Assembly: GCA_051362555.1 (NCBI GenBank)
Contig: CM120644.1
Location: 7,510,954 to 7,574,953 of the forward strand
Direction: 5' to 3'
DNA: 64,000 nt
From: Lingula anatina
Lineage: Eukaryota > Animalia > Brachiopoda
The translations under genes and the position numbers were made by a program. How positions within the stretch are numbered: the stretch's first letter is position 1; each line of letters begins with the position of its first letter. The notes under the pieces are model-generated. The model was not told the DNA's origin, ran no database searches, and saw nothing but the letters and a program-made list of their open reading frames with translations. This document shows, one piece after another, positions 1 through 64,000 of the stretch.

Positions 1-794
1 ATATTGGCCCCGCTCACCGACACGTAAAGATTATAAATATAAACGTAACAACTGTGAACGAAAGCGTATAGTCGACATTACAAGATATTTACATATCTGA
101 TTCTTGTAGTAGTATAACAAAATTATGGATTCTTTTTTTTCTTCTCCCCAACCTGTCATTTCGCTTGATGAATACTTCATAATGTCTCACGCACATCCGC
201 CTTCCATAATCTTGGTGAATTAGGCAAAATAGGATGGATGAAGGGTTCACATTTTTACGTTCCCGCATCGGTACTCCCCAACGTCGTTACACCCATTGGC
301 AAAATTATGATATAACCTGCATCAGTTCTCCCCGGCGCCATTATTACTCCCTCATCGGTTTTTGTATAACGTTTTGAAAAATTGGTAGGGCTGTGATGAT
401 GCGGATTTGTAACAGTACTGAGAAGTTTTGTAAGCAGGTGCTTCAATTGTTATTTGGAACAACTAAAGCAATTTGTCGCACCACGGTTTGACTTGGCTAG
501 CTCATTGCCGTGGATGAGACGAATCACATCTACCGCATTCATATACATGATGACACGTACGCATTCCGTATATGAATGCGGTGGATGTAACAAATCACAT
601 CTACCGCACTCACATACATTACGACACGTGCGCATTCCGTATCACATGCACTGGGTTCTCCTTTTCTACTCTGACGAATGAGATGATGGTTGAGGATATA
701 AGATTTCATAGTGGATCGTAATTAACGAAGAGTGGATAATAACAAATGAAAAACGGAATTTGAATAGTGATAGGCATAATATTTAATGCAACTG

Positions 795-827
<33 letters not shown>

Positions 828-3800
828 GTTTGACAGGTAGCCTATATACATGTATTAACAATAAGATCATAAAAGATTTAAACATTATGTGATGTCAGCA
901 AGACAACTGCCAAATGTAGCTCATGTGCAAATAGTTTCTCTTCAAAAGAAGAAAGGTTGTCAAATTCCATCACTGTTAGCAAATACACTTACCTGATAAG
1001 ATGTAATAAAATTCTTTGCTGTTTTGTCAAATCTAGGACCTAAATCGCGTTAGCATAAACTGAAACAATTACCAATCTAGATAGAATAAAGATGTTTTAG
1101 GAAAACAATACTGTTTTCTTAGTGCAATTCGACGTCAGAAAAAGGGGGGTTCATTTGTGTTGTTTATAGGGTATAAGAAAAAATGGAAATCTGGATCGAA
1201 TGAAGACGTTTAAATTTAGATGTTTATTAGGTTTGTCCTCAGTGGTAGTTCACACCAAACAATAATGAGATATTTCAATGTTTCATTTCTAGATGAAAGA
1301 AAAAAAGGAAATTTCCCGTTTTCGGATCGAAGAAAAAAAGGAGTAAATGATTTTTTTTCATACAGTGCGAAAGTATAAAACACAACATTTATTATAGACA
1401 CCGACCTTCTCTGTGAATGGTGTCTGTATAAAATTTGTAAAATATCTACAAATCGGAATAAGAAAAATAGGCGATTAATAGAATTTTTATTTGTGTTCAT
1501 ATTTTCATTAAATGGGGAGAAATTCAATCTTAGGTGACAGAAGAGAATACATGTAGTTACTACTGTAGGTGCTAAGTGATAACCATGTTGTCGAACACTG
1601 TATCCATAGAAGAGGGTTATAGGCCTACAGATCAGTCCTCCAACACTGGTCCTTAAGTAGGAAGCAACGGAGATAATGATGTGATTTTTTCTTCAGTCAA
1701 CAGTTAATATTGAGTTTTTACCTCCAGTACTAAGTATGGAAAAGAAAGCAACGGAGAGCTTTTACATGTATATACACGTATATGTATAAAGCACAGCAGT
1801 ATGTCATTATCAAAGCTGCACAATTACACCGATAACGGCTACAAGTCGAAGAAATGTATAAATATTGATAAAAATGAAGATACTTATAAGGCTGAAAATC
1901 ACGGCGTAGTTACTGTTAAGTGACGAAGGAAGACTCAATTCGATACTTTTCGCACCAAGTCAAAAGTATCAAAAGAGACGACATTTTAAAAAGGGCGATA
2001 AGGCTGTTTTCTCGCTGTTAAAATGACATCAAAGCTGCGACTCATTTCTATCGTTTACGTTCGTCACACCTTGGAGCACGTTGTACAAATTGAGCGTTGT
2101 ACAAACAACACGGCGGTGGAATTCTCGGCCCGCGCACCTGCGTGGAACCAGAGAGGTGGGGAGAGAAATAGAAATGCACGGCTATTATCGCTAAGTTGTT
2201 AGCGTTCATTAACTTTGCACAAGATTCCCTCGTCTGTTCTGTGTATTTAGTGTTCCAGAGAGAGAGAGAGAGAGTGAGAGATGAACTTATAAATAACAAG
2301 AGTGGGTATCTCGTCAGAAAAAAGAGAAAGCTGTAAATCCCTATTCAATAACACATTTCACTAGTGGTGTAACCTGTTTTAGCAAATTTGTCAAGATTTG
2401 GAATTCTAAAGCATAGCTATACAATTAACAACAATGATTTTTTCAATAGTAATTGAAAAACTTAATTATATATAATGTTCTATTTAGAAATGCGTAGAAT
2501 ATAAAAATACGAAAATATTAAGCGAGATTCTTTCGGAAAGAGGAAAAAGGAGAGAAAGAAATAAGAAAAACCAAGATTTATGGTATTTTTTCTTCGTCGG
2601 TGCAGTTCAGTCGCTGGGAATAGCTCAGCAACACCTGGGGTAAACAGAAGTAAAGATAGCGGACTAATTGCCGGAATACACACACACACTAGCAATATCT
2701 GCGATTCCGGGATCGTGCAGGTGTTCGGAGACCAGGTCAAATTTCTTCTCAAATTCCCCCAAATCTCAGCAAGCCCAAACAACTCAATGCACCGTGAATC
2801 ATTAATTAAACACGCACTGATTTGACCCCCTTTTCACACCGATGAATCCGTGTCCTTTGTCTTATGTCTTATATATTTCCTATTTTTTTATTTGATTGAA
2901 CTTGTTTATCCAGTTGTTAATATAGTGGATAAATGAAGGTACCTGTGTGTGTGTGTTGTATTGCTAAATTAATTTTATTCGCAATTTACAAAAGCTGAAA
3001 TGTCCTTAAGATGTTGGACAGAAGAAGAAGAGGAAGAGAGAAAGAGAGAGAGAGAGAGAGATGCCCTGTATGACCAAATCCCAAAAACAGCCGTGTTAAT
3101 ATTTTATCATAAAAATGTTTGACACAGACCATTCAATATCTTCATTTAACCAGTCACTTACATAGACACTTCCCAATCTTTCCACCCATCGCTAACATAA
3201 TCGAATGACGTAATCTTCCTATTCGGTAATCTAGCTTGCGGTTATTCGGAAATTGAACAAAATAATCGGTTATCTTCACAACATAATGGACCAGTGATCA
3301 ACGTAGTTTGCAACAACAACAATGTCGCAACCCAAACTCAACCCACGCAGCGTCGTTGTTTGACACACCGCCGCTCCAAGCCGCGGGACGCTGTTTACGT
3401 CGCTAATAACTTAACGTGATTAACACTACCGTGTTGGTAGACAATGACGTAACGTGTGCTATCTGCCCTCGCTGACTCTTGATGACACAGAGATTTAGTG
3501 CAAAAATTTTAACGTACGCTATGAAGGGATGCCGAATAACTTGAACTACATTGAGATCATAAGTGAAAAAATACATATTTGCAGGACAAGCAAATAATTT
3601 TTAATGAAAACAGAAACTCCTTTTTGTTGTTTTAAAGCATAAATCATTTGTTTAATTTATGGAATTAGCAAATAATGATCGTCATGTGCCCTTTGTGACC
3701 GCAACATCCCAAGATCAAAATTCTTGATACGGGGGAATAAAAACATAGATATAAAAATATCTGTAGAATCAAAACGACCAGTACGCCACGCGTTCTTGTT

Positions 3801-4780
3801 GACCGAAATGTTCGGTACGGATATTATAAGTTATATAATTTTTCAGATTAATTCAGTGGTGATATTGTAAGCAGTTTGTCTGATTCAAACAAAAGTTACA
3901 TGACCATGAGTGTCCCTGTTGACACCTAGTTTAGACGAAGAGTACAAATTATATTGCAGCATTACACTTATTCATAAATATTCTCAAAACATGTAAAACA
4001 AGAAACTGGCCGGAGTTTGATTTGACACCAAGAAAAAAATCTTTAAAAATTTTTATGTATAGGACATTATATATACATATTTTTTTAACCATATATTACA
4101 GTACCCTCTACCAGGGCCACAGATTTATTATCACTCGATGTATATGTTCACAAATATGTCTCTGGCTATTCATGACAATTTTTTCTACTGTCCGCCGAGA
4201 ATTTTTGTTTAGAATTAATGTCAATACTCAGCTGTTCTCCAGAACAGAGTGGAATTACGGCAAGAAATGTATCGGACTACGTGTACCACATACGTACTTC
4301 TCTAGAATATGGTTTAGTAATTTGTATTTCTGATATAGGAACTCCTTGACAGCAAAGCGTAACGACCTCGTAGATGTTTCTACATACGGTGCACTTTCAA
4401 CAGAAACATTCACCATTTTAAACCCCCAAACCATCACACCCAGCTGGTATTTTTGGGACTATAAAGTAATTACTATTACCGGTGGCAAAAATATAAGAGA
4501 GTTCGTTTGACATTCTCGTCAGGGGAAAAAACCTTGAGATTCAAATTTCACAGTTTTTCTGTTTTAATGGGGAAAACATACTCTTGTTTAGAGTTGATGG
4601 CAGGGTTCCGAAATGCAGTGAGTTTTGACGTGTGGCTTACGCAACTTTCGTTTCAAAATCCTCGCACTTTACAAAGGTGGTCTTGACGTTAAGACCGAAA
4701 ATGTTTAGTCTCCTTTGCGACAGGACAAATTACATTTTTTAAATGTAAAAATCAAAGGGCTGAAACTGAAATTCCCGTTT

Positions 4781-4811
4781 CACACACACAGTCATACACA
4801 CACACTGACAG

Positions 4812-4842
<31 letters not shown>
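4781..4842. repeat. (CA)n microsatellite
   Basis: Directly visible interrupted CA run. Confidence 0.9.
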
Positions 4843-4847
<5 letters not shown>

Positions 4848-5276
4848 AAGCAGAAAATAGTAAAAAGAGTAAATTAAAATTTGCCTCTTTTATGCGGTCT
4901 ACGACCGATAATTCCTTATTTAAATGGGACTAAAATTCTGATCTTATTGTTATCACCAACTATTTATTTCTCCTTTTGAGAGTTCTATTGTGTTACAAAA
5001 ATGGAAATGACGGTTATGAAATAAATGAGTCATACTACCTCCGAGATCGACGTAATTAACATGAAGCAGAATACAATAGTTTTCTACTTGTCATCAGCTA
5101 TTACTGAAGTATTTCTTGACAGCTAAACGATTTACAGGACTGTCAACTCAAAATGTTTATGGAGGCCGAAATGGGGGGGGGGGGGTAAGTTTTTATTTCA
5201 CCAGTGAGCGACACCAATGGCAATGTAAAATCATGTTGCATGATGGAACTAGACTATACACCGACCAAGTTAGGTC

Positions 5277-5277
<1 letters not shown>

Positions 5278-5327
<50 letters not shown>
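5278..5327. repeat. Poly-T tract (~50 nt)
   Basis: Directly visible homopolymer. Confidence 0.9.
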
Positions 5328-8300
5328 CACCAAAAGGTATCAAGTCATCTTTCTCATATTAACGAAAAGATAATAATTTCATATGATTGATTTCGGCTTT
5401 TTTTTCCTCAGGTGATTTTCTATTAATATTGATAAAATCATTACACACAACATCTTGTGAATTCGGAAAACTATATTATTGACAGTCTTGGTGTTAAGAA
5501 AGTTGCCCTTGATAGTCTATGATAAGAGAAGTTAAACACAGTAAAACAGCTGTTTCTGGTACGAAATAATCGAAACCGATTATTTATATAAAATAGATTT
5601 TCTGATTCTTTCATGCTTAATAAACTTGATTTCGATGTGCTCTGCGGTAAGGGAAAAAGTAGAGATAGGAATTGAAAATTAAGGGGTTCTTTAGTTTAGA
5701 TTCCCGATGAATTCCTGACATAGCAGTGACGGGTAAAGTTCACTTGATTGTTATTATTTGTGTTTTTTATCCCATTGTTTTTAAAATGGAACGCGACACC
5801 TGAAGTGCACGGGGTCTTTGTACTGAGGGACAAATATCGCTATAAATTACCAAATGTGAAATTCCCGTTACATTTCATATTCTTAAACAATGTGGGTGGA
5901 ATAAGAAAGTTAGTGTATAGATATTGTTCATATCACCTTACTTTGACGAGGAACAATGGGTAAGCGTTGGTCTTATTTGATTTTTCCTTTTGCTTTTGTA
6001 ATAGCAGAGCCATTAATATTATATGATTATACTATTTATTTTTTTCTGTATTTTTTTTTAATTGATCAGTAGTCTAGTCACGTAGACCTATTCACAATAA
6101 ACAAATAAAACATCGTGAATAAAACTTAAGTAGAAGTTAAAGCCAGGTCATTTTATGCTGTAGGGATCTTATAATCGGTCTTTGCTTTTATCCGATTATT
6201 TCTCCAACTATAGGGTGCAGCATTATATTATTATTATTTTTTTTTAAGGAATGAACACCAATTTGCCCCCCAAATTTTTTTTAATGATTCAAATAATTCA
6301 CTATGACCATTCTGTTTATCCGGTTTATTTATTTATCATCTCTTCTTTTTATTTATTTATCTTTTGATAATTCGTCATTCTCAATATGCAATGTCATATA
6401 ACCATTATAATAATATCTGAGACTTTTGATATAACATCTTTAATGTTGTCAGACCTAGTACTATAAAAAAATTGCTACATGTTCTATGCTGTTAATACCA
6501 GGCGTGCCAAGTACTCTTAGTACTGAAGCAACAAAAAATTCAGGTTGCGCTTTTTTAATGATCAAAGCAGGTTGGAATTAACGAAGCGGATAAAAGCAAA
6601 AAGCCACCAACTCATTCATCATTTTTCTCGAGCAGTTCTTCCTGATTAGAGTTGATGGAGGAACATTTTGGGCGGAGATTTCTTCCATCATAAAGCAGGC
6701 GTCATACTTGAACGTTATGACACGTTCTGCCCCGCATGACAATGACTCAAGTTGGGTGCATTTCCATATATCTAGACAGTACAATGTACATTTAGTTTGA
6801 GTTAGATGACACTGGATAAAATAAGGCCTTTTATTTGCTTCCAACTGCGCCGCGATCAAGCTTTTTTTTCTATCTCTCTCTTTCTCTCTTCCCCGACATT
6901 ACACCAAGAAAAGAAAGGAAAATAAAGAAATAAATAAGAAATAAAAACTTGATGCTCTCCAACAATTCCCCAGTATATGTTCTTTTTCGAGTGAAATACA
7001 CCGATTGCACTCACGTAAAGGTTACCTCCAGCAGGAGTCATAAAACACAATTGTTCACTCTCTTTCCCTTGGAAACTGGAAGGCAATAACAGCGGATGAA
7101 TATCCTGCATCGCCGGAAGTTCTTCCGACAATGTCATCGTTATTTCTTGTGCAGGATCACAACACTACTAAAGAGGTCAACTTTTTAGTGGTTTGGTTGA
7201 AGAAAAAGGCCACTGGAGTCTGTCTAGTGGCGTGACTCCTGTCTATTTCTCTGTAATTACCTATAACATATATTGTTATATATTGCCCGTGTTAAAGAGA
7301 GTCAACAGTACTCAAGATGAATCCGTACAAAAATGATTTAAGCTAGGTATTTTGATAATTTCTATATTTCTATGACTTTATTTTAAATGCCAGGTAACGG
7401 AAATCGGCGTACTCTTGTAACCAAAACCATTGGGTATTAAATCAAAAGGAATAACATCAAATTAAAAACTGAAAAATAGTTCACTTCTGTTAATCAGTAT
7501 AACGGTGTCCAATATTTTTGGTAATTACAGATCGTAGCTTTATCACAAACTTCCCATAAGAGCCGGTTTAAGCAAAATATGCTTTAAGGTTTCAAGTTAC
7601 ACAATATATATTTTTTCAAATGCTTTCAGAAATATATTCTTTTTAATTTTGGGTGCCGGTCAGCTTTGTTAAAGAAACACTTTGGAGATAAGATCTGATG
7701 TCGGAAAACATTGCTTCTTAAAACAAATTCACTGCGCTTACAACGTTTTAAATGTTCATAATTTCAATCCTTGCAAACAGCTGCAGCGTTTTTTTCGTCT
7801 GTAAAATGATATCTTTGATTGCCCTGCTTATAAAAATACTTTTCAAAACTGGTAGTGTTTTAGCCTTAAAAATTCGACAGTTTTGCCTTTAATGCGTGAC
7901 TTGTGTAGAGACAACATATGTGCCCAGTGTCTGACTACATTCTGACTACAGGATGCGCTAGTAGTCTGTTGCACAAAATTATTGTATCGGTACCTGTATC
8001 AGTGAATAAATTTTGTATACTATTTTAGAGGACCCTGATATTTAGAGGGGGCGCGGTGTCGTATTGGGGTTACCGTGAAGTGTAGCCACTTTATGGGAAA
8101 TTTACGACATACTTCTTCGTATCTTCCCAACTTAAATGCCACACCCAATTACTGTCATTTCAAGAGCTAACAACGGGTAAAGCATGTCTTCCGTTCGTTG
8201 CACTAGATTTCACCAGAGTTTTCGTATTTTGCCGAGACGATTTATTGCTGTATTACTAATAGGACGAGTCGTTATTAATAATGTCAATTTCGCTGAAAAT

Positions 8301-11300
8301 CACTGTGGTCTCCCGCATTTCCGATTTTTATCACAGTAACTGCAACCTAGCAATGGACGACCCAAAGCATCTCGCCATGAAAAAACTTGCTCGATACTTA
8401 TTTCAGATATTAAAAATTGCATTACGACATAAGCAGTACAATGCTATCACAGCGTGACTTGCGATGCGAACTTACGATTCACAAATGTCAAGTCAACTTC
8501 TGCTTGTGGGGTGATTTTTTCTCATTTTTTAAACATTAGGTCCCATTTTTACACATACATTATCACATAATAATCAGGACAATGTTATGTTTTATATTGC
8601 ACCAGACAGACGGCGGCCAAGTCAATAACTCTCCAATGTCATAAGCAACTTTTCGCTTGTAAACTTTCATATGTTTCAAAATAACTTGCTCCTTAATACG
8701 ACAATGTTATAGTTCCTAACTCAGCGTGGTATCCGGCATATCTTCTTTGCCGGGCAACATTGCTCTGTACGTGCTCCGGGCACCTGTGGATTCGCCACTC
8801 CAACTGATTCAAACTTCAAGCACTGCATTGCGTATGGGCCATATCAAGGCCCCATATTACAGATATTGCTTTTGTCCAAGATTTGTCCTTATTTTTTTTT
8901 TTAAACGAAAGACGGTTGTGGAAAATTCAGATGTTTTATTTACCCTGAGACACAGCGTAAAAGGTACATCAGCGTGTCTTTTTTAGAATGTTTATAGTGT
9001 TTTTGATTTATTCGAATTATTCTTCTTTAAATCTGTTATATGCGTTTTGTTTCGGGTTGCGTGCTCTTTAACATAATCATCACTTGCAGCAATAACGTGA
9101 CTTGCGTTTGCTAAAGACATTGTTTACATCTAGCATTGCAAGATAAACTGAAAGTTATTAAACATCAAAGGATCAGGACTGTTACTTCCTTACTTCACTT
9201 CAGTAAAAAAAGTCGAAACTGAAAACAAAAATGTATTTGAACCCAGTAACCCCGAACCGGAGAATAGGTCAAAAGTGCTCAAGACATCTTCAAGATGAAA
9301 CCTGAGCTTTTTGTTTATATTTAGATTGTTATGACTTTATGCATCGTTAGAATTTTTAAATTAAACGGCAATGCAGTAATGAACACGGCAGAATGAGGGT
9401 CCGCAAGAGAAGGCTTAGTTTACGAGGTAAAAACTAGTACATGTAATAGTAGTCAGTTTCCGAAGGGTAGTCTTCGAAGGACCAGGGTTAAAAAGGTCGG
9501 GTACACATCGAATAAAGGAAATACTCGTAGAAAGCCGTTATTTGAATGGGTCGTTTTCAAAAAAAAAAAAGAAAAAAGACAAAGTATACATGTAAAAGAA
9601 CACGATTGGTTTGATTTTTGTCCTTTTTTGGTTGTTATCCGACGACGGTTTCGTTTCATGATGCAAATACCCGCGAACAACCTCCGGTCTGTTGCTGTGG
9701 GGTTCTAGCCTCGTAAGTAACACGTTGGGCAGCACCTGCACCAAAAGGAGTTTAAATGAAGACACGAAAAAACCCAATGCGAGGTTAACATTTTGTTCAT
9801 TTTCCAAGGCGCATGCCTGCTCTTTACGAGATTGCAGCCCACCCCCGCGCACCCCGGGGTCAGCTCTAATCATGTTCCTTCTTCTTGTTTGTCAATATCT
9901 GCCGCTGCTATATGCCATTATAAACTAAACTTAAAATAAACTTGGATACACTTTAATATCACGCAATGATACTTGGAAATTTACCAATACAAATATTCCA
10001 CGAGGAAGGAAGAGGCACGAAAAAAACTTTTTAAATCGAAACCGAGGTCCCTGATTGGAGGAGAAGACAGTGTGAGTCGCTTGTCAACAAATCCTCCAAA
10101 TTCTCACGGCGTCCACAGCTGTTGAACTAGTTCTGCATGATTCAACACCTGTTGTGAGCCTTCAGCGAGGAAAGAATGCACAACCCACCAAAAGACGTAA
10201 AAATTTAAATAGAAAAATGGGTTAAACCACAAATATTGCATTTGCGTCTGTAATCCGATGTTGATGATTTCATTGCTGAATGTTTTCATCTATATTTCAT
10301 TTCTAATTTTATATCAACGATTAAGGCCATTAAGCACGGCGTGTAAAGAACAAAATTGAATTACCTATTATGTTGATTAGAAAATAGAAGTTAGAAATAA
10401 ACATGAACACCCCATTTCCCCTGTTTATGATATCACCAGGCGCCAAAGAAACAGAATTCCAGATTTTAGTTTCGACGATAGAATTGAAAGGACAACCCGT
10501 CCCCGAGGCAGGTAAGAGGTGAGAGGTGAAGACACCCCTACGATAACATGGAGTAACACCTGACAACGAGCATGTAAAACTCCGTAATGAAATTTCGGGG
10601 ACTGGTTGTAAATTGAAATCAATTGCTCATTATACACTACTCTAAACTTAATATTCCAACGAAAACACGAAGAGATAATTGCGTACGTGGGAAAATGCGG
10701 AAGTCACGTCATTTGACTTAGTTAGAAAAGTCCACAGGCAGCAATGTGAAATGCATGACGCACGTTGAGGTATAAATCTTTACCAAAAGCCGAAAGTACT
10801 TCATTACTTAAAGCTTTAAAAAAAATTATCTTTGCTTATTAATCTCGATTCTGAAAGAATGAAAAAATTGGGTTAAAGAAATAGCCAGTGGTTATTTATA
10901 CCACTTTCGCCCATTTGTTATTTCTCTTTCTTTCTCTCTCTCTCTCTCTCTTATGGGTAACCTACTGATGTGATTTCAGCTTACGTAAATAATAAACAAT
11001 AACGATATACCGTTCTATAACAAGATATTTACATTTATTTATATCATTAACAACTGGGTGGACAAGACCGATAAGATTATTTCTTAAATAAACAATACCT
11101 AGATAATACTAAACATCTCATACTGACTTACTAACTTTCTAAATATAAACATTTGGCTATAAACCAAACTCTACCAACATAAAGATGTGCATTTCAGATG
11201 AAAATCAATGTAAGTTGATGCTCTATAACTAAATTACATATTACGCGGGAAAATTTTGCTTTTAGCGTGCTGTATTTTCAATGTCTGTAACACGAATTCA

Positions 11301-14300
11301 CATCTTTGACGTAAAGCACCAATGTATAGGGAAAAACTTGCTTAAACATGCAAAAAAGTAGCACCTTTCATTTAATACTAAAGATACACGTTAGCAGCTC
11401 ACATTTAAAGACTTGGCACTGAATCACAAAAACTCCTTTCAGGATTAATTATTTAATTTGGTAAAAAAAAAAAATTCAGTCCACTGACTGTTTTACATAA
11501 AATCTATATATCTCTTCGGGATATCGCAGGTTTGTATCCTTAACATTTATACTAAGTTAATACCTATTTTATACAAATTTAATCCAGTGTGTTAATGAGA
11601 CACTCATTACCTTGGTAGCTTTTATGATAATATATTAAAAACAAATGTGGCACAATGATTCACTTTTATCTTTATAATAAGGTTGAAAACATCTAATGTT
11701 TTGGTTGAAAATAAAACCCATTTCTCTTTCACACACTCATACATACCCACACGCACGCACAGTCACGTTCTCATCCGCATAACGTAATTCTTGATATCTT
11801 CTACGAATGATCATCTACTTCTACGTAAATAGAGTTCAACCTCGGGACGGTTTTACCTGAGCGGGCTGTACAATTTGGCACAATATGGCGGCTGACATAT
11901 TATATATCTATGTAACTGGTGTACGACAAGTTACATTGCAATTAATTTACCTAATCTCTTTATACCTCTTCAGTCTGGTATAAACTACTGATTTATATAA
12001 CTATAAATGCTACTTACCAGGAACCCTCTATAGGTTCCAAAAATATTTACATCTTATATCGGTATAAAATAATTACATGTGAAGTAATTAATAAAAGAAG
12101 TATGAAAACTGCATGTACATGTGCTTTACAATTTAAATGAACTAAATGTGTTTCTTTTATAGAGGGGTTTACGAAAGGTTTAAAAATAGATTTCAATTTA
12201 ACGAGCTCTTATGTATATAAAAAACTAAATAAATAAATTTGGTACTTTTATACACGTACTATTTTTGGTAAGTTTAACAAAAAGGCTGTGGATGAACATT
12301 CGTTGTAAATAAATCTAAAAAGAAAAATGGGTTACGATATTTCTTAACTAATGACAACGTAATGATAAATCTCTGGGATGTGAAACTCCAAAATAAAAAT
12401 TAAATAAGCAATTTCATATTATTGCCAGAAAAAGAAAAGGGATAAAAAGCCTACACGTTCTACAAAGCAGGCACTGTCTTAGGCAGGATGCCATTTCCGT
12501 TAATTGCATGCCCTTCCCGACCTTCTCGTTAAGTCTAAATCTCCGAACATCCTCGTGTTAGCCCAAGCTTAGCACCTTCGCAGGCAGAGATTAATGTAAT
12601 GGCTGAGATGAAAAAAAATGAGACGCTCGCTTATACACTAATCTTCTTGTACAATACTACGTGAGGTCTACCCGGACCTACCCGTTAGTAAAACATTTGT
12701 ATATAAATATCTTTACACAAAATAATCTATCATGTGGAGTTACCAACACTCAGTGAAACCTCAGTGTAAACCTCAGTGCCTTTTTCCCCCGGAGGAAGTT
12801 TACAGTTGCACCGCGCCAAAGGTTCGATTCAACGGTGTGTTTACAGTTCGCGAGTAATCTCCGCTTTATCAACATCATTTGCCTTTAAGTTTTCATTTTC
12901 TCACGTTTAAGCGTTCCTTGTGTCACTGGAGGCGGGCACGGCCGTGCCGTGTGACACGTTAGGGTTACCATCGACGCAAAAGACATACAAATAACTCCAT
13001 GGTAGGTAAACACAGCTGTGCCTGGCTGTACATTCGCGTTGTTGAGTCGACCGGTAGGGGGCTAACGCACGCAGTTCCGACCTTGACAACACTCCTCTCT
13101 TGGACCTCTGCACCTGGGGAAATAAGAACAAGAATACTCAGTTGATGAAGCCAATTAATCTGTCCAAGTGTTCTGATATAACTGACTATTGTTTTGCTTT
13201 CCTATAACCAGCCGCACACCCGAGGTTAATTCGTGCAAAGAATAACGTTTATCCACTCGCTAAAATAACGGTGATCTTTAGAATGTAAATTTACCAGGGT
13301 TCGACGCGGGGGCTAGGCAGAAGCTGGCAGCGAATAGGTACACACGAGAGAGAGATTGAGAGCTTTTGGTGCACTTGCTCTGTAGATTAGTGCTTACAGG
13401 AAACACCTCTCTCTTTCTCTCTCTCTCTTTCTCAAAAATTCCCTCCCCAAAACCATTAAATCCTATCATCATCTTCACAGTGTTCTTTAATATCATAAAA
13501 TGAAACAAACCACTTTCATATATTGAAGGGAAATTTATACTGTTTCTTGTATATAAAGTGCATACAAGCCATGTCAAACTCCAATGAAACCAGTATATTT
13601 CTAATATGTAAATATTTAATCTTGAGGTTGCTATTGTAGAAACAAATTATAGTAATTACAGTGTTTCAACTTTACAGCAGTTAGGACTACTACACGGCAT
13701 CACACAACAATATAGCACAGCTCTAATCTGTAGCAGACATTAATACGTAATCTAAACTCACGATTCGTTATTTTCCCTTCTTTTTTATTGTGTTTAAACA
13801 ATGCATTACATAGTTATTTATACCCAGGTGATACAATTTTATTCTAAAAATCATAGGCCTACCTAAAAAATTCAGAGCGGTTATCCTAAAAGCCCCTCTC
13901 TAAGAAGGGCTTTAAATAAACTTCCTCGTACAGATGAGTTACATTTATTTTGGCATTCTGTATGTATTTCATTTTTTATACAAGTTGATGGTATATGGAT
14001 TATGATACCAGTTATTTTAGTCTGACTTAAAAATAGGTGTTAGACTACACTCCAAGACTACCCTCCAAACAGGCTTACATAATGTACCAAGTGCCTTACC
14101 AGATATTGCATAACAAATTAAGCTTGACATATTCTGTCTGAGCAGTTTAAGTACTACAGACAGAACGTTGAAACCAGGCAATGTGTATGTTAGAGATTGT
14201 GCGCGTGTTTGCGTGTGCGCTCGCGTGTGAACGAACGCTGCCTCTTACCCAGACAAAAAGTCCTATTGTCAATAATGATCAAATGCTTTGACAAAACAAA

Positions 14301-17300
14301 CTGGACACATCGTTTTTACAAAATGGAAAGGAGAAAGAAAGGGCAAACTGTGTGATTTTGCGTGTGCGTGTGTGTTGTTTCAATACGCACTGAAAGCAAC
14401 GGGGAAGTTTTAAAATAGACAGACGTCTTCTTTGCAAGTAGGCCTACGTAATGTACCGAAAGTATTGGCATATAAAAAACGCCACAGACATATGGTCCTC
14501 ATTACTACCAACTTGAAAGCAGAGACCTTCCACACCTCCATGGTGTATTTTAATCGGAGCAGGTGTTACTAAAGAACGCGGGGAGGCGGCTAAGGATGAC
14601 AGTAATTTATGATGTTGAAAATTCTGGATTGTGACAAACATTTAACCCATCGCAAAGCGTATTGTTTCGTCCAGCATTCTGGAAAATCCACTCTAAAATA
14701 TGCCCCACTGTCTCACAAGCTTCGCCCTTCAACCATCGCCTTCTGCGACTCGCGTGTTTGAAATAAAACATGTGGAATGAATTGCGTTAAAGCGAGCAAG
14801 CATCTGTCGACAGATCTATATCTCGACTAGTAAACACAGAAATGTTATGTCAAAATATTTACTGCTATTAGTAACTCGCGATTTGACAATTTATGTCGCT
14901 TCGAGTCGAAGGGCACAGGCAGTCAGCGGCTACTGTGAAAATCATTTTTAGACGCGGAACGTGCATTACTTACGTTATTAATTTAAGTCTTGTTAACAAC
15001 CGCGCTCTATGCTTTGTAATGTGAGTACTCACGCACAACAAGTATGTACCATCCTATTTACAGTTTAAATTTGAAACAACCACAGGTAACAGTGTAAATG
15101 AACCAGGAAACACAGTATTTCCATATTACTGATAAACGTAGAGTAATATTAATAATTATTACTACATTCCAAACATATTTCATTGACGTTTAAACCTTAT
15201 CAAACAACGTAAAGAATGCACCGATTAATATCAGTTTTCCCGACTTTATGCGTGCGGCTGATATCACAGAGCCTCGCACAAGAGCAACACTGATTTTGAC
15301 ATTATGAGTACCCGAGAAAAGTGTAACATGCACTTCGGGAAGCGTGAAAAATGTTGACCTTTCCAGAAATTCCTTAAGTATCAAACTAGACTTCTCTTTT
15401 ACCTGGAAAAGTATGTTAGCATATCTTTAACAAGTGTCTTTAAGATCCAAGATCCCGTATAACAAAATATTCCATGAAAACTGTTGATGATCCCGAGTCG
15501 GGCCAAATCCTTTGAGCGAACGTTTTGAATGCTAAACTTGATGGTCATAATTTAATAGTCATATCATGTCGTCAGCTATTATACAATATAATATCAAACA
15601 AACATACATAATTTTAGCCCAAAAGTCTGCTATTTTTAACCGTGTAATGTGGTTTTATCAAGAACAGTGTATAAAATACACAAAATTTGAAGTGGAGAGT
15701 TCAGGATTCAGGATTCATTTGAAGGCGGGGCGGCGGTAGTGCCTACAGCAGTACAAAATTCCAATAAAAAGGACTTCTAATATTAAACGGGCACAAAAAT
15801 AGCTGTCGTAATTTCTACTTTGAACTACCCAGTGCACCATCTGCGCAATCTATTTCTTCAATCCAAGATGAACACTAATGGGGAAACGAAAAACGATTTG
15901 TCACGCCTCTTAGCCAGAGAAGCACCCAAAGTCAAAGCTGTATATTCTATTTTCTCCACATTGGGGCGTATCGCATCACTAATAAACAACAGGGTATCGA
16001 CCCCGCGGCTGATGGTAAACCTATCAGAGAACCCGCCCGGAACGCCCCTTCACGGTCTTTGTGCACTGATTGCACTCCACCCCTTCCCGCTTATACATAA
16101 GAAACACTTTCCACGCGGGTCTAGATGATTAAGATTCCGAGAACTACCTAGCTATCTGATTGTCTGCTATCATGTCATCTGGTCGTGCATTCTTATATAT
16201 TTCTTCCAAAATTTTATCATTTAAAACGGATTCAATCTTTCAAACCAGAAATCTGGGTAACTTGCTCAATAAGAGAATTATTACAATAAATTTCTTCAAC
16301 CAAATCAAACTATGCTTGGGGTTTGGATTTCAGTCACCGTGCTAGAACAGGCTGTGCTGTATTATGCCATGGGCTTGAATGTGCAACGTAAGCCTTTCAA
16401 AGGCACCACGAATTTCATTTCAGAAGCCACTGGAAACCCCCTTCTATACACAATATGCTGGTGAACTACAGAAGGGTATGTTGAGGTCTGAGGTGAGATT
16501 CCAGTGACCTCAAAAACTCGGGGTGGTAAGACAGAGCTGGAAAGTCAATCAGACTGGAGGGCATCAGTTTACCTTGAGTGGATCGAATAATCAAAACATT
16601 GACAATTCTACGCATTACAAGGGGCGTGGAAGTTTCACTGTTGTATAATATGTACCGTGGCATAAGCCTGCTCGATCTTGGGTGAAAGTTGTGACGCTTT
16701 ATTTATCTGTTTACTCAATTCATTTATTGGTGTATCTATTGTCTTTGGTGCATTTTGCGATATCTCCTAGCATTTTGGAATGGGAAATGTATCCACCACT
16801 TTGGGCGGCTCTATTTTTTTTTTTTTTTTTTTTTTTTTGGGGGGGGGGGAACCCCCAAAACAAATTATCTGACAATTATTCGATAATTTCGAAAAGTTTC
16901 CTCTCCATTTTAGGACATAAAGCTAACGCCGGCTGGATACCAAAGACTAAACCAAGGTTTGGCAATTCTCCATTGGCATAGCGAAACAGGTTGACAGAAA
17001 GGGGGTGTTTTTGATATCCAATTAGCAAGATTTTTTCCACTAATTAGCCCCACGTGATTTAATCATGCAATTTCAGAACGGTCAATTTCATCAGATGCAA
17101 TAAAAACATCGAAATTCGAGAGCATGCATACAGGCGTTTGAGGGTGGTGAATTATGTTCGTGACGATCGGAATTTTGTAAGGAAAGGTTGTAACAAACGC
17201 CTCCGTAGAGGGGTTTTGAAAGAATTTATGAACGAGATGAAATTGATATTTGGGCATTCAAGAAAAAACATCGAAAACCCAATCTAACTCCGTTCTCCTT

Positions 17301-20300
17301 TGACGTGAAGAATACGTATAACACCCCCTGTTCCCAGAACGTACAAGAACCACACGATGACTACCGCTTGGGTGATTTGCGAGGCCGTCGGTAAATTACC
17401 CGTGTTGAACGGCCATCAAGATGGGCAATGAAGGCGTTCGGTTTCTAACGAGCTTCTGTTTCGGTAGGCGGCGATGACAGACCCAAGAGCTGGTTGAAAT
17501 ATCACGCTGGCACCCACCCCGAGCATCACAATAGTCGACTAAACTAGAACAGCGGGAACTGGAGTTGTTAGTGACTTCATTCCAACATTTTGATGATATA
17601 TAGGGCCTATATTTTGGAGACAATCTGAGAATCATATTGTTGATGTACATACAGACAAGTGGCTGGTTCTGTTAAGATGTCGGTGATGAAAGAGGTTTGC
17701 TGATATGATGATGTTCTGAGAATCATGACGTAAATTTATTGATACAACGAGAACCACGGGACCGGTTGTAAACCAGAAAGTTAGACCAAGAAGTGGTTAT
17801 TTATTTCTCAACTGTAAAATTCTGTGTACTACAATTCAACATAAATCCGTAATTGTCAACTGTAATTGAGCTTTTATTGAGTTTATAACAATAGTCATGT
17901 ATTTACTTTATTGCACTGAACTGAAATAACACTGGTTTATTTCGTTGATTTAATTCAACTATTATTTTTGGTTTAAAAATGAAGTGATTTCTTTGGTGAG
18001 ACTGGTTCCATTACCTTGGTTTTCTGGCAGTTGTTAATGTAACACTTTTTTACATGACAAAGACATCGAAATTGATTGACTCTCCTCTGAGAACTGCGTA
18101 TATCTACTTCAACATCCTATTCTGGTATATTTATATCATATAATATTTATCCCCACCTTGCATAAATATTCAACACACATTTGTATAGATTAACAGGAGG
18201 TATGCACTGACACAATTTATTCATTAATTAAAATTGTTGTCTCCGTATCTTTTCTCAATTTATGCAATCAGAGTGAGTAAACTCCTAAATCACCCAATCG
18301 CGTATCTTCTAACATATTTCAGACAATAGGTGTAGCCAAAAGAAATTGAAATGTATTTTGAAAAACGTGATATCAGTGGGAACTCAATTTTGTTAAATAT
18401 CATGGACCAAACCATCTGGTCATAATAACAGACAGACAGAGCAAATAAAACTGTCACTTTTGGGGAAGAATATGTTCTTGAAATATACACCAGTTTTATT
18501 TTAGGGGTTTTTGATGGTCGGTTTTATTTTCCTACTGTATGTACTATCAACGTCTGTTATGCAATCGCTTTCGTAATGGCCCATTGTTCTACCTAAATGA
18601 ATCAAAAACATAAAACAGGTATTGTATGTTGTAGATCGCGCTCGCCCTTCTTTGGAAACAGTTTCATGTATTTCTGCATCAACCTTGCTCAGTTACCTAT
18701 TTGTATGCATAGGTGAAAACAGGGTTTATTTACAATGCATATGTTTTTGAAATGTTTACGATTCGTATATGTACACGACCCAATCACCTTTTAGCAATAG
18801 CTGTAAATATTGCCAGTTATAAAGTATTAAAATATATATATACATGGGGTTATAAACATTGCGCCCAATCATGCCAATGGCCCATTCATGGATGGGTTGG
18901 GAAATTTCATTTTAAATAACATTTTGGGTGTCATACATTTCGCTAAAGGTTGCTAAAAATACTTACATCACAAACTGAACAAGCGAAATGGAACAACATA
19001 ATTTTGTACTTCATTAAGCAGGAATAAATGTAAACGTATCTCTGTGAGAAATTTCGTCCAAAACCGACAGCAATCTGTCGACAATACCACATTTTATTGA
19101 GATGTTTCCTGTAGGTCATCTTTATTACGATTTTGATTCACACGCTGTTATCTTTGTTCTGACCCATTGTTTCCCGATTCTAATATATTACCATCCGTAC
19201 TGTACACGATTTTGGACACAATAAAGCCAATGTTGGACCTTTTGCCTCTATTTTACAGAATTTTCCCACGCGGTCGTGAAATTCCTGGATGAATCAGGTG
19301 CAAAAACCAACAGCTGTGCTAAACTGTGTTAAGAGATTGTAAGAATGGAACCTCTGGAACAAAGCTTAGGCATGGGATAGACGCCATACTGAAAAAGGTT
19401 TGACAACTTTTTCTAAGCGTTTTCTATTTTACTGTTTGGTGGTAATCGTTATCAAGTTCTGTAAATTCTACGATGAACTGATGGTAATTTTGGTTAAAAT
19501 CGTTAAAAATTTATGTAAATTTTTATCTTAGATATCTTATATCCAGGACAAGGGCTTTACGGTAAGGCATGAGTAACGTGTACATGAGCGGCGGCAGGGT
19601 GATTACTCAGTTGACCGTGTCCATATGATGAATTTGTAGATGAAATAAAGAGCATTTAAAGTCATACACTCGCCATTTTTCATTCAGGAAGACCACATCA
19701 ACCATATAATTGCACGGCGACCAAAAAAAAACCATTGATATATTCTGTTTAAAAAAGAAAAATATAATTTTCTTTGCAATGACTGGCAACCACTGTCATT
19801 TAGCAATTTTATCACAAATCTTTAGTCTATCTTCACGAGGTGCAGATACAAAATGTGCCATTTCTACTGCACGTGCGAAACAGTCAGTCGGCCGGATCAG
19901 CCAAGCGAGTATGGAGAACCCGCGGCGCACTGTTTATTATCCTTCACGCTAACAAATTGACTTTATCTCAAGGCAACATTGCGAGAGGTTTAAGCCTTTC
20001 ACGCTCCTTAGGTCTCTTTTTCGCTAACAAGTCTGCCGATTTGTAGCCTTTATGATGGATAACGTTAACGAACGCACTTTCTGAATTTAATAAGTCTACA
20101 CTTGATAATATATTATCAGTCCTGGGGTACCTTGTTATTGCTGGGATTCGTTCCAGCTGAATGTAATCTTGCTTTTCTAGGTACCCCTGTAGGCCTAACC
20201 TTCAGCTTCTTAAAATTCTGACAGTCGAGCAACAAATGGATAAGTATTGTGCATTTTTTAGACAATTGAAAATCTAGGAATTATTGGTACCACTTCTGTA

Positions 20301-20595
20301 AATGCAAATATCGTTTAAAGATAGCGGTTTTTGAAAAAGTATCGTAATGATGTCTGTTGTTTTCACTGTGTCAGCAATAATTTCTGATGTTTTGATGGCT
20401 GTGGAAAAAGCATTAATATATTAGCGGATCATATGTTTTCGGCGTGAGTACAAGTATTTATTTAGAAAAGAAATGTAAGCGGAAAACCTAAATGACGAGC
20501 ATACATTTTACGTTTATTACAATAAGCAAACAATCGCAAATATATAACTGTTCTGGTAAGATAAAAAGAGGCAACTTCCAACTTCGATAGAGTTA

Positions 20596-21724
20596 GGCCA
20601 CACTTTTTTAATTTTATGGATGACATCCTGCGCGCGCACCGATTTTCGTCCGTTCTCCAAAAAAAAAAAAAAAAAAAATCCCCCCCCCAAAACCGCTCCC
20701 CCCCCCCCCCCCCCCCCCCCCCCCGAGGAAGTTGGTTGTCGCAAACATCGTTATTGAATTTGCAGGAAAATGCAATCGGCAATTCTCGGCTAATTCCGCA
20801 AGCTCTTAAGAGATTTTAACAAAAAACCAAACTTTTTAGAAAAAAAACAGGGACTAACTTTGAATGTAAAAATGGATTCATAACCATTGGTAAGTATGGG
20901 AAAATTGTTGTTTACTCCAGGAAAATTCATTTTTTGGCCGAAACGAAGAGTTATTATTGCTTTAATTTCAAAATACACAACAATTAAAGTCATAAAGAGA
21001 ACGGGGGCCGTCTTTTTGGATTGGTTTGCCATTGATATTGGACATGGAGATATCACCCTTTTACAATTATACGAAAGGCTGGCCGCGGCCAGCAATCATC
21101 GCCCGGAAAATTTCAGTGACATTCTGTCCAGAGCAGCACATACCAGTTTCTTTTTGGAGCAAAAAAAGGGTCGACAAGAGCGTCGTGGTATTTGGTGGAC
21201 TGAAGGTCGGACAGGCCACCCGATAGTTGGCTGCTAGCGTTTGAGTCGAAGTAGACAAAATGGCATCGACCGAAATTACCTTAGTAGTAGGAAGCATAGG
21301 CCTATCTTTGCTTCATTTTTTTTAACAATTCTGTGAAGTGTTTACAATGCTTTAATTTTCTGAGAGTACAAATTAAGACACGCTGTTTATTTGATATTTG
21401 TTTTATTGGTTGCTATACCAACAGAATGCATGAAATAACCTTAAATAGATTTGGTATTATGCAGCATATATATTCATGACTTTTTACCTTTCTACGAAAT
21501 AGGCCCTATTCACAAAGCTTTAATATTTTGAGAGCATGGATAAAGACATGTTGTTAGTTTGATACGTGTTTCTGTGGTAAATTAGTGTTTCCAGCTGTGT
21601 ACTGAAAACATAACTTTTCTTAAGCAGTTTTTTTTTTTTTGGACTGTTTTTTTTTTTTTCGCCCGCTCGCACCGACTTTGGGGTCCCCAGAGGATGTCAT
21701 CCATAAAAATAAAAAAGTGTGGCC
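20596..21724. mobile_element. PIF/Harbinger-type (Tourist-like) MITE
   Basis: 34-bp TIRs GGCCACACTTTTTTA(A/T)TTTTATGGATGACATCCT (20596-20629 / 21691-21724) with one mismatch; TTA on both flanks; no coding capacity. Confidence 0.88.
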
Positions 21725-21834
21725 TTATAACAAATAAAAAAGACTCATATGTAAACGTGTTTGAAAATGTCCCTAACTCATTTTTATGTCTAGATATCCT
21801 AGACAGCTACTCATCTTTTCCAATGCAGACCAAA

Positions 21835-22084
21835 ACAAGAAAAGCACTCAGAGAGCGGAGACCTCCGCCAAGCCAGCAATTTTTTATTATTGATTGATTA
21901 TTGATCCGGATCACCACCAAAAACTAATCACTTCTAAATTAACCCATTTTCGACCTACCCTGAAAATTTCATCAAAATCGGTCCATAATATTTTGAGTTA
22001 TGTTGATGACAAAAAAACAAAGAAACAGACAGACAGGCAGACAGACAAACAGGGGTGAAAACATAACCTCCTTGGCGGAGGTAA
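21835..22084 (-). mobile_element. Short DINE-1/HINE-like element (~250 bp)
   Basis: Subterminal inverted repeats ACCTCCGCCAAG (21861-21872) / CTTGGCGGAGGT (22071-22082), adjacent partial inverted repeat ACCTCC-TTGGC-GGAGGT, (GACA)n microsatellite at ~22025-22047. Confidence 0.75.
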
Positions 22085-25000
22085 TAATAATACCCTACAA
22101 ATAAAACTTCTCAGTGTTGACATTTCCTCCAGAAATAGAAATTGTATGAAACATCGAATCTAAGGGCAGGGGTTGGTCGAGCAATTATTTTTCTAAAGAC
22201 AAATTAGATTTGTCGCGAAAATTGCGTGTCAGCAATACTATCAAATCCCTTCAATGTCTACACATTTGTATTTTTTTCTGTGTAGCCTACTTATTTTTTA
22301 AATAGACAATCTAAATATCTATAAGTAATTCAAGCAAAATACGCACCGATTTTCGTATTAAAGTTTTAATACATATTTGTCCCTCTAACTTTCAGAATTT
22401 TGTTTTCGGACTCTTTTCATTTGCAATAGAGTTTCTACGTCGTTCACTAATATAGCAAGCTACATCCTCGCGCCACGTGACATGACCCGTAGAACAGAAC
22501 CACCCTCCTTTCATAAAGAGTTCCATAAATCAAGAGGATCCGGGAATCACCTGCTTGGGATCGTCCGGTTCGTGTTCAGCAAGATAGGTTTTCAAGTTTT
22601 ACTTCTTTGAAGACAGTCTCTAAGCCGTGTCTAAAGGTATTAAGTATCTTACTTGTAACGCTTAACGTTCCACAGCAAAAGAAAGTCAGCCATGTCAAAA
22701 TGGATGATTTCAAAGGGTGCCAAAACTTCAACATGAACATTTCCCAACATTTTCCGGAACTGCTTAGTTATGATAGATTTGCGGAATATAACGAATTCAA
22801 ACGAGTCAGCTTTTAAAAGCAAATAAGCTTCTACACTGTAGACAGCTATTAAGAACGCAGCAAATGATGAGAAGACCAAATCATAAATATCAGTAAAAGT
22901 TGGCCTACGTATACCCCTGTACGAGAGACTACCTTGGATAATTTTATACGATAACGCATCTTTAACAACATGCAAATAAATTAAAGAAATAGAAAGAAAA
23001 TATGCCCTCTCACATAACATGTGCTTGGATTACGCTGCCTATTTTGGTGCTCTGCCTTTTTGTACCTTTCCTCGGTCCATTAACCAAGAACAAAGGGGCG
23101 TACTATCTACATCAGAGAAAGGTACTCTTGTTCGGTACCTTCTGATCGGATGTTCGTTAACAGTTTCCTAATTACAACTCACAGCTAACGTATGAAGCTC
23201 TCAAAACCCTATCTGTCTTTATCATTAATGAGACACGTAGGTCAATATCATTAACAGTGCTATTTCATTTTGTGTCCAGCTATTTTATTCGTGTAATATT
23301 GGTGCGCGAACAGGCATGGGACCAGAGGATGAAATGTAACTAGGACTTCCTATTTAGATTAAACTGCTTCGAAGGTTAAAAAGAACCCTTAAAACACAAA
23401 AATTCTAAGTCTAAATGTTTCTTTCAGAAATGTCTACAAACAAAAAAAGAGCGAAAAATAAAATTAACAAAACCGTGTACTCATAATCTGGTCTGCAAAG
23501 GGGGACAAGACGTGGTTAGGGCGAAAGGAAATAAACTAATTGCGTGACGTACTCGTGCATCTATTTTACAACCCCTTCTTTTGATCATCGGAAGCTATCT
23601 CTGTCATCAAAGTTATCTGCTTCAAACAGCTACTCGGCATTAATATAGTTTCATCAACCACAAAGAGCAAAGATTTACTTTGTCATCGGGGCGCAAAAGT
23701 TGGGTGAACTTCGAATCCCCACGGCTATTACTTTTGACCTTTGACCCTAATGGTAATTGGCCGTTAAAGGCTCCCTTTAGACATTGAGCAAGTAACAGAA
23801 GCCCTACTGTTGAAGCGTTTCATTTTCTGGAAGCAAGTGATTGGAAGTTTTATTGACGTTGACTTCAATAAAGCACGCTTATTAATGTTTTTAAAGGGTC
23901 GTCATTTGCTACAGCTTGTCAGAGGGGTGGCCTGAAATACCTGCTCTTCTGGCAGGCCGCTTTCAGGGCCGTTTTCACCAAAAACGTCTTCTCGTCTGAC
24001 CAGGAAGTAGGCAGTTATGTTTGCACCCAGTACCATGAGCGAGGTGGGCGGGTTGATTGCAGGATGGGACAATTGATTCCAAGACATACAATTGATCAAC
24101 CCAAAACATCTATATCTCGAGCATAGTCTAAAATGATTTTAGTCCAAACGATACTGATCTCTCCCAAAGAGTGTATCTTAAAATCTAAGGGTTACGCCAT
24201 GCTGTGTTGGAATTGATTGTTATACATTTCTTTACATGACAACTGACTCACGGTATCCTACAGTTATCTGTTAATCCTCGTTGTAGATCAGATTTTGACT
24301 CTAGATTATGAAATTCTGACTTTTGATTTTTAACTTCACTTTGTTTGACTGTCTTTTTTATTCGATTTCTTGATTCTCATTGATAGGTATGGGTACTTAA
24401 CTGTACATGTAGGACCTACACTTTAAGCAACACTTTGGTGTTAAATTATGTCACCATCAACAGCATACAACGCGTATCCCGCAGGTCACCAATACTGTAC
24501 AACATCCAACTGACTTTTCAAGTATGTGGAAAAACTCTTGCCATGGCACTGATACCTGAACTCGCCCTGTGCTGCAGACCATGAATGAAAACGGAGCAGT
24601 TCTCGTACTCTAGGTGTTTTTTTATTCCCTTAAAGTTAAAGAACAGGTGCGCAGAGAATTAGGGTTGCTTTGGGTAATTCTCAACCTCAACTAGAAGGCT
24701 ATTATTTAGTCAAGCGTAATGCACTAGCGATGAATATACTAAATCAAACTTGGACTATAATTTGAAAACAAGGTTGCGCTTCTGGCAAGTCAGTGAGGTG
24801 AGCTTTCCACTGATAAATTCAAAATCTTTCACAGAATCATCCTTTCACCCCTAGGCTCTGGGTCAGTTAATAAACTCCCCTTTAAATCGGCATATACATG
24901 ATGGTCATGAGCTATGTAGAGGAGAGTCTCGGTCAGCGATATGAAGCCCAGTCCCCACCCCCCCCCCCCCGGAAAACTTACGAGAACCCTGGACAGGGAG

Positions 25001-28000
25001 TGCATACATTTATCATACCTTCTGACAATGAGATTTATATTCTCTAAATTTGTTTGTTTTGGTTTCTGTTGCCTTTGTTTTCAGCTGTTTGGGGTAATAT
25101 ATAATAAATGTGATGATTTATATACGGACAAATATCTACAAATTCCATCTGCTTGATTATTTCGTCAAGTATTTTATTGCAATTACACAGTATTGAATTG
25201 CCTTCTAACTCCATATTTTCCTAAATAAAAATTTCTCGTTTCTTTCTGTGAAAATAAATTCATTAACTCTCGGTATGCTGTTTCTTCTCTTCTTTTCATA
25301 ATTCCCCGCGTCATTTTACACAGAACAAAGTGCACCTATTTTGTTCTCGTAACAAACTAACGAAGCGTGATAAAAAGTTTACTGGCAAACTTAACAAGCA
25401 TAGTGAGTCCATAGTCAAAAGTGAAATTTGAAGAATTCGGACCCAGTCAAGTCGAGTAACAGAACTGTTCCTTGGTCTTTGTTTATTTTCCTACTTGCGG
25501 TAACGACGGCACTTCGTGATGGCCAACACCACTTTACAACAGTAATTAGTGGAAAGCCGAATCCCAATTATAAGCCATGCGTGGAAAATTAATAGAATTT
25601 TCATCTGCGGCTTGCTCTTTAAAGTACCAAACACTGGCAACTTGGCGAGTTACTCTGCACATGGCAAAACTCATCAAGCTATACGTTTCATGATATACTT
25701 GTTCCGGGCCGCTGCCTAATATTAAGGGTTGTTAATGTGAATACGGTGTACTTGTCTCCAGTCCTCTACCGACCCGCCTACTGCTGTTGAAAATACTACA
25801 GGGAAAGAGATCCTCATTTTAAACCGAATTCATTGTTTTTGCAGCATTTTGACGTCCGTTCTTAACGAAGAGCGTATAACATTTGAAGCCTCTATGAGCA
25901 AGGCACATTAACATTCAGAACGCAACCTCAGCATAAACACTCAGCACGAGTTAGGATGCTTAATTGGGTGAAATGTCATCTACGCGTGGCAAAAGATGCC
26001 GGTTCGGCTTCGGTGACCTACAACTACCTTAATTTTGGTTTTTGAAGTTTTATGTTCTCTACGGACTACTGTGCTTTGTAGAAACCGCACTGCAGGAAGG
26101 CAGGCTCGCTAATTGGGGACGGGAGTAATAGAGGATGGACCGTTGACCTTATTCTGTTTATCTTATCTTCTTCAATAATCTTCCCTCGTTTAGGGATATT
26201 GGCTGTTTGTTTATCTAAATATATCCATCTAAATGATTGGGGCTGATTGGTGTTTAACTTGTAATTGTATCTATCCAGGAAGCCGAATATCAATAAAGTT
26301 AAAATTCACTGACACGTCCTTAATTATATTCAGAAAGACTTATGGATAGCTATAAACTGCTCCTCTCTTTCTCTCTCCCAATTTGATTAAAACTACCGCT
26401 TCTTCCTGTGGATCACCTACACCCATATAAAAAATTAACAACACACCCCCAAGCAACTACAACGCTTAATTACTGCGCCGAGAGTAAACGACACCCCAGC
26501 AACTGCCACATGAAACGCGTAACATTGAAGATAGAGCGAGCATCAACAGATTATCCAGTGGTACACTCCGCTGAAATTCTACGATAATTGTTCGCTAATT
26601 GCCTTCTCGCGTATGTTAGTGAAGAATTCACGATAAAGCAATAACCTTTAACCCAGCATTAATCCCGAATTTCTTCACTTGTCTCTTCCAATTACCTCAG
26701 TGGTTTGAGTTCTGAATGAAACGGTGTACTTTTCGCAGACGATAAAACCCCCGAGGGCAACCTGTGTCAAGACAGGCCGAATAGAGAGACAATTTCTTTT
26801 CAATTAACAGAAACTTCTGATACTTGAAAGGCAAGCTTAGATAAAAAATCAATTTATTTTCTCGACATTTTAATTCATATCTTCTCTGGTGATTTCTTTT
26901 TAACCACACCGCACCAAACACGCAGACGACTCGTGGCGCGCAAAGCACGCGAGAAAATCCCTACGGAGGTGAAATGTCTTAAATTTTCTACGTTTTGCGA
27001 TATTGTTCATACTTTAAATTTTTACAAAAGATTAATTTTCAAAAGGAATTTCAGCTGATAGGGGGCTCACATGTTGCGATCTGAACAACATTGAAAGTGA
27101 AATAAGGGCCTAAGGGAGTATCATGATGTCGGCAAAAAGCGGAAATCCTTCAGATGAAAAGCTGTAGTTTATGGCCGTTTTATGAATATGTGTCTGTATT
27201 CGCCCCGTGAAGCAAGTATTATTTTCGCGTTCTGCTTACATACAACCGGTCGTTTGCAGGGAAAAGGAAAGATGGGAACCCCAAATTTTGGGGTAGGCCT
27301 ACTATATGCAATGGCAGCGTGGGGGTAAAAAAAAGGGGGTAGGAATAATCGTATATCACAGAGACAAAAACGAGGAATCTCAGCAACTTACACTGAAGAT
27401 TATATAGAGTTTGAATTCCTGGAATTTCCAGAATGAGAAAATATTCTCAATGCCAAAAGTCAAAAGCAAGTCTTGAAATCGTTACTGGTGTGTGTGTGTG
27501 TGTGTGTTTTAACAAATGGAAGATGAATGAAAGGACAAAAGGATAAGCGGTTGAGAAGTAGGCACTAATGATAATGTATAATAATTGCCGTGAATGTAAA
27601 AATAAAACAATCAATTACATTTTCATAATTCTAAATATTTCTAATGATTAACATAAAGTTGGAGATTTGACGAGATGAAAATGATTAGAAAATTATATAT
27701 ATTAAGAGGTTAAAATAGCCATTAAAAATTACTATCACTGAGTGAAATGCATCTCTCCTGGTTCACGTCCTCACGAGTCGTTGACAGCAGGCATATTTGC
27801 GAACTAAAATGGCCGCCATGTTTATGGAAATCCCAAGATAGGAAACCTGATTTACTTTCAAAATTATATGGATATCTTTATTGTGATTTAAAATCAATTT
27901 GTTTCACTTCTCTTTTTGGAGCGATTTCTACTTCTCAACTCAAGCATAAATTTAGGTTTGATTAATTTCAGTTTAGTAAATACCATAAACACCACAACGT

Positions 28001-28084
28001 TAATTATTAATTGTATGACTCAAAACTACACATTTACTCACCTGAATCTCTGAGAAATAATCCACACCCCCTTGTCCAATGGGG

Positions 28085-28654
28085 CTAGTGTCCGTTCATT
28101 GACCACGCCCCCTCCATTCGCCACACAGAAAAAGCATAACTCAGTCTTTCGTGGGCAACGTAACTACAGCTCGCCAGTTTATTATCGGCGTCGTCGGAAC
28201 GTAGAACCTGGTACAAAAAGTCAATATATCTCGTCGCCAACTTCAGAGTCTGTATCTTACTGAGTTTGTCTGACGGGAGTGTTGGGATGATTTTCCGAAG
28301 TTGTGCGAAGGCTTCGTTGAGAGATTGAGTGCGCTGACGCTCTCGGACGTTGGCCAGCACGCGCTGGTTCTGAATGTCTTCAAAGGTCTGGGGCACCTTG
28401 CTGCCACTGATGCTACCGGCCTTCTTTCTCTTGATGCCTCCCTCTCCCTGGTTGTCTAAATCCGTCAGCTCAAGGCTGCCACACGAGTCTGGCGACATGC
28501 TTTTACTGTAGGGTCTCTTCCTCGCTAACCGCTTGTCGTCCACAAATTCCCTGGAATCGCCGTTCTCCTGGGAGTCCGAGCTCTGCTGGCTGTTGTCCGT
28601 GTCGTAAGCGTCGCTGTTGTGGCTGATAACAGGCTTCTGCTCCGGTACCATCAT
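28085..28654 (-). CDS. twist: Twist bHLH transcription factor (189 aa from MMVPEQ; CDS in a single exon)
   Basis: b[58 protein letters not shown] and C-terminal WR motif [16 protein letters not shown] are diagnostic of Twist. First in-frame ATG-ATG at 28654-28649; TAG at 28087-28085. The ORF-track extension to 28828 starts at a non-ATG codon. Confidence 0.97.
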
Positions 28655-28989
28655 ATCGGAAAGAAGTCCTGGAATTCTGAGGGCCACTGAGTTCCTTTCA
28701 CTGTACAGGTGATTTCCTAGAAACAGTTCAGATATTATAATAAAATCTGAGTCTGTGGTGTTGGCGTGGTCGAGGACCACACGACCATAGAGGATAAATA
28801 TAGACGCAGACAAACACCGGCCGAACACTGCTCGAGTCTGTAACGTTTCTCGGTTTCAACTGAACTCCCGTCACAGCGGGTCGCCGTCAGATACGATCGC
28901 AGCTGAGAGTTTTTTACGTTGCAAAAAAACTTGACTCCTCTCCTCGACCGTGTTCTAATTCTGAAAGCACTCGATGTGTTTCCTGCTCT

Positions 28990-29175
28990 GTGCCTCCTAT
29001 TTAAAATCTTTCCCTCCTTTACTGAGCAGTGGCCTAGATTTTAAAGCTCTACGAGTTTGGTTTAAACTTAGCCTTTGCGCGTGTCTCAATGGATAAAAAC
29101 GTGTCCTATGCTCGCTCGCGCTCACGGTCGCTGACAATCTCGTGTAGAAGTGACTGAGGTGTTTTCCCACACTGT
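28990..29175 (-). promoter_or_regulatory. Probable twist proximal promoter
   Basis: TATA-like TTTAAATA on the minus strand at ~28998-29005, ~345 bp upstream of the ATG; Su(H)/RBPJ-type TGTGGGAA at 29164-29171. Motif match only. Confidence 0.4.
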
Positions 29176-32100
29176 CGGCCTTTTCTGCTGAGGCCTTGGT
29201 CGCTTACAGCATCAAGTGGATTAAGTGTGATTTGATTGGACGTTTGGGATGCTTTGATACCAAGTTTGTTTTAGGGGGAGACGGAAGAGAAAACACATTT
29301 CAGTGCGGTTGTACTTCATTACAGGTACTTCCAACGTAGGACCCTAGCGTTAACATAATAATAGCAGGTTTGGGTAAAATTAAGTTTTATATTTTGCTCA
29401 ATATACACAAATGAAAAATCAATTGATAATGATTTAAATCTTGCTTGTTTTGTTTAAAAGTTTTGAAAGTTTGAACCCATTAATCGCCCCTGGTCTTTCT
29501 CAGATCAAAACATTTCAAAACAGTTTTCTTTTCCACAATTTAATCCTTTTAAAAGCAGACTTTTTATGTGTATCGAAACCGATTTCCAGCAGATAGGTAG
29601 AGAGTGGAAATATCTTACTTCACCCATCCGTTAGTTAAATATTTTTTAGTATTGTCATTAAAAAATCCATCAGATAAATCAGCGTGCAACGTGTCACCGT
29701 GATGTAATTGTAATGACTTATGTACTTGTAATGACTAGTGACTTATGATGTATGATCACCAATTTATATATTCATAGCCATGTAGATTAAGAATGATAGT
29801 CAACACTTAATGTCTGTCCATTATGAATTATTTTAATGAAAAAAGTAAATAGATAATGAATTTAAAAAACACACAAGTTGCACTCGTATCTATACAGAGG
29901 AGTACCTCCATAATTCCCTCTCTCTTCTTTTGTTTTGTATTTAATTGTTGTTTCTTATTACAATGTATTTACGGTTATTACAATGTATTTACGGTTGTAC
30001 AAAGTTAAGATATTCTGACAAAGAAACAAGTTATCCTAAACTTACTTTATCATATCTAAGTGACACAAAGAAGCAATAAAACATCTGCATAGATTACGGA
30101 ACCTCCTCCCACCAAAATATAATTGATGTTTATGGAGGCAATTGTGCAGTTTATAAGTTTTTCTTTGTTTTCTACTTTGTATTGTATTCTACTTTGTATT
30201 CTAAGAGCACATTAACAGAAATGAATGGACGTTACCTGTGTGTTATTAGGCCAGGAACTTATGAGTGCTATTTTTAACGTTTCGTGGAAAGACGTGTGTA
30301 ATCTATTTAGTTTATCATATATCACTCACCGAGTAAAACATCTTGAAACTTAATAAGATTAATCACATATGATGTTTATTCATATACTGGTACGATTCGT
30401 CATGTAGGCTTGCTTTTTAACATCATTTCCTTCGTCACACAAACGTCTCCCCTTAAATTCCGCGACCGCGCCGTCACGTCAATCAAGCCAGAAGGCGATG
30501 AAGTGTGTCCCCGCCCTCTTTGTGTTGACGACCGTGATCGAGTTGTAGCGGGAAGAACACACACACAATCGGATTGACACTTCTAATCCAGAGTCAACAG
30601 TCCACTATGAAGTGTATTGTTTGTTTGTTTCCTGTTGATATTCATCTCCCGTTGTTATGTCCGGTGGAAAACAGTAACCACTCCACTGTGACGATGACCC
30701 CAGCGCGCAACAGGTGGTCTGCCGATGATGCGAGAGGTATTGTTTTACGCGCGCACCTGCAAGGAAATGGCCCGGGCGTTGATTTGCCCTGAGAATATTG
30801 CTCTTTGTAGTTGAGCCATGACCTTTATTCTGTTTAAGCTGAAGGAAACTGTCCGAGCTTGTGACCCGTGGAGATGGAGGGGTTTAATCTTTGTTTCAGA
30901 TCTCTGACTTTGTCGCTGCGGTTTCTGTCAAAGAGGATGTTTGACAGCTTAGAATAATGCTTATGACAACAGCTAGACGTCGTGAAAATCTTCAAACCAA
31001 AGAAATGAAATCATTCATGTCAGTTTCCGATGCAAATTACTCTCCTTTAGAATGACATTCACCAAAAAGCTACTTTCCTTTACTCAAACAGTAAAATAAA
31101 TCAGTTAAAGATAAAGCGAGTTTAAGTGCAGGAAACTCTTTGTAGCAGCCTTTGTGGTCACTATTACGTTATGATGCTCAATACCAACTTGGTTTGGCCC
31201 GTTCACTGAAAACATAAAATCTTAATGCCTTATCCAGAACATTTCTTACTTTTAATTTTTTCAATCAGTCGTCCCGATTTTCTCGCCAGAACCTGACAAA
31301 ACCCACATGGGTTATCTAGAATTTCGATCTTTTTGCTAATATCTTGACATTGTTACATATTTCTGTCATGCATTCGTAAGTAACAATAAGAGAAATACGC
31401 TCTTTTTAGATAAAATGAGTTCATTATTCCTTCGAGTAAAAATGTATTGAACTTCACCAGATTTGTAACAATAGAAACAATCTTAAGATGGGACATTTCA
31501 GTATTTTCCATCTGTACACGTGTCAGCTCTGTTGCCCCATAAATCTTTTTTTTTTTTTACATTTTCATCCTTTCTAAATACATGTAACTTCAATAGAGTT
31601 AAAATATGAGGTGCAACATGTTTTCTTTTTTCACCATTTCGTCGGACAAAACCATGTCACATGGCGAAAAATTTACACAGACGAGATCAACGACAATAAA
31701 ACCCATTTCACTTCAAATTATGTATCCGTTTTTGATTATCTAGTTTTTTAAAAAAAAATTATCATTAATTGAAATACTCTACTATTATGTACAGTGTATG
31801 TCGGTATTCCTAAATCCTAAATTAAATCATTAGTAATTAATTCAAACCGTTATTTGCAGAATAAACAAATGTGGTCCACCTCGCTGTTAAAATATATAGG
31901 CTACTAAGACTTAGACGATGGGAAAAAGCATTTGTATACATTTTCAGATTCTTTTTAAAAATCAACTACCACATTATAAAGATTTCTGTTATAAAATCGG
32001 TCTCGTGCTTATTACTTTTATCCATTATATTATTCTCTTCATTATTATCTACAATATAAATTCATTTCAGGAGTAGAAACTTGACATGTTGAGTAGGTAC

Positions 32101-32176
32101 GAGGGTAGAGAATGCTCACTAATAAATGTACGGCCTCATCTTAGGATTGGACCCCATTCTCCTGGCATCATTTAAA

Positions 32177-32372
32177 CAGGCCGTAGCCGGGGGTGGGGGT
32201 GGGGGTGGGCAGAGGGGGGGGGGGGGTAGGGAGGTCGAAAGAACCCCCCCTTTTTCTGGGAAAAGGTACCCTCTAGGTAAAATTTTATCTAGGTACACAA
32301 AAGTTTTATGGAAAAAAGGTCCACTTCTTCAGGAAAAGAAACCCCCTTTTGAAATTTCTGGCTACGAGCATG
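32177..32372. mobile_element. Small G-rich MITE-like element
   Basis: Imperfect terminal inverted repeats GGCCGTAGCCGG / CTGGCTACGAGC enclosing poly-G runs. Confidence 0.45.
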
Positions 32373-35300
32373 TCATTAACTCGCACATGTACATGTATCT
32401 ACACTGTATATGTACTGTATAGGTATGGTTTTATTAGCAAACTGCTTGTGTAAATTATAGCCGAGACACAAAGAAAAGAAAATCAAAGTATCTTAGATAA
32501 TAAAAATTCAAACCATATGATATTAGTTATATATATATTTCACTGCATTGCGTTCATTGTGGTTATACAGTAGTTATGAAGGCTATGACGACGCTCTGTG
32601 TTCATCAACATTTTTCGGTTCAATTAGAGTGGACAGATAACAAAGGCAATGCATTTCCGTTACCTGCGTTATTACCTGTGTAGTTCTCAAAGCAAAAATT
32701 CATATCCCCGGGTGTCGATGGCAAGTGCAATCAAGAAAAAACTTTCGTATCTGCGTCTTCAATGATGTCATATCACATAATGTTTCCAAACGGAAAAGGT
32801 CCAGCAATTTATTATAAACTTATCGTTTGTGCCTTTAAACTGATTTTTAGATGTGTGATATTATTACCGTACGCATACAGATGTAGTTTCATTTTGCTTA
32901 TTTGCGCAAAGTGAAAGTACAAAGAAATCACTTTCAGTAAGCATCTACTTGGTTAAGAAGGGACTTAAAATCGTATTTTGGAAATGTTTATTTAGTTTGT
33001 CAGTTGAAAGAGCAAATGGCGGTTAACAGGAGAAAAATATCGAGGATGCCAAGGATATACGCTATTTCTTTTATTTTTCGCCAAAATCGAACGTAAGATT
33101 CCTCGAAGAGGAATTCACACGTTTTTATCGCGCTTGTGTTTATTTTCTACTTTAAAACGGATGTGCCGCCCATTTCAGAACATTATATAACAGCAGAAAA
33201 AAATCTGCTTTTATTTCAAGTCATTAATCGCTCTTAGCGAAAACAGGCTTTATTTTTAGACGCTCGCATGTTTTCGAATTCCTCAAATACGTGCGCAAAA
33301 ACTTGAAGCAGCTTTCCAAATTTTTTTCTTCCATCCTCGTATTGAGTGCATCTCATGTTATAAAATATTGGTAAATGTGGTATATTATGAAATCAAACTC
33401 AATATGTTACTTTATAGGTTATAAAACGTATCATGGATAACTCGGGGACTGTGTTGATATGTTTCTGTTTGATTTCTTCATCTCTTTAATCTTTATACTT
33501 TCATATCTTTTAAATGCTGAGTGCAACGTGTTTAAGGGAAACTAGAATAAAGCAGGTTTTATTCTATAAATTTTAAAACAAATTAGTTTTAGAAGCAAAA
33601 AGACTGATAACATGGCGCAAATATGACTAATTTACAGTACTTGTAGGTATTAGGTAAAAGTGTTTTTATATAAAATTGAAAATATTTGAAATCAAACAAA
33701 AATAAGATCATTTTCTCATAGTTAACTAAATGCATGCGTTGTACATTGTGACTCTATCAAATGAAGTCTATGTTGCCCTCATTATATCGCCGAGTGTGCA
33801 GTAGAATCTCATTATCTGCCGTCTTATTTATGACGTTTCCGTCTTATTAGTGACGTCTTATTTGCACGTCGTCAAATGCTGTCAATACCCTCTACCAGGA
33901 CCACAGAGTTTTTTTTTAACTAGGTATTCTCCAATTCTGCCCACATTTCTGTACTCAGAAGGAATAAAACGTTTCGTTCGTCCAAGCATGGGAATATATC
34001 TATAATCTACGACATATTTCCATGGTCCAAGTGTCCATTGAGAATTTTCACACAAAAATGACAAATGTGACGTCACCACCCAGGTGGCCCGTGGTAGAAA
34101 ATATACTGCCCCTGTATCAGCAAACATGCCCTCTCTTTACATATACCAGATCGTTGTGAAGTGGTCTCCGCTAGATTAAATCCCTAGAGATAACCGCGCG
34201 TTCACTTCACGCACGTGCAACGCTAAGTTACTGTACACCTGATCAAGCAAAAACAAATCGAACGTGATTAGACGAGTTCTAGCTGAGGAAAACTACCAAA
34301 ATAACGCTCCGTGGGAAGCAAAACAGAGAACTTCGTTCAAATAGTGTCTGCCGCGCGTGGAGTTTTGCCCCCCGGGAACGTCCTCCGTTTGATTACGGCG
34401 TAGCGTTCAACTCAACGCGTGTTCTGTGCTTTAATGGAAGAATGGTTTTTATTAGAGGAATGACGTCATTACGAGGCACGCACCGAAGAACGCGTCCAAG
34501 CGTGACTCTTTATTATACTTAAACTGTTTATTATTTATTATATTTACTACTTCTTGCAGAGCAACAGAGTTTCGTCATGTTGGTTTTTCTTTTAACAAGT
34601 CAAGAAATTTTTCGTTTTTTAAAACTTCGTGTACAGATAATGTTTTGAAGACGAGAGTGTTGAAAAATTGGCAGAATAAGTACAATTTCTAAAAATCAAA
34701 GAAGAGGACTTAAAAGCGTAAAACAAATTCGAATTTTAACTAAGATATTGAAATGTTAAGAATTCTGGTGTCTGCTCTGTGGGTAAATATTATTTTCTTG
34801 TTCCCTACGGCTTATTAGGGACCTGTGCTTTATTATATATTGATATTATTACCAACTTTATTTCCTGACAATGTGAAAACTAACAGGTTGTTTATTTAAA
34901 GGGTGAAGATCGCTGTTTCAAGTTGGAACATACTTTTTTATATATCTTGTATATTTTATATATTTATTTTATATGTCATTCGCATTTTCTTTTCTCCACC
35001 ACAATTTTTGACGCAATCCAAACTGAAAGCAAATTTTGGAATCTTCACAGAAGGCTAAAGCTGGAAAGTGCCAAAAATAATTATAAAAAATAGAATATTT
35101 TTTCACACGTATCCACGAAGAGCATTTTTTCTTACGGTGTTACATCTGTTAAGTAGCTCTACAGTTATATCTTTTTTATGCCTCATATCCATTTGATTAC
35201 ATATCTAATCTTCCAAATTTGTGTACAAAATCTTTTTTTTTTTGGCAATTCAATCACGACAGTACAATCAAGATCTATATCTATAAATTCTATTCCTACA

Positions 35301-38300
35301 TGCCTCACTATGCCTTTAGTTTGTCTCTATGAGAATTTTCCAATGGTATGAAAGCTGAAAATAATTTCAGCGGCCCTCTGAATTAACTCGTGGGCGTGGC
35401 GAGGCGTGATACGTGAACTTCACGCACTTGTTACTCCACGCTCCATGGCGCCGAGCAGTCTGCCACGGTGCGCATGCGTTATCACTGACTTTCGTTGCAC
35501 TGATCGACCCGCTATTCTTGAGCAGTGATAGTGTTTCTATCAATAAACATTATCTTTATCATATCGATTAATGATTTTGTGAACTTATTTTGACAGGTGT
35601 GACAACATTTATCTCATCTTGCAAATGCCCATGGGAACTAAAATGGAAAGCGAGGGGAATTTTTACTTTTTGTTTTAATAAACTGTTTTTGTTTCATTTA
35701 GGAGCTTGAACCCTCTTCTTTTCCGTCTTTATGATAGCAGTGATCTTCTTGAATGAAAAATCCTATGTTAAAGGTATTCTGTAGAACAGAAACTCGTTAA
35801 TGTTATGTGGACCTATCACAAATCTCAGATTGTTAATTCTTTCTTTCAATATTTCCTCATTTTACAAAACATTGCTCAGTGCTATCTAACGTTACAAGCT
35901 ATATTTTCTAACGTCAAAGTTATGTCATTTCAGCACTTTGATTTTTAATGAAAAAAAAAAAAGAAGAATAAAATGAAAAATAAGAAAGAAAACAGACCCT
36001 CCCTAAAGCATAAACATCACCATTTTTTTTATTTTGAAAAGAAATGCCACTTTATTAACTGTGACGCACCGTGACACCCGCCTCGATATGCGTCCCTCAC
36101 ATCCACTCGTTATTTTTCACTAGGAGCAACTCTTCCACGGGGAGATGGAAAACAGGAGTAAAAAGGATAGAGAACACGGCAAATTGGAAGCGGGCTTGTT
36201 GAAGTCTAATCAAATCAGTGTGGTAGCGTGCACCGTGTTATTGTTAGAGTCGGCGCCACGCAGTCTGGGGGGATTCCCGGTGCAACGAGGAACAATACCA
36301 CATTCCAGGCAAAGTTTCTCAAAACAGAGCGCGCGGTTGGAGGGAGTCTCTCACACGGGGCTGGGGGCTGGTGTAAGGTTGTACAAATAAAGTTATCCGG
36401 GAGCCTCTTGTAGGAGGTTCACATTTGTGTGGTATCGTTGTTAACGTTAGATTTGTTCATTATGTTTTATTCTTCTTTTATTTCTATTTTTACTTATCTA
36501 TCCGGGCTATCATAAATATGTTGAATCCTAGACCAATCGATGTGATTGATGTAAGCCAAGGGCCGTTAATTTGGCTTTTTGTATATAAAAACCGCAACTA
36601 CAAGACCTCTATTGATAGTATCACTAATTAAAACCGTCACAACTTAATGCATCCCCGCTCTCTGAGGAAAGGAGACACGCAGTCTGGAAGCGCCTCTCCT
36701 GCAGGTACACGCGGTTCCGCACCACCAAAACCACAAGGAAGGATATTTTCCGTAACGGGAAACAAAGTACTGGTTGTAAACAGACTTTAAGTTTTTTTCC
36801 CTCCAGAAATGGAAGACATATCTTTGTTTTAAAAAATAGGGAACCATCGTTATCTGTAGTGATCACAAAAGCTTATTTAACTCTGCAGCATAATTTTAAC
36901 CTATTGCAATTGAAAACGAAAATAACAAATAATGAAGACTGTTTTCTAAAAGGTCTCTTATTTTACATACCAGCCAACAGAATAAATTTATTTGGAGAAT
37001 ATTCAACCACATTTTTCTTTTATCTCACTTTAGTGACCAAAAACGCGTGTTTTGTTATGTTTTAGATTGAACACTATTATTTGAACAGTGAAGCAGAATA
37101 AAACTTATTGCATCGGCAAAACAGAGGAATGTCTAAACGTTGGACCCAGGTTATAAGAAAAAAATACGTGTAGCTATCTTTTAAAACCATACAAAATACA
37201 CAGAAACCATTTCATTTGAACTATAATGGTAAATGCACCTTCAAAATGAAATCTACCCCAAAGGAATTTCCAAAGAAAAGTACTTAAACAACCTTAAAGT
37301 TGCCCGCTAAATTGTTTAATGTATAATACGGGGAATCTCGGCCGTTCTTTGCTCCGATTCTCTTGCCACAAAATCAAAACACGTTGTTGAATAATGGAGC
37401 TCATATGGCTTCATCACAATCGAATTATCTTGGTATTTTTTCAGTTGTGAGGCGTTCCTTTTTGATGTTTTGGATTTAGTTCATCACTAACATACGCTTC
37501 TAGTAAAGGTATTGGAGTTTTGGAAGCGCGTGTCGGGGGCGGGGCGGGAACTCTTGGGGCCAGGCAACCAGCCTAGTGAAACCACTCTCTTCAACTGCTT
37601 TTGGGTACAACATACTCTCCACAGGGCAAAATATTCGTGGACAAGGACATGCCCATGTATAAGTAAAAGCTTAATGGATTTCCATCGAGTGCTTTATTCA
37701 GATACTAACCTTCAGATTTTTACAGCTGCTTCAATTTTGTTTTTTTCAAAGACGATCAGAAACAACTACTAGCTCAAGAATGTTATGAATGTATTATTCA
37801 GGAAAACTATCACTTATGTTTGTCAAGGTGCCTTAATTAAAGCCTTCCTGTTGTTTTCTCGAGAGATCAAACACAGAAATTGTATTAACACTTATTTGGG
37901 TTTGACCTAATCGTTTAGGACTGGCAAAGAGATGGAAAATATTATTTTGTTTCTCTTTCTCTGAACGGTGTTTGCGTTATAATTTCAGTCTCGTTTTTCG
38001 TTTTTGTAGCTTAATTTTCCCATCACCGTGCCTTGCCGTTCACGAAGAGCTGCACTCAACACCGGTATCTATTCTTTACTCCATGATGGTGCTTAGACCA
38101 ACACGAGGGATCCTCGCCACCCCGCCCAACCCCATTTCCTAAACAAAATGGCGGATTCGTCTCCAGTGCCTCGCCAAAAAATGAGCGGACTGATCTGAGT
38201 AATACTGAAACACCGTGATATGTCGAAAACTATACAGTATTTCTCAAAACTCTCCGCAGCAGAAAAGTGCGAGGGGTGTGGGGTGGGGTTGGGTGGATCC

Positions 38301-38704
38301 GCATTTCTTGGTAACATGGAGTTCCAACTGGTATATATACGGTGTTTATTGTACAACCTAGGAGATACTAGTAAAGATAAAAGTTCACTGGCTCTGTGTG
38401 TTCGAGTTGCATTGTGGCAGTGAAAATTGTGACTGCTTTCTGCGCAGTCAGTTCTTTTTTTTTTTTTTTGCTTTAATTTTGTAGACGTTTGCTGAAGATC
38501 TAAGTGTGTTTTATTAACCGTTTGCATTTCGAATTAAGAGGAAGGCCGCCTTTCTGACCAATATGCACAAGGAAAATACATTGTTTGAACAGTTAACAAG
38601 AAATAAAATGGATGCACATCATCATCGTCTGTTTCTTGGACAACCTGTACCGGGATCGGTCGCAGTCTATACTTGCATTGCTATATACTTTGACGCATTA
38701 CTCT

Positions 38705-40999
38705 CTATGCGGCCACGGCCCACATCCAACCATTACGCCGCTTTTCTTTCTTCTTGATAAAAACATTAAAACCTGAAATATAAAATAAAAATAAAAAACA
38801 TTAAGGTATATGAAAATAAAACAAATGAATATTTTTGCAAAATAGACTGATGATTAAACACTACATGTACGTTTAATAATAAGGAAGAACAATGTACGTC
38901 GACAGGAACGCAGAGGATGTCGTTCAGCGCATTCTCGGGATGTTATAAAAATAAATAAATAAATGAAAAACTATAATCTGGTATTCTCGTGGAGCTTTTA
39001 CAAACAAATTAAAACTCAAATTAGATCACCGAGTACTTGGAATAAAAAACAATTCGCAATTAATCTTGCATTATGCTGTCTAAGAAGAAACATTTATTCG
39101 AGAGAATCCTACATTAATTCGTGAGCGAAGTTGTTTTTTATTCTTTTGAAACGTCAGGGCAAAGCATTTTAATTTCTTTACCCTTTTCATCTAACGAATT
39201 AATACCCGTTAATAGTCAACTGCACCTTAAATATGACTAATAAAAGGGAAATGGTAGGTGGGAATAAGTAAACCCTAATAATTTACTTAACTGGACCAAA
39301 ACCAACGATGATTTTTCATAATGATTTTTCTTTGTTAACGATATACGAAAAACTATGTTCTGAAATGCAAGGTGACCTTATATCAGAAAGTTCATTTGTA
39401 CATGTATGAATAACTTGAAATAAAATGACTTGCCAAACGTAACCCAGATGTTGTTAAGTTTTAAGTTTTCAAGGTATAAAGGTATAATTACCTCCTTGGT
39501 AACCTGTGTCCATATCCTAAAAAAGAGGAGAAGAAAATACGTTAGCAAACGAATACCTTTATCACTAGTTACCGCCGACGTTTTCTAGACGTCTATAAGC
39601 ATCGACGGCAACATTTTACGGAATGACATATTCACTTACCATCATTTAAAAATCCTTATATTAGCGACCCAAAATTTTCATTCCAATTAAAAAAAAAAAT
39701 GTCAAACCAACAGATGGAAAAAAACAGATGTAAAAAAAAAAATAAAATAATAAAATAAAATAAAATGAATAAATACTTACCTGGCCCCACGAATCCAAAC
39801 GTTCATAATCAATAAGCGAACCAAAGACTGGAGTAGGCTCGTCCACCGCCACTGGTCCACTCCATCTGATATCTCTATCTACCGCCTCCACTGAAATACA
39901 AGCCAGTCAGAAACTGAAGTCAAAATGCTGTGTTGAAATGAAACGATTTTGTGAAGAGTTTTGTATGGTTGAACTTTGATAAGTTTAGTTATATCTATAT
40001 TTACGCATCAATAGTCGTGAAAGAAGAAAACTTTGACTTGAGGTAAAATCGGAATGTTTTATCGGAATTTAAAAAAAATCACTTCGAGAAAGCGTTTGGA
40101 CACAATTGTAAGGAACCCATGGATTTTTGCATCGTATTTAATAATTGTATATCCTGTAACTTTGTGCTTATGAAGCCAGTAGGCCTACAACTAAAGCGTA
40201 TGTCCTCTGCTGATAAATTGTTGAGCGACCTTTAAATCTGACAAAACCATGTTACTGTACAAATGCTTGAAGAAAATGGGGGAAAGGTAAGTCTTAAAGA
40301 CCATTTTAGAAGCTTCCATCTTGACCTTGAATTTTGTTTTCTAGCTCCAGTGGCTTCACAAGCACAGAGGCTATTCAATTCAGAATGAGAGAATGCTACT
40401 CGGGCTGAAGGAATTGTTAAGTTACATGTTCAAACATTTCATGAGTTTCCGACAAAAATGTTTTGAGTAAAAAGAAAAAGAGATAAAATTTTTATTCTTT
40501 GGATAACCAGCATTTAGGGTTCAACCCCTCCCCGTGTCTTCAAGTAAGTGACGGGTGATTCTCGAAAATAATCAAAATGTGGACATTTTTTGTCACATAT
40601 AAGCCTAACCTGTTCTGGTTAGAGAAGATTATCTGTGTATAAAATATTATTTTCTTTTTACTTGAATTTAGACAGTTAATACTGCCAAATTCCTACATAA
40701 ACAATATAACTGCATATGTAAATCAATGACACGATACGACCTCCACATATAACGCCTGTGTATTAAGAAACTGTCACCTAAACAATTATTTAAATGAACT
40801 GATATGTGAAAACTATTTTTCTACCTCAGGAAAAAATATTGTGTTGCATCTGGCGGAAAACAAATTTATAGTACACCAATGACCTCAACTTACCTTGACG
40901 TGCGTCATGTTGAGCTTCATTTCTACTCGAATCTGTATTTCGTGAACTTTTGACCACTTGAATCACGGCATAGAATAACAAAACTGTTGTGACAATCAT
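38705..40999 (-). CDS. Predicted 4-exon small secreted prepropeptide-like protein (102 aa)
   Basis: Exons 40999-40894, 39890-39781, 39516-39492 and 38772-38705 all have strong GT-AG sites and matching phases (1,0,1). AAAAATG start context, hydrophobic N-terminus, AATAAA at 38515-38510. Confidence 0.68.
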
Positions 41000-41039
41000 T
41001 TTTACGAAGAGTCAACTCCGTTCAAATATGTCGCCTAGT

Positions 41040-41200
41040 ACCGGTGGCATGACAACGTCGTTGTGACGTCACAAACCATTGAGCTGTCCCCTCCATGACG
41101 TCACTTGTAACAAGGCAACAATGGCGTATTGACAAGTAAAAGGGCGTTTCAGTGAAGCAAACAAGATTGTCATGACTGGCCGTTCATTGGATGGCTCAAT
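41040..41200 (-). promoter_or_regulatory. Promoter with two palindromic CREs and a CCAAT box
   Basis: TGACGTCA at 41064-41071 and 41096-41103; CCAAT (minus strand) at 41186-41190; 65-190 bp upstream of the ATG at 40999. Confidence 0.6.
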
Positions 41201-42327
41201 AAACCAACCCCTTGTTGTTAAACTTGCTTTTTATTAGTGTAATTCAAATTTTATTTTTATTAATTTCTAACATCTATCGGTATGCTTGTTAATAAGAAAT
41301 TTCATTTGGCTTTGCCTCCATTTTTCTTTATATTTATCCCTCAATGAACTGCTAAGATTATCAATAGAATTTCAATAAAATATTTTAAGCCAAGGCAGTT
41401 AATAACGTCCGCACTATACTACGCGTTCAGGTACATTGTTGCAATGCGACCCAAACTTATTTCAAGGGCATTTACGTCCCACGTTTTTGACAAAATGATC
41501 TTTACAAGCACAGGGTCTGCTTTTGAAGAAAGCGCTGTTAAACAAATATTTAAATTCAACAAGGAGTTTTTAAATTGTAAGTCGTGAGGATTTTATAAAT
41601 GCAGTTTATACATCACCACACTTAATAAGCTCCACCGTAAGTTTGTCTTAATTTTACTAGGAAGTAAAAATAAGTTAATATATCATAAAACCAACATTTT
41701 TTTTGCTCATTTTTTTTTTATTCAAGCGCGTTTTGGCATTACAAGAAAAGCATTCATAGATGTTAAAGTGACAAAAAAGACTTTCCAAAAAGAGATTTGA
41801 ATTGGTTATTTCAGGGATTGACCCCGTTATTTTTATCAATTGAAAGCACAATGCGGTAATTACTCATTAAATTCAACTAAAATTTAGACAAGTGTGAAAC
41901 AATTAAGTCACTGTTGGCCTTAATTAAGAAATATTATCAAAATGCAGTGCATTTTAGAAGCACACTTCAATAGTATACACAAGCAATCCAAAAATTTACG
42001 ACAATAAAATGTTTGCTAAATCAGAAATTTTAGGTGAACCTTTAGTCTTTTCTATGTCTTAGCATACAAAATACACTAACAAGGATAAATAACAAGTTTA
42101 AAATCTTGAATATATAATAGTTTAAGTATATTTATGTATAATTTTGTAAAATTCAGCCATTTCACTTAAGTTAGTGCTTTTCAATATACAGGAATGTAGC
42201 ATCAACCAAGTTCTCTGTTATTCAACTTCTTTCCCTTAAGTAAGATGGCATTGTCTCTCAAAGGATGATGCTTCTGCTGAAATAAGATTCCCCAAACACA
42301 AGAAAGCACTACTGCAATATGCAGCTT

Positions 42328-42552
42328 TTAATCATGAACTCCATCATCCAAGTTCATTTCAAAATGGCCACCAAAACTTTCTGTGTATTTCACTTCTCCG
42401 TTCTCGATGTACCAAGAAGTGGCACTGATGGCGTCTTCTCTCTGTGTTATTATCATCGTTGTGTCATAGGTCGTAGTGACGTTACCATGGATATCCAGAG
42501 GGCTACCATCCAGTGATAACACAGTAAACCTGGCGTAGCTGCTTGCATGAAC
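42328..42552 (-). CDS. MAP3K14: Terminal exon of the NIK-like gene (conserved C-terminal domain)
   Basis: VHASSYARFTVLSLDGSPLDI...SWYIENGEVKY resembles the NIK C-terminus as recalled (FSLVTKDGQPV...WRVKHGQLE); acceptor CTCTCCAG at 42553. Confidence 0.8.
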   Translation of the reverse strand, partial: VHASSYARFTVLSLDGSPLDIHGNVTTTYDTTMIITQREDAISATSWYIENGEVKYTESFGGHFEMNLDDGVHD

Positions 42553-42751
42553 CTGGAGAGTAAAATATCAGTAAGTTATTCGTCATCATTTGACCTCTTA
42601 TAGTAAGTGTACTTGAAGGACAGCTACAGATATAATTGCAGTGGTTAGCAAAAACTGGGAAGAAATGGCTACGTGACCTCACTATTGGGGGTCCAGGGCT
42701 GTTTAAAGTGGAAAACTGTCAAGTAAAAGAACAAATTTCCACTTTAAATCC

Positions 42752-42805
<54 letters not shown>

Positions 42806-45800
42806 ACCTCTATCCAATAAAGCTAGGCTAATATAAGGTGTTATAAAAATTTTATCTTGGTGGAAAAATATATATACCAGGAATAAAAACAAGGCAGCAA
42901 AGCTGTCAAATGTACAGACAAAAAGCAGGAAATAACAAAATAGGCTACTGTCAATTCTGATGCAAAAGTACATTATGTTAAACTGCAAATTCAACATCAA
43001 ATTTTAATTATGCTCAACAGGTAATACCAATGTAAGTAAAATGTGTAACAAGCATAAGGCTTCAGGCCCATGGGAGTTCAAGTTCAAACTTCCAGAAACA
43101 GAAGTCAATTAGAACTGCTTTTCCAACTCGGGCTGCATTTTAGTCCTGTATTTCTTTTTTGAAAGTTTGGCAATCATAAGTAACATGGTTTTCCCATAAT
43201 GGTCATCATGGCAGCAGCACCCAAAATTGTGTTTTCTTCTATTCTGATGCAATATTACATAATGGTTAACAGCATAATGACAATCAATTTTTAATAATAA
43301 AATATACGTATCATGGATTTTCAGAAAATGTGACTAGCATGGGTCTTCAAGCCTGTGGAACTTCAAAGTCACACCTTGAAAATGCCAATATGTGAAAAAT
43401 TAAATTTTCACAAAAAACTGTTTAACTGGCAGATTGCATTGCCCACTGAAGCTATATTTTAGTCCCATGTTTCTTTCCTGTAAGTTTGAGAACAGTAAGT
43501 GACATGGTTTTTCTTAAATGGTCATCATGGGAGCGGTGCCCAAAATAGCTTTATTTTCAAATTTTGATGCAATATTACATAATGTTTCACAGCATAATGA
43601 ACATCAATTTTTTAATAATAAAATATTAGTATTATGGATTTCAGAAAATGTGACTAGCAAAGGTCTTCAGGCCCATGGAACTTCAAAGTCACAACTTGAA
43701 AATGCCAAAATGTAAACAAGACAGCACTGTTCTGAAATGTTTTTTTTTTCCATTTTTAACAATTTTTAACATAAAACAAAATTAACAGTTTACTGCCATT
43801 TTTATATGATCAACCAAAAAAATTGATGAGATGGGAAAAATATCAATAGGGCAGTGTTAAATGTCCAATTTCTTCCATTCGGAGATTCTGAACATAGTGA
43901 ATGATTGAATCTGACAAACTGCAATGATACGAGTTTATTTCCATTTTTGAAACTTTATTTCACAATACATGATAACAAGTTTACCATCATTTTTACATAA
44001 TCAACTAACAATGTTGTAAAGATGCAGGAAATGTCAAACAAACACTTTTACGAATCTTTATGGTTAAATAATGAGACTGTTAACATGCCTAAGAATTGAA
44101 TCTGAGGAAGTGTCAATAAAACAGCATAACTTATAAAATAATGGCCCGATTATGCTGATTTTTGAACTTGACCTGCGTTTTAGTAAGACTGATTACTCTT
44201 GTGAGTTTCATGACAACAGGTCTATCGGTTTTCCTTGAAATGTGTTAACAGTGTTGCATATATGCTGAAAAGTGAAAAAACAGCATAACTACTAAAATAG
44301 TGGCCTGATCATGCCGATTTTTGAACTTGATCTGCGTTTTAGTAAGATTGATTACTCCTGTGAGTTTCATGACAACAGGCCTATCGGTTTTCCTTGAAAT
44401 GGGTTAACAGTGTTGCATATATGCTAAAAAGTGAAAAAAACAGCATAAATTCTACAATAATGGCCCGATCATGCTGATTTTTGAACTTGACCTGCGTTCT
44501 ATGAATATTAGTCAGCTCTGTAAGTATAAAGCCAAAAAGTAAAATTGTCTTCCACTTATGGTGTTAACGCTGAAAGTGCACGGCAACGGCGACATGATCG
44601 GCGACGACAGACGCAGGTGATGGCAATATGTACAGACACATATGTGTCTGTACATAAAAATTAGAATCACTGGTTGGTCACCAAATATTTGAAAACATGC
44701 TGAAGTAACACCCTAGTTAGGAGAACACTTGTTGCACTGAACATCACAACTAACAAATTTCCACACGAATGAGTGAATATTCTCACCCTCCCATTGGTAG
44801 TGAATAGCCAAATTCTGGTGCATCAAATAATAGAAATTTTCTATGTAATTTATGGCAATCCAGCCTTGTGATCTGAACCTGACTTTTCCATTAAGAAACT
44901 GACCCTGATGAGCCTTCCTTGTGAAAGACCTCCAGATTGCATCAAAACACTGTATAAGTTTTAATTCCAATATTTGATTCACCACTATTCCTTTCAGTTC
45001 CTCATGATATTACCTTTGTGCTGATCTGTTTTATTACTTCTGACCATTCCCTCTGGTGACCGCCATTGCGTATTCTGATCTCTGCCAGCAGAGTCCTCTC
45101 CTCAGACAGGAATTTGATCTTGAAACCTGAAAAAAAAGATATTCAAATACTGAATGGAAAAAACATTATGTTCGTGATGCTTAGGCCATACATCAAAACT
45201 TTTAACCATTTCACTTATCCCAACATCTTCCAGAAATACCATAATTAGTTACTATTAAAAATATGATATCTGACAGACTTTTTTTTTCTCAAGTCACTAC
45301 TCATTCCACAACAGATATTTTTAGAAAACTATTATGGATCAATTTATTTGAATGTATGCAAATGCTGACGATGGAGGGATGAATTAGATGACTACTAGAA
45401 GTCTTGGAAGAAGAAATCTTGGCCAAACTGGAAATCCGAGGCTCAGGATAGGAAACAATGGAAAAAGCATGCTGAGGCCTTTGTCCAACAGTGGAACACT
45501 ATAGGCTCTAAATGATGATGATGATGATGATGAAATGCTGAACAAAATATCACTTGCTTATTCTCAAAGTGTGTAAATTATACATAAATGTACCACAGGG
45601 AATCCATTCACTGAAGTATCAAACTGACAGAAATCCATCATCTCAATAAGCATAACTACTAATAATGAATTATCATGTCACTGGCATACCAGACATACAC
45701 GTATCATCATTTTTTCATAGTGACATATAATACTACGTTTTTGAAGTGCATCAAAGCAATTTTTCCACGACCTTTTGGTTTTTGAAAAGTAAATGTAATT

Positions 45801-48800
45801 ATGCTCACTGTCATGCGAAGTTTGTTTTTTGAACTTCTGCTGCAGATGCTGCAAGCTGGCCATTTCATCTGGGCCCAGGATCATATTGGCAGAGGCTCCC
45901 CCAACACTTGTGTCTGTGTAGCTACTCTCTGCGCTTAGGTCATAGGATGCATCTTCAGTGTGAGGCTAAAGTGAAGCAACTTTGAATTAATAGATGTTTA
46001 AAACCTACTAGATACTTTTATTGAGCAAACAAAAAATTTACTCTATTAAGCAGAATTACTTTATGTCATCATGACCCAAATGCAATATCGCCTACTCCAA
46101 TTAGAAGCTTTCTTGCATGATCTCCTACTTAAAAGTTAAAATGACAACTTATTAAGTTTAAGAGCTACAATGGCAAAAATTAAGTACATAAGTTCTGCAT
46201 TACCAACCAATTCCAACACTGGTATATATTGATATACAAACTCATCCACATGCTTTTAATAGCCAATTTGATTGCCCCGTCACAACCTACCACTGCGCCC
46301 TCTATTTTGTCAAACACTGAGAGATGGAGCATGCTGGACTCTGGGGACTCTGTGCCGGACTGAGACATGTGGTCCACTTGGTACTTGGTCAGAGTCTCTG
46401 AAATAAGACCAACACCACTGGTCAGTTAGTCTGTGCTTGCAGGGGGTTCAAACTCATCTCCCCTATTTGAAATCTATAGCATTCTCTCAAAACTTCAGAT
46501 AAATCAACTGCTAAAACTGAATGCTTTAAATAAGACTGCATTGTAGGCAGGGAAATTTAAGAACATCAGTGTGATATAATTTCAATATCAAGACAACTTC
46601 ATATTTCACCTGGCATCTTTAAGTCTGCATATGACACATCTTAAGGGGAACAAGACTGCACAGGCATGGATAAAACAGCATTAACATTTTTTTTTTTGAA
46701 AATACAATGCACCTGGACAAAACAGGAAAAAACTTACCCTCCAGTAATCTTTCCAATTCTTTATCACTTTCCTCTTGACTCAACTTGGAGCTCTGTCTGG
46801 ACACATCGTGACCACTAAGTGACCGGTACCTCGACAACTCTGTTGCTGAGGAAGACATGTGACTGGGTGGTGTCCCATACACGCCAGTGCTGCTACTTCC
46901 ACTGCGCAGCCTCTCACTGGAGCTGGAGTGCCCCAAAATGGGAGTGACAGGTTGACTCTTTGGACTTGCCCATCCAGGGGTGTTGGATCTTGAAAAAGGA
47001 CTTGATCGTCCCATAGAATGGGCACTAGATGGTGTTGAGGTGGCCCGTGAGGCAGGGCCTACATGTGTGGTCCTTGTGGATAGGGCTCTTGTGTTGAACA
47101 CGTTTCCAGGTCTTACTGGACTTAAAAACCCCCAGGGGCTTCCTCTAGAGGGTGTGGCAGATCTTATTCCAGTTGGTGTAAAGCAGCTGCCACCCAATGC
47201 TGTGGAAGAACCTGTGAATGTCCCTGTTGTCTGCTGGGGATATGGGGATGACCCTTTCTTTGCCAGGGGCTGCTGAAGTCCTTGCTGTGGTATATCTGTC
47301 ATTTCCTGCTGGCCCTGGATCTCATGAGCACCCAGTCGAGCTGGGCTGGATTCCCTTCTTCCAGCTGGTTTATTAACCCCCTCAGAAGAACCTGGGGCAG
47401 ATGATGATCTTGTTCTTTTGTCATCAGAGAAACCCAATTCTGATTGGCTATTGGTCACATTGGGAATATTCAAATGTAAGTGTCTGGGTGACTCTTGGGA
47501 TTTGGACTCGCAGCTCATGTTGCTTTTATCCTGCAATGTTGTACTAGTTGAGTTAGGTAACTCTGCTACTACAAGGGGTATCAAGGGTAGAGAAGAAGGT
47601 GCTGCTCCCTGCTGGCCATTGCCATGGAGATCCTGTTGATTTTCATCAGAGGGATTTGGCTGAGTGGCATCTGGGTTGGGCATCTGGTATGAAATCTTCT
47701 CAGTCATGGTGGAAACACTGGATGACATACTTTTCTCAAAAACACTCAGCACGGGAAGTTGAGGTGACAGAGACTTTCTATTCATCAAGGGCGATACATC
47801 ATTTGCTGACATCTGTACTCTCTCAAATTCCAAAGGAATACTGTCAACTTCTCCAGAGGGAGCCATTTTCTGCACTGTCACATCAGGAGGTGGACAAGAT
47901 GTCTGTGACATATCTTCAACTTTCTGACCACCAGATGTAGATGTTGCAGGTTGATCAAACCCAGGGACCTTTTCTCCTTGTGCTGAAACACCTAGGTCTG
48001 TAGGCTCCCTCTGCCTTTCTGCCTCTCCCAGTGGTGCCACAATGTCCCCTTCATCAACAGGCCCAGGACCATACAGCTCATCACTTTTGATGCCTCCCAG
48101 CTCTTCATCTATTGGTAACAGAGCCTGGAAGATACTGGAGCTCATTGGACTCTGCAGCTGGGAGACATTCTCTCCAAGTGCTGGTAAATATCTGCTGTTA
48201 TTGTTGGAGTTGTTGTTGTCTTGTCCAGTGCTAAGGGCCAAGGACATTGGTTGTCTAGGTAACTGACCACTGGGCTGAGCAACTGGTTGATAGGTTTTCT
48301 CATCAGACCCACAACCGGTCACTTCGGGGGAGTGATGACCATGGGGATGGTTTTGACCTCTGACAAGATGGTTTTGCTGTTGACCAGGCACAGACTGGCC
48401 CTGTGGTGTCCAAGTGCCCTGTCCAGTAAGTCCTGTACCTTGTTGGTCATCATCCACAATGCTGCCTTGTGATTTAGAGAACATGCTGCTTTCATCTTGG
48501 TTCTCGCTAGAAAGTGCACCACTTGGGTTTTGAATAGATAACTGGGACTTGAAGCCCTCCTCAGCCTTTGACAGGGTCAGATCTTCCAGAAAAGCTGGCA
48601 CAAAACTAGCAGGTTGTTGTTGGTGCGACTCATCATTTTCACTGGAAATCTTCTCCTCATCTTCAGTAGGTGACTTTCTTCTGACCTTTTCCTTGGTTTC
48701 AGATTCTTCAGTATCCTGCTTCTCGGGTATGCTGTTGCTGCTTTCCTCATCTTCATGTCCTCTGTTTGGTTCTTCTGGATCTGTTAAGGCATGTCCTTGT

Positions 48801-51800
48801 TCTGACAGTGGATACTGTCCCAACTGTGGACTCCCTGTTTGTGCTGGATGTGACAGAGACGATTGCGTTAGATGAGCCTCACCACCAGATTGTGTTCCAG
48901 ATGTGAAATGAGCTACAGAGAGGGTGTGCTGGAACAATGCCTCCAGGTCGGGAACTGTGGTGGTTTGGTCAATTTCCTGGTGCTGTTGTTGTTGTTGTTG
49001 TTGCTGTTGTTGTTGTTGCTGCTGCAATCCTCTTTGGTCTATATTCAGCTGGAGACTCTGGAGCTGTTGCTGTTGCTGCTGTTCTTGTTGCTGCTCTTGT
49101 GATCCATGTAATACAGGATACACTTGGTAAACCTCAGGCTGTGATGGACCTGAAAATACCAAATCATATGCTTTAAATAAAAAGTGGACATTTTTTTGGC
49201 CATAAATTTAGCAGCTCTTCCTCACTAAAATCAAACAAACCAGGTAAATTACACATCCCTAAAGTTTTATCTTGTAACATTCCTAGTTTTTGAATTCAAC
49301 CCTTGATAAAAAGTGGACATTTTTTTTCTGGCAAAAAATTATGCAATTGTTCCTCTCTAAAATCAATCAAAACTCTTAAATTAAATAACTTTTATCTTAT
49401 AACATTCCTAGTTTTTAAATTAAATATGCTGACTGGTGACCAATTAATTTCTTTTTCGACTTAGCAAAAACAATGAAATGTTGAGACGTTTAAAATATGG
49501 TGACCGAAAGAGGGCAGCACAGTCAAAAGACAAACCTCTCCAGGTCAACAACTCCTTCTCTGCCAACAGAGAGAATGCTGGGTGTTTCAGGAGATTCTTG
49601 GCTGAGGGACGTTTCTCAGAGTTGGTCTGCCATCCTTGTAAAATCAAATCGTGAATTTTGGGGTGCAGATTGCTAGGTATGTCTTCAGTTGGGGGAGAGT
49701 TCATTTTGATCTGAAAATGTTACAAAATAATTCACACATTTCATTTTTCAATGGGATTTTAGCTTGCCAGTAACTCTATTCTTCAGTTAAATCAATCACA
49801 GCAAGAACATTCTTCAGTTAAATCAATCACAGCAGGAACAATGAGAAAATTGTATAAATAAATGAGGCAAGATCTTGATGAGAGAATGATGTCAAACAAG
49901 ATGCAATGGGAAGGCATGTCAAGAAAAATCAGAAAAATCAATGAAAAACTCCACTTAGTTTGGGCTGACACAAAATCAAATAGCTCAGACTTTAAATACA
50001 ATGCGACAGATATAGTCCTTTGTGAAATGTAAAAAAACAGTGGTTGTTAAAAATAGAACAAGTTATATAAACTTACAATGAAGTGTAATAGTCCTGCGCC
50101 AGGATACCTACGCACCCATGGATGGTGTCCCGTCAACATGTGAATGAACACGCAAATGGCCGCCCAGACATCAGAGCGGCAGTCATGACCCTCGCTGGCA
50201 GCTTTTTCTGGGCTCCACTGGGTTTGGGCTCCTATTGGCCTGTGCCCAGGAGACAACACCCTCTGGTGGCGTCCCAGACGCCTGGACAAACCAAAGTCAG
50301 TGAGGGCAATGTGGAGGCTCTCTGCCTTCAGTAAGATGTTGTCAGCTAGAGAGTCAATAATATTTGGTGTTATTGATGATCAGATAAAATCTTTCTGAAT
50401 CAATATTCTTGTGTGTTTGTCATCATCTATTCATCATGGACGCAAAACAAAAAAGTAAATTGGTGATCACAGTTTTTAGCCATCTCTTATGTTAGCTATT
50501 TGAAGGAATTGTTATTTTACTTAGCTGAAAAATTTCAAGCATTATTCTAAATCAATTTAAAGACAAGGAGGTTGTAAGTACAACTTTGGGAAATCACTGA
50601 TACATTTTTGTATAAAATAACTTCATTATATCACTTTGCTATTGCAAGTTAAAAATGACAACCCACTTTTTTGTTGTGGTCAAAATGACTGATAAAGCTC
50701 AGAATTTTATGCAGTGACTTGGAAATGACCCCTTTTTTTCAGGTGAGGCACAAAATGGCCTTTTTTTCAGTAGAGCAACAGTCAGTGATGAGAGAAGATT
50801 TAGAAAAACAAACAAAACAGAAAATACCAGCACTGATTTCTGGATAAATCTGGAAGCCTATCATCTCGAAAGAGTTAATGTGAAATTGCCCTCTATACCT
50901 TTCAAGTCTTCGTGGATTATTCTCTTCTCGGCAAAGTAGACCAGTACTTCCAGGACCTGTTGTAAGTACAGCAGTGCCGCCCAGGGACTGAGACACTCCT
51001 GGCTGGTGATGAACTCTGTCAGTGAGCCACCTGGTGGTAAAGACAATGAACTATTGGTTTGTTCTTATATATTAAACTGAAAACAAAAATCCATTGTATA
51101 GCTGGTGGAAAAATGGAAGGCAAATCACAATACAAAACTTTGAATTACATAGAGCATGAAAACCTTTTGGCTTGTGATAAACTGTTGGGGTGATATCTGG
51201 AAAGAGTAACATCACAAAGAATCATCACAAAAATCTTTAGAATTTTTAAAATTAATTTAAATATTTTTTATTCTGGTACAAGCACATTTTTCACAATGAC
51301 AGTGACCTAATTATACTTATTGAAACTAATGCACCATTGTGTAAACAATTTTTCTCTTCCCTTCTCTTTCACTTTTTTTTTGTCAGCTCACCTTCCATTA
51401 GCTGCATAAAGATGTAAACTTTACGCCCAGTTCTGATTGCCCCATACAGCTCGACAACATTCGGGTGCTGAAGGTCTGCCCAGATAATCAGTTCTTCCTC
51501 ATTGTAATTCAACAGGTCCACCTAGAATGTAATAGAAAACATCATGATAAACAAGAACTATACAAATTATTTGATAAATATTCTGTTTCTGGGATTAATT
51601 CACTGTCACCAGTTTTACCTAGAAACAACCGCCACTGACATTATTCTCCCTAATCTTTCCTTTTCACTTCAAAAGCAGGACATTTTGCCTAAGGCAGGAA
51701 ATCACCAACTGCAATAGTGCTGTGGACTTACCTTCTTCACACAGAAGCTGAATTCGTTGTTGAAGTCCTGGGCAATATGGCACCTCCCTGCTACACCGCT

Positions 51801-54750
51801 GCCCAAATACGTACACTTATACCACTGTGAGTCCTTCTCGTAGCGGTCGTTGATAACCTTCAGGTCCTAGAAAGATCCCAACAGAACCTCTATGAGAGAG
51901 CTTTGTAAAGTAAATGGTGGTAATTTTCAGGCCTTATCATAGGCTCTATTCCCATAGATTTTAGATCGATCTATCCCCGCGGGGAGTCTCACTAGATTAC
52001 TTTCAGATAATCCGACTTAAATGTCCGTCCCGCCTACTACAAGCTCTAAGGGGATAATTAACTTTCGTGTCCGCCCGGCTGACAGCTATTTAGCGTGAAC
52101 CCCCAGGGAGTTAGGTCGATCTAAAGTAGGTCGATCTAATCTATGGAAATGGGGTGATAATTACAAAATGCGGGGAATGCAGTGAACCAAACACTTTTAA
52201 AGTGAAGCACTTCAAAACACCACAAGTACAAATATATTTCTTTCTGATCTTTTACTCTAATACACAATGTTGTATGTTGACATACAACACCTTTCAATCA
52301 TCTTGTTATTACTTGATAATCACTGCAACGTCAATTCACCTAAATGTAAATATATAAACATAATCTGTAACAGTGTACCAACTAGTATTGCCTTTGTTGA
52401 AATTATTTTGCAATTCTACTGGAACCTTGTTACAGATCACAAACATACTACTTTGTTACAAACCAAACACAAGCTATTTTGTTACAGATCACACACATAC
52501 TACCATGTTTCAGATCAAACATTTTATAAAGGTGTTACAGACATTTTTCATCCCTAGAGAATTGCACCAACCTCCTTTATTATAATCCCCTCCTCCTTTC
52601 TGCCAGGTGGCATCATCTTCCCAGCAGCCACATGGTCCCGAACCTTTGTCCAATACTTGGCCAAATCTTTCAGATTTCGCGGGGTTCCATATGCCACTTC
52701 CCCGACACCAGGGAGATGTCTGCTGGCTGCCCTCACTGAGGTAATTCTGTTTGGCTCGAACACTTGTGTCTTCAGCTGCACGGGTAGACTTGCGATGCTG
52801 TAAGGTTGAGTGTTCACGGGCGGGAGGGCATTATCATTATATGGGAGGTCAAAAGTCAAGTGATCGGGGGATGGGCTGAGTGGCACCGCTGACTCGGGTT
52901 GTGGAGACAGCAGAGCCCTCTGCTGTTTCTGAGATGCCATGTCCTTGCTCAAGTAAACACGCAGCTCCTCCCTGGTGGCGCTCTGCAGATCTTCCATGTA
53001 GCTTCGCAGTGCAGTCTGGTTGTCTGTGTCGTCTTCCCCCATTGGTTCAAATTCAACATGGCTGCCAGGCTGGTTGTAATTAGGCAAAACTCCTCCACTG
53101 GGAACATCAGCCTGGTCCAAACGAAAACCAGAATCATCATCGTTACCTCGCAGGAAGCTGGAGAGGGCCTCTTGGTTGTGCAAGGACTCAGTCTCCTCTG
53201 GAAAATTCAAAGATGGTGGGTTCTGTGTCAGATGAATGGCCTCAACGCGTAAGGCTGCAGCTTCTTGGTAAATTCTGTCTAGAGTTTCCTTCACATCTGC
53301 TGGGGCGTTCTCAGGAGCATGTGCTGGTGCATGTGCAGGAGCAGCAGGTACGACGACATCCTCGGTAAAACCGGCTTTTCCAGTCTTGCCAGAAGTGTAC
53401 CTGGCAAATGAAAGCGGTGTTTTGCCTCCACCATCCGTCTCTGTCCTTCCCCCTAGAGGTGTGGGTGTGCCAGTTCCAGGCAAATTTCTTCCACCTGCTA
53501 CAGAAACTGAAGCTGAGACAGCCAGTCCCAAACCCTGCAACCCCCTGGGACTGAGGGGTGGGAGACCCTGGGGGACAGATTGTGGAGGGCCCATGGAAGT
53601 TGGTGGTGGGGGGTGCAATGCAAAGTTTTCACTGATGGGCTCCATCTTTGGCTGATATCTTTTTGTGCTTCCTGTGCGACGGGGCTGTCCTTTCCCTGGT
53701 GGAGGTTGACCTCTGACCTCCTGACCCCCATCTGCTTGTTGAAGTCTGTTAAAGCTTGGAGGGTTGTCTTCAGCATTCTGATTAGCTGACCCAGGAAGAG
53801 AAAGGACATCAGGTATATCCTCGCCCAATGACAGGAGACTTCTCATACTGTCGCTCTGCAGGAATTCCAGGCTTCCGAGAGAAAGACGACGGTGCTGACG
53901 ACCGAAGTTCTTCTTAATGGTGTTCCAAACAATATCCTGTCTTTTAAACATACGATTGCGTGAATCGTACAGTTTTCTTCTGATCCTTCCACACAGCTCT
54001 GAAAGACAAGGCAGTATATATATATATTTGACCAACCCAGACAACAATGCTATTTTCATTCTCAACTCTCCGACTGATACAAAATAAAAACTTCAGAATA
54101 AGATTTTAGCCAGCAATAATATAAAATCAACTATTGTTTGAGGAACAAATCATTGATCGACTTCTCACAGCTTTAAAACTTGTGGGAATTGTTTTACCCA
54201 AGTAAATCTTCCCAACACTTTTAAAGACAGAAAACTCTATACTCACCCATAGAGCAACTACAAGTGCCATTCAAGTCGTCCTCAACACATCTGTTAATGT
54301 GATACATGAACAAGTTAAACAGGGCCTCACAACTTCTGCACACCCTTCTTGTGTCAACACAGCGACCAACATGGCGGCATAAAAAGGAGAGGTGGTCGCA
54401 AATTTCACAATCAGTTTGGTTCCCAGCAGCAGGTCCTGAAATATCAAGATCACACTTTTGATAAAAATTTTGAAAGAGCAGATGAAAATGGCTGAAAATG
54501 TTAGAATGAACTTTTGAAACAAATGTGTCTCCTGAAAAGAAGGACAAGGTCACACTGTTCTGATACAATCCCATCCTTTTTTCAAATATAGAACTAATGT
54601 TATGCTCACAAGTTTGAAACACACAGACATCTAGATAGTTTCCATAACCCTGTAAGTGATGCTGTTTTTGGCCGTGTTATAGGGGTGGAAAAATCAGTGG
54701 CTTGGGAGCCGCAAAGAGCAGAAAATATCAACGTAATAATCACAAAGTAA

Positions 54751-54789
<39 letters not shown>

Positions 54790-55578
54790 AACATGTCCGT
54801 CTTTACCTGTGGTCAACCAAAACTGCAGACACAAGTTTAATTCTCCAAAAGCCTGCTGCTGTATGTGGTGACTGTCCAACTGCTCCTGTGTCCCCAGGAC
54901 ATCTTCTCCGCCTGGATCAATATTCACCTTCAGCTAAAAATAATAAAACAGATACAATGTATACATGTGTTGTGTTTAGCCTTAGGTGGAGAAAATTGAC
55001 TACTTTGGGACAAAAATTTTAAAATAGCTATGATTTAGTCTCATATTATGAGAGAAGCATCAGGTTGAATGCCCAAAGGTTCACCAGCACTCAGGGAACT
55101 GTGGGCATTCAGCCTGATTCTTAGGTTTATGGGTGTAGGTGGACCTGAAAACTGCTAATGGTTTTAAACAACATATGAAAGTATTGGTCAACTAAAACCT
55201 TCAGTATGAACAAAACAAACAGCAATCAATGTGCTTCAGTTAATGGTACTTTTGACAAGCAAAAGAAACCTGATAAAAAGTCATAAGAAATAAAAAATCA
55301 ACTAACTGCTAACAAACAATCAGTAATTATCACACTACAAAATGTAACCTTACCCATCCAATGGCAGTGGTTATGTCCATATCCTTCAGTTCACCATGTT
55401 GCCTGCCGCCTTTCTTTCGTGGCCACTTGTAATCTTTCTTCACGAGTCCATTACGAAGACTGTCCCTGTTATCGTGGGGTCTGCTGTGGTCTCCTCCTCC
55501 TTCACCATCAAACCCATCCTCCTAAAATCAAATAAATGTGTTTCAGGGAAAATCACATTAACTGTAACTGGAGAAAAA

Positions 55579-55633
<55 letters not shown>

Positions 55634-58600
55634 AATTAAATATATATTCTTGAGAATCAAAAATCCGTCATAACCTATGATTATGCAAACAAATACACAT
55701 TACCAAGAGCAGAACTAGAGGATCAGAGAGGCGATACCGCCTCCGAATATTGTACCACCAGCTGGAGCAAGCGCATTCGTATAGACCCCCACATACACAA
55801 AATAAGGGGTGCAGCCACCAGTCTTGTGCTTGACAAGCTGTAAAAATGCAATCAACAAGAATTTTCAAAATATGCAAAAAATATATATAACTAAAAATGG
55901 TGCAATCAAAGTTAAGTTCATTGTAAGGTAGGTCAAAGGTCAATTTCAAGGTCACAGTAAATTGCCAGTATATGACTTCCTATCCAACTTCAATAGTAAC
56001 TATGGACCTATCTCTGCCAGTTTTGGAGATAAAAGGGAAGCAAAATTTGCAAAGTTCAGTTCATGGTGAAAAGTAGGTCAAAGGTCAATTTCAAGGTCAC
56101 AGTAAGATTGCCAGTATATGACTTCCTATTCAACTTCAATAGTAACTATGGACCTATCTCTGCCAGTTTTGGAGATAAAAGGGAAGCAAAATTTGCAAAG
56201 TTCAGTTCATGGTGAAAAGTAGGTCAAAGGTCAATTTCAAGGTCACATTTAGATTGCCAGTATATGACTTCCTATTCAACTTCAATAGTAACTATGGACC
56301 TATCTCTGCCAGTTTTGGAGATAAAAGGGAAGCAAAATTTGCAAAGTTCAGTTCATGGTGAAAAGAAGGTCAAAGGTCAATTTCAAGGTCACAGTAAAAT
56401 TGCCAGTATATGACTTCCTATGCAAGTTCAATAGTAACTATGGACCTATCTCTGCCAGTTTTGGAGATAAAAGGGAAGCAAATTTTGCAAAGTTCAGTTC
56501 AAGGTGAAAAGTAGGTCAAAGGTCAATTTCAAGGTCACAGTAAAATTGCCATTATATGACTTCCTATTCAAGTTCAATAGTAACTATGGACCTATCTCTG
56601 CCAGTTTTGGAGATAAAAGGGAAGCAAAATTTGCAAAGTTCAGTTCATGGTGATAAGTAGGTCAAAGGTCAATTTCAAGGTCACAGTAAGATTGCCAGTA
56701 TATGACTTCCTATTCAACTTCAATAGTAACTATGGACCTATCTCTGCCAGTTTTGGAGATAAAAGGGAAGCAAAATTTGCAAAGTTCAGTTCATGGTGAA
56801 AAGTAGGTCAAAGGTCAATTTCAAGGTCACATTTAGATTGCCAGTATATGACTTCCTATTCAACTTCAATAGTAACTATGGACCTATCTCTGCCAGTTTT
56901 GGAGATAAAAGGGAAGCAAAATTTGCAAAGTTCAGTTCATGGTGAAAAGAAGGTCAAAGGTCAATTTCAAGGTCACAGTAAAATTGCCAGTATATGACTT
57001 CCTATGCAAGTTCAATAGTAACTATGGACCTATCTCTGCCAGTTTTGGAGATAAAAGGGAAGCAAATTTTGCAAAGTTCAGTTCAAGGTGAAAAGTAGGT
57101 CAAAGGTCAATTTCAAGGTCACAGTAAAATTGCCAGTATATGACTTCCTATTCAAGTTCAATAGTAACTATGGACCTATCTCTGCCAGTTTTGGAGATAA
57201 AAGGGAAGCAAAATTTGCAAAGTTCAGTTCATGGTGAAAAGTAGGTCAAAGGTCAATGTCAAGGTCACAGTAAGATTGCCAGTATATGACTTCCTATTCA
57301 ACTTCAATAGTAACTATGGACCTATCTCTGCCAGTTTTGGAGATATAAGGGACTAAATGTTATAATTTTGGAGTTACCATAATGTGCCATAAATTGCCTA
57401 CAGAAAAAATTAATTAAAATAAAGAAAAGGTCATTTTGGTCAAAGTTCTTGAAATGGGAGGTTCTCTGAAGTTGCAGAAGTTTAAATTTGATAAAATAAT
57501 GTCATTTTTGACCACAAGTTGTCTGCTTTGCCAAGCATTATGTTTTATTTTTCCGGAGTTCAAAATTTATTATCCATTACCGTACTGCACATTTTTACAG
57601 AAGCCGACTGGTGCCATATGTTGAAAAAAAAAATTATCTCGAAATTTCGAGATAGCATTTTTTTTGTTCAAATTTCAAAATACTATCTCGAAATTTCGAG
57701 ATAAATTTTTTTGCTCAAATATCAAAATGCTATCTCGAAATTTCGAGATAATTTTTTTTTTGTTCAAATTTCAAAATGCTATCTCGAAATTTCGAGATAA
57801 AAATTTTTTTTGTTCAAATTTCAAAATAGTATCTCGAAATTTCGAGATAATTTTTTTTTCTACATATGGCACCAGTCGGCTTCCGTACATTTTCCTTTCA
57901 CCACCAATATGTACTTTCTGATACAGCGTAACTCGAAAACCGTATGGAATACAAAAAAAACCGAGACCACCTCCAGTGTTGGGCTTTACATGCTCTACAA
58001 AATGCAAAAAAGAATGGGTCTCTAGCATTAACGGTTCCCGAATTAGAGACAGTTTTCAGTTTCGGTATCTTATGGCCGCTACTCCTGTGAAAATGCACCG
58101 ATTGACCCCAAATTCACGGAGATGAAAGATGACCTGAAGGGTAACACTTTCCAATAATATTATTGGTTAAGTCTGTGTGGCGTCTGAATAACAGGGCAAA
58201 AAAATTTTTTTTCGTAAAAAATTTCATTTTTTTGAAAATTTTGACCCATTTGACCTTGAAGTAAAGGTCAAAGGTCAAATCCGAGGGTATATTTGAAATC
58301 TACACATATGACTTTTGGAAAGCCGTCTATAGAAATTTTTCCCGTAACTCCTTCTGTAGGGTAGATAATTAGCATTTAATTTTGCCATTTTTAGACAAGG
58401 GTGCATTGCAATGAGTGCCACACCCAGACCCCAATACCGACAAAGCCCAAATTTTACGTGGAACGAGTTGAGATTATAGGTGACCTAAATCCATGAGATG
58501 GGTACGGGGGCCCTTACCGTCTAGGAGGAGAAGCGGTAACGGTAACATGGCGGCGGAGCCGGTGGAACGGACCGGACGGGACCGAAACCATGTGTACCGC

Positions 58601-61600
58601 CAGCGCTAACGCTGGTGGTAAATTTTTTTTGTTCAAATTTCAAAATAGTATCTCGAAATTTCGAGATAATTTTTTTTTCTACATATGGCACCAGTGGGCT
58701 TCCGTACATTTTCCTTTCACCACCAATATGTACTTTTTGATACAGCGTAACTCGAAAACCGTATGGAATACAAAAAAACCGAGACCACCTCCAGTGTTGG
58801 GCTTTACATGCTCTACAAAATGCAAAAAAGAATGGGTCTCTAGCATTAACGGTTCCCGAATTAGAGACAGTTTTCAGTTTCGGTATCTTATGGCCGCTAC
58901 TCCTGTGAAAATGCACCGATTGACCCCAAATTCACGGAGATGAAAGATGACCTGAAGGGTAACACTTTCCAATAATATTATTGGTTAAGTCTGTGTGGTG
59001 TCTGAATAACAGGGCAAAAAATTTTTTTTTCGTAAAAAATTTCATTTTTTTGAAAATTTTGGCCCATTTGACCTTGAAGTAAAGGTCAAAGGTCAAATCC
59101 GAGGGTATATTTGAAATCTACACATATGACTTTTGGAAAGCCGTCTGTAGAAAATTTTCCCGTAACTCCTTCCGTAGGGTAGATAATTAGCATTTAATTT
59201 TGCCATTTTTGGACAAGGGTGCATTGCAATGAGTGCCACACCCAGACCCCAATACCGACAAAGCCCAAATTTTACGTGGAACGAGTTGAGATTATAGGTG
59301 ACCTAAATCCATGAGATGGGTATGGGGGGCCTTACCGTCTAGGAGGAGAAGCGGTAACGGTAGCCGTCCGGCGGAGCCGGCGGAGCCGGCGGAACGATCC
59401 GGACGAGACCGAAACCATGTGTACCGCCAGCGCTAACGCTGGTGGTACAATTACTATTCAGGTTAAATGGGAAATTGGGCAATTCTTTGAAACTTAAGAA
59501 GAAAGTCTTGAATCTGTTACATCCATTATTTTTGTTCCACTTTCCAAACATTTATGTTCATTTCTAAATAACCTAAAGACTAATTTCAAACTACTTTCCT
59601 GGATGCAAAATAAAATATTGGGTATGACAACTGAGATCTAAAACACGTCTGTTTCTTGATATTGCAAGTTGCATAAGATACTAACTGACCTCCTTTCCTT
59701 CACTGTTTAAGTCTCTTTGACCACCATCTTTTCCTTGGTCTTTTGAATTGTTCTAAAAAATATGAAAATTACAAAATAAACTTCTATACAATAAGGTTAA
59801 TAAATTTTGCATCTAAAAAATACTAATGGCAGAAACAAACGTCTTGAATAAACAGTCAAACCATAAATATATGCACCACATTTAATATTTGACTTGGTTA
59901 GTCAGAAAAATAAAACTTCATATGACCACACTTGCCCAATAAAGTACAATAAAGAAAAGCACTTCCTACTAATATATTAATAGTACTAACACTAACTTGC
60001 CAAAACAAAAACGGGTCCCCTTACCCCGGCAAGTAGGCCTATAAACTTAATATTTTCCTGAACTCACTGTTTTTCCAAATCCTCTGCTGAAATCCCCACC
60101 ACCACAGCCACCGCCAGTGGCACCAGTACCTTCACCATCACCACTGTCTTCAGGTGGACCACACCCCGTTTCATCTCCACGTCTGCGGTGGACCACCCTG
60201 AGACTGTTGAATGCATTTGTCCCTGAACCTTGGTCAAAACTAGGTGAATCTGGGAGAAAGCTTGAATTTGACTTCTGCTTATGGGGCTCAACACGTGACC
60301 CTCTGCCAGTGAGACTGTTAGGAGGTCCACCCTCCCTCCTGAGTCTGGGTTCTTCTTTCCTTTTCTTTTCTGTATTTTTCTTTCCCCTTCTTTTCTTCCT
60401 CTTGGCTTTTTTCATCTCTCTGGTTAAGTGGGCATGGCTGGTTTGATCAAAATTGGTCACAGAGGTCACTGAAATGATTTTACTTTGACCTTTGCCATGA
60501 CCTTTAATGTTGACCTTTGGTTTTCTTGTCTGTGCTGTTGGGTGTCTCTTCTTCTTTCCGTTTTTAGCGGCTCTGGGTTCTGTTGCAGAATTCTTGACGC
60601 TGTTGTCTGCCTCTGGCTGCTGACCATTGCCTTTCTTACATTTTCTTTTCTTCTTAGATTCACTCCCTCTAGATGTGGTTTCTCTTTTGATGTCTTTTCC
60701 ATTGCCACTGCTACATGGAGCCCTGTTGCTGCTGCTGCTGTTGTTGGCATCAGGTGAAGTGCTGTTCTTGGTCTCAATGATGCTCTTGTGGATGACATCA
60801 CTGTCATTCTGTGTGCCAGTAACTGGGAGGCACATACTGCCACCTGTTGCTGCAGAAAAGCATTAAATGAAAAATACAATTGGTAAAATTCAATGAATTT
60901 AAAGACTAACTTTAATATAAAGGTGTTTGAAAATAATTCTTGTGTTTGCCTTTTTGTTAGTTTATATTTTATTCAAAGTCATTAGAACTCTTTGTTTTTC
61001 AAAATTTAACAAAGTCTTAATCATCTTTTAGGAAAATGATGTTTGAAAATATTTATCAAGTCTTAAAATAATTTAATTTGAAATTACAGATATTTTCTAA
61101 TGAAAACCTTTGCAACCTCTAATTCTTCTTTTCACCAAAATAGCTTTAAATGTGAAAACATACTGAATCATAATATTTTCAACCAACTTAGCCTTTTCTT
61201 TAGCCAACTTAAACACTTAAAACCATAAATAAAGAAATAAAGTATCTTCTCACTAGAGATATTGTTGCCTTTTGGTAATTTCTGTTCTATATCCTTTGTT
61301 TTCTTCTGTGGAACATTAAAATTGAACTCTGGACAACTAGGTGCATCTGCAATAAAAAAACAAAACAATTCAATCACGCAGTAAAGACAGACCTCCAATA
61401 GTTTCAGCAATCTGGTTATAACTGCTGAACTTCACTAATATATATATATATATCTTAATATATATAAAACCTACCACAATCTGATGCAATCACTGAAATG
61501 CCAGAGCATCACTGAAAGGACAAAATGAATAACTCTCAAGTTAAGAAGTCCTTCGTTTTTTTGTTCAAAATTCACCATAAAAACTAAAAATATCAGTAAC

Positions 61601-64000
61601 CCCCCAGATAACAAAGAAGTAAATTTTTCATCATCACCAATCTGAGACAAAGATGGCAAGGTTTCAATTCAAAACATCTGCTCGGAAGTTTTTTTTTTAT
61701 TGGAATCTGGAAGTCACAAAATAACTTATATAGCAATCATAATTTTCATATTACAAGAGGGGCCATCTCAGCAGCAGCAACAAACTTAATTTTCAAAAAG
61801 GAAAGTCCAGTGGTCAAGGTATATTTAATTTTATTCTTCCATGTTTATTGAAAAAAATTATAATATTTTACCACCTGCTCCTAATTTCCTCACCTTGCCA
61901 AAAGTATTTTCTCAATTAAGAACTATTTCTGAGTCATTCAGTCCGACAGCTGCAGGTAAAATGTAAATAAGTTCATTTACATCTTCAAATATAGTGAATG
62001 GGGATATTTTTCTGTCACAAGCAAAGTTGAGCTTTGGGGAATTTGCATCATCTCATCCTGATAAGACATGATGTAATATTACATAGTATTGTACATTAAT
62101 CAAAGGCTAGCTTCCAGACAAGTTAAAACAGCCTAACTTGGTTATGGATCAACCCATCTGAGCTAGCCTTCCATTCTTAGCCTTCCATGATTAGTTCTCT
62201 AGAGACAGCAAATCTAATCTGCCTGTTGTCCTGCTTATTACCACAGTCACTGAGCTGTATATAAGCTATTTGATATTGACATCCTAAGGTGATGTGTTCA
62301 TATTTAGATGCACTGCTGTGATGGAGAGGCTGAATGTCAATCTTATTTGACTGGAACCACAACACAGGGTTGTGCCCAGTCACCACATTGATCAAAACAT
62401 TCTTAGTTTTTTTGGGGGAAAATTGGATGTTTTAATCCATTTTCAACATTCAATAGCCATAATATTTGCTTTTATTTCTGAAACCAGATAAAGGGTTTTG
62501 AGCCAATTTAAGCTGATATGAAATATTCCAAAATATTTGGTGAATTGGGGTAAAACAAATTTGTTGTAAATGGAACAAGGGAGACCAAAAATAGCAAAAT
62601 ATTGGATTTTTTCCTGAACAAATATGACAAATAACTGCTAAGGCAAACATAAGCTCCATTTAATAGACTTACGCACATACATAAAACAATTACATACCCT
62701 TTGGTTTGTCAGATGACACTGAATCTCTCCCAGATTCCTTATGAAAGCCATCTTTTCCAGTCTCAGATTGCCCTTGATCCTTTAAAATCGACTCTTTCTC
62801 AAATGGAGGCAGGATAGTTGTCTCAGTATCCATGGCAACAGGTGATGGCCTTATGCACTCTCTGGGCAAACCATCTCGGAGTCCTTTGAATACACCTTTC
62901 TGGTCCTGGAGAGCCAAATTCTTCAAGATGATCCTGATCTGTGGCATTAGGGAACTCAGTATCTCTTTCTTGCTCAGAAGTTTAATAACCTGAAGGAGCT
63001 TGGGCACACCTATGATTAGAAATTATAATTATGTGTATGGCAAACTGTGATCCAATTTTAGCTAAAAGACTATTCTTAGTTTTAGTTTCAGGAAAATGAA
63101 TAAGACTGTACAGAATATTTCGATTAAACAAAAATGAGTATATCATTAAATGACCTGAAAGTAAACACATTGTCAATCTTTATACCTTCGTCCTGCACTT
63201 CTGGGATTACGTTTAGCGTCATGTTACTAAGCTGCTTCAACGTCTTTTTGTTAGCAGGACACACATCTGAAGTATACACTTCTTTTTCATCAGCAAAGCC
63301 AGCTGCACGCTGCAAGGAGTTGGCCACATCTTTCTCCACTCTGCACTGTAAATGCTCTTTTGCAGTGGGACTAATGAAGAACTTCTTGGATATTTCTTGG
63401 TTGCCACGGAGATCAGCTCTGTTGCCATAGCTACTTGGGTTATCGTGCATGCCTTCCAACAATCTTTTCTCTTTGGAAGACCCATCACCTGTGTCTACTG
63501 CAAGCTTTGCAGGCCCATTCTTCATGCTCTCTTGGACACTTGGTTGGTGTTGAACGGCACTGGAAAAAACTCTGCGTATACCAAACTCGTCCTTCTCAAG
63601 TAAGCTCTCCAGGGTTCCTTTTTCAAGTGGCTCTTCAAACAACATTTTACCCCCCTTCGTAAGCATTACTTTTGGTTGTTGCATACCCTCTTCTTTTCGG
63701 ACCTTAGGTTTTATCGTCTGGATTGGGGTTGACTTCTGTAAGTAACCGCCCAACTCCCAAAGGTGGCCAGATTCAAAAGACTCCAGCGCTGTTATAGAGC
63801 ACTCATGTTCCTGGGGACCGGAGTTTCTTCGGAAACTTAGGGATTTTGGTTCCCGTTTCTCAAGATCCAAGACTGTGAGAGGAATCATGGAATGCTGCTC
63901 TGTCTTCTCCAGAGCAATCTGATCTAAGCTTGGCTCATCTGCCGCAATCTGATTTCTATTTGCTTGCTTTTCTGTAAAATTGTGAAGAAATTGCTTAATC
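42328..64000 (-). CDS. MAP3K14: MAP3K14/NIK-like Ser/Thr kinase, multi-exon, >2200 aa, 5' end unresolved or outside the window
   Basis: Phase-consistent GT-AG exons (minus strand): 60849-60068, 59752-59690, 55521-55354, 54933-54807, 54531-54247, 53998-52572, 51866-51732, 51521-51392, 51030-50899, 50345-50077, 49710-49536, 49149-46738, 46397-46291, 45965-45809, 45126-45014, 42552-42328 (TAA). Probable upstream exons: 61346-~61254, ~62989-62698, ~63971-~63186. Kinase motifs match NIK as I recall it: EGIII..LK.....Y, LGSG, CVKKV, LYGAIR, IFMQLMEGGSL, HEDLKADN, DFG, HMLTGHHPW, PP.EDIP; the C-terminus is also NIK-like. Confidence 0.85.
42756..42802. repeat. Poly-A tract (~47 nt)
   Basis: Directly visible homopolymer. 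Confidence 0.9.
43140..43714. repeat. Diverged ~319-bp tandem duplication in the last intron of the kinase gene
   Basis: TGGTCATCATGG at 43200 and 43519; shared GATGCAATATTACATAATG and TTCAGAAAATGTGACTAGCA blocks. Confidence 0.85.
44117..44660 (-). mobile_element. HINE-like fragment with ~160-bp internal repeats and a terminal palindrome
   Basis: CAGCATAA recurs at 44122, 44281 and 44441; CG-rich (CGA/CGG) tract at 44580-44615; perfect 30-bp palindrome at 44627-44656. The other end was not found. Confidence 0.6.
46738..49149 (-). CDS. MAP3K14: 2.4-kb low-complexity (Q/S/P-rich) exon of the NIK-like gene
   Basis: Core of the 847-aa ORF; acceptor TTTTCAG at 49150, donor G|GTAAGT at 46737; phase 1 at both ends matches the neighbouring exons; contains poly-Q tracts. 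Confidence 0.88.
49177..49420. repeat. Diverged ~130-bp tandem duplication (intronic)
   Basis: ATAAAAAGTGGACATTTTTTT at 49177 and 49307; TAACATTCCTAGTTTTT occurs twice. Confidence 0.8.
49536..51866 (-). CDS. MAP3K14: Protein kinase domain exons of the NIK-like gene (5 exons)
   Basis: Spliced translation: DLKVINDRYEKDSQWYKCTYLGSGVAGRCHIAQDFNNEFSFCVKK|VDLLNYNEEELIIWADLQHPNVVELYGAIRTGRKVYIFMQLME|GGSL...IIHEDLK|ADNILLKAESLHIALTDFGLSRR...WSPE...DVWAAICVFIHMLTGHHPW...|IKMNSPPTEDIP...KRPSAKNLLKHPAF. All subdomains are present. Confidence 0.93.
51942..52155. mobile_element. Small degenerate MITE (intronic)
   Basis: Imperfect TIRs CTATTCCCATAGATTTTAGATCGATCTA / TAGGTCGATCTAATCTATGGAAATGG; target-site duplication not clear. 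Confidence 0.55.
52572..53998 (-). CDS. MAP3K14: 1.4-kb exon preceding the kinase domain of the NIK-like gene
   Basis: Core of the 503-aa ORF; acceptor CTTTCAG at 53999; ends EEGIIIKE, equivalent to NIK EGVLLTE just before the kinase domain. Confidence 0.88.
54247..54531 (-). CDS. MAP3K14: Cys/His-rich exon encoding a TAZ-type zinc-finger-like domain
   Basis: CEICDHLSFLCRHVGRCVDTRRVCRSCEALFNLFMYHINRCVEDDLNGTCSCSM, continuing ELCGRIRRKL in the next exon; canonical splice sites, phase 1/1. Confidence 0.75.
55576..55634. repeat. (TAAA)n microsatellite
   Basis: Directly visible; a second, shorter (TAAA)n tract lies at ~54750-54790. Confidence 0.9.
55906..57351. repeat. Tandem array of ten 146-bp units
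   Basis: TATGGACCTA recurs at 56001, 56147, 56293, 56439, 56585, 56731, 56877, 57023, 57169 and 57315 (period exactly 146). Confidence 0.97.
57598..57885. mobile_element. MITE with TA target-site duplication (Tc1/mariner-type), nested in the Helentron
   Basis: TIRs CAGAAGCCGACTGGTGCCATATG... / ...CATATGGCACCAGTCGGCTTCCG flanked by TA on both sides; interior has five 47-50-bp units, each with the palindrome TATCTCGAAATTTCGAGATA. Confidence 0.85.
57802..59448. repeat. Head-to-tail ~820-bp duplication of the Helentron 5' region
   Basis: 57802-58620 and 58621-59448 are near-identical (offset ~819), with scattered substitutions and a different GC-rich tract. Confidence 0.95.
60068..60849 (-). 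CDS. MAP3K14: Lys/Arg-rich N-terminal exon of the NIK-like gene
   Basis: 262-aa ORF with several basic clusters; acceptor TTTTCTGCAG at 60850, donor GTGAGT at 60067; in phase with exon 59752-59690. Confidence 0.75.
63186..63971 (-). CDS. Large coding exon, probably a further N-terminal part of the same gene
   Basis: Frame is open from the window edge to 63124 with protein-like composition; candidate acceptor at 63972. I could not resolve the phase of its junction to the ~62989-62698 exon. Confidence 0.55.

What the first reader, a model, noticed from the sequence alone, without database searches (positions are those of the whole stretch)
53965..54531. TAZ-type zinc finger fused to a NIK/MAP3K14-like kinase
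Seen: spliced sequence C..C.......H.G.C.......C..C..L..L..YH...C........C.C....C.RIRRKL. Established (recalled): CBP/p300 TAZ2 reads roughly SCQKMKRVVQHTKGCKRKTNGGCPICKQLIALCCYHAKHCQENKCPVPFCLNIKHKL, with the same H-x3-C, C-x2-C-x2-L-x2-L-x2-YH-x3-C and C-x2-I-x2-KL spacing. TAZ domains bind transactivation domains, and vertebrate NIK has none. Inference: an unusual architecture that could dock the kinase directly on transcription factors. The first Zn site looks degenerate.
Basis: partly seen in the sequence, partly recalled or inferred. Interest (0 to 1): 0.8.

Follow-up and report, generated by a model that had tools for sequence, protein, structure and literature searches.

The report
Lost zinc finger of ancestral NIK
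An expressed invertebrate gene joins a CBP/p300-type (TAZ2-like) zinc-finger domain to a NIK-type inflammation kinase, and the same pairing occurs in molluscs, an annelid, an acorn worm, amphioxus, hagfish and lampreys but not in the sharks and bony fish examined, so it is likely an old regulatory part that jawed vertebrates lost.

Summary
Real, and not a quirk of this genome. Alone, the exon scores below Pfam's zf-TAZ cut-off (18.3 vs 25 bits). A profile of the same region from 28 related kinases hits only p300/CBP TAZ2 significantly (E 1.8e-10), and an AlphaFold model of the mussel copy matches TAZ2 best (Z 8.7); a lamprey model was inconclusive. The domain lies 101-428 residues before the kinase in molluscs, Owenia, Glandiceps, amphioxus, hagfish and lampreys. 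It is absent from 40 of 40 shark/bony-fish rows and from a tunicate. So jawless-vertebrate NIK has it, and loss in jawed vertebrates is the likeliest history. Zinc sites 2 and 3 are intact here and site 1 lacks its His. The core is near neutral, unlike strongly basic TAZ2, and an extra Trp/basic helix follows; this weakens the idea that it docks acidic activation domains. I favour a regulatory brake on NIK (inferred, untested). None of ten literature searches found the architecture described.

The parts
60068..60849 (-). candidate upstream coding exon, low complexity, with a Lys/Arg cluster
   Evidence: open frame and splice-like ends; not checked with RNA
59690..59752 (-). coding exon joined to 55521 across a 4.2-kb repeat-filled intron
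   Evidence: loose ends of 17 reads in 2 runs match it; frame open
55354..55521 (-). coding exon with the basic K/R-K-K-(x)-H-G segment conserved ahead of the domain in lophotrochozoans
   Evidence: junction reads; alignment
54807..54933 (-). exon carrying helix 1 of the TAZ2-like domain (54849-54808); site-1 His replaced by Thr
   Evidence: junction reads; alignment
54247..54435 (-). 189-base exon with the TAZ2-like core: residual site-1 C-x2-C, intact site 2 (HCCC), first three ligands of site 3
   Evidence: RNA; Pfam zf-TAZ 18.3 bits; family profile to TAZ2
53898..53998 (-). last zinc ligand (53993), helix 4 and the extra Trp/basic helix 5 (53939-53898)
52572..53897 (-). rest of the 1427-base exon: long low-complexity linker and the conserved pre-kinase segment (52709-52578)
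   Evidence: continuous RNA depth; alignment
49536..51866 (-). five exons of the NIK/COT-type kinase domain: Gly loop 51803, Lys 51746-51732, HxD 50914, DFG 50298, xPE 50206
   Evidence: Pfam Pkinase; best PDB hits NIK E 2.9e-11, then MAP3K8 8.1e-08; junction reads; coordinates
45809..49149 (-). three exons of long Ser/Gln-rich C-terminal region
   Evidence: junction reads
45014..45126 (-). exon starting the NIK-type C-terminal domain
   Evidence: acceptor shown by reads; donor inferred
42328..42552 (-). inferred last exon completing the NIK-type C-terminal domain, stop at 42330-42328
   Evidence: splice signals and 11.4 bits to an iterated NIK C-terminal profile, shuffles up to 5.9; not checked with RNA

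Best explanation
This expressed gene encodes a NIK/COT-family MAP3 kinase whose N-terminal region holds a TAZ2-like zinc-finger domain, likely the ancestral bilaterian form that jawed vertebrates lost, and the domain most likely acts as a protein-binding brake on the kinase. Shown: splicing into one open frame, kinase identity, conservation of the domain before the kinase from molluscs to lampreys, homology to p300/CBP TAZ2. Predicted: a four-helix TAZ core held by two intact zinc sites (a third remodelled) plus a fifth Trp/basic helix. Inferred: the domain binds a peptide of NIK itself or of a regulator, perhaps with helix 5 covering the groove that TAZ2 uses for activation domains, and so keeps NIK inactive or short-lived until a partner binds. 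In jawed vertebrates the short TRAF3-binding degron would have taken over that job.
For: Splicing. Kinase; NIK C-terminal domain in lamprey (35-39 bits) and Glandiceps (25 bits) versus shuffles up to 5.9. Domain: a 16-row lophotrochozoan seed profile finds held-out amphioxus (28.8, 12.3 bits), lamprey (21-23), hagfish (22.4) and Glandiceps (10.3), with shuffles up to 2.6 of 860; 61 of 67 profile-positive proteins have the kinase 101-428 residues downstream and the other 6 are short fragments. TAZ2: 15 of 15 PDB sequences at E<=3.5e-07 are p300/CBP TAZ2-containing; a lophotrochozoan-only profile gives 13 TAZ2 rows first, best E 5e-07; mussel model pLDDT 84.7, top 9 Foldseek rows TAZ2, VIA Z 8.7, rmsd 2.9, 83 aligned. 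Brake: TAZ2 itself autoinhibits the p300 acetyltransferase and is relieved by partner binding (PMC10475075, abstract). The core net charge is 0 here, median +1 in 28 rows, against about +13 counted by eye on the p300 stretch. A TRAF3-site-like motif (pattern recalled) occurs in 8 of 17 gnathostome/tunicate rows and 0 of 28 TAZ rows, and the jawed-vertebrate N-terminal profile finds nothing in TAZ-bearing rows except one basic cluster.
Against: No functional data on any member. The helix-5-in-groove hint is weak: it overlays the fused p53 part of only one TAZ2 chimera (5hpd), not of 3t92, 5hp0, 6fgs, 6fgn or 7xez. The lamprey model did not give a clear fold match (Foldseek E 1.7-3.4, rmsd 9-10; best TAZ2 Z 3.9 at rank 12). 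No Foldseek row reached E<=0.001, and Z under about 13 can be a common helical arrangement. Full HCCC sites 2 and 3 are kept in only 17 and 15 of 28 rows. The linker is long and variable, which does not favour a fixed contact with the kinase. The cyclostome-plus-gnathostome branch has only 84/73 support, deep nodes are open and MAP3K8 was not in the tree. The window's own N-terminus is incomplete in my model.
Confidence: 0.5

Rival explanations
1. One reading: the domain works like CBP/p300 TAZ2 and docks the kinase on acidic activation domains of transcription factors such as Rel/NF-kB, p53 or STAT, so NIK phosphorylates them directly.
For: Closest homologue and fold is TAZ2, whose solved complexes are with p53, STAT1, C/EBP, p63/p73 and NUT. 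One amphioxus copy keeps a basic core (+9) and the site-1 His. A Lys/Arg cluster lies in the candidate upstream exon.
Against: Core charge near neutral in most rows and 0 here. Site 1 is remodelled and an extra helix may cover the surface. A basic cluster was found in only 5 of 28 rows.
Confidence: 0.2
2. The functional element is helix 5, a calmodulin-binding helix placed after the TAZ core as in plant BTB-TAZ proteins, which would make ancestral NIK calcium-regulated.
For: Trp followed by a basic amphipathic helix in 16 of 28 rows, including the window. Arabidopsis BT2 has TAZ followed by a calmodulin-binding domain with K333-W334-K335 (PMC8774732, passages).
Against: Resemblance by pattern only; no BT sequence was aligned. 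Lamprey and hagfish helix 5 is not basic, and pulmonate/sacoglossan gastropods lost the Trp.
Confidence: 0.12
3. The domain is a decaying or purely structural zinc-binding relic with no specific partner.
For: Two of the eight site-2/3 ligands vary in about 40% of rows; lost in jawed vertebrates and a tunicate; one oyster isoform record lacks the core.
Against: Eight Cys/His columns are 27-28 of 28 conserved across lophotrochozoans and deuterostomes while the flanks do not align; six read variants in the exon change two non-ligand residues only (partial variant list).
Confidence: 0.1
4. The Cys/His spacing is convergent and the domain is not TAZ-derived.
For: No member passes Pfam's cut-off (best E 0.00014; 14 of 28 match weakly); lamprey fold search inconclusive; the atlas score for the window exon is 0.84, a lead only.
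Against: Two profiles built without any CBP/p300 sequence pick TAZ2 out of 177,635 PDB sequences, far above the next unrelated row (E 1.8e-10 vs 0.29; 5e-07 vs 0.029); mussel fold match; amphioxus atlas hit 0.91 with 206 shared features.
Confidence: 0.05

Closest known systems
NIK / MAP3K14 of jawed vertebrates
   Same: Best PDB match of the kinase exon; pre-kinase E-G-[VI]-[IL] segment; C-terminal domain detectable in lamprey and hemichordate members and weakly here.
   Different: About twice as long; carries a TAZ2-like domain that 40 of 40 shark/bony-fish rows lack; no TRAF3-site-like motif found; the activation-loop Thr position reads Ala.
COT / TPL2 / MAP3K8
   Same: Second-best kinase family (E 8.1e-08). 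bioRxiv 10.1101/2024.10.01.616093 (passages and section 13) places the COT/NIK split at the vertebrate genome duplications, so this gene may be pro-orthologous to both.
   Different: COT is short and lacks the NIK C-terminal domain (recalled); not placed in my tree.
TAZ2 (CH3) domain of CBP/p300, Pfam PF02135
   Same: H-x3-C...C-x2-C and H-x3-C...C-x4-C spacing, four-helix fold, profile and fold matches.
   Different: Site-1 H-x3-C missing here; core near neutral instead of strongly basic; extra Trp/basic helix; sits in a kinase, not an acetyltransferase; below the Pfam cut-off.
Plant BTB-TAZ proteins (Arabidopsis BT2)
   Same: TAZ domain outside CBP/p300 followed by a Trp/Lys helix, there calmodulin-binding (PMC8774732, passages).
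   Different: Cullin-3 adaptor with a BTB domain and no kinase; sequence similarity of the helix not tested.

Membership tests
TAZ zinc finger (PF02135) | Score above Pfam's gathering cut-off (25 bits) | tested here: not met
   18.3 bits for the exon; 14 of 28 homologous stretches match weakly, best E 0.00014. The full spliced window domain was not scanned.
TAZ zinc finger (PF02135) | Profile-level homology to solved TAZ domains | tested here: met
   E 1.8e-10 and 5e-07 to p300/CBP TAZ2; no isolated TAZ1 construct at E<=10.
TAZ zinc finger (PF02135) | Three HCCC zinc sites | tested here: not met
   Sites 2 and 3 complete in the window; site 1 keeps C-x2-C but lacks H-x3-C.
TAZ zinc finger (PF02135) | Four-helix TAZ fold | tested here: met
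   Mussel homologue model: top 9 Foldseek rows and top 3 wide VIA rows are TAZ2, Z up to 8.7. The window's own domain was not folded.
TAZ zinc finger (PF02135) | Four-helix TAZ fold in the vertebrate (lamprey) copy | tested here: inconclusive
   Top 3 Foldseek rows TAZ2 but E 1.7-3.4, rmsd 9-10; VIA Z 3.9.
TAZ zinc finger (PF02135) | Binds zinc and activation-domain peptides | not testable with these tools
   Needs experiment; the charge argues against the TAZ2 binding mode.
NIK/MAP3K14 (or NIK/COT pro-orthologue) | Kinase domain closest to NIK, catalytic motifs intact | tested here: met
NIK/MAP3K14 (or NIK/COT pro-orthologue) | NIK C-terminal domain | tested here: inconclusive
   Window 11.4 bits after iteration, under my 14-bit inclusion line, shuffles up to 5.9, last exon inferred; clear in lamprey and Glandiceps.
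NIK/MAP3K14 (or NIK/COT pro-orthologue) | N-terminal TRAF3-binding motif | tested here: inconclusive
   Not found in the modelled part or three upstream frames; the pattern is recalled, catches only 8 of 17 gnathostome/tunicate rows, and the gene's 5' end may lie outside the window.
NIK/MAP3K14 (or NIK/COT pro-orthologue) | Groups with NIK to the exclusion of MAP3K8 | not tested
   No MAP3K8 sequence was obtained; deep nodes open.
NIK/MAP3K14 (or NIK/COT pro-orthologue) | Activates IKK-alpha and p100 processing | not testable with these tools
   Vertebrate function from PMC12883533 (passages).

The most novel reading that the evidence does not exclude
Ancestral bilaterian NIK was a TAZ-gated kinase: a second animal TAZ family, split off from CBP/p300 TAZ2, let transcription factors or a calcium sensor switch the kinase directly, and jawed vertebrates traded this module for the TRAF3/cIAP degron when receptor-driven non-canonical NF-kB signalling arose.
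Probability: 0.25. Interest if true: 0.85.

Novelty: new variant of a known kind. Interest (0 to 1): 0.62.

Why it matters
Animal TAZ domains are usually thought of as CBP/p300 parts (recalled). This shows a second, conserved home in a signalling kinase, missed because every copy tested falls under the Pfam cut-off and most records are named 'uncharacterized'. It gives a domain-architecture marker linking invertebrate kinases to NIK, where a recent kinase-only phylogeny found unambiguous NIK/COT orthologues only in vertebrates. It also makes testable how NIK was controlled before the TRAF3/cIAP degron, with lamprey, amphioxus and oyster as ready models.

Tried and rejected
Acceptor at 54531: keeps the frame but has no RNA depth; rejected. 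Exon skipping of the 189-base core exon would keep the frame; no such joint was among the 4 listed (9 joints hidden). Single-exon phmmer against the PDB: no TAZ hit. Homologue search with the long linker exon: nothing among 7,995 candidates. The search meant to reach MAP3K8, cnidarian, echinoderm and tetrapod proteins covered only 2077-5000 residues and returned molluscs plus three distant kinases (P0237, P0239, P0240; kinase score 37-46 bits, no TAZ; left out). A weak phmmer hit in shark NIK vanished with the profile (-2.0 bits). A first ligand regex had a spacing error and matched nothing. Lamprey fold search inconclusive. A predicted complex of the domain with its own kinase was not run because the queue was full, so that contact is open. 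No whole genome is held for this window. No RNA holder was listed by index; raw-read runs of the same species label were used. Three look-ups of earlier scan findings gave nothing bearing on this gene.

Full report
Observation. The region is a spliced animal gene on the minus strand. Short RNA reads from 8 of the 9 runs offered under the same species label were laid on it. Junction 54247>53998 has 42 reads in 8 of 8 runs; 52572>51866 has 25 reads in 4 of 4; the four junctions within the kinase and those at 49536>49149, 46738>46397, 46291>45965 and 45809>45126 are also listed. The upstream acceptor is 54435, not 54531: 19 reads in 4 of 8 runs give a net skip of 371 bases, and depth is zero over 54480-54588 in 4 of 4 runs. 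No single read spans domain and kinase, but depth is continuous across the 1427-base exon and the joined frame is open for 1942 residues. The 5' end and the last exon (42552-42328) are inferred, not read-checked.

The kinase. The catalytic motifs are intact. One kinase exon matches NIK/MAP3K14 best among solved structures (11 top rows, E 2.9e-11), then MAP3K8 (8.1e-08). A full HMMER scan with that exon gave 60 proteins at E<=1e-10. Named relatives among these and later hits are from Mytilus, scallops, oysters, clams, a chiton, limpets, abalone, snails, Owenia, Glandiceps, Branchiostoma, Myxine, lampreys, Clavelina, sharks and bony fish. In a 33-row tree the window sits in a 100/99 clade with molluscs and Owenia, outside the molluscs. 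Hagfish and lamprey join jawed-vertebrate NIK with only 84/73 support, deep nodes are open, and no MAP3K8 was included. A profile of the jawed-vertebrate NIK C-terminal domain finds lamprey (35-39 bits) and Glandiceps (25 bits) against shuffles up to 5.9. On iteration it adds hagfish, one amphioxus and one unnamed row, and gives the window 11.4 bits, under my 14-bit line; most mollusc rows stay near background. A bioRxiv phylogeny (10.1101/2024.10.01.616093; passages and section 13 read, supplements closed) puts the COT/NIK split at the vertebrate genome duplications and finds unambiguous orthologues only in vertebrates, so 'NIK/COT pro-orthologue with NIK-like architecture' is the careful name.

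The domain is TAZ2-like. The 62-residue exon scores 18.3 bits on Pfam zf-TAZ, under the cut-off of 25, and finds no TAZ chain by single-sequence search. Pfam saw sub-threshold zf-TAZ in 3 of 19 and 1 of 21 full-length relatives. A seed profile from 16 lophotrochozoan rows found the held-out deuterostomes: amphioxus 28.8 and 12.3 bits, lamprey 21-23, hagfish 22.4, Glandiceps 10.3, with 860 shuffles reaching 2.6. With the 28-row profile, 67 of 197 stored proteins score 12 bits or more; 61 have the kinase 101-428 residues downstream and 6 are short fragments. All 40 jawed-vertebrate rows (sharks, sturgeon, bichir, teleosts; eight assigned by tree position, a few are partial; no tetrapod tested) score at most 3.3, within the shuffle range of 4.2. 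Also negative: three Clavelina rows, three rows of a further amphioxus kinase, five rows with little or no sequence before the kinase and one oyster isoform. Against the PDB the 28-row profile gives 15 p300/CBP TAZ2-containing sequences (E 1.8e-10 to 3.5e-07), then an unrelated row at 0.29; a 15-row lophotrochozoan-only profile gives 13 TAZ2 rows first, best 5e-07. The AlphaFold model of the mussel copy (pLDDT 84.7, five helices) has TAZ2 as its top 9 Foldseek rows, none at E<=0.001, as its top 3 of 48,161 chains by VIA (Z 8.0, 6.6, 6.5; next 4.8), and Z 8.7, rmsd 2.9 over 83 residues to CBP TAZ2. The lamprey model (pLDDT 83.3) was inconclusive. The atlas gave zf-TAZ clusters for both the window exon (0.84, lead only) and the amphioxus copy (0.91). 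The window's own full domain was not folded.

How it differs from TAZ2. Eight Cys/His columns are kept in 27-28 of 28 rows; the second ligand of site 2 and the third of site 3 in 17 of 28 each; the site-1 His column holds His in 11 of 28 and Thr here, while a Cys on helix 1 is kept in 22 of 28 and could be a substitute ligand (inference). The core's net charge is 0 here and median +1 (range -5 to +9), against about +13 that I counted by eye on the p300 stretch printed. A fifth helix with Trp and basic residues follows in 16 of 28 rows. In both models the structural alignment to the TAZ2-p53 fusion 5hpd runs on into residues numbered 3025-3026, which I take to be the fused p53 part; five other fusions did not show this, so it is only a hint that helix 5 fills a peptide site.

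Mechanism. Most likely the domain is a protein-binding brake in the N-terminal regulatory region (inferred). TAZ2 autoinhibits p300 and is released by partner binding (PMC10475075, abstract only). Vertebrate NIK is controlled by TRAF3-cIAP degradation (PMC12883533, passages), and a recalled TRAF3-site-like pattern occurs in 8 of 17 gnathostome/tunicate rows but 0 of 28 TAZ rows, so gain of the degron and loss of the domain appear complementary. The complex prediction that could have tested contact with the kinase did not run because the queue was full.

Novelty. Ten literature searches (listings and abstract starts, four papers opened in part) found no report of a TAZ domain in NIK; the phylogeny preprint has no occurrence of 'TAZ' in its main text. 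Precomputed Pfam columns of the 25 relatives show no zf-TAZ. The library lacks most subscription journals and I could not see InterPro, so an automatic label may exist. Verdict: a real, widespread and apparently undescribed domain architecture of a well-known kinase; new variant of a known kind; mechanism inferred; interest 0.62.

Noticed in passing
window 51941-52156: A roughly 216-base element with inverted ends in the intron before the kinase draws RNA depth of several hundred to over a thousand, with loose ends, in 4 of 4 runs: likely a high-copy miniature transposon.
   Followed up: no
window 55960-59450: A tandem repeat of about 120 bases and a second larger repeat fill most of the 4.2-kb intron 59689-55522.
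   Followed up: no
P0185 (Crassostrea virginica isoform X3 record): This record lacks the TAZ core from the end of helix 1, the same place as the window's 54807/54435 junction, suggesting a conserved intron and possibly a skipping isoform or a model error.
   Followed up: partly
P0024 (Myxine): The hagfish TAZ-bearing kinase starts M-A-V like many jawed-vertebrate NIK rows, resembling an IAP-binding N-terminus (recalled), so it may hold both old and new controls.
   Followed up: no
P0063 (Polypterus) and P0046: A second, divergent NIK-like kinase in bichir falls between jawless and jawed NIK in the tree; only partial records were seen, so whether it keeps the TAZ-like domain is open.
   Followed up: partly
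window 50232-50206: The activation-loop position that is Thr in human NIK reads Ala here.
   Followed up: no
P0078, P0141, P0077 (Branchiostoma): Amphioxus species hold at least three NIK-like kinase types: long with TAZ, short with TAZ and no C-terminal domain, and one without TAZ.
   Followed up: partly
window 44700-55560: Runs under one species label differ strongly from the window (up to several per cent in exons, one study most), pointing to high polymorphism or cryptic species.
   Followed up: no
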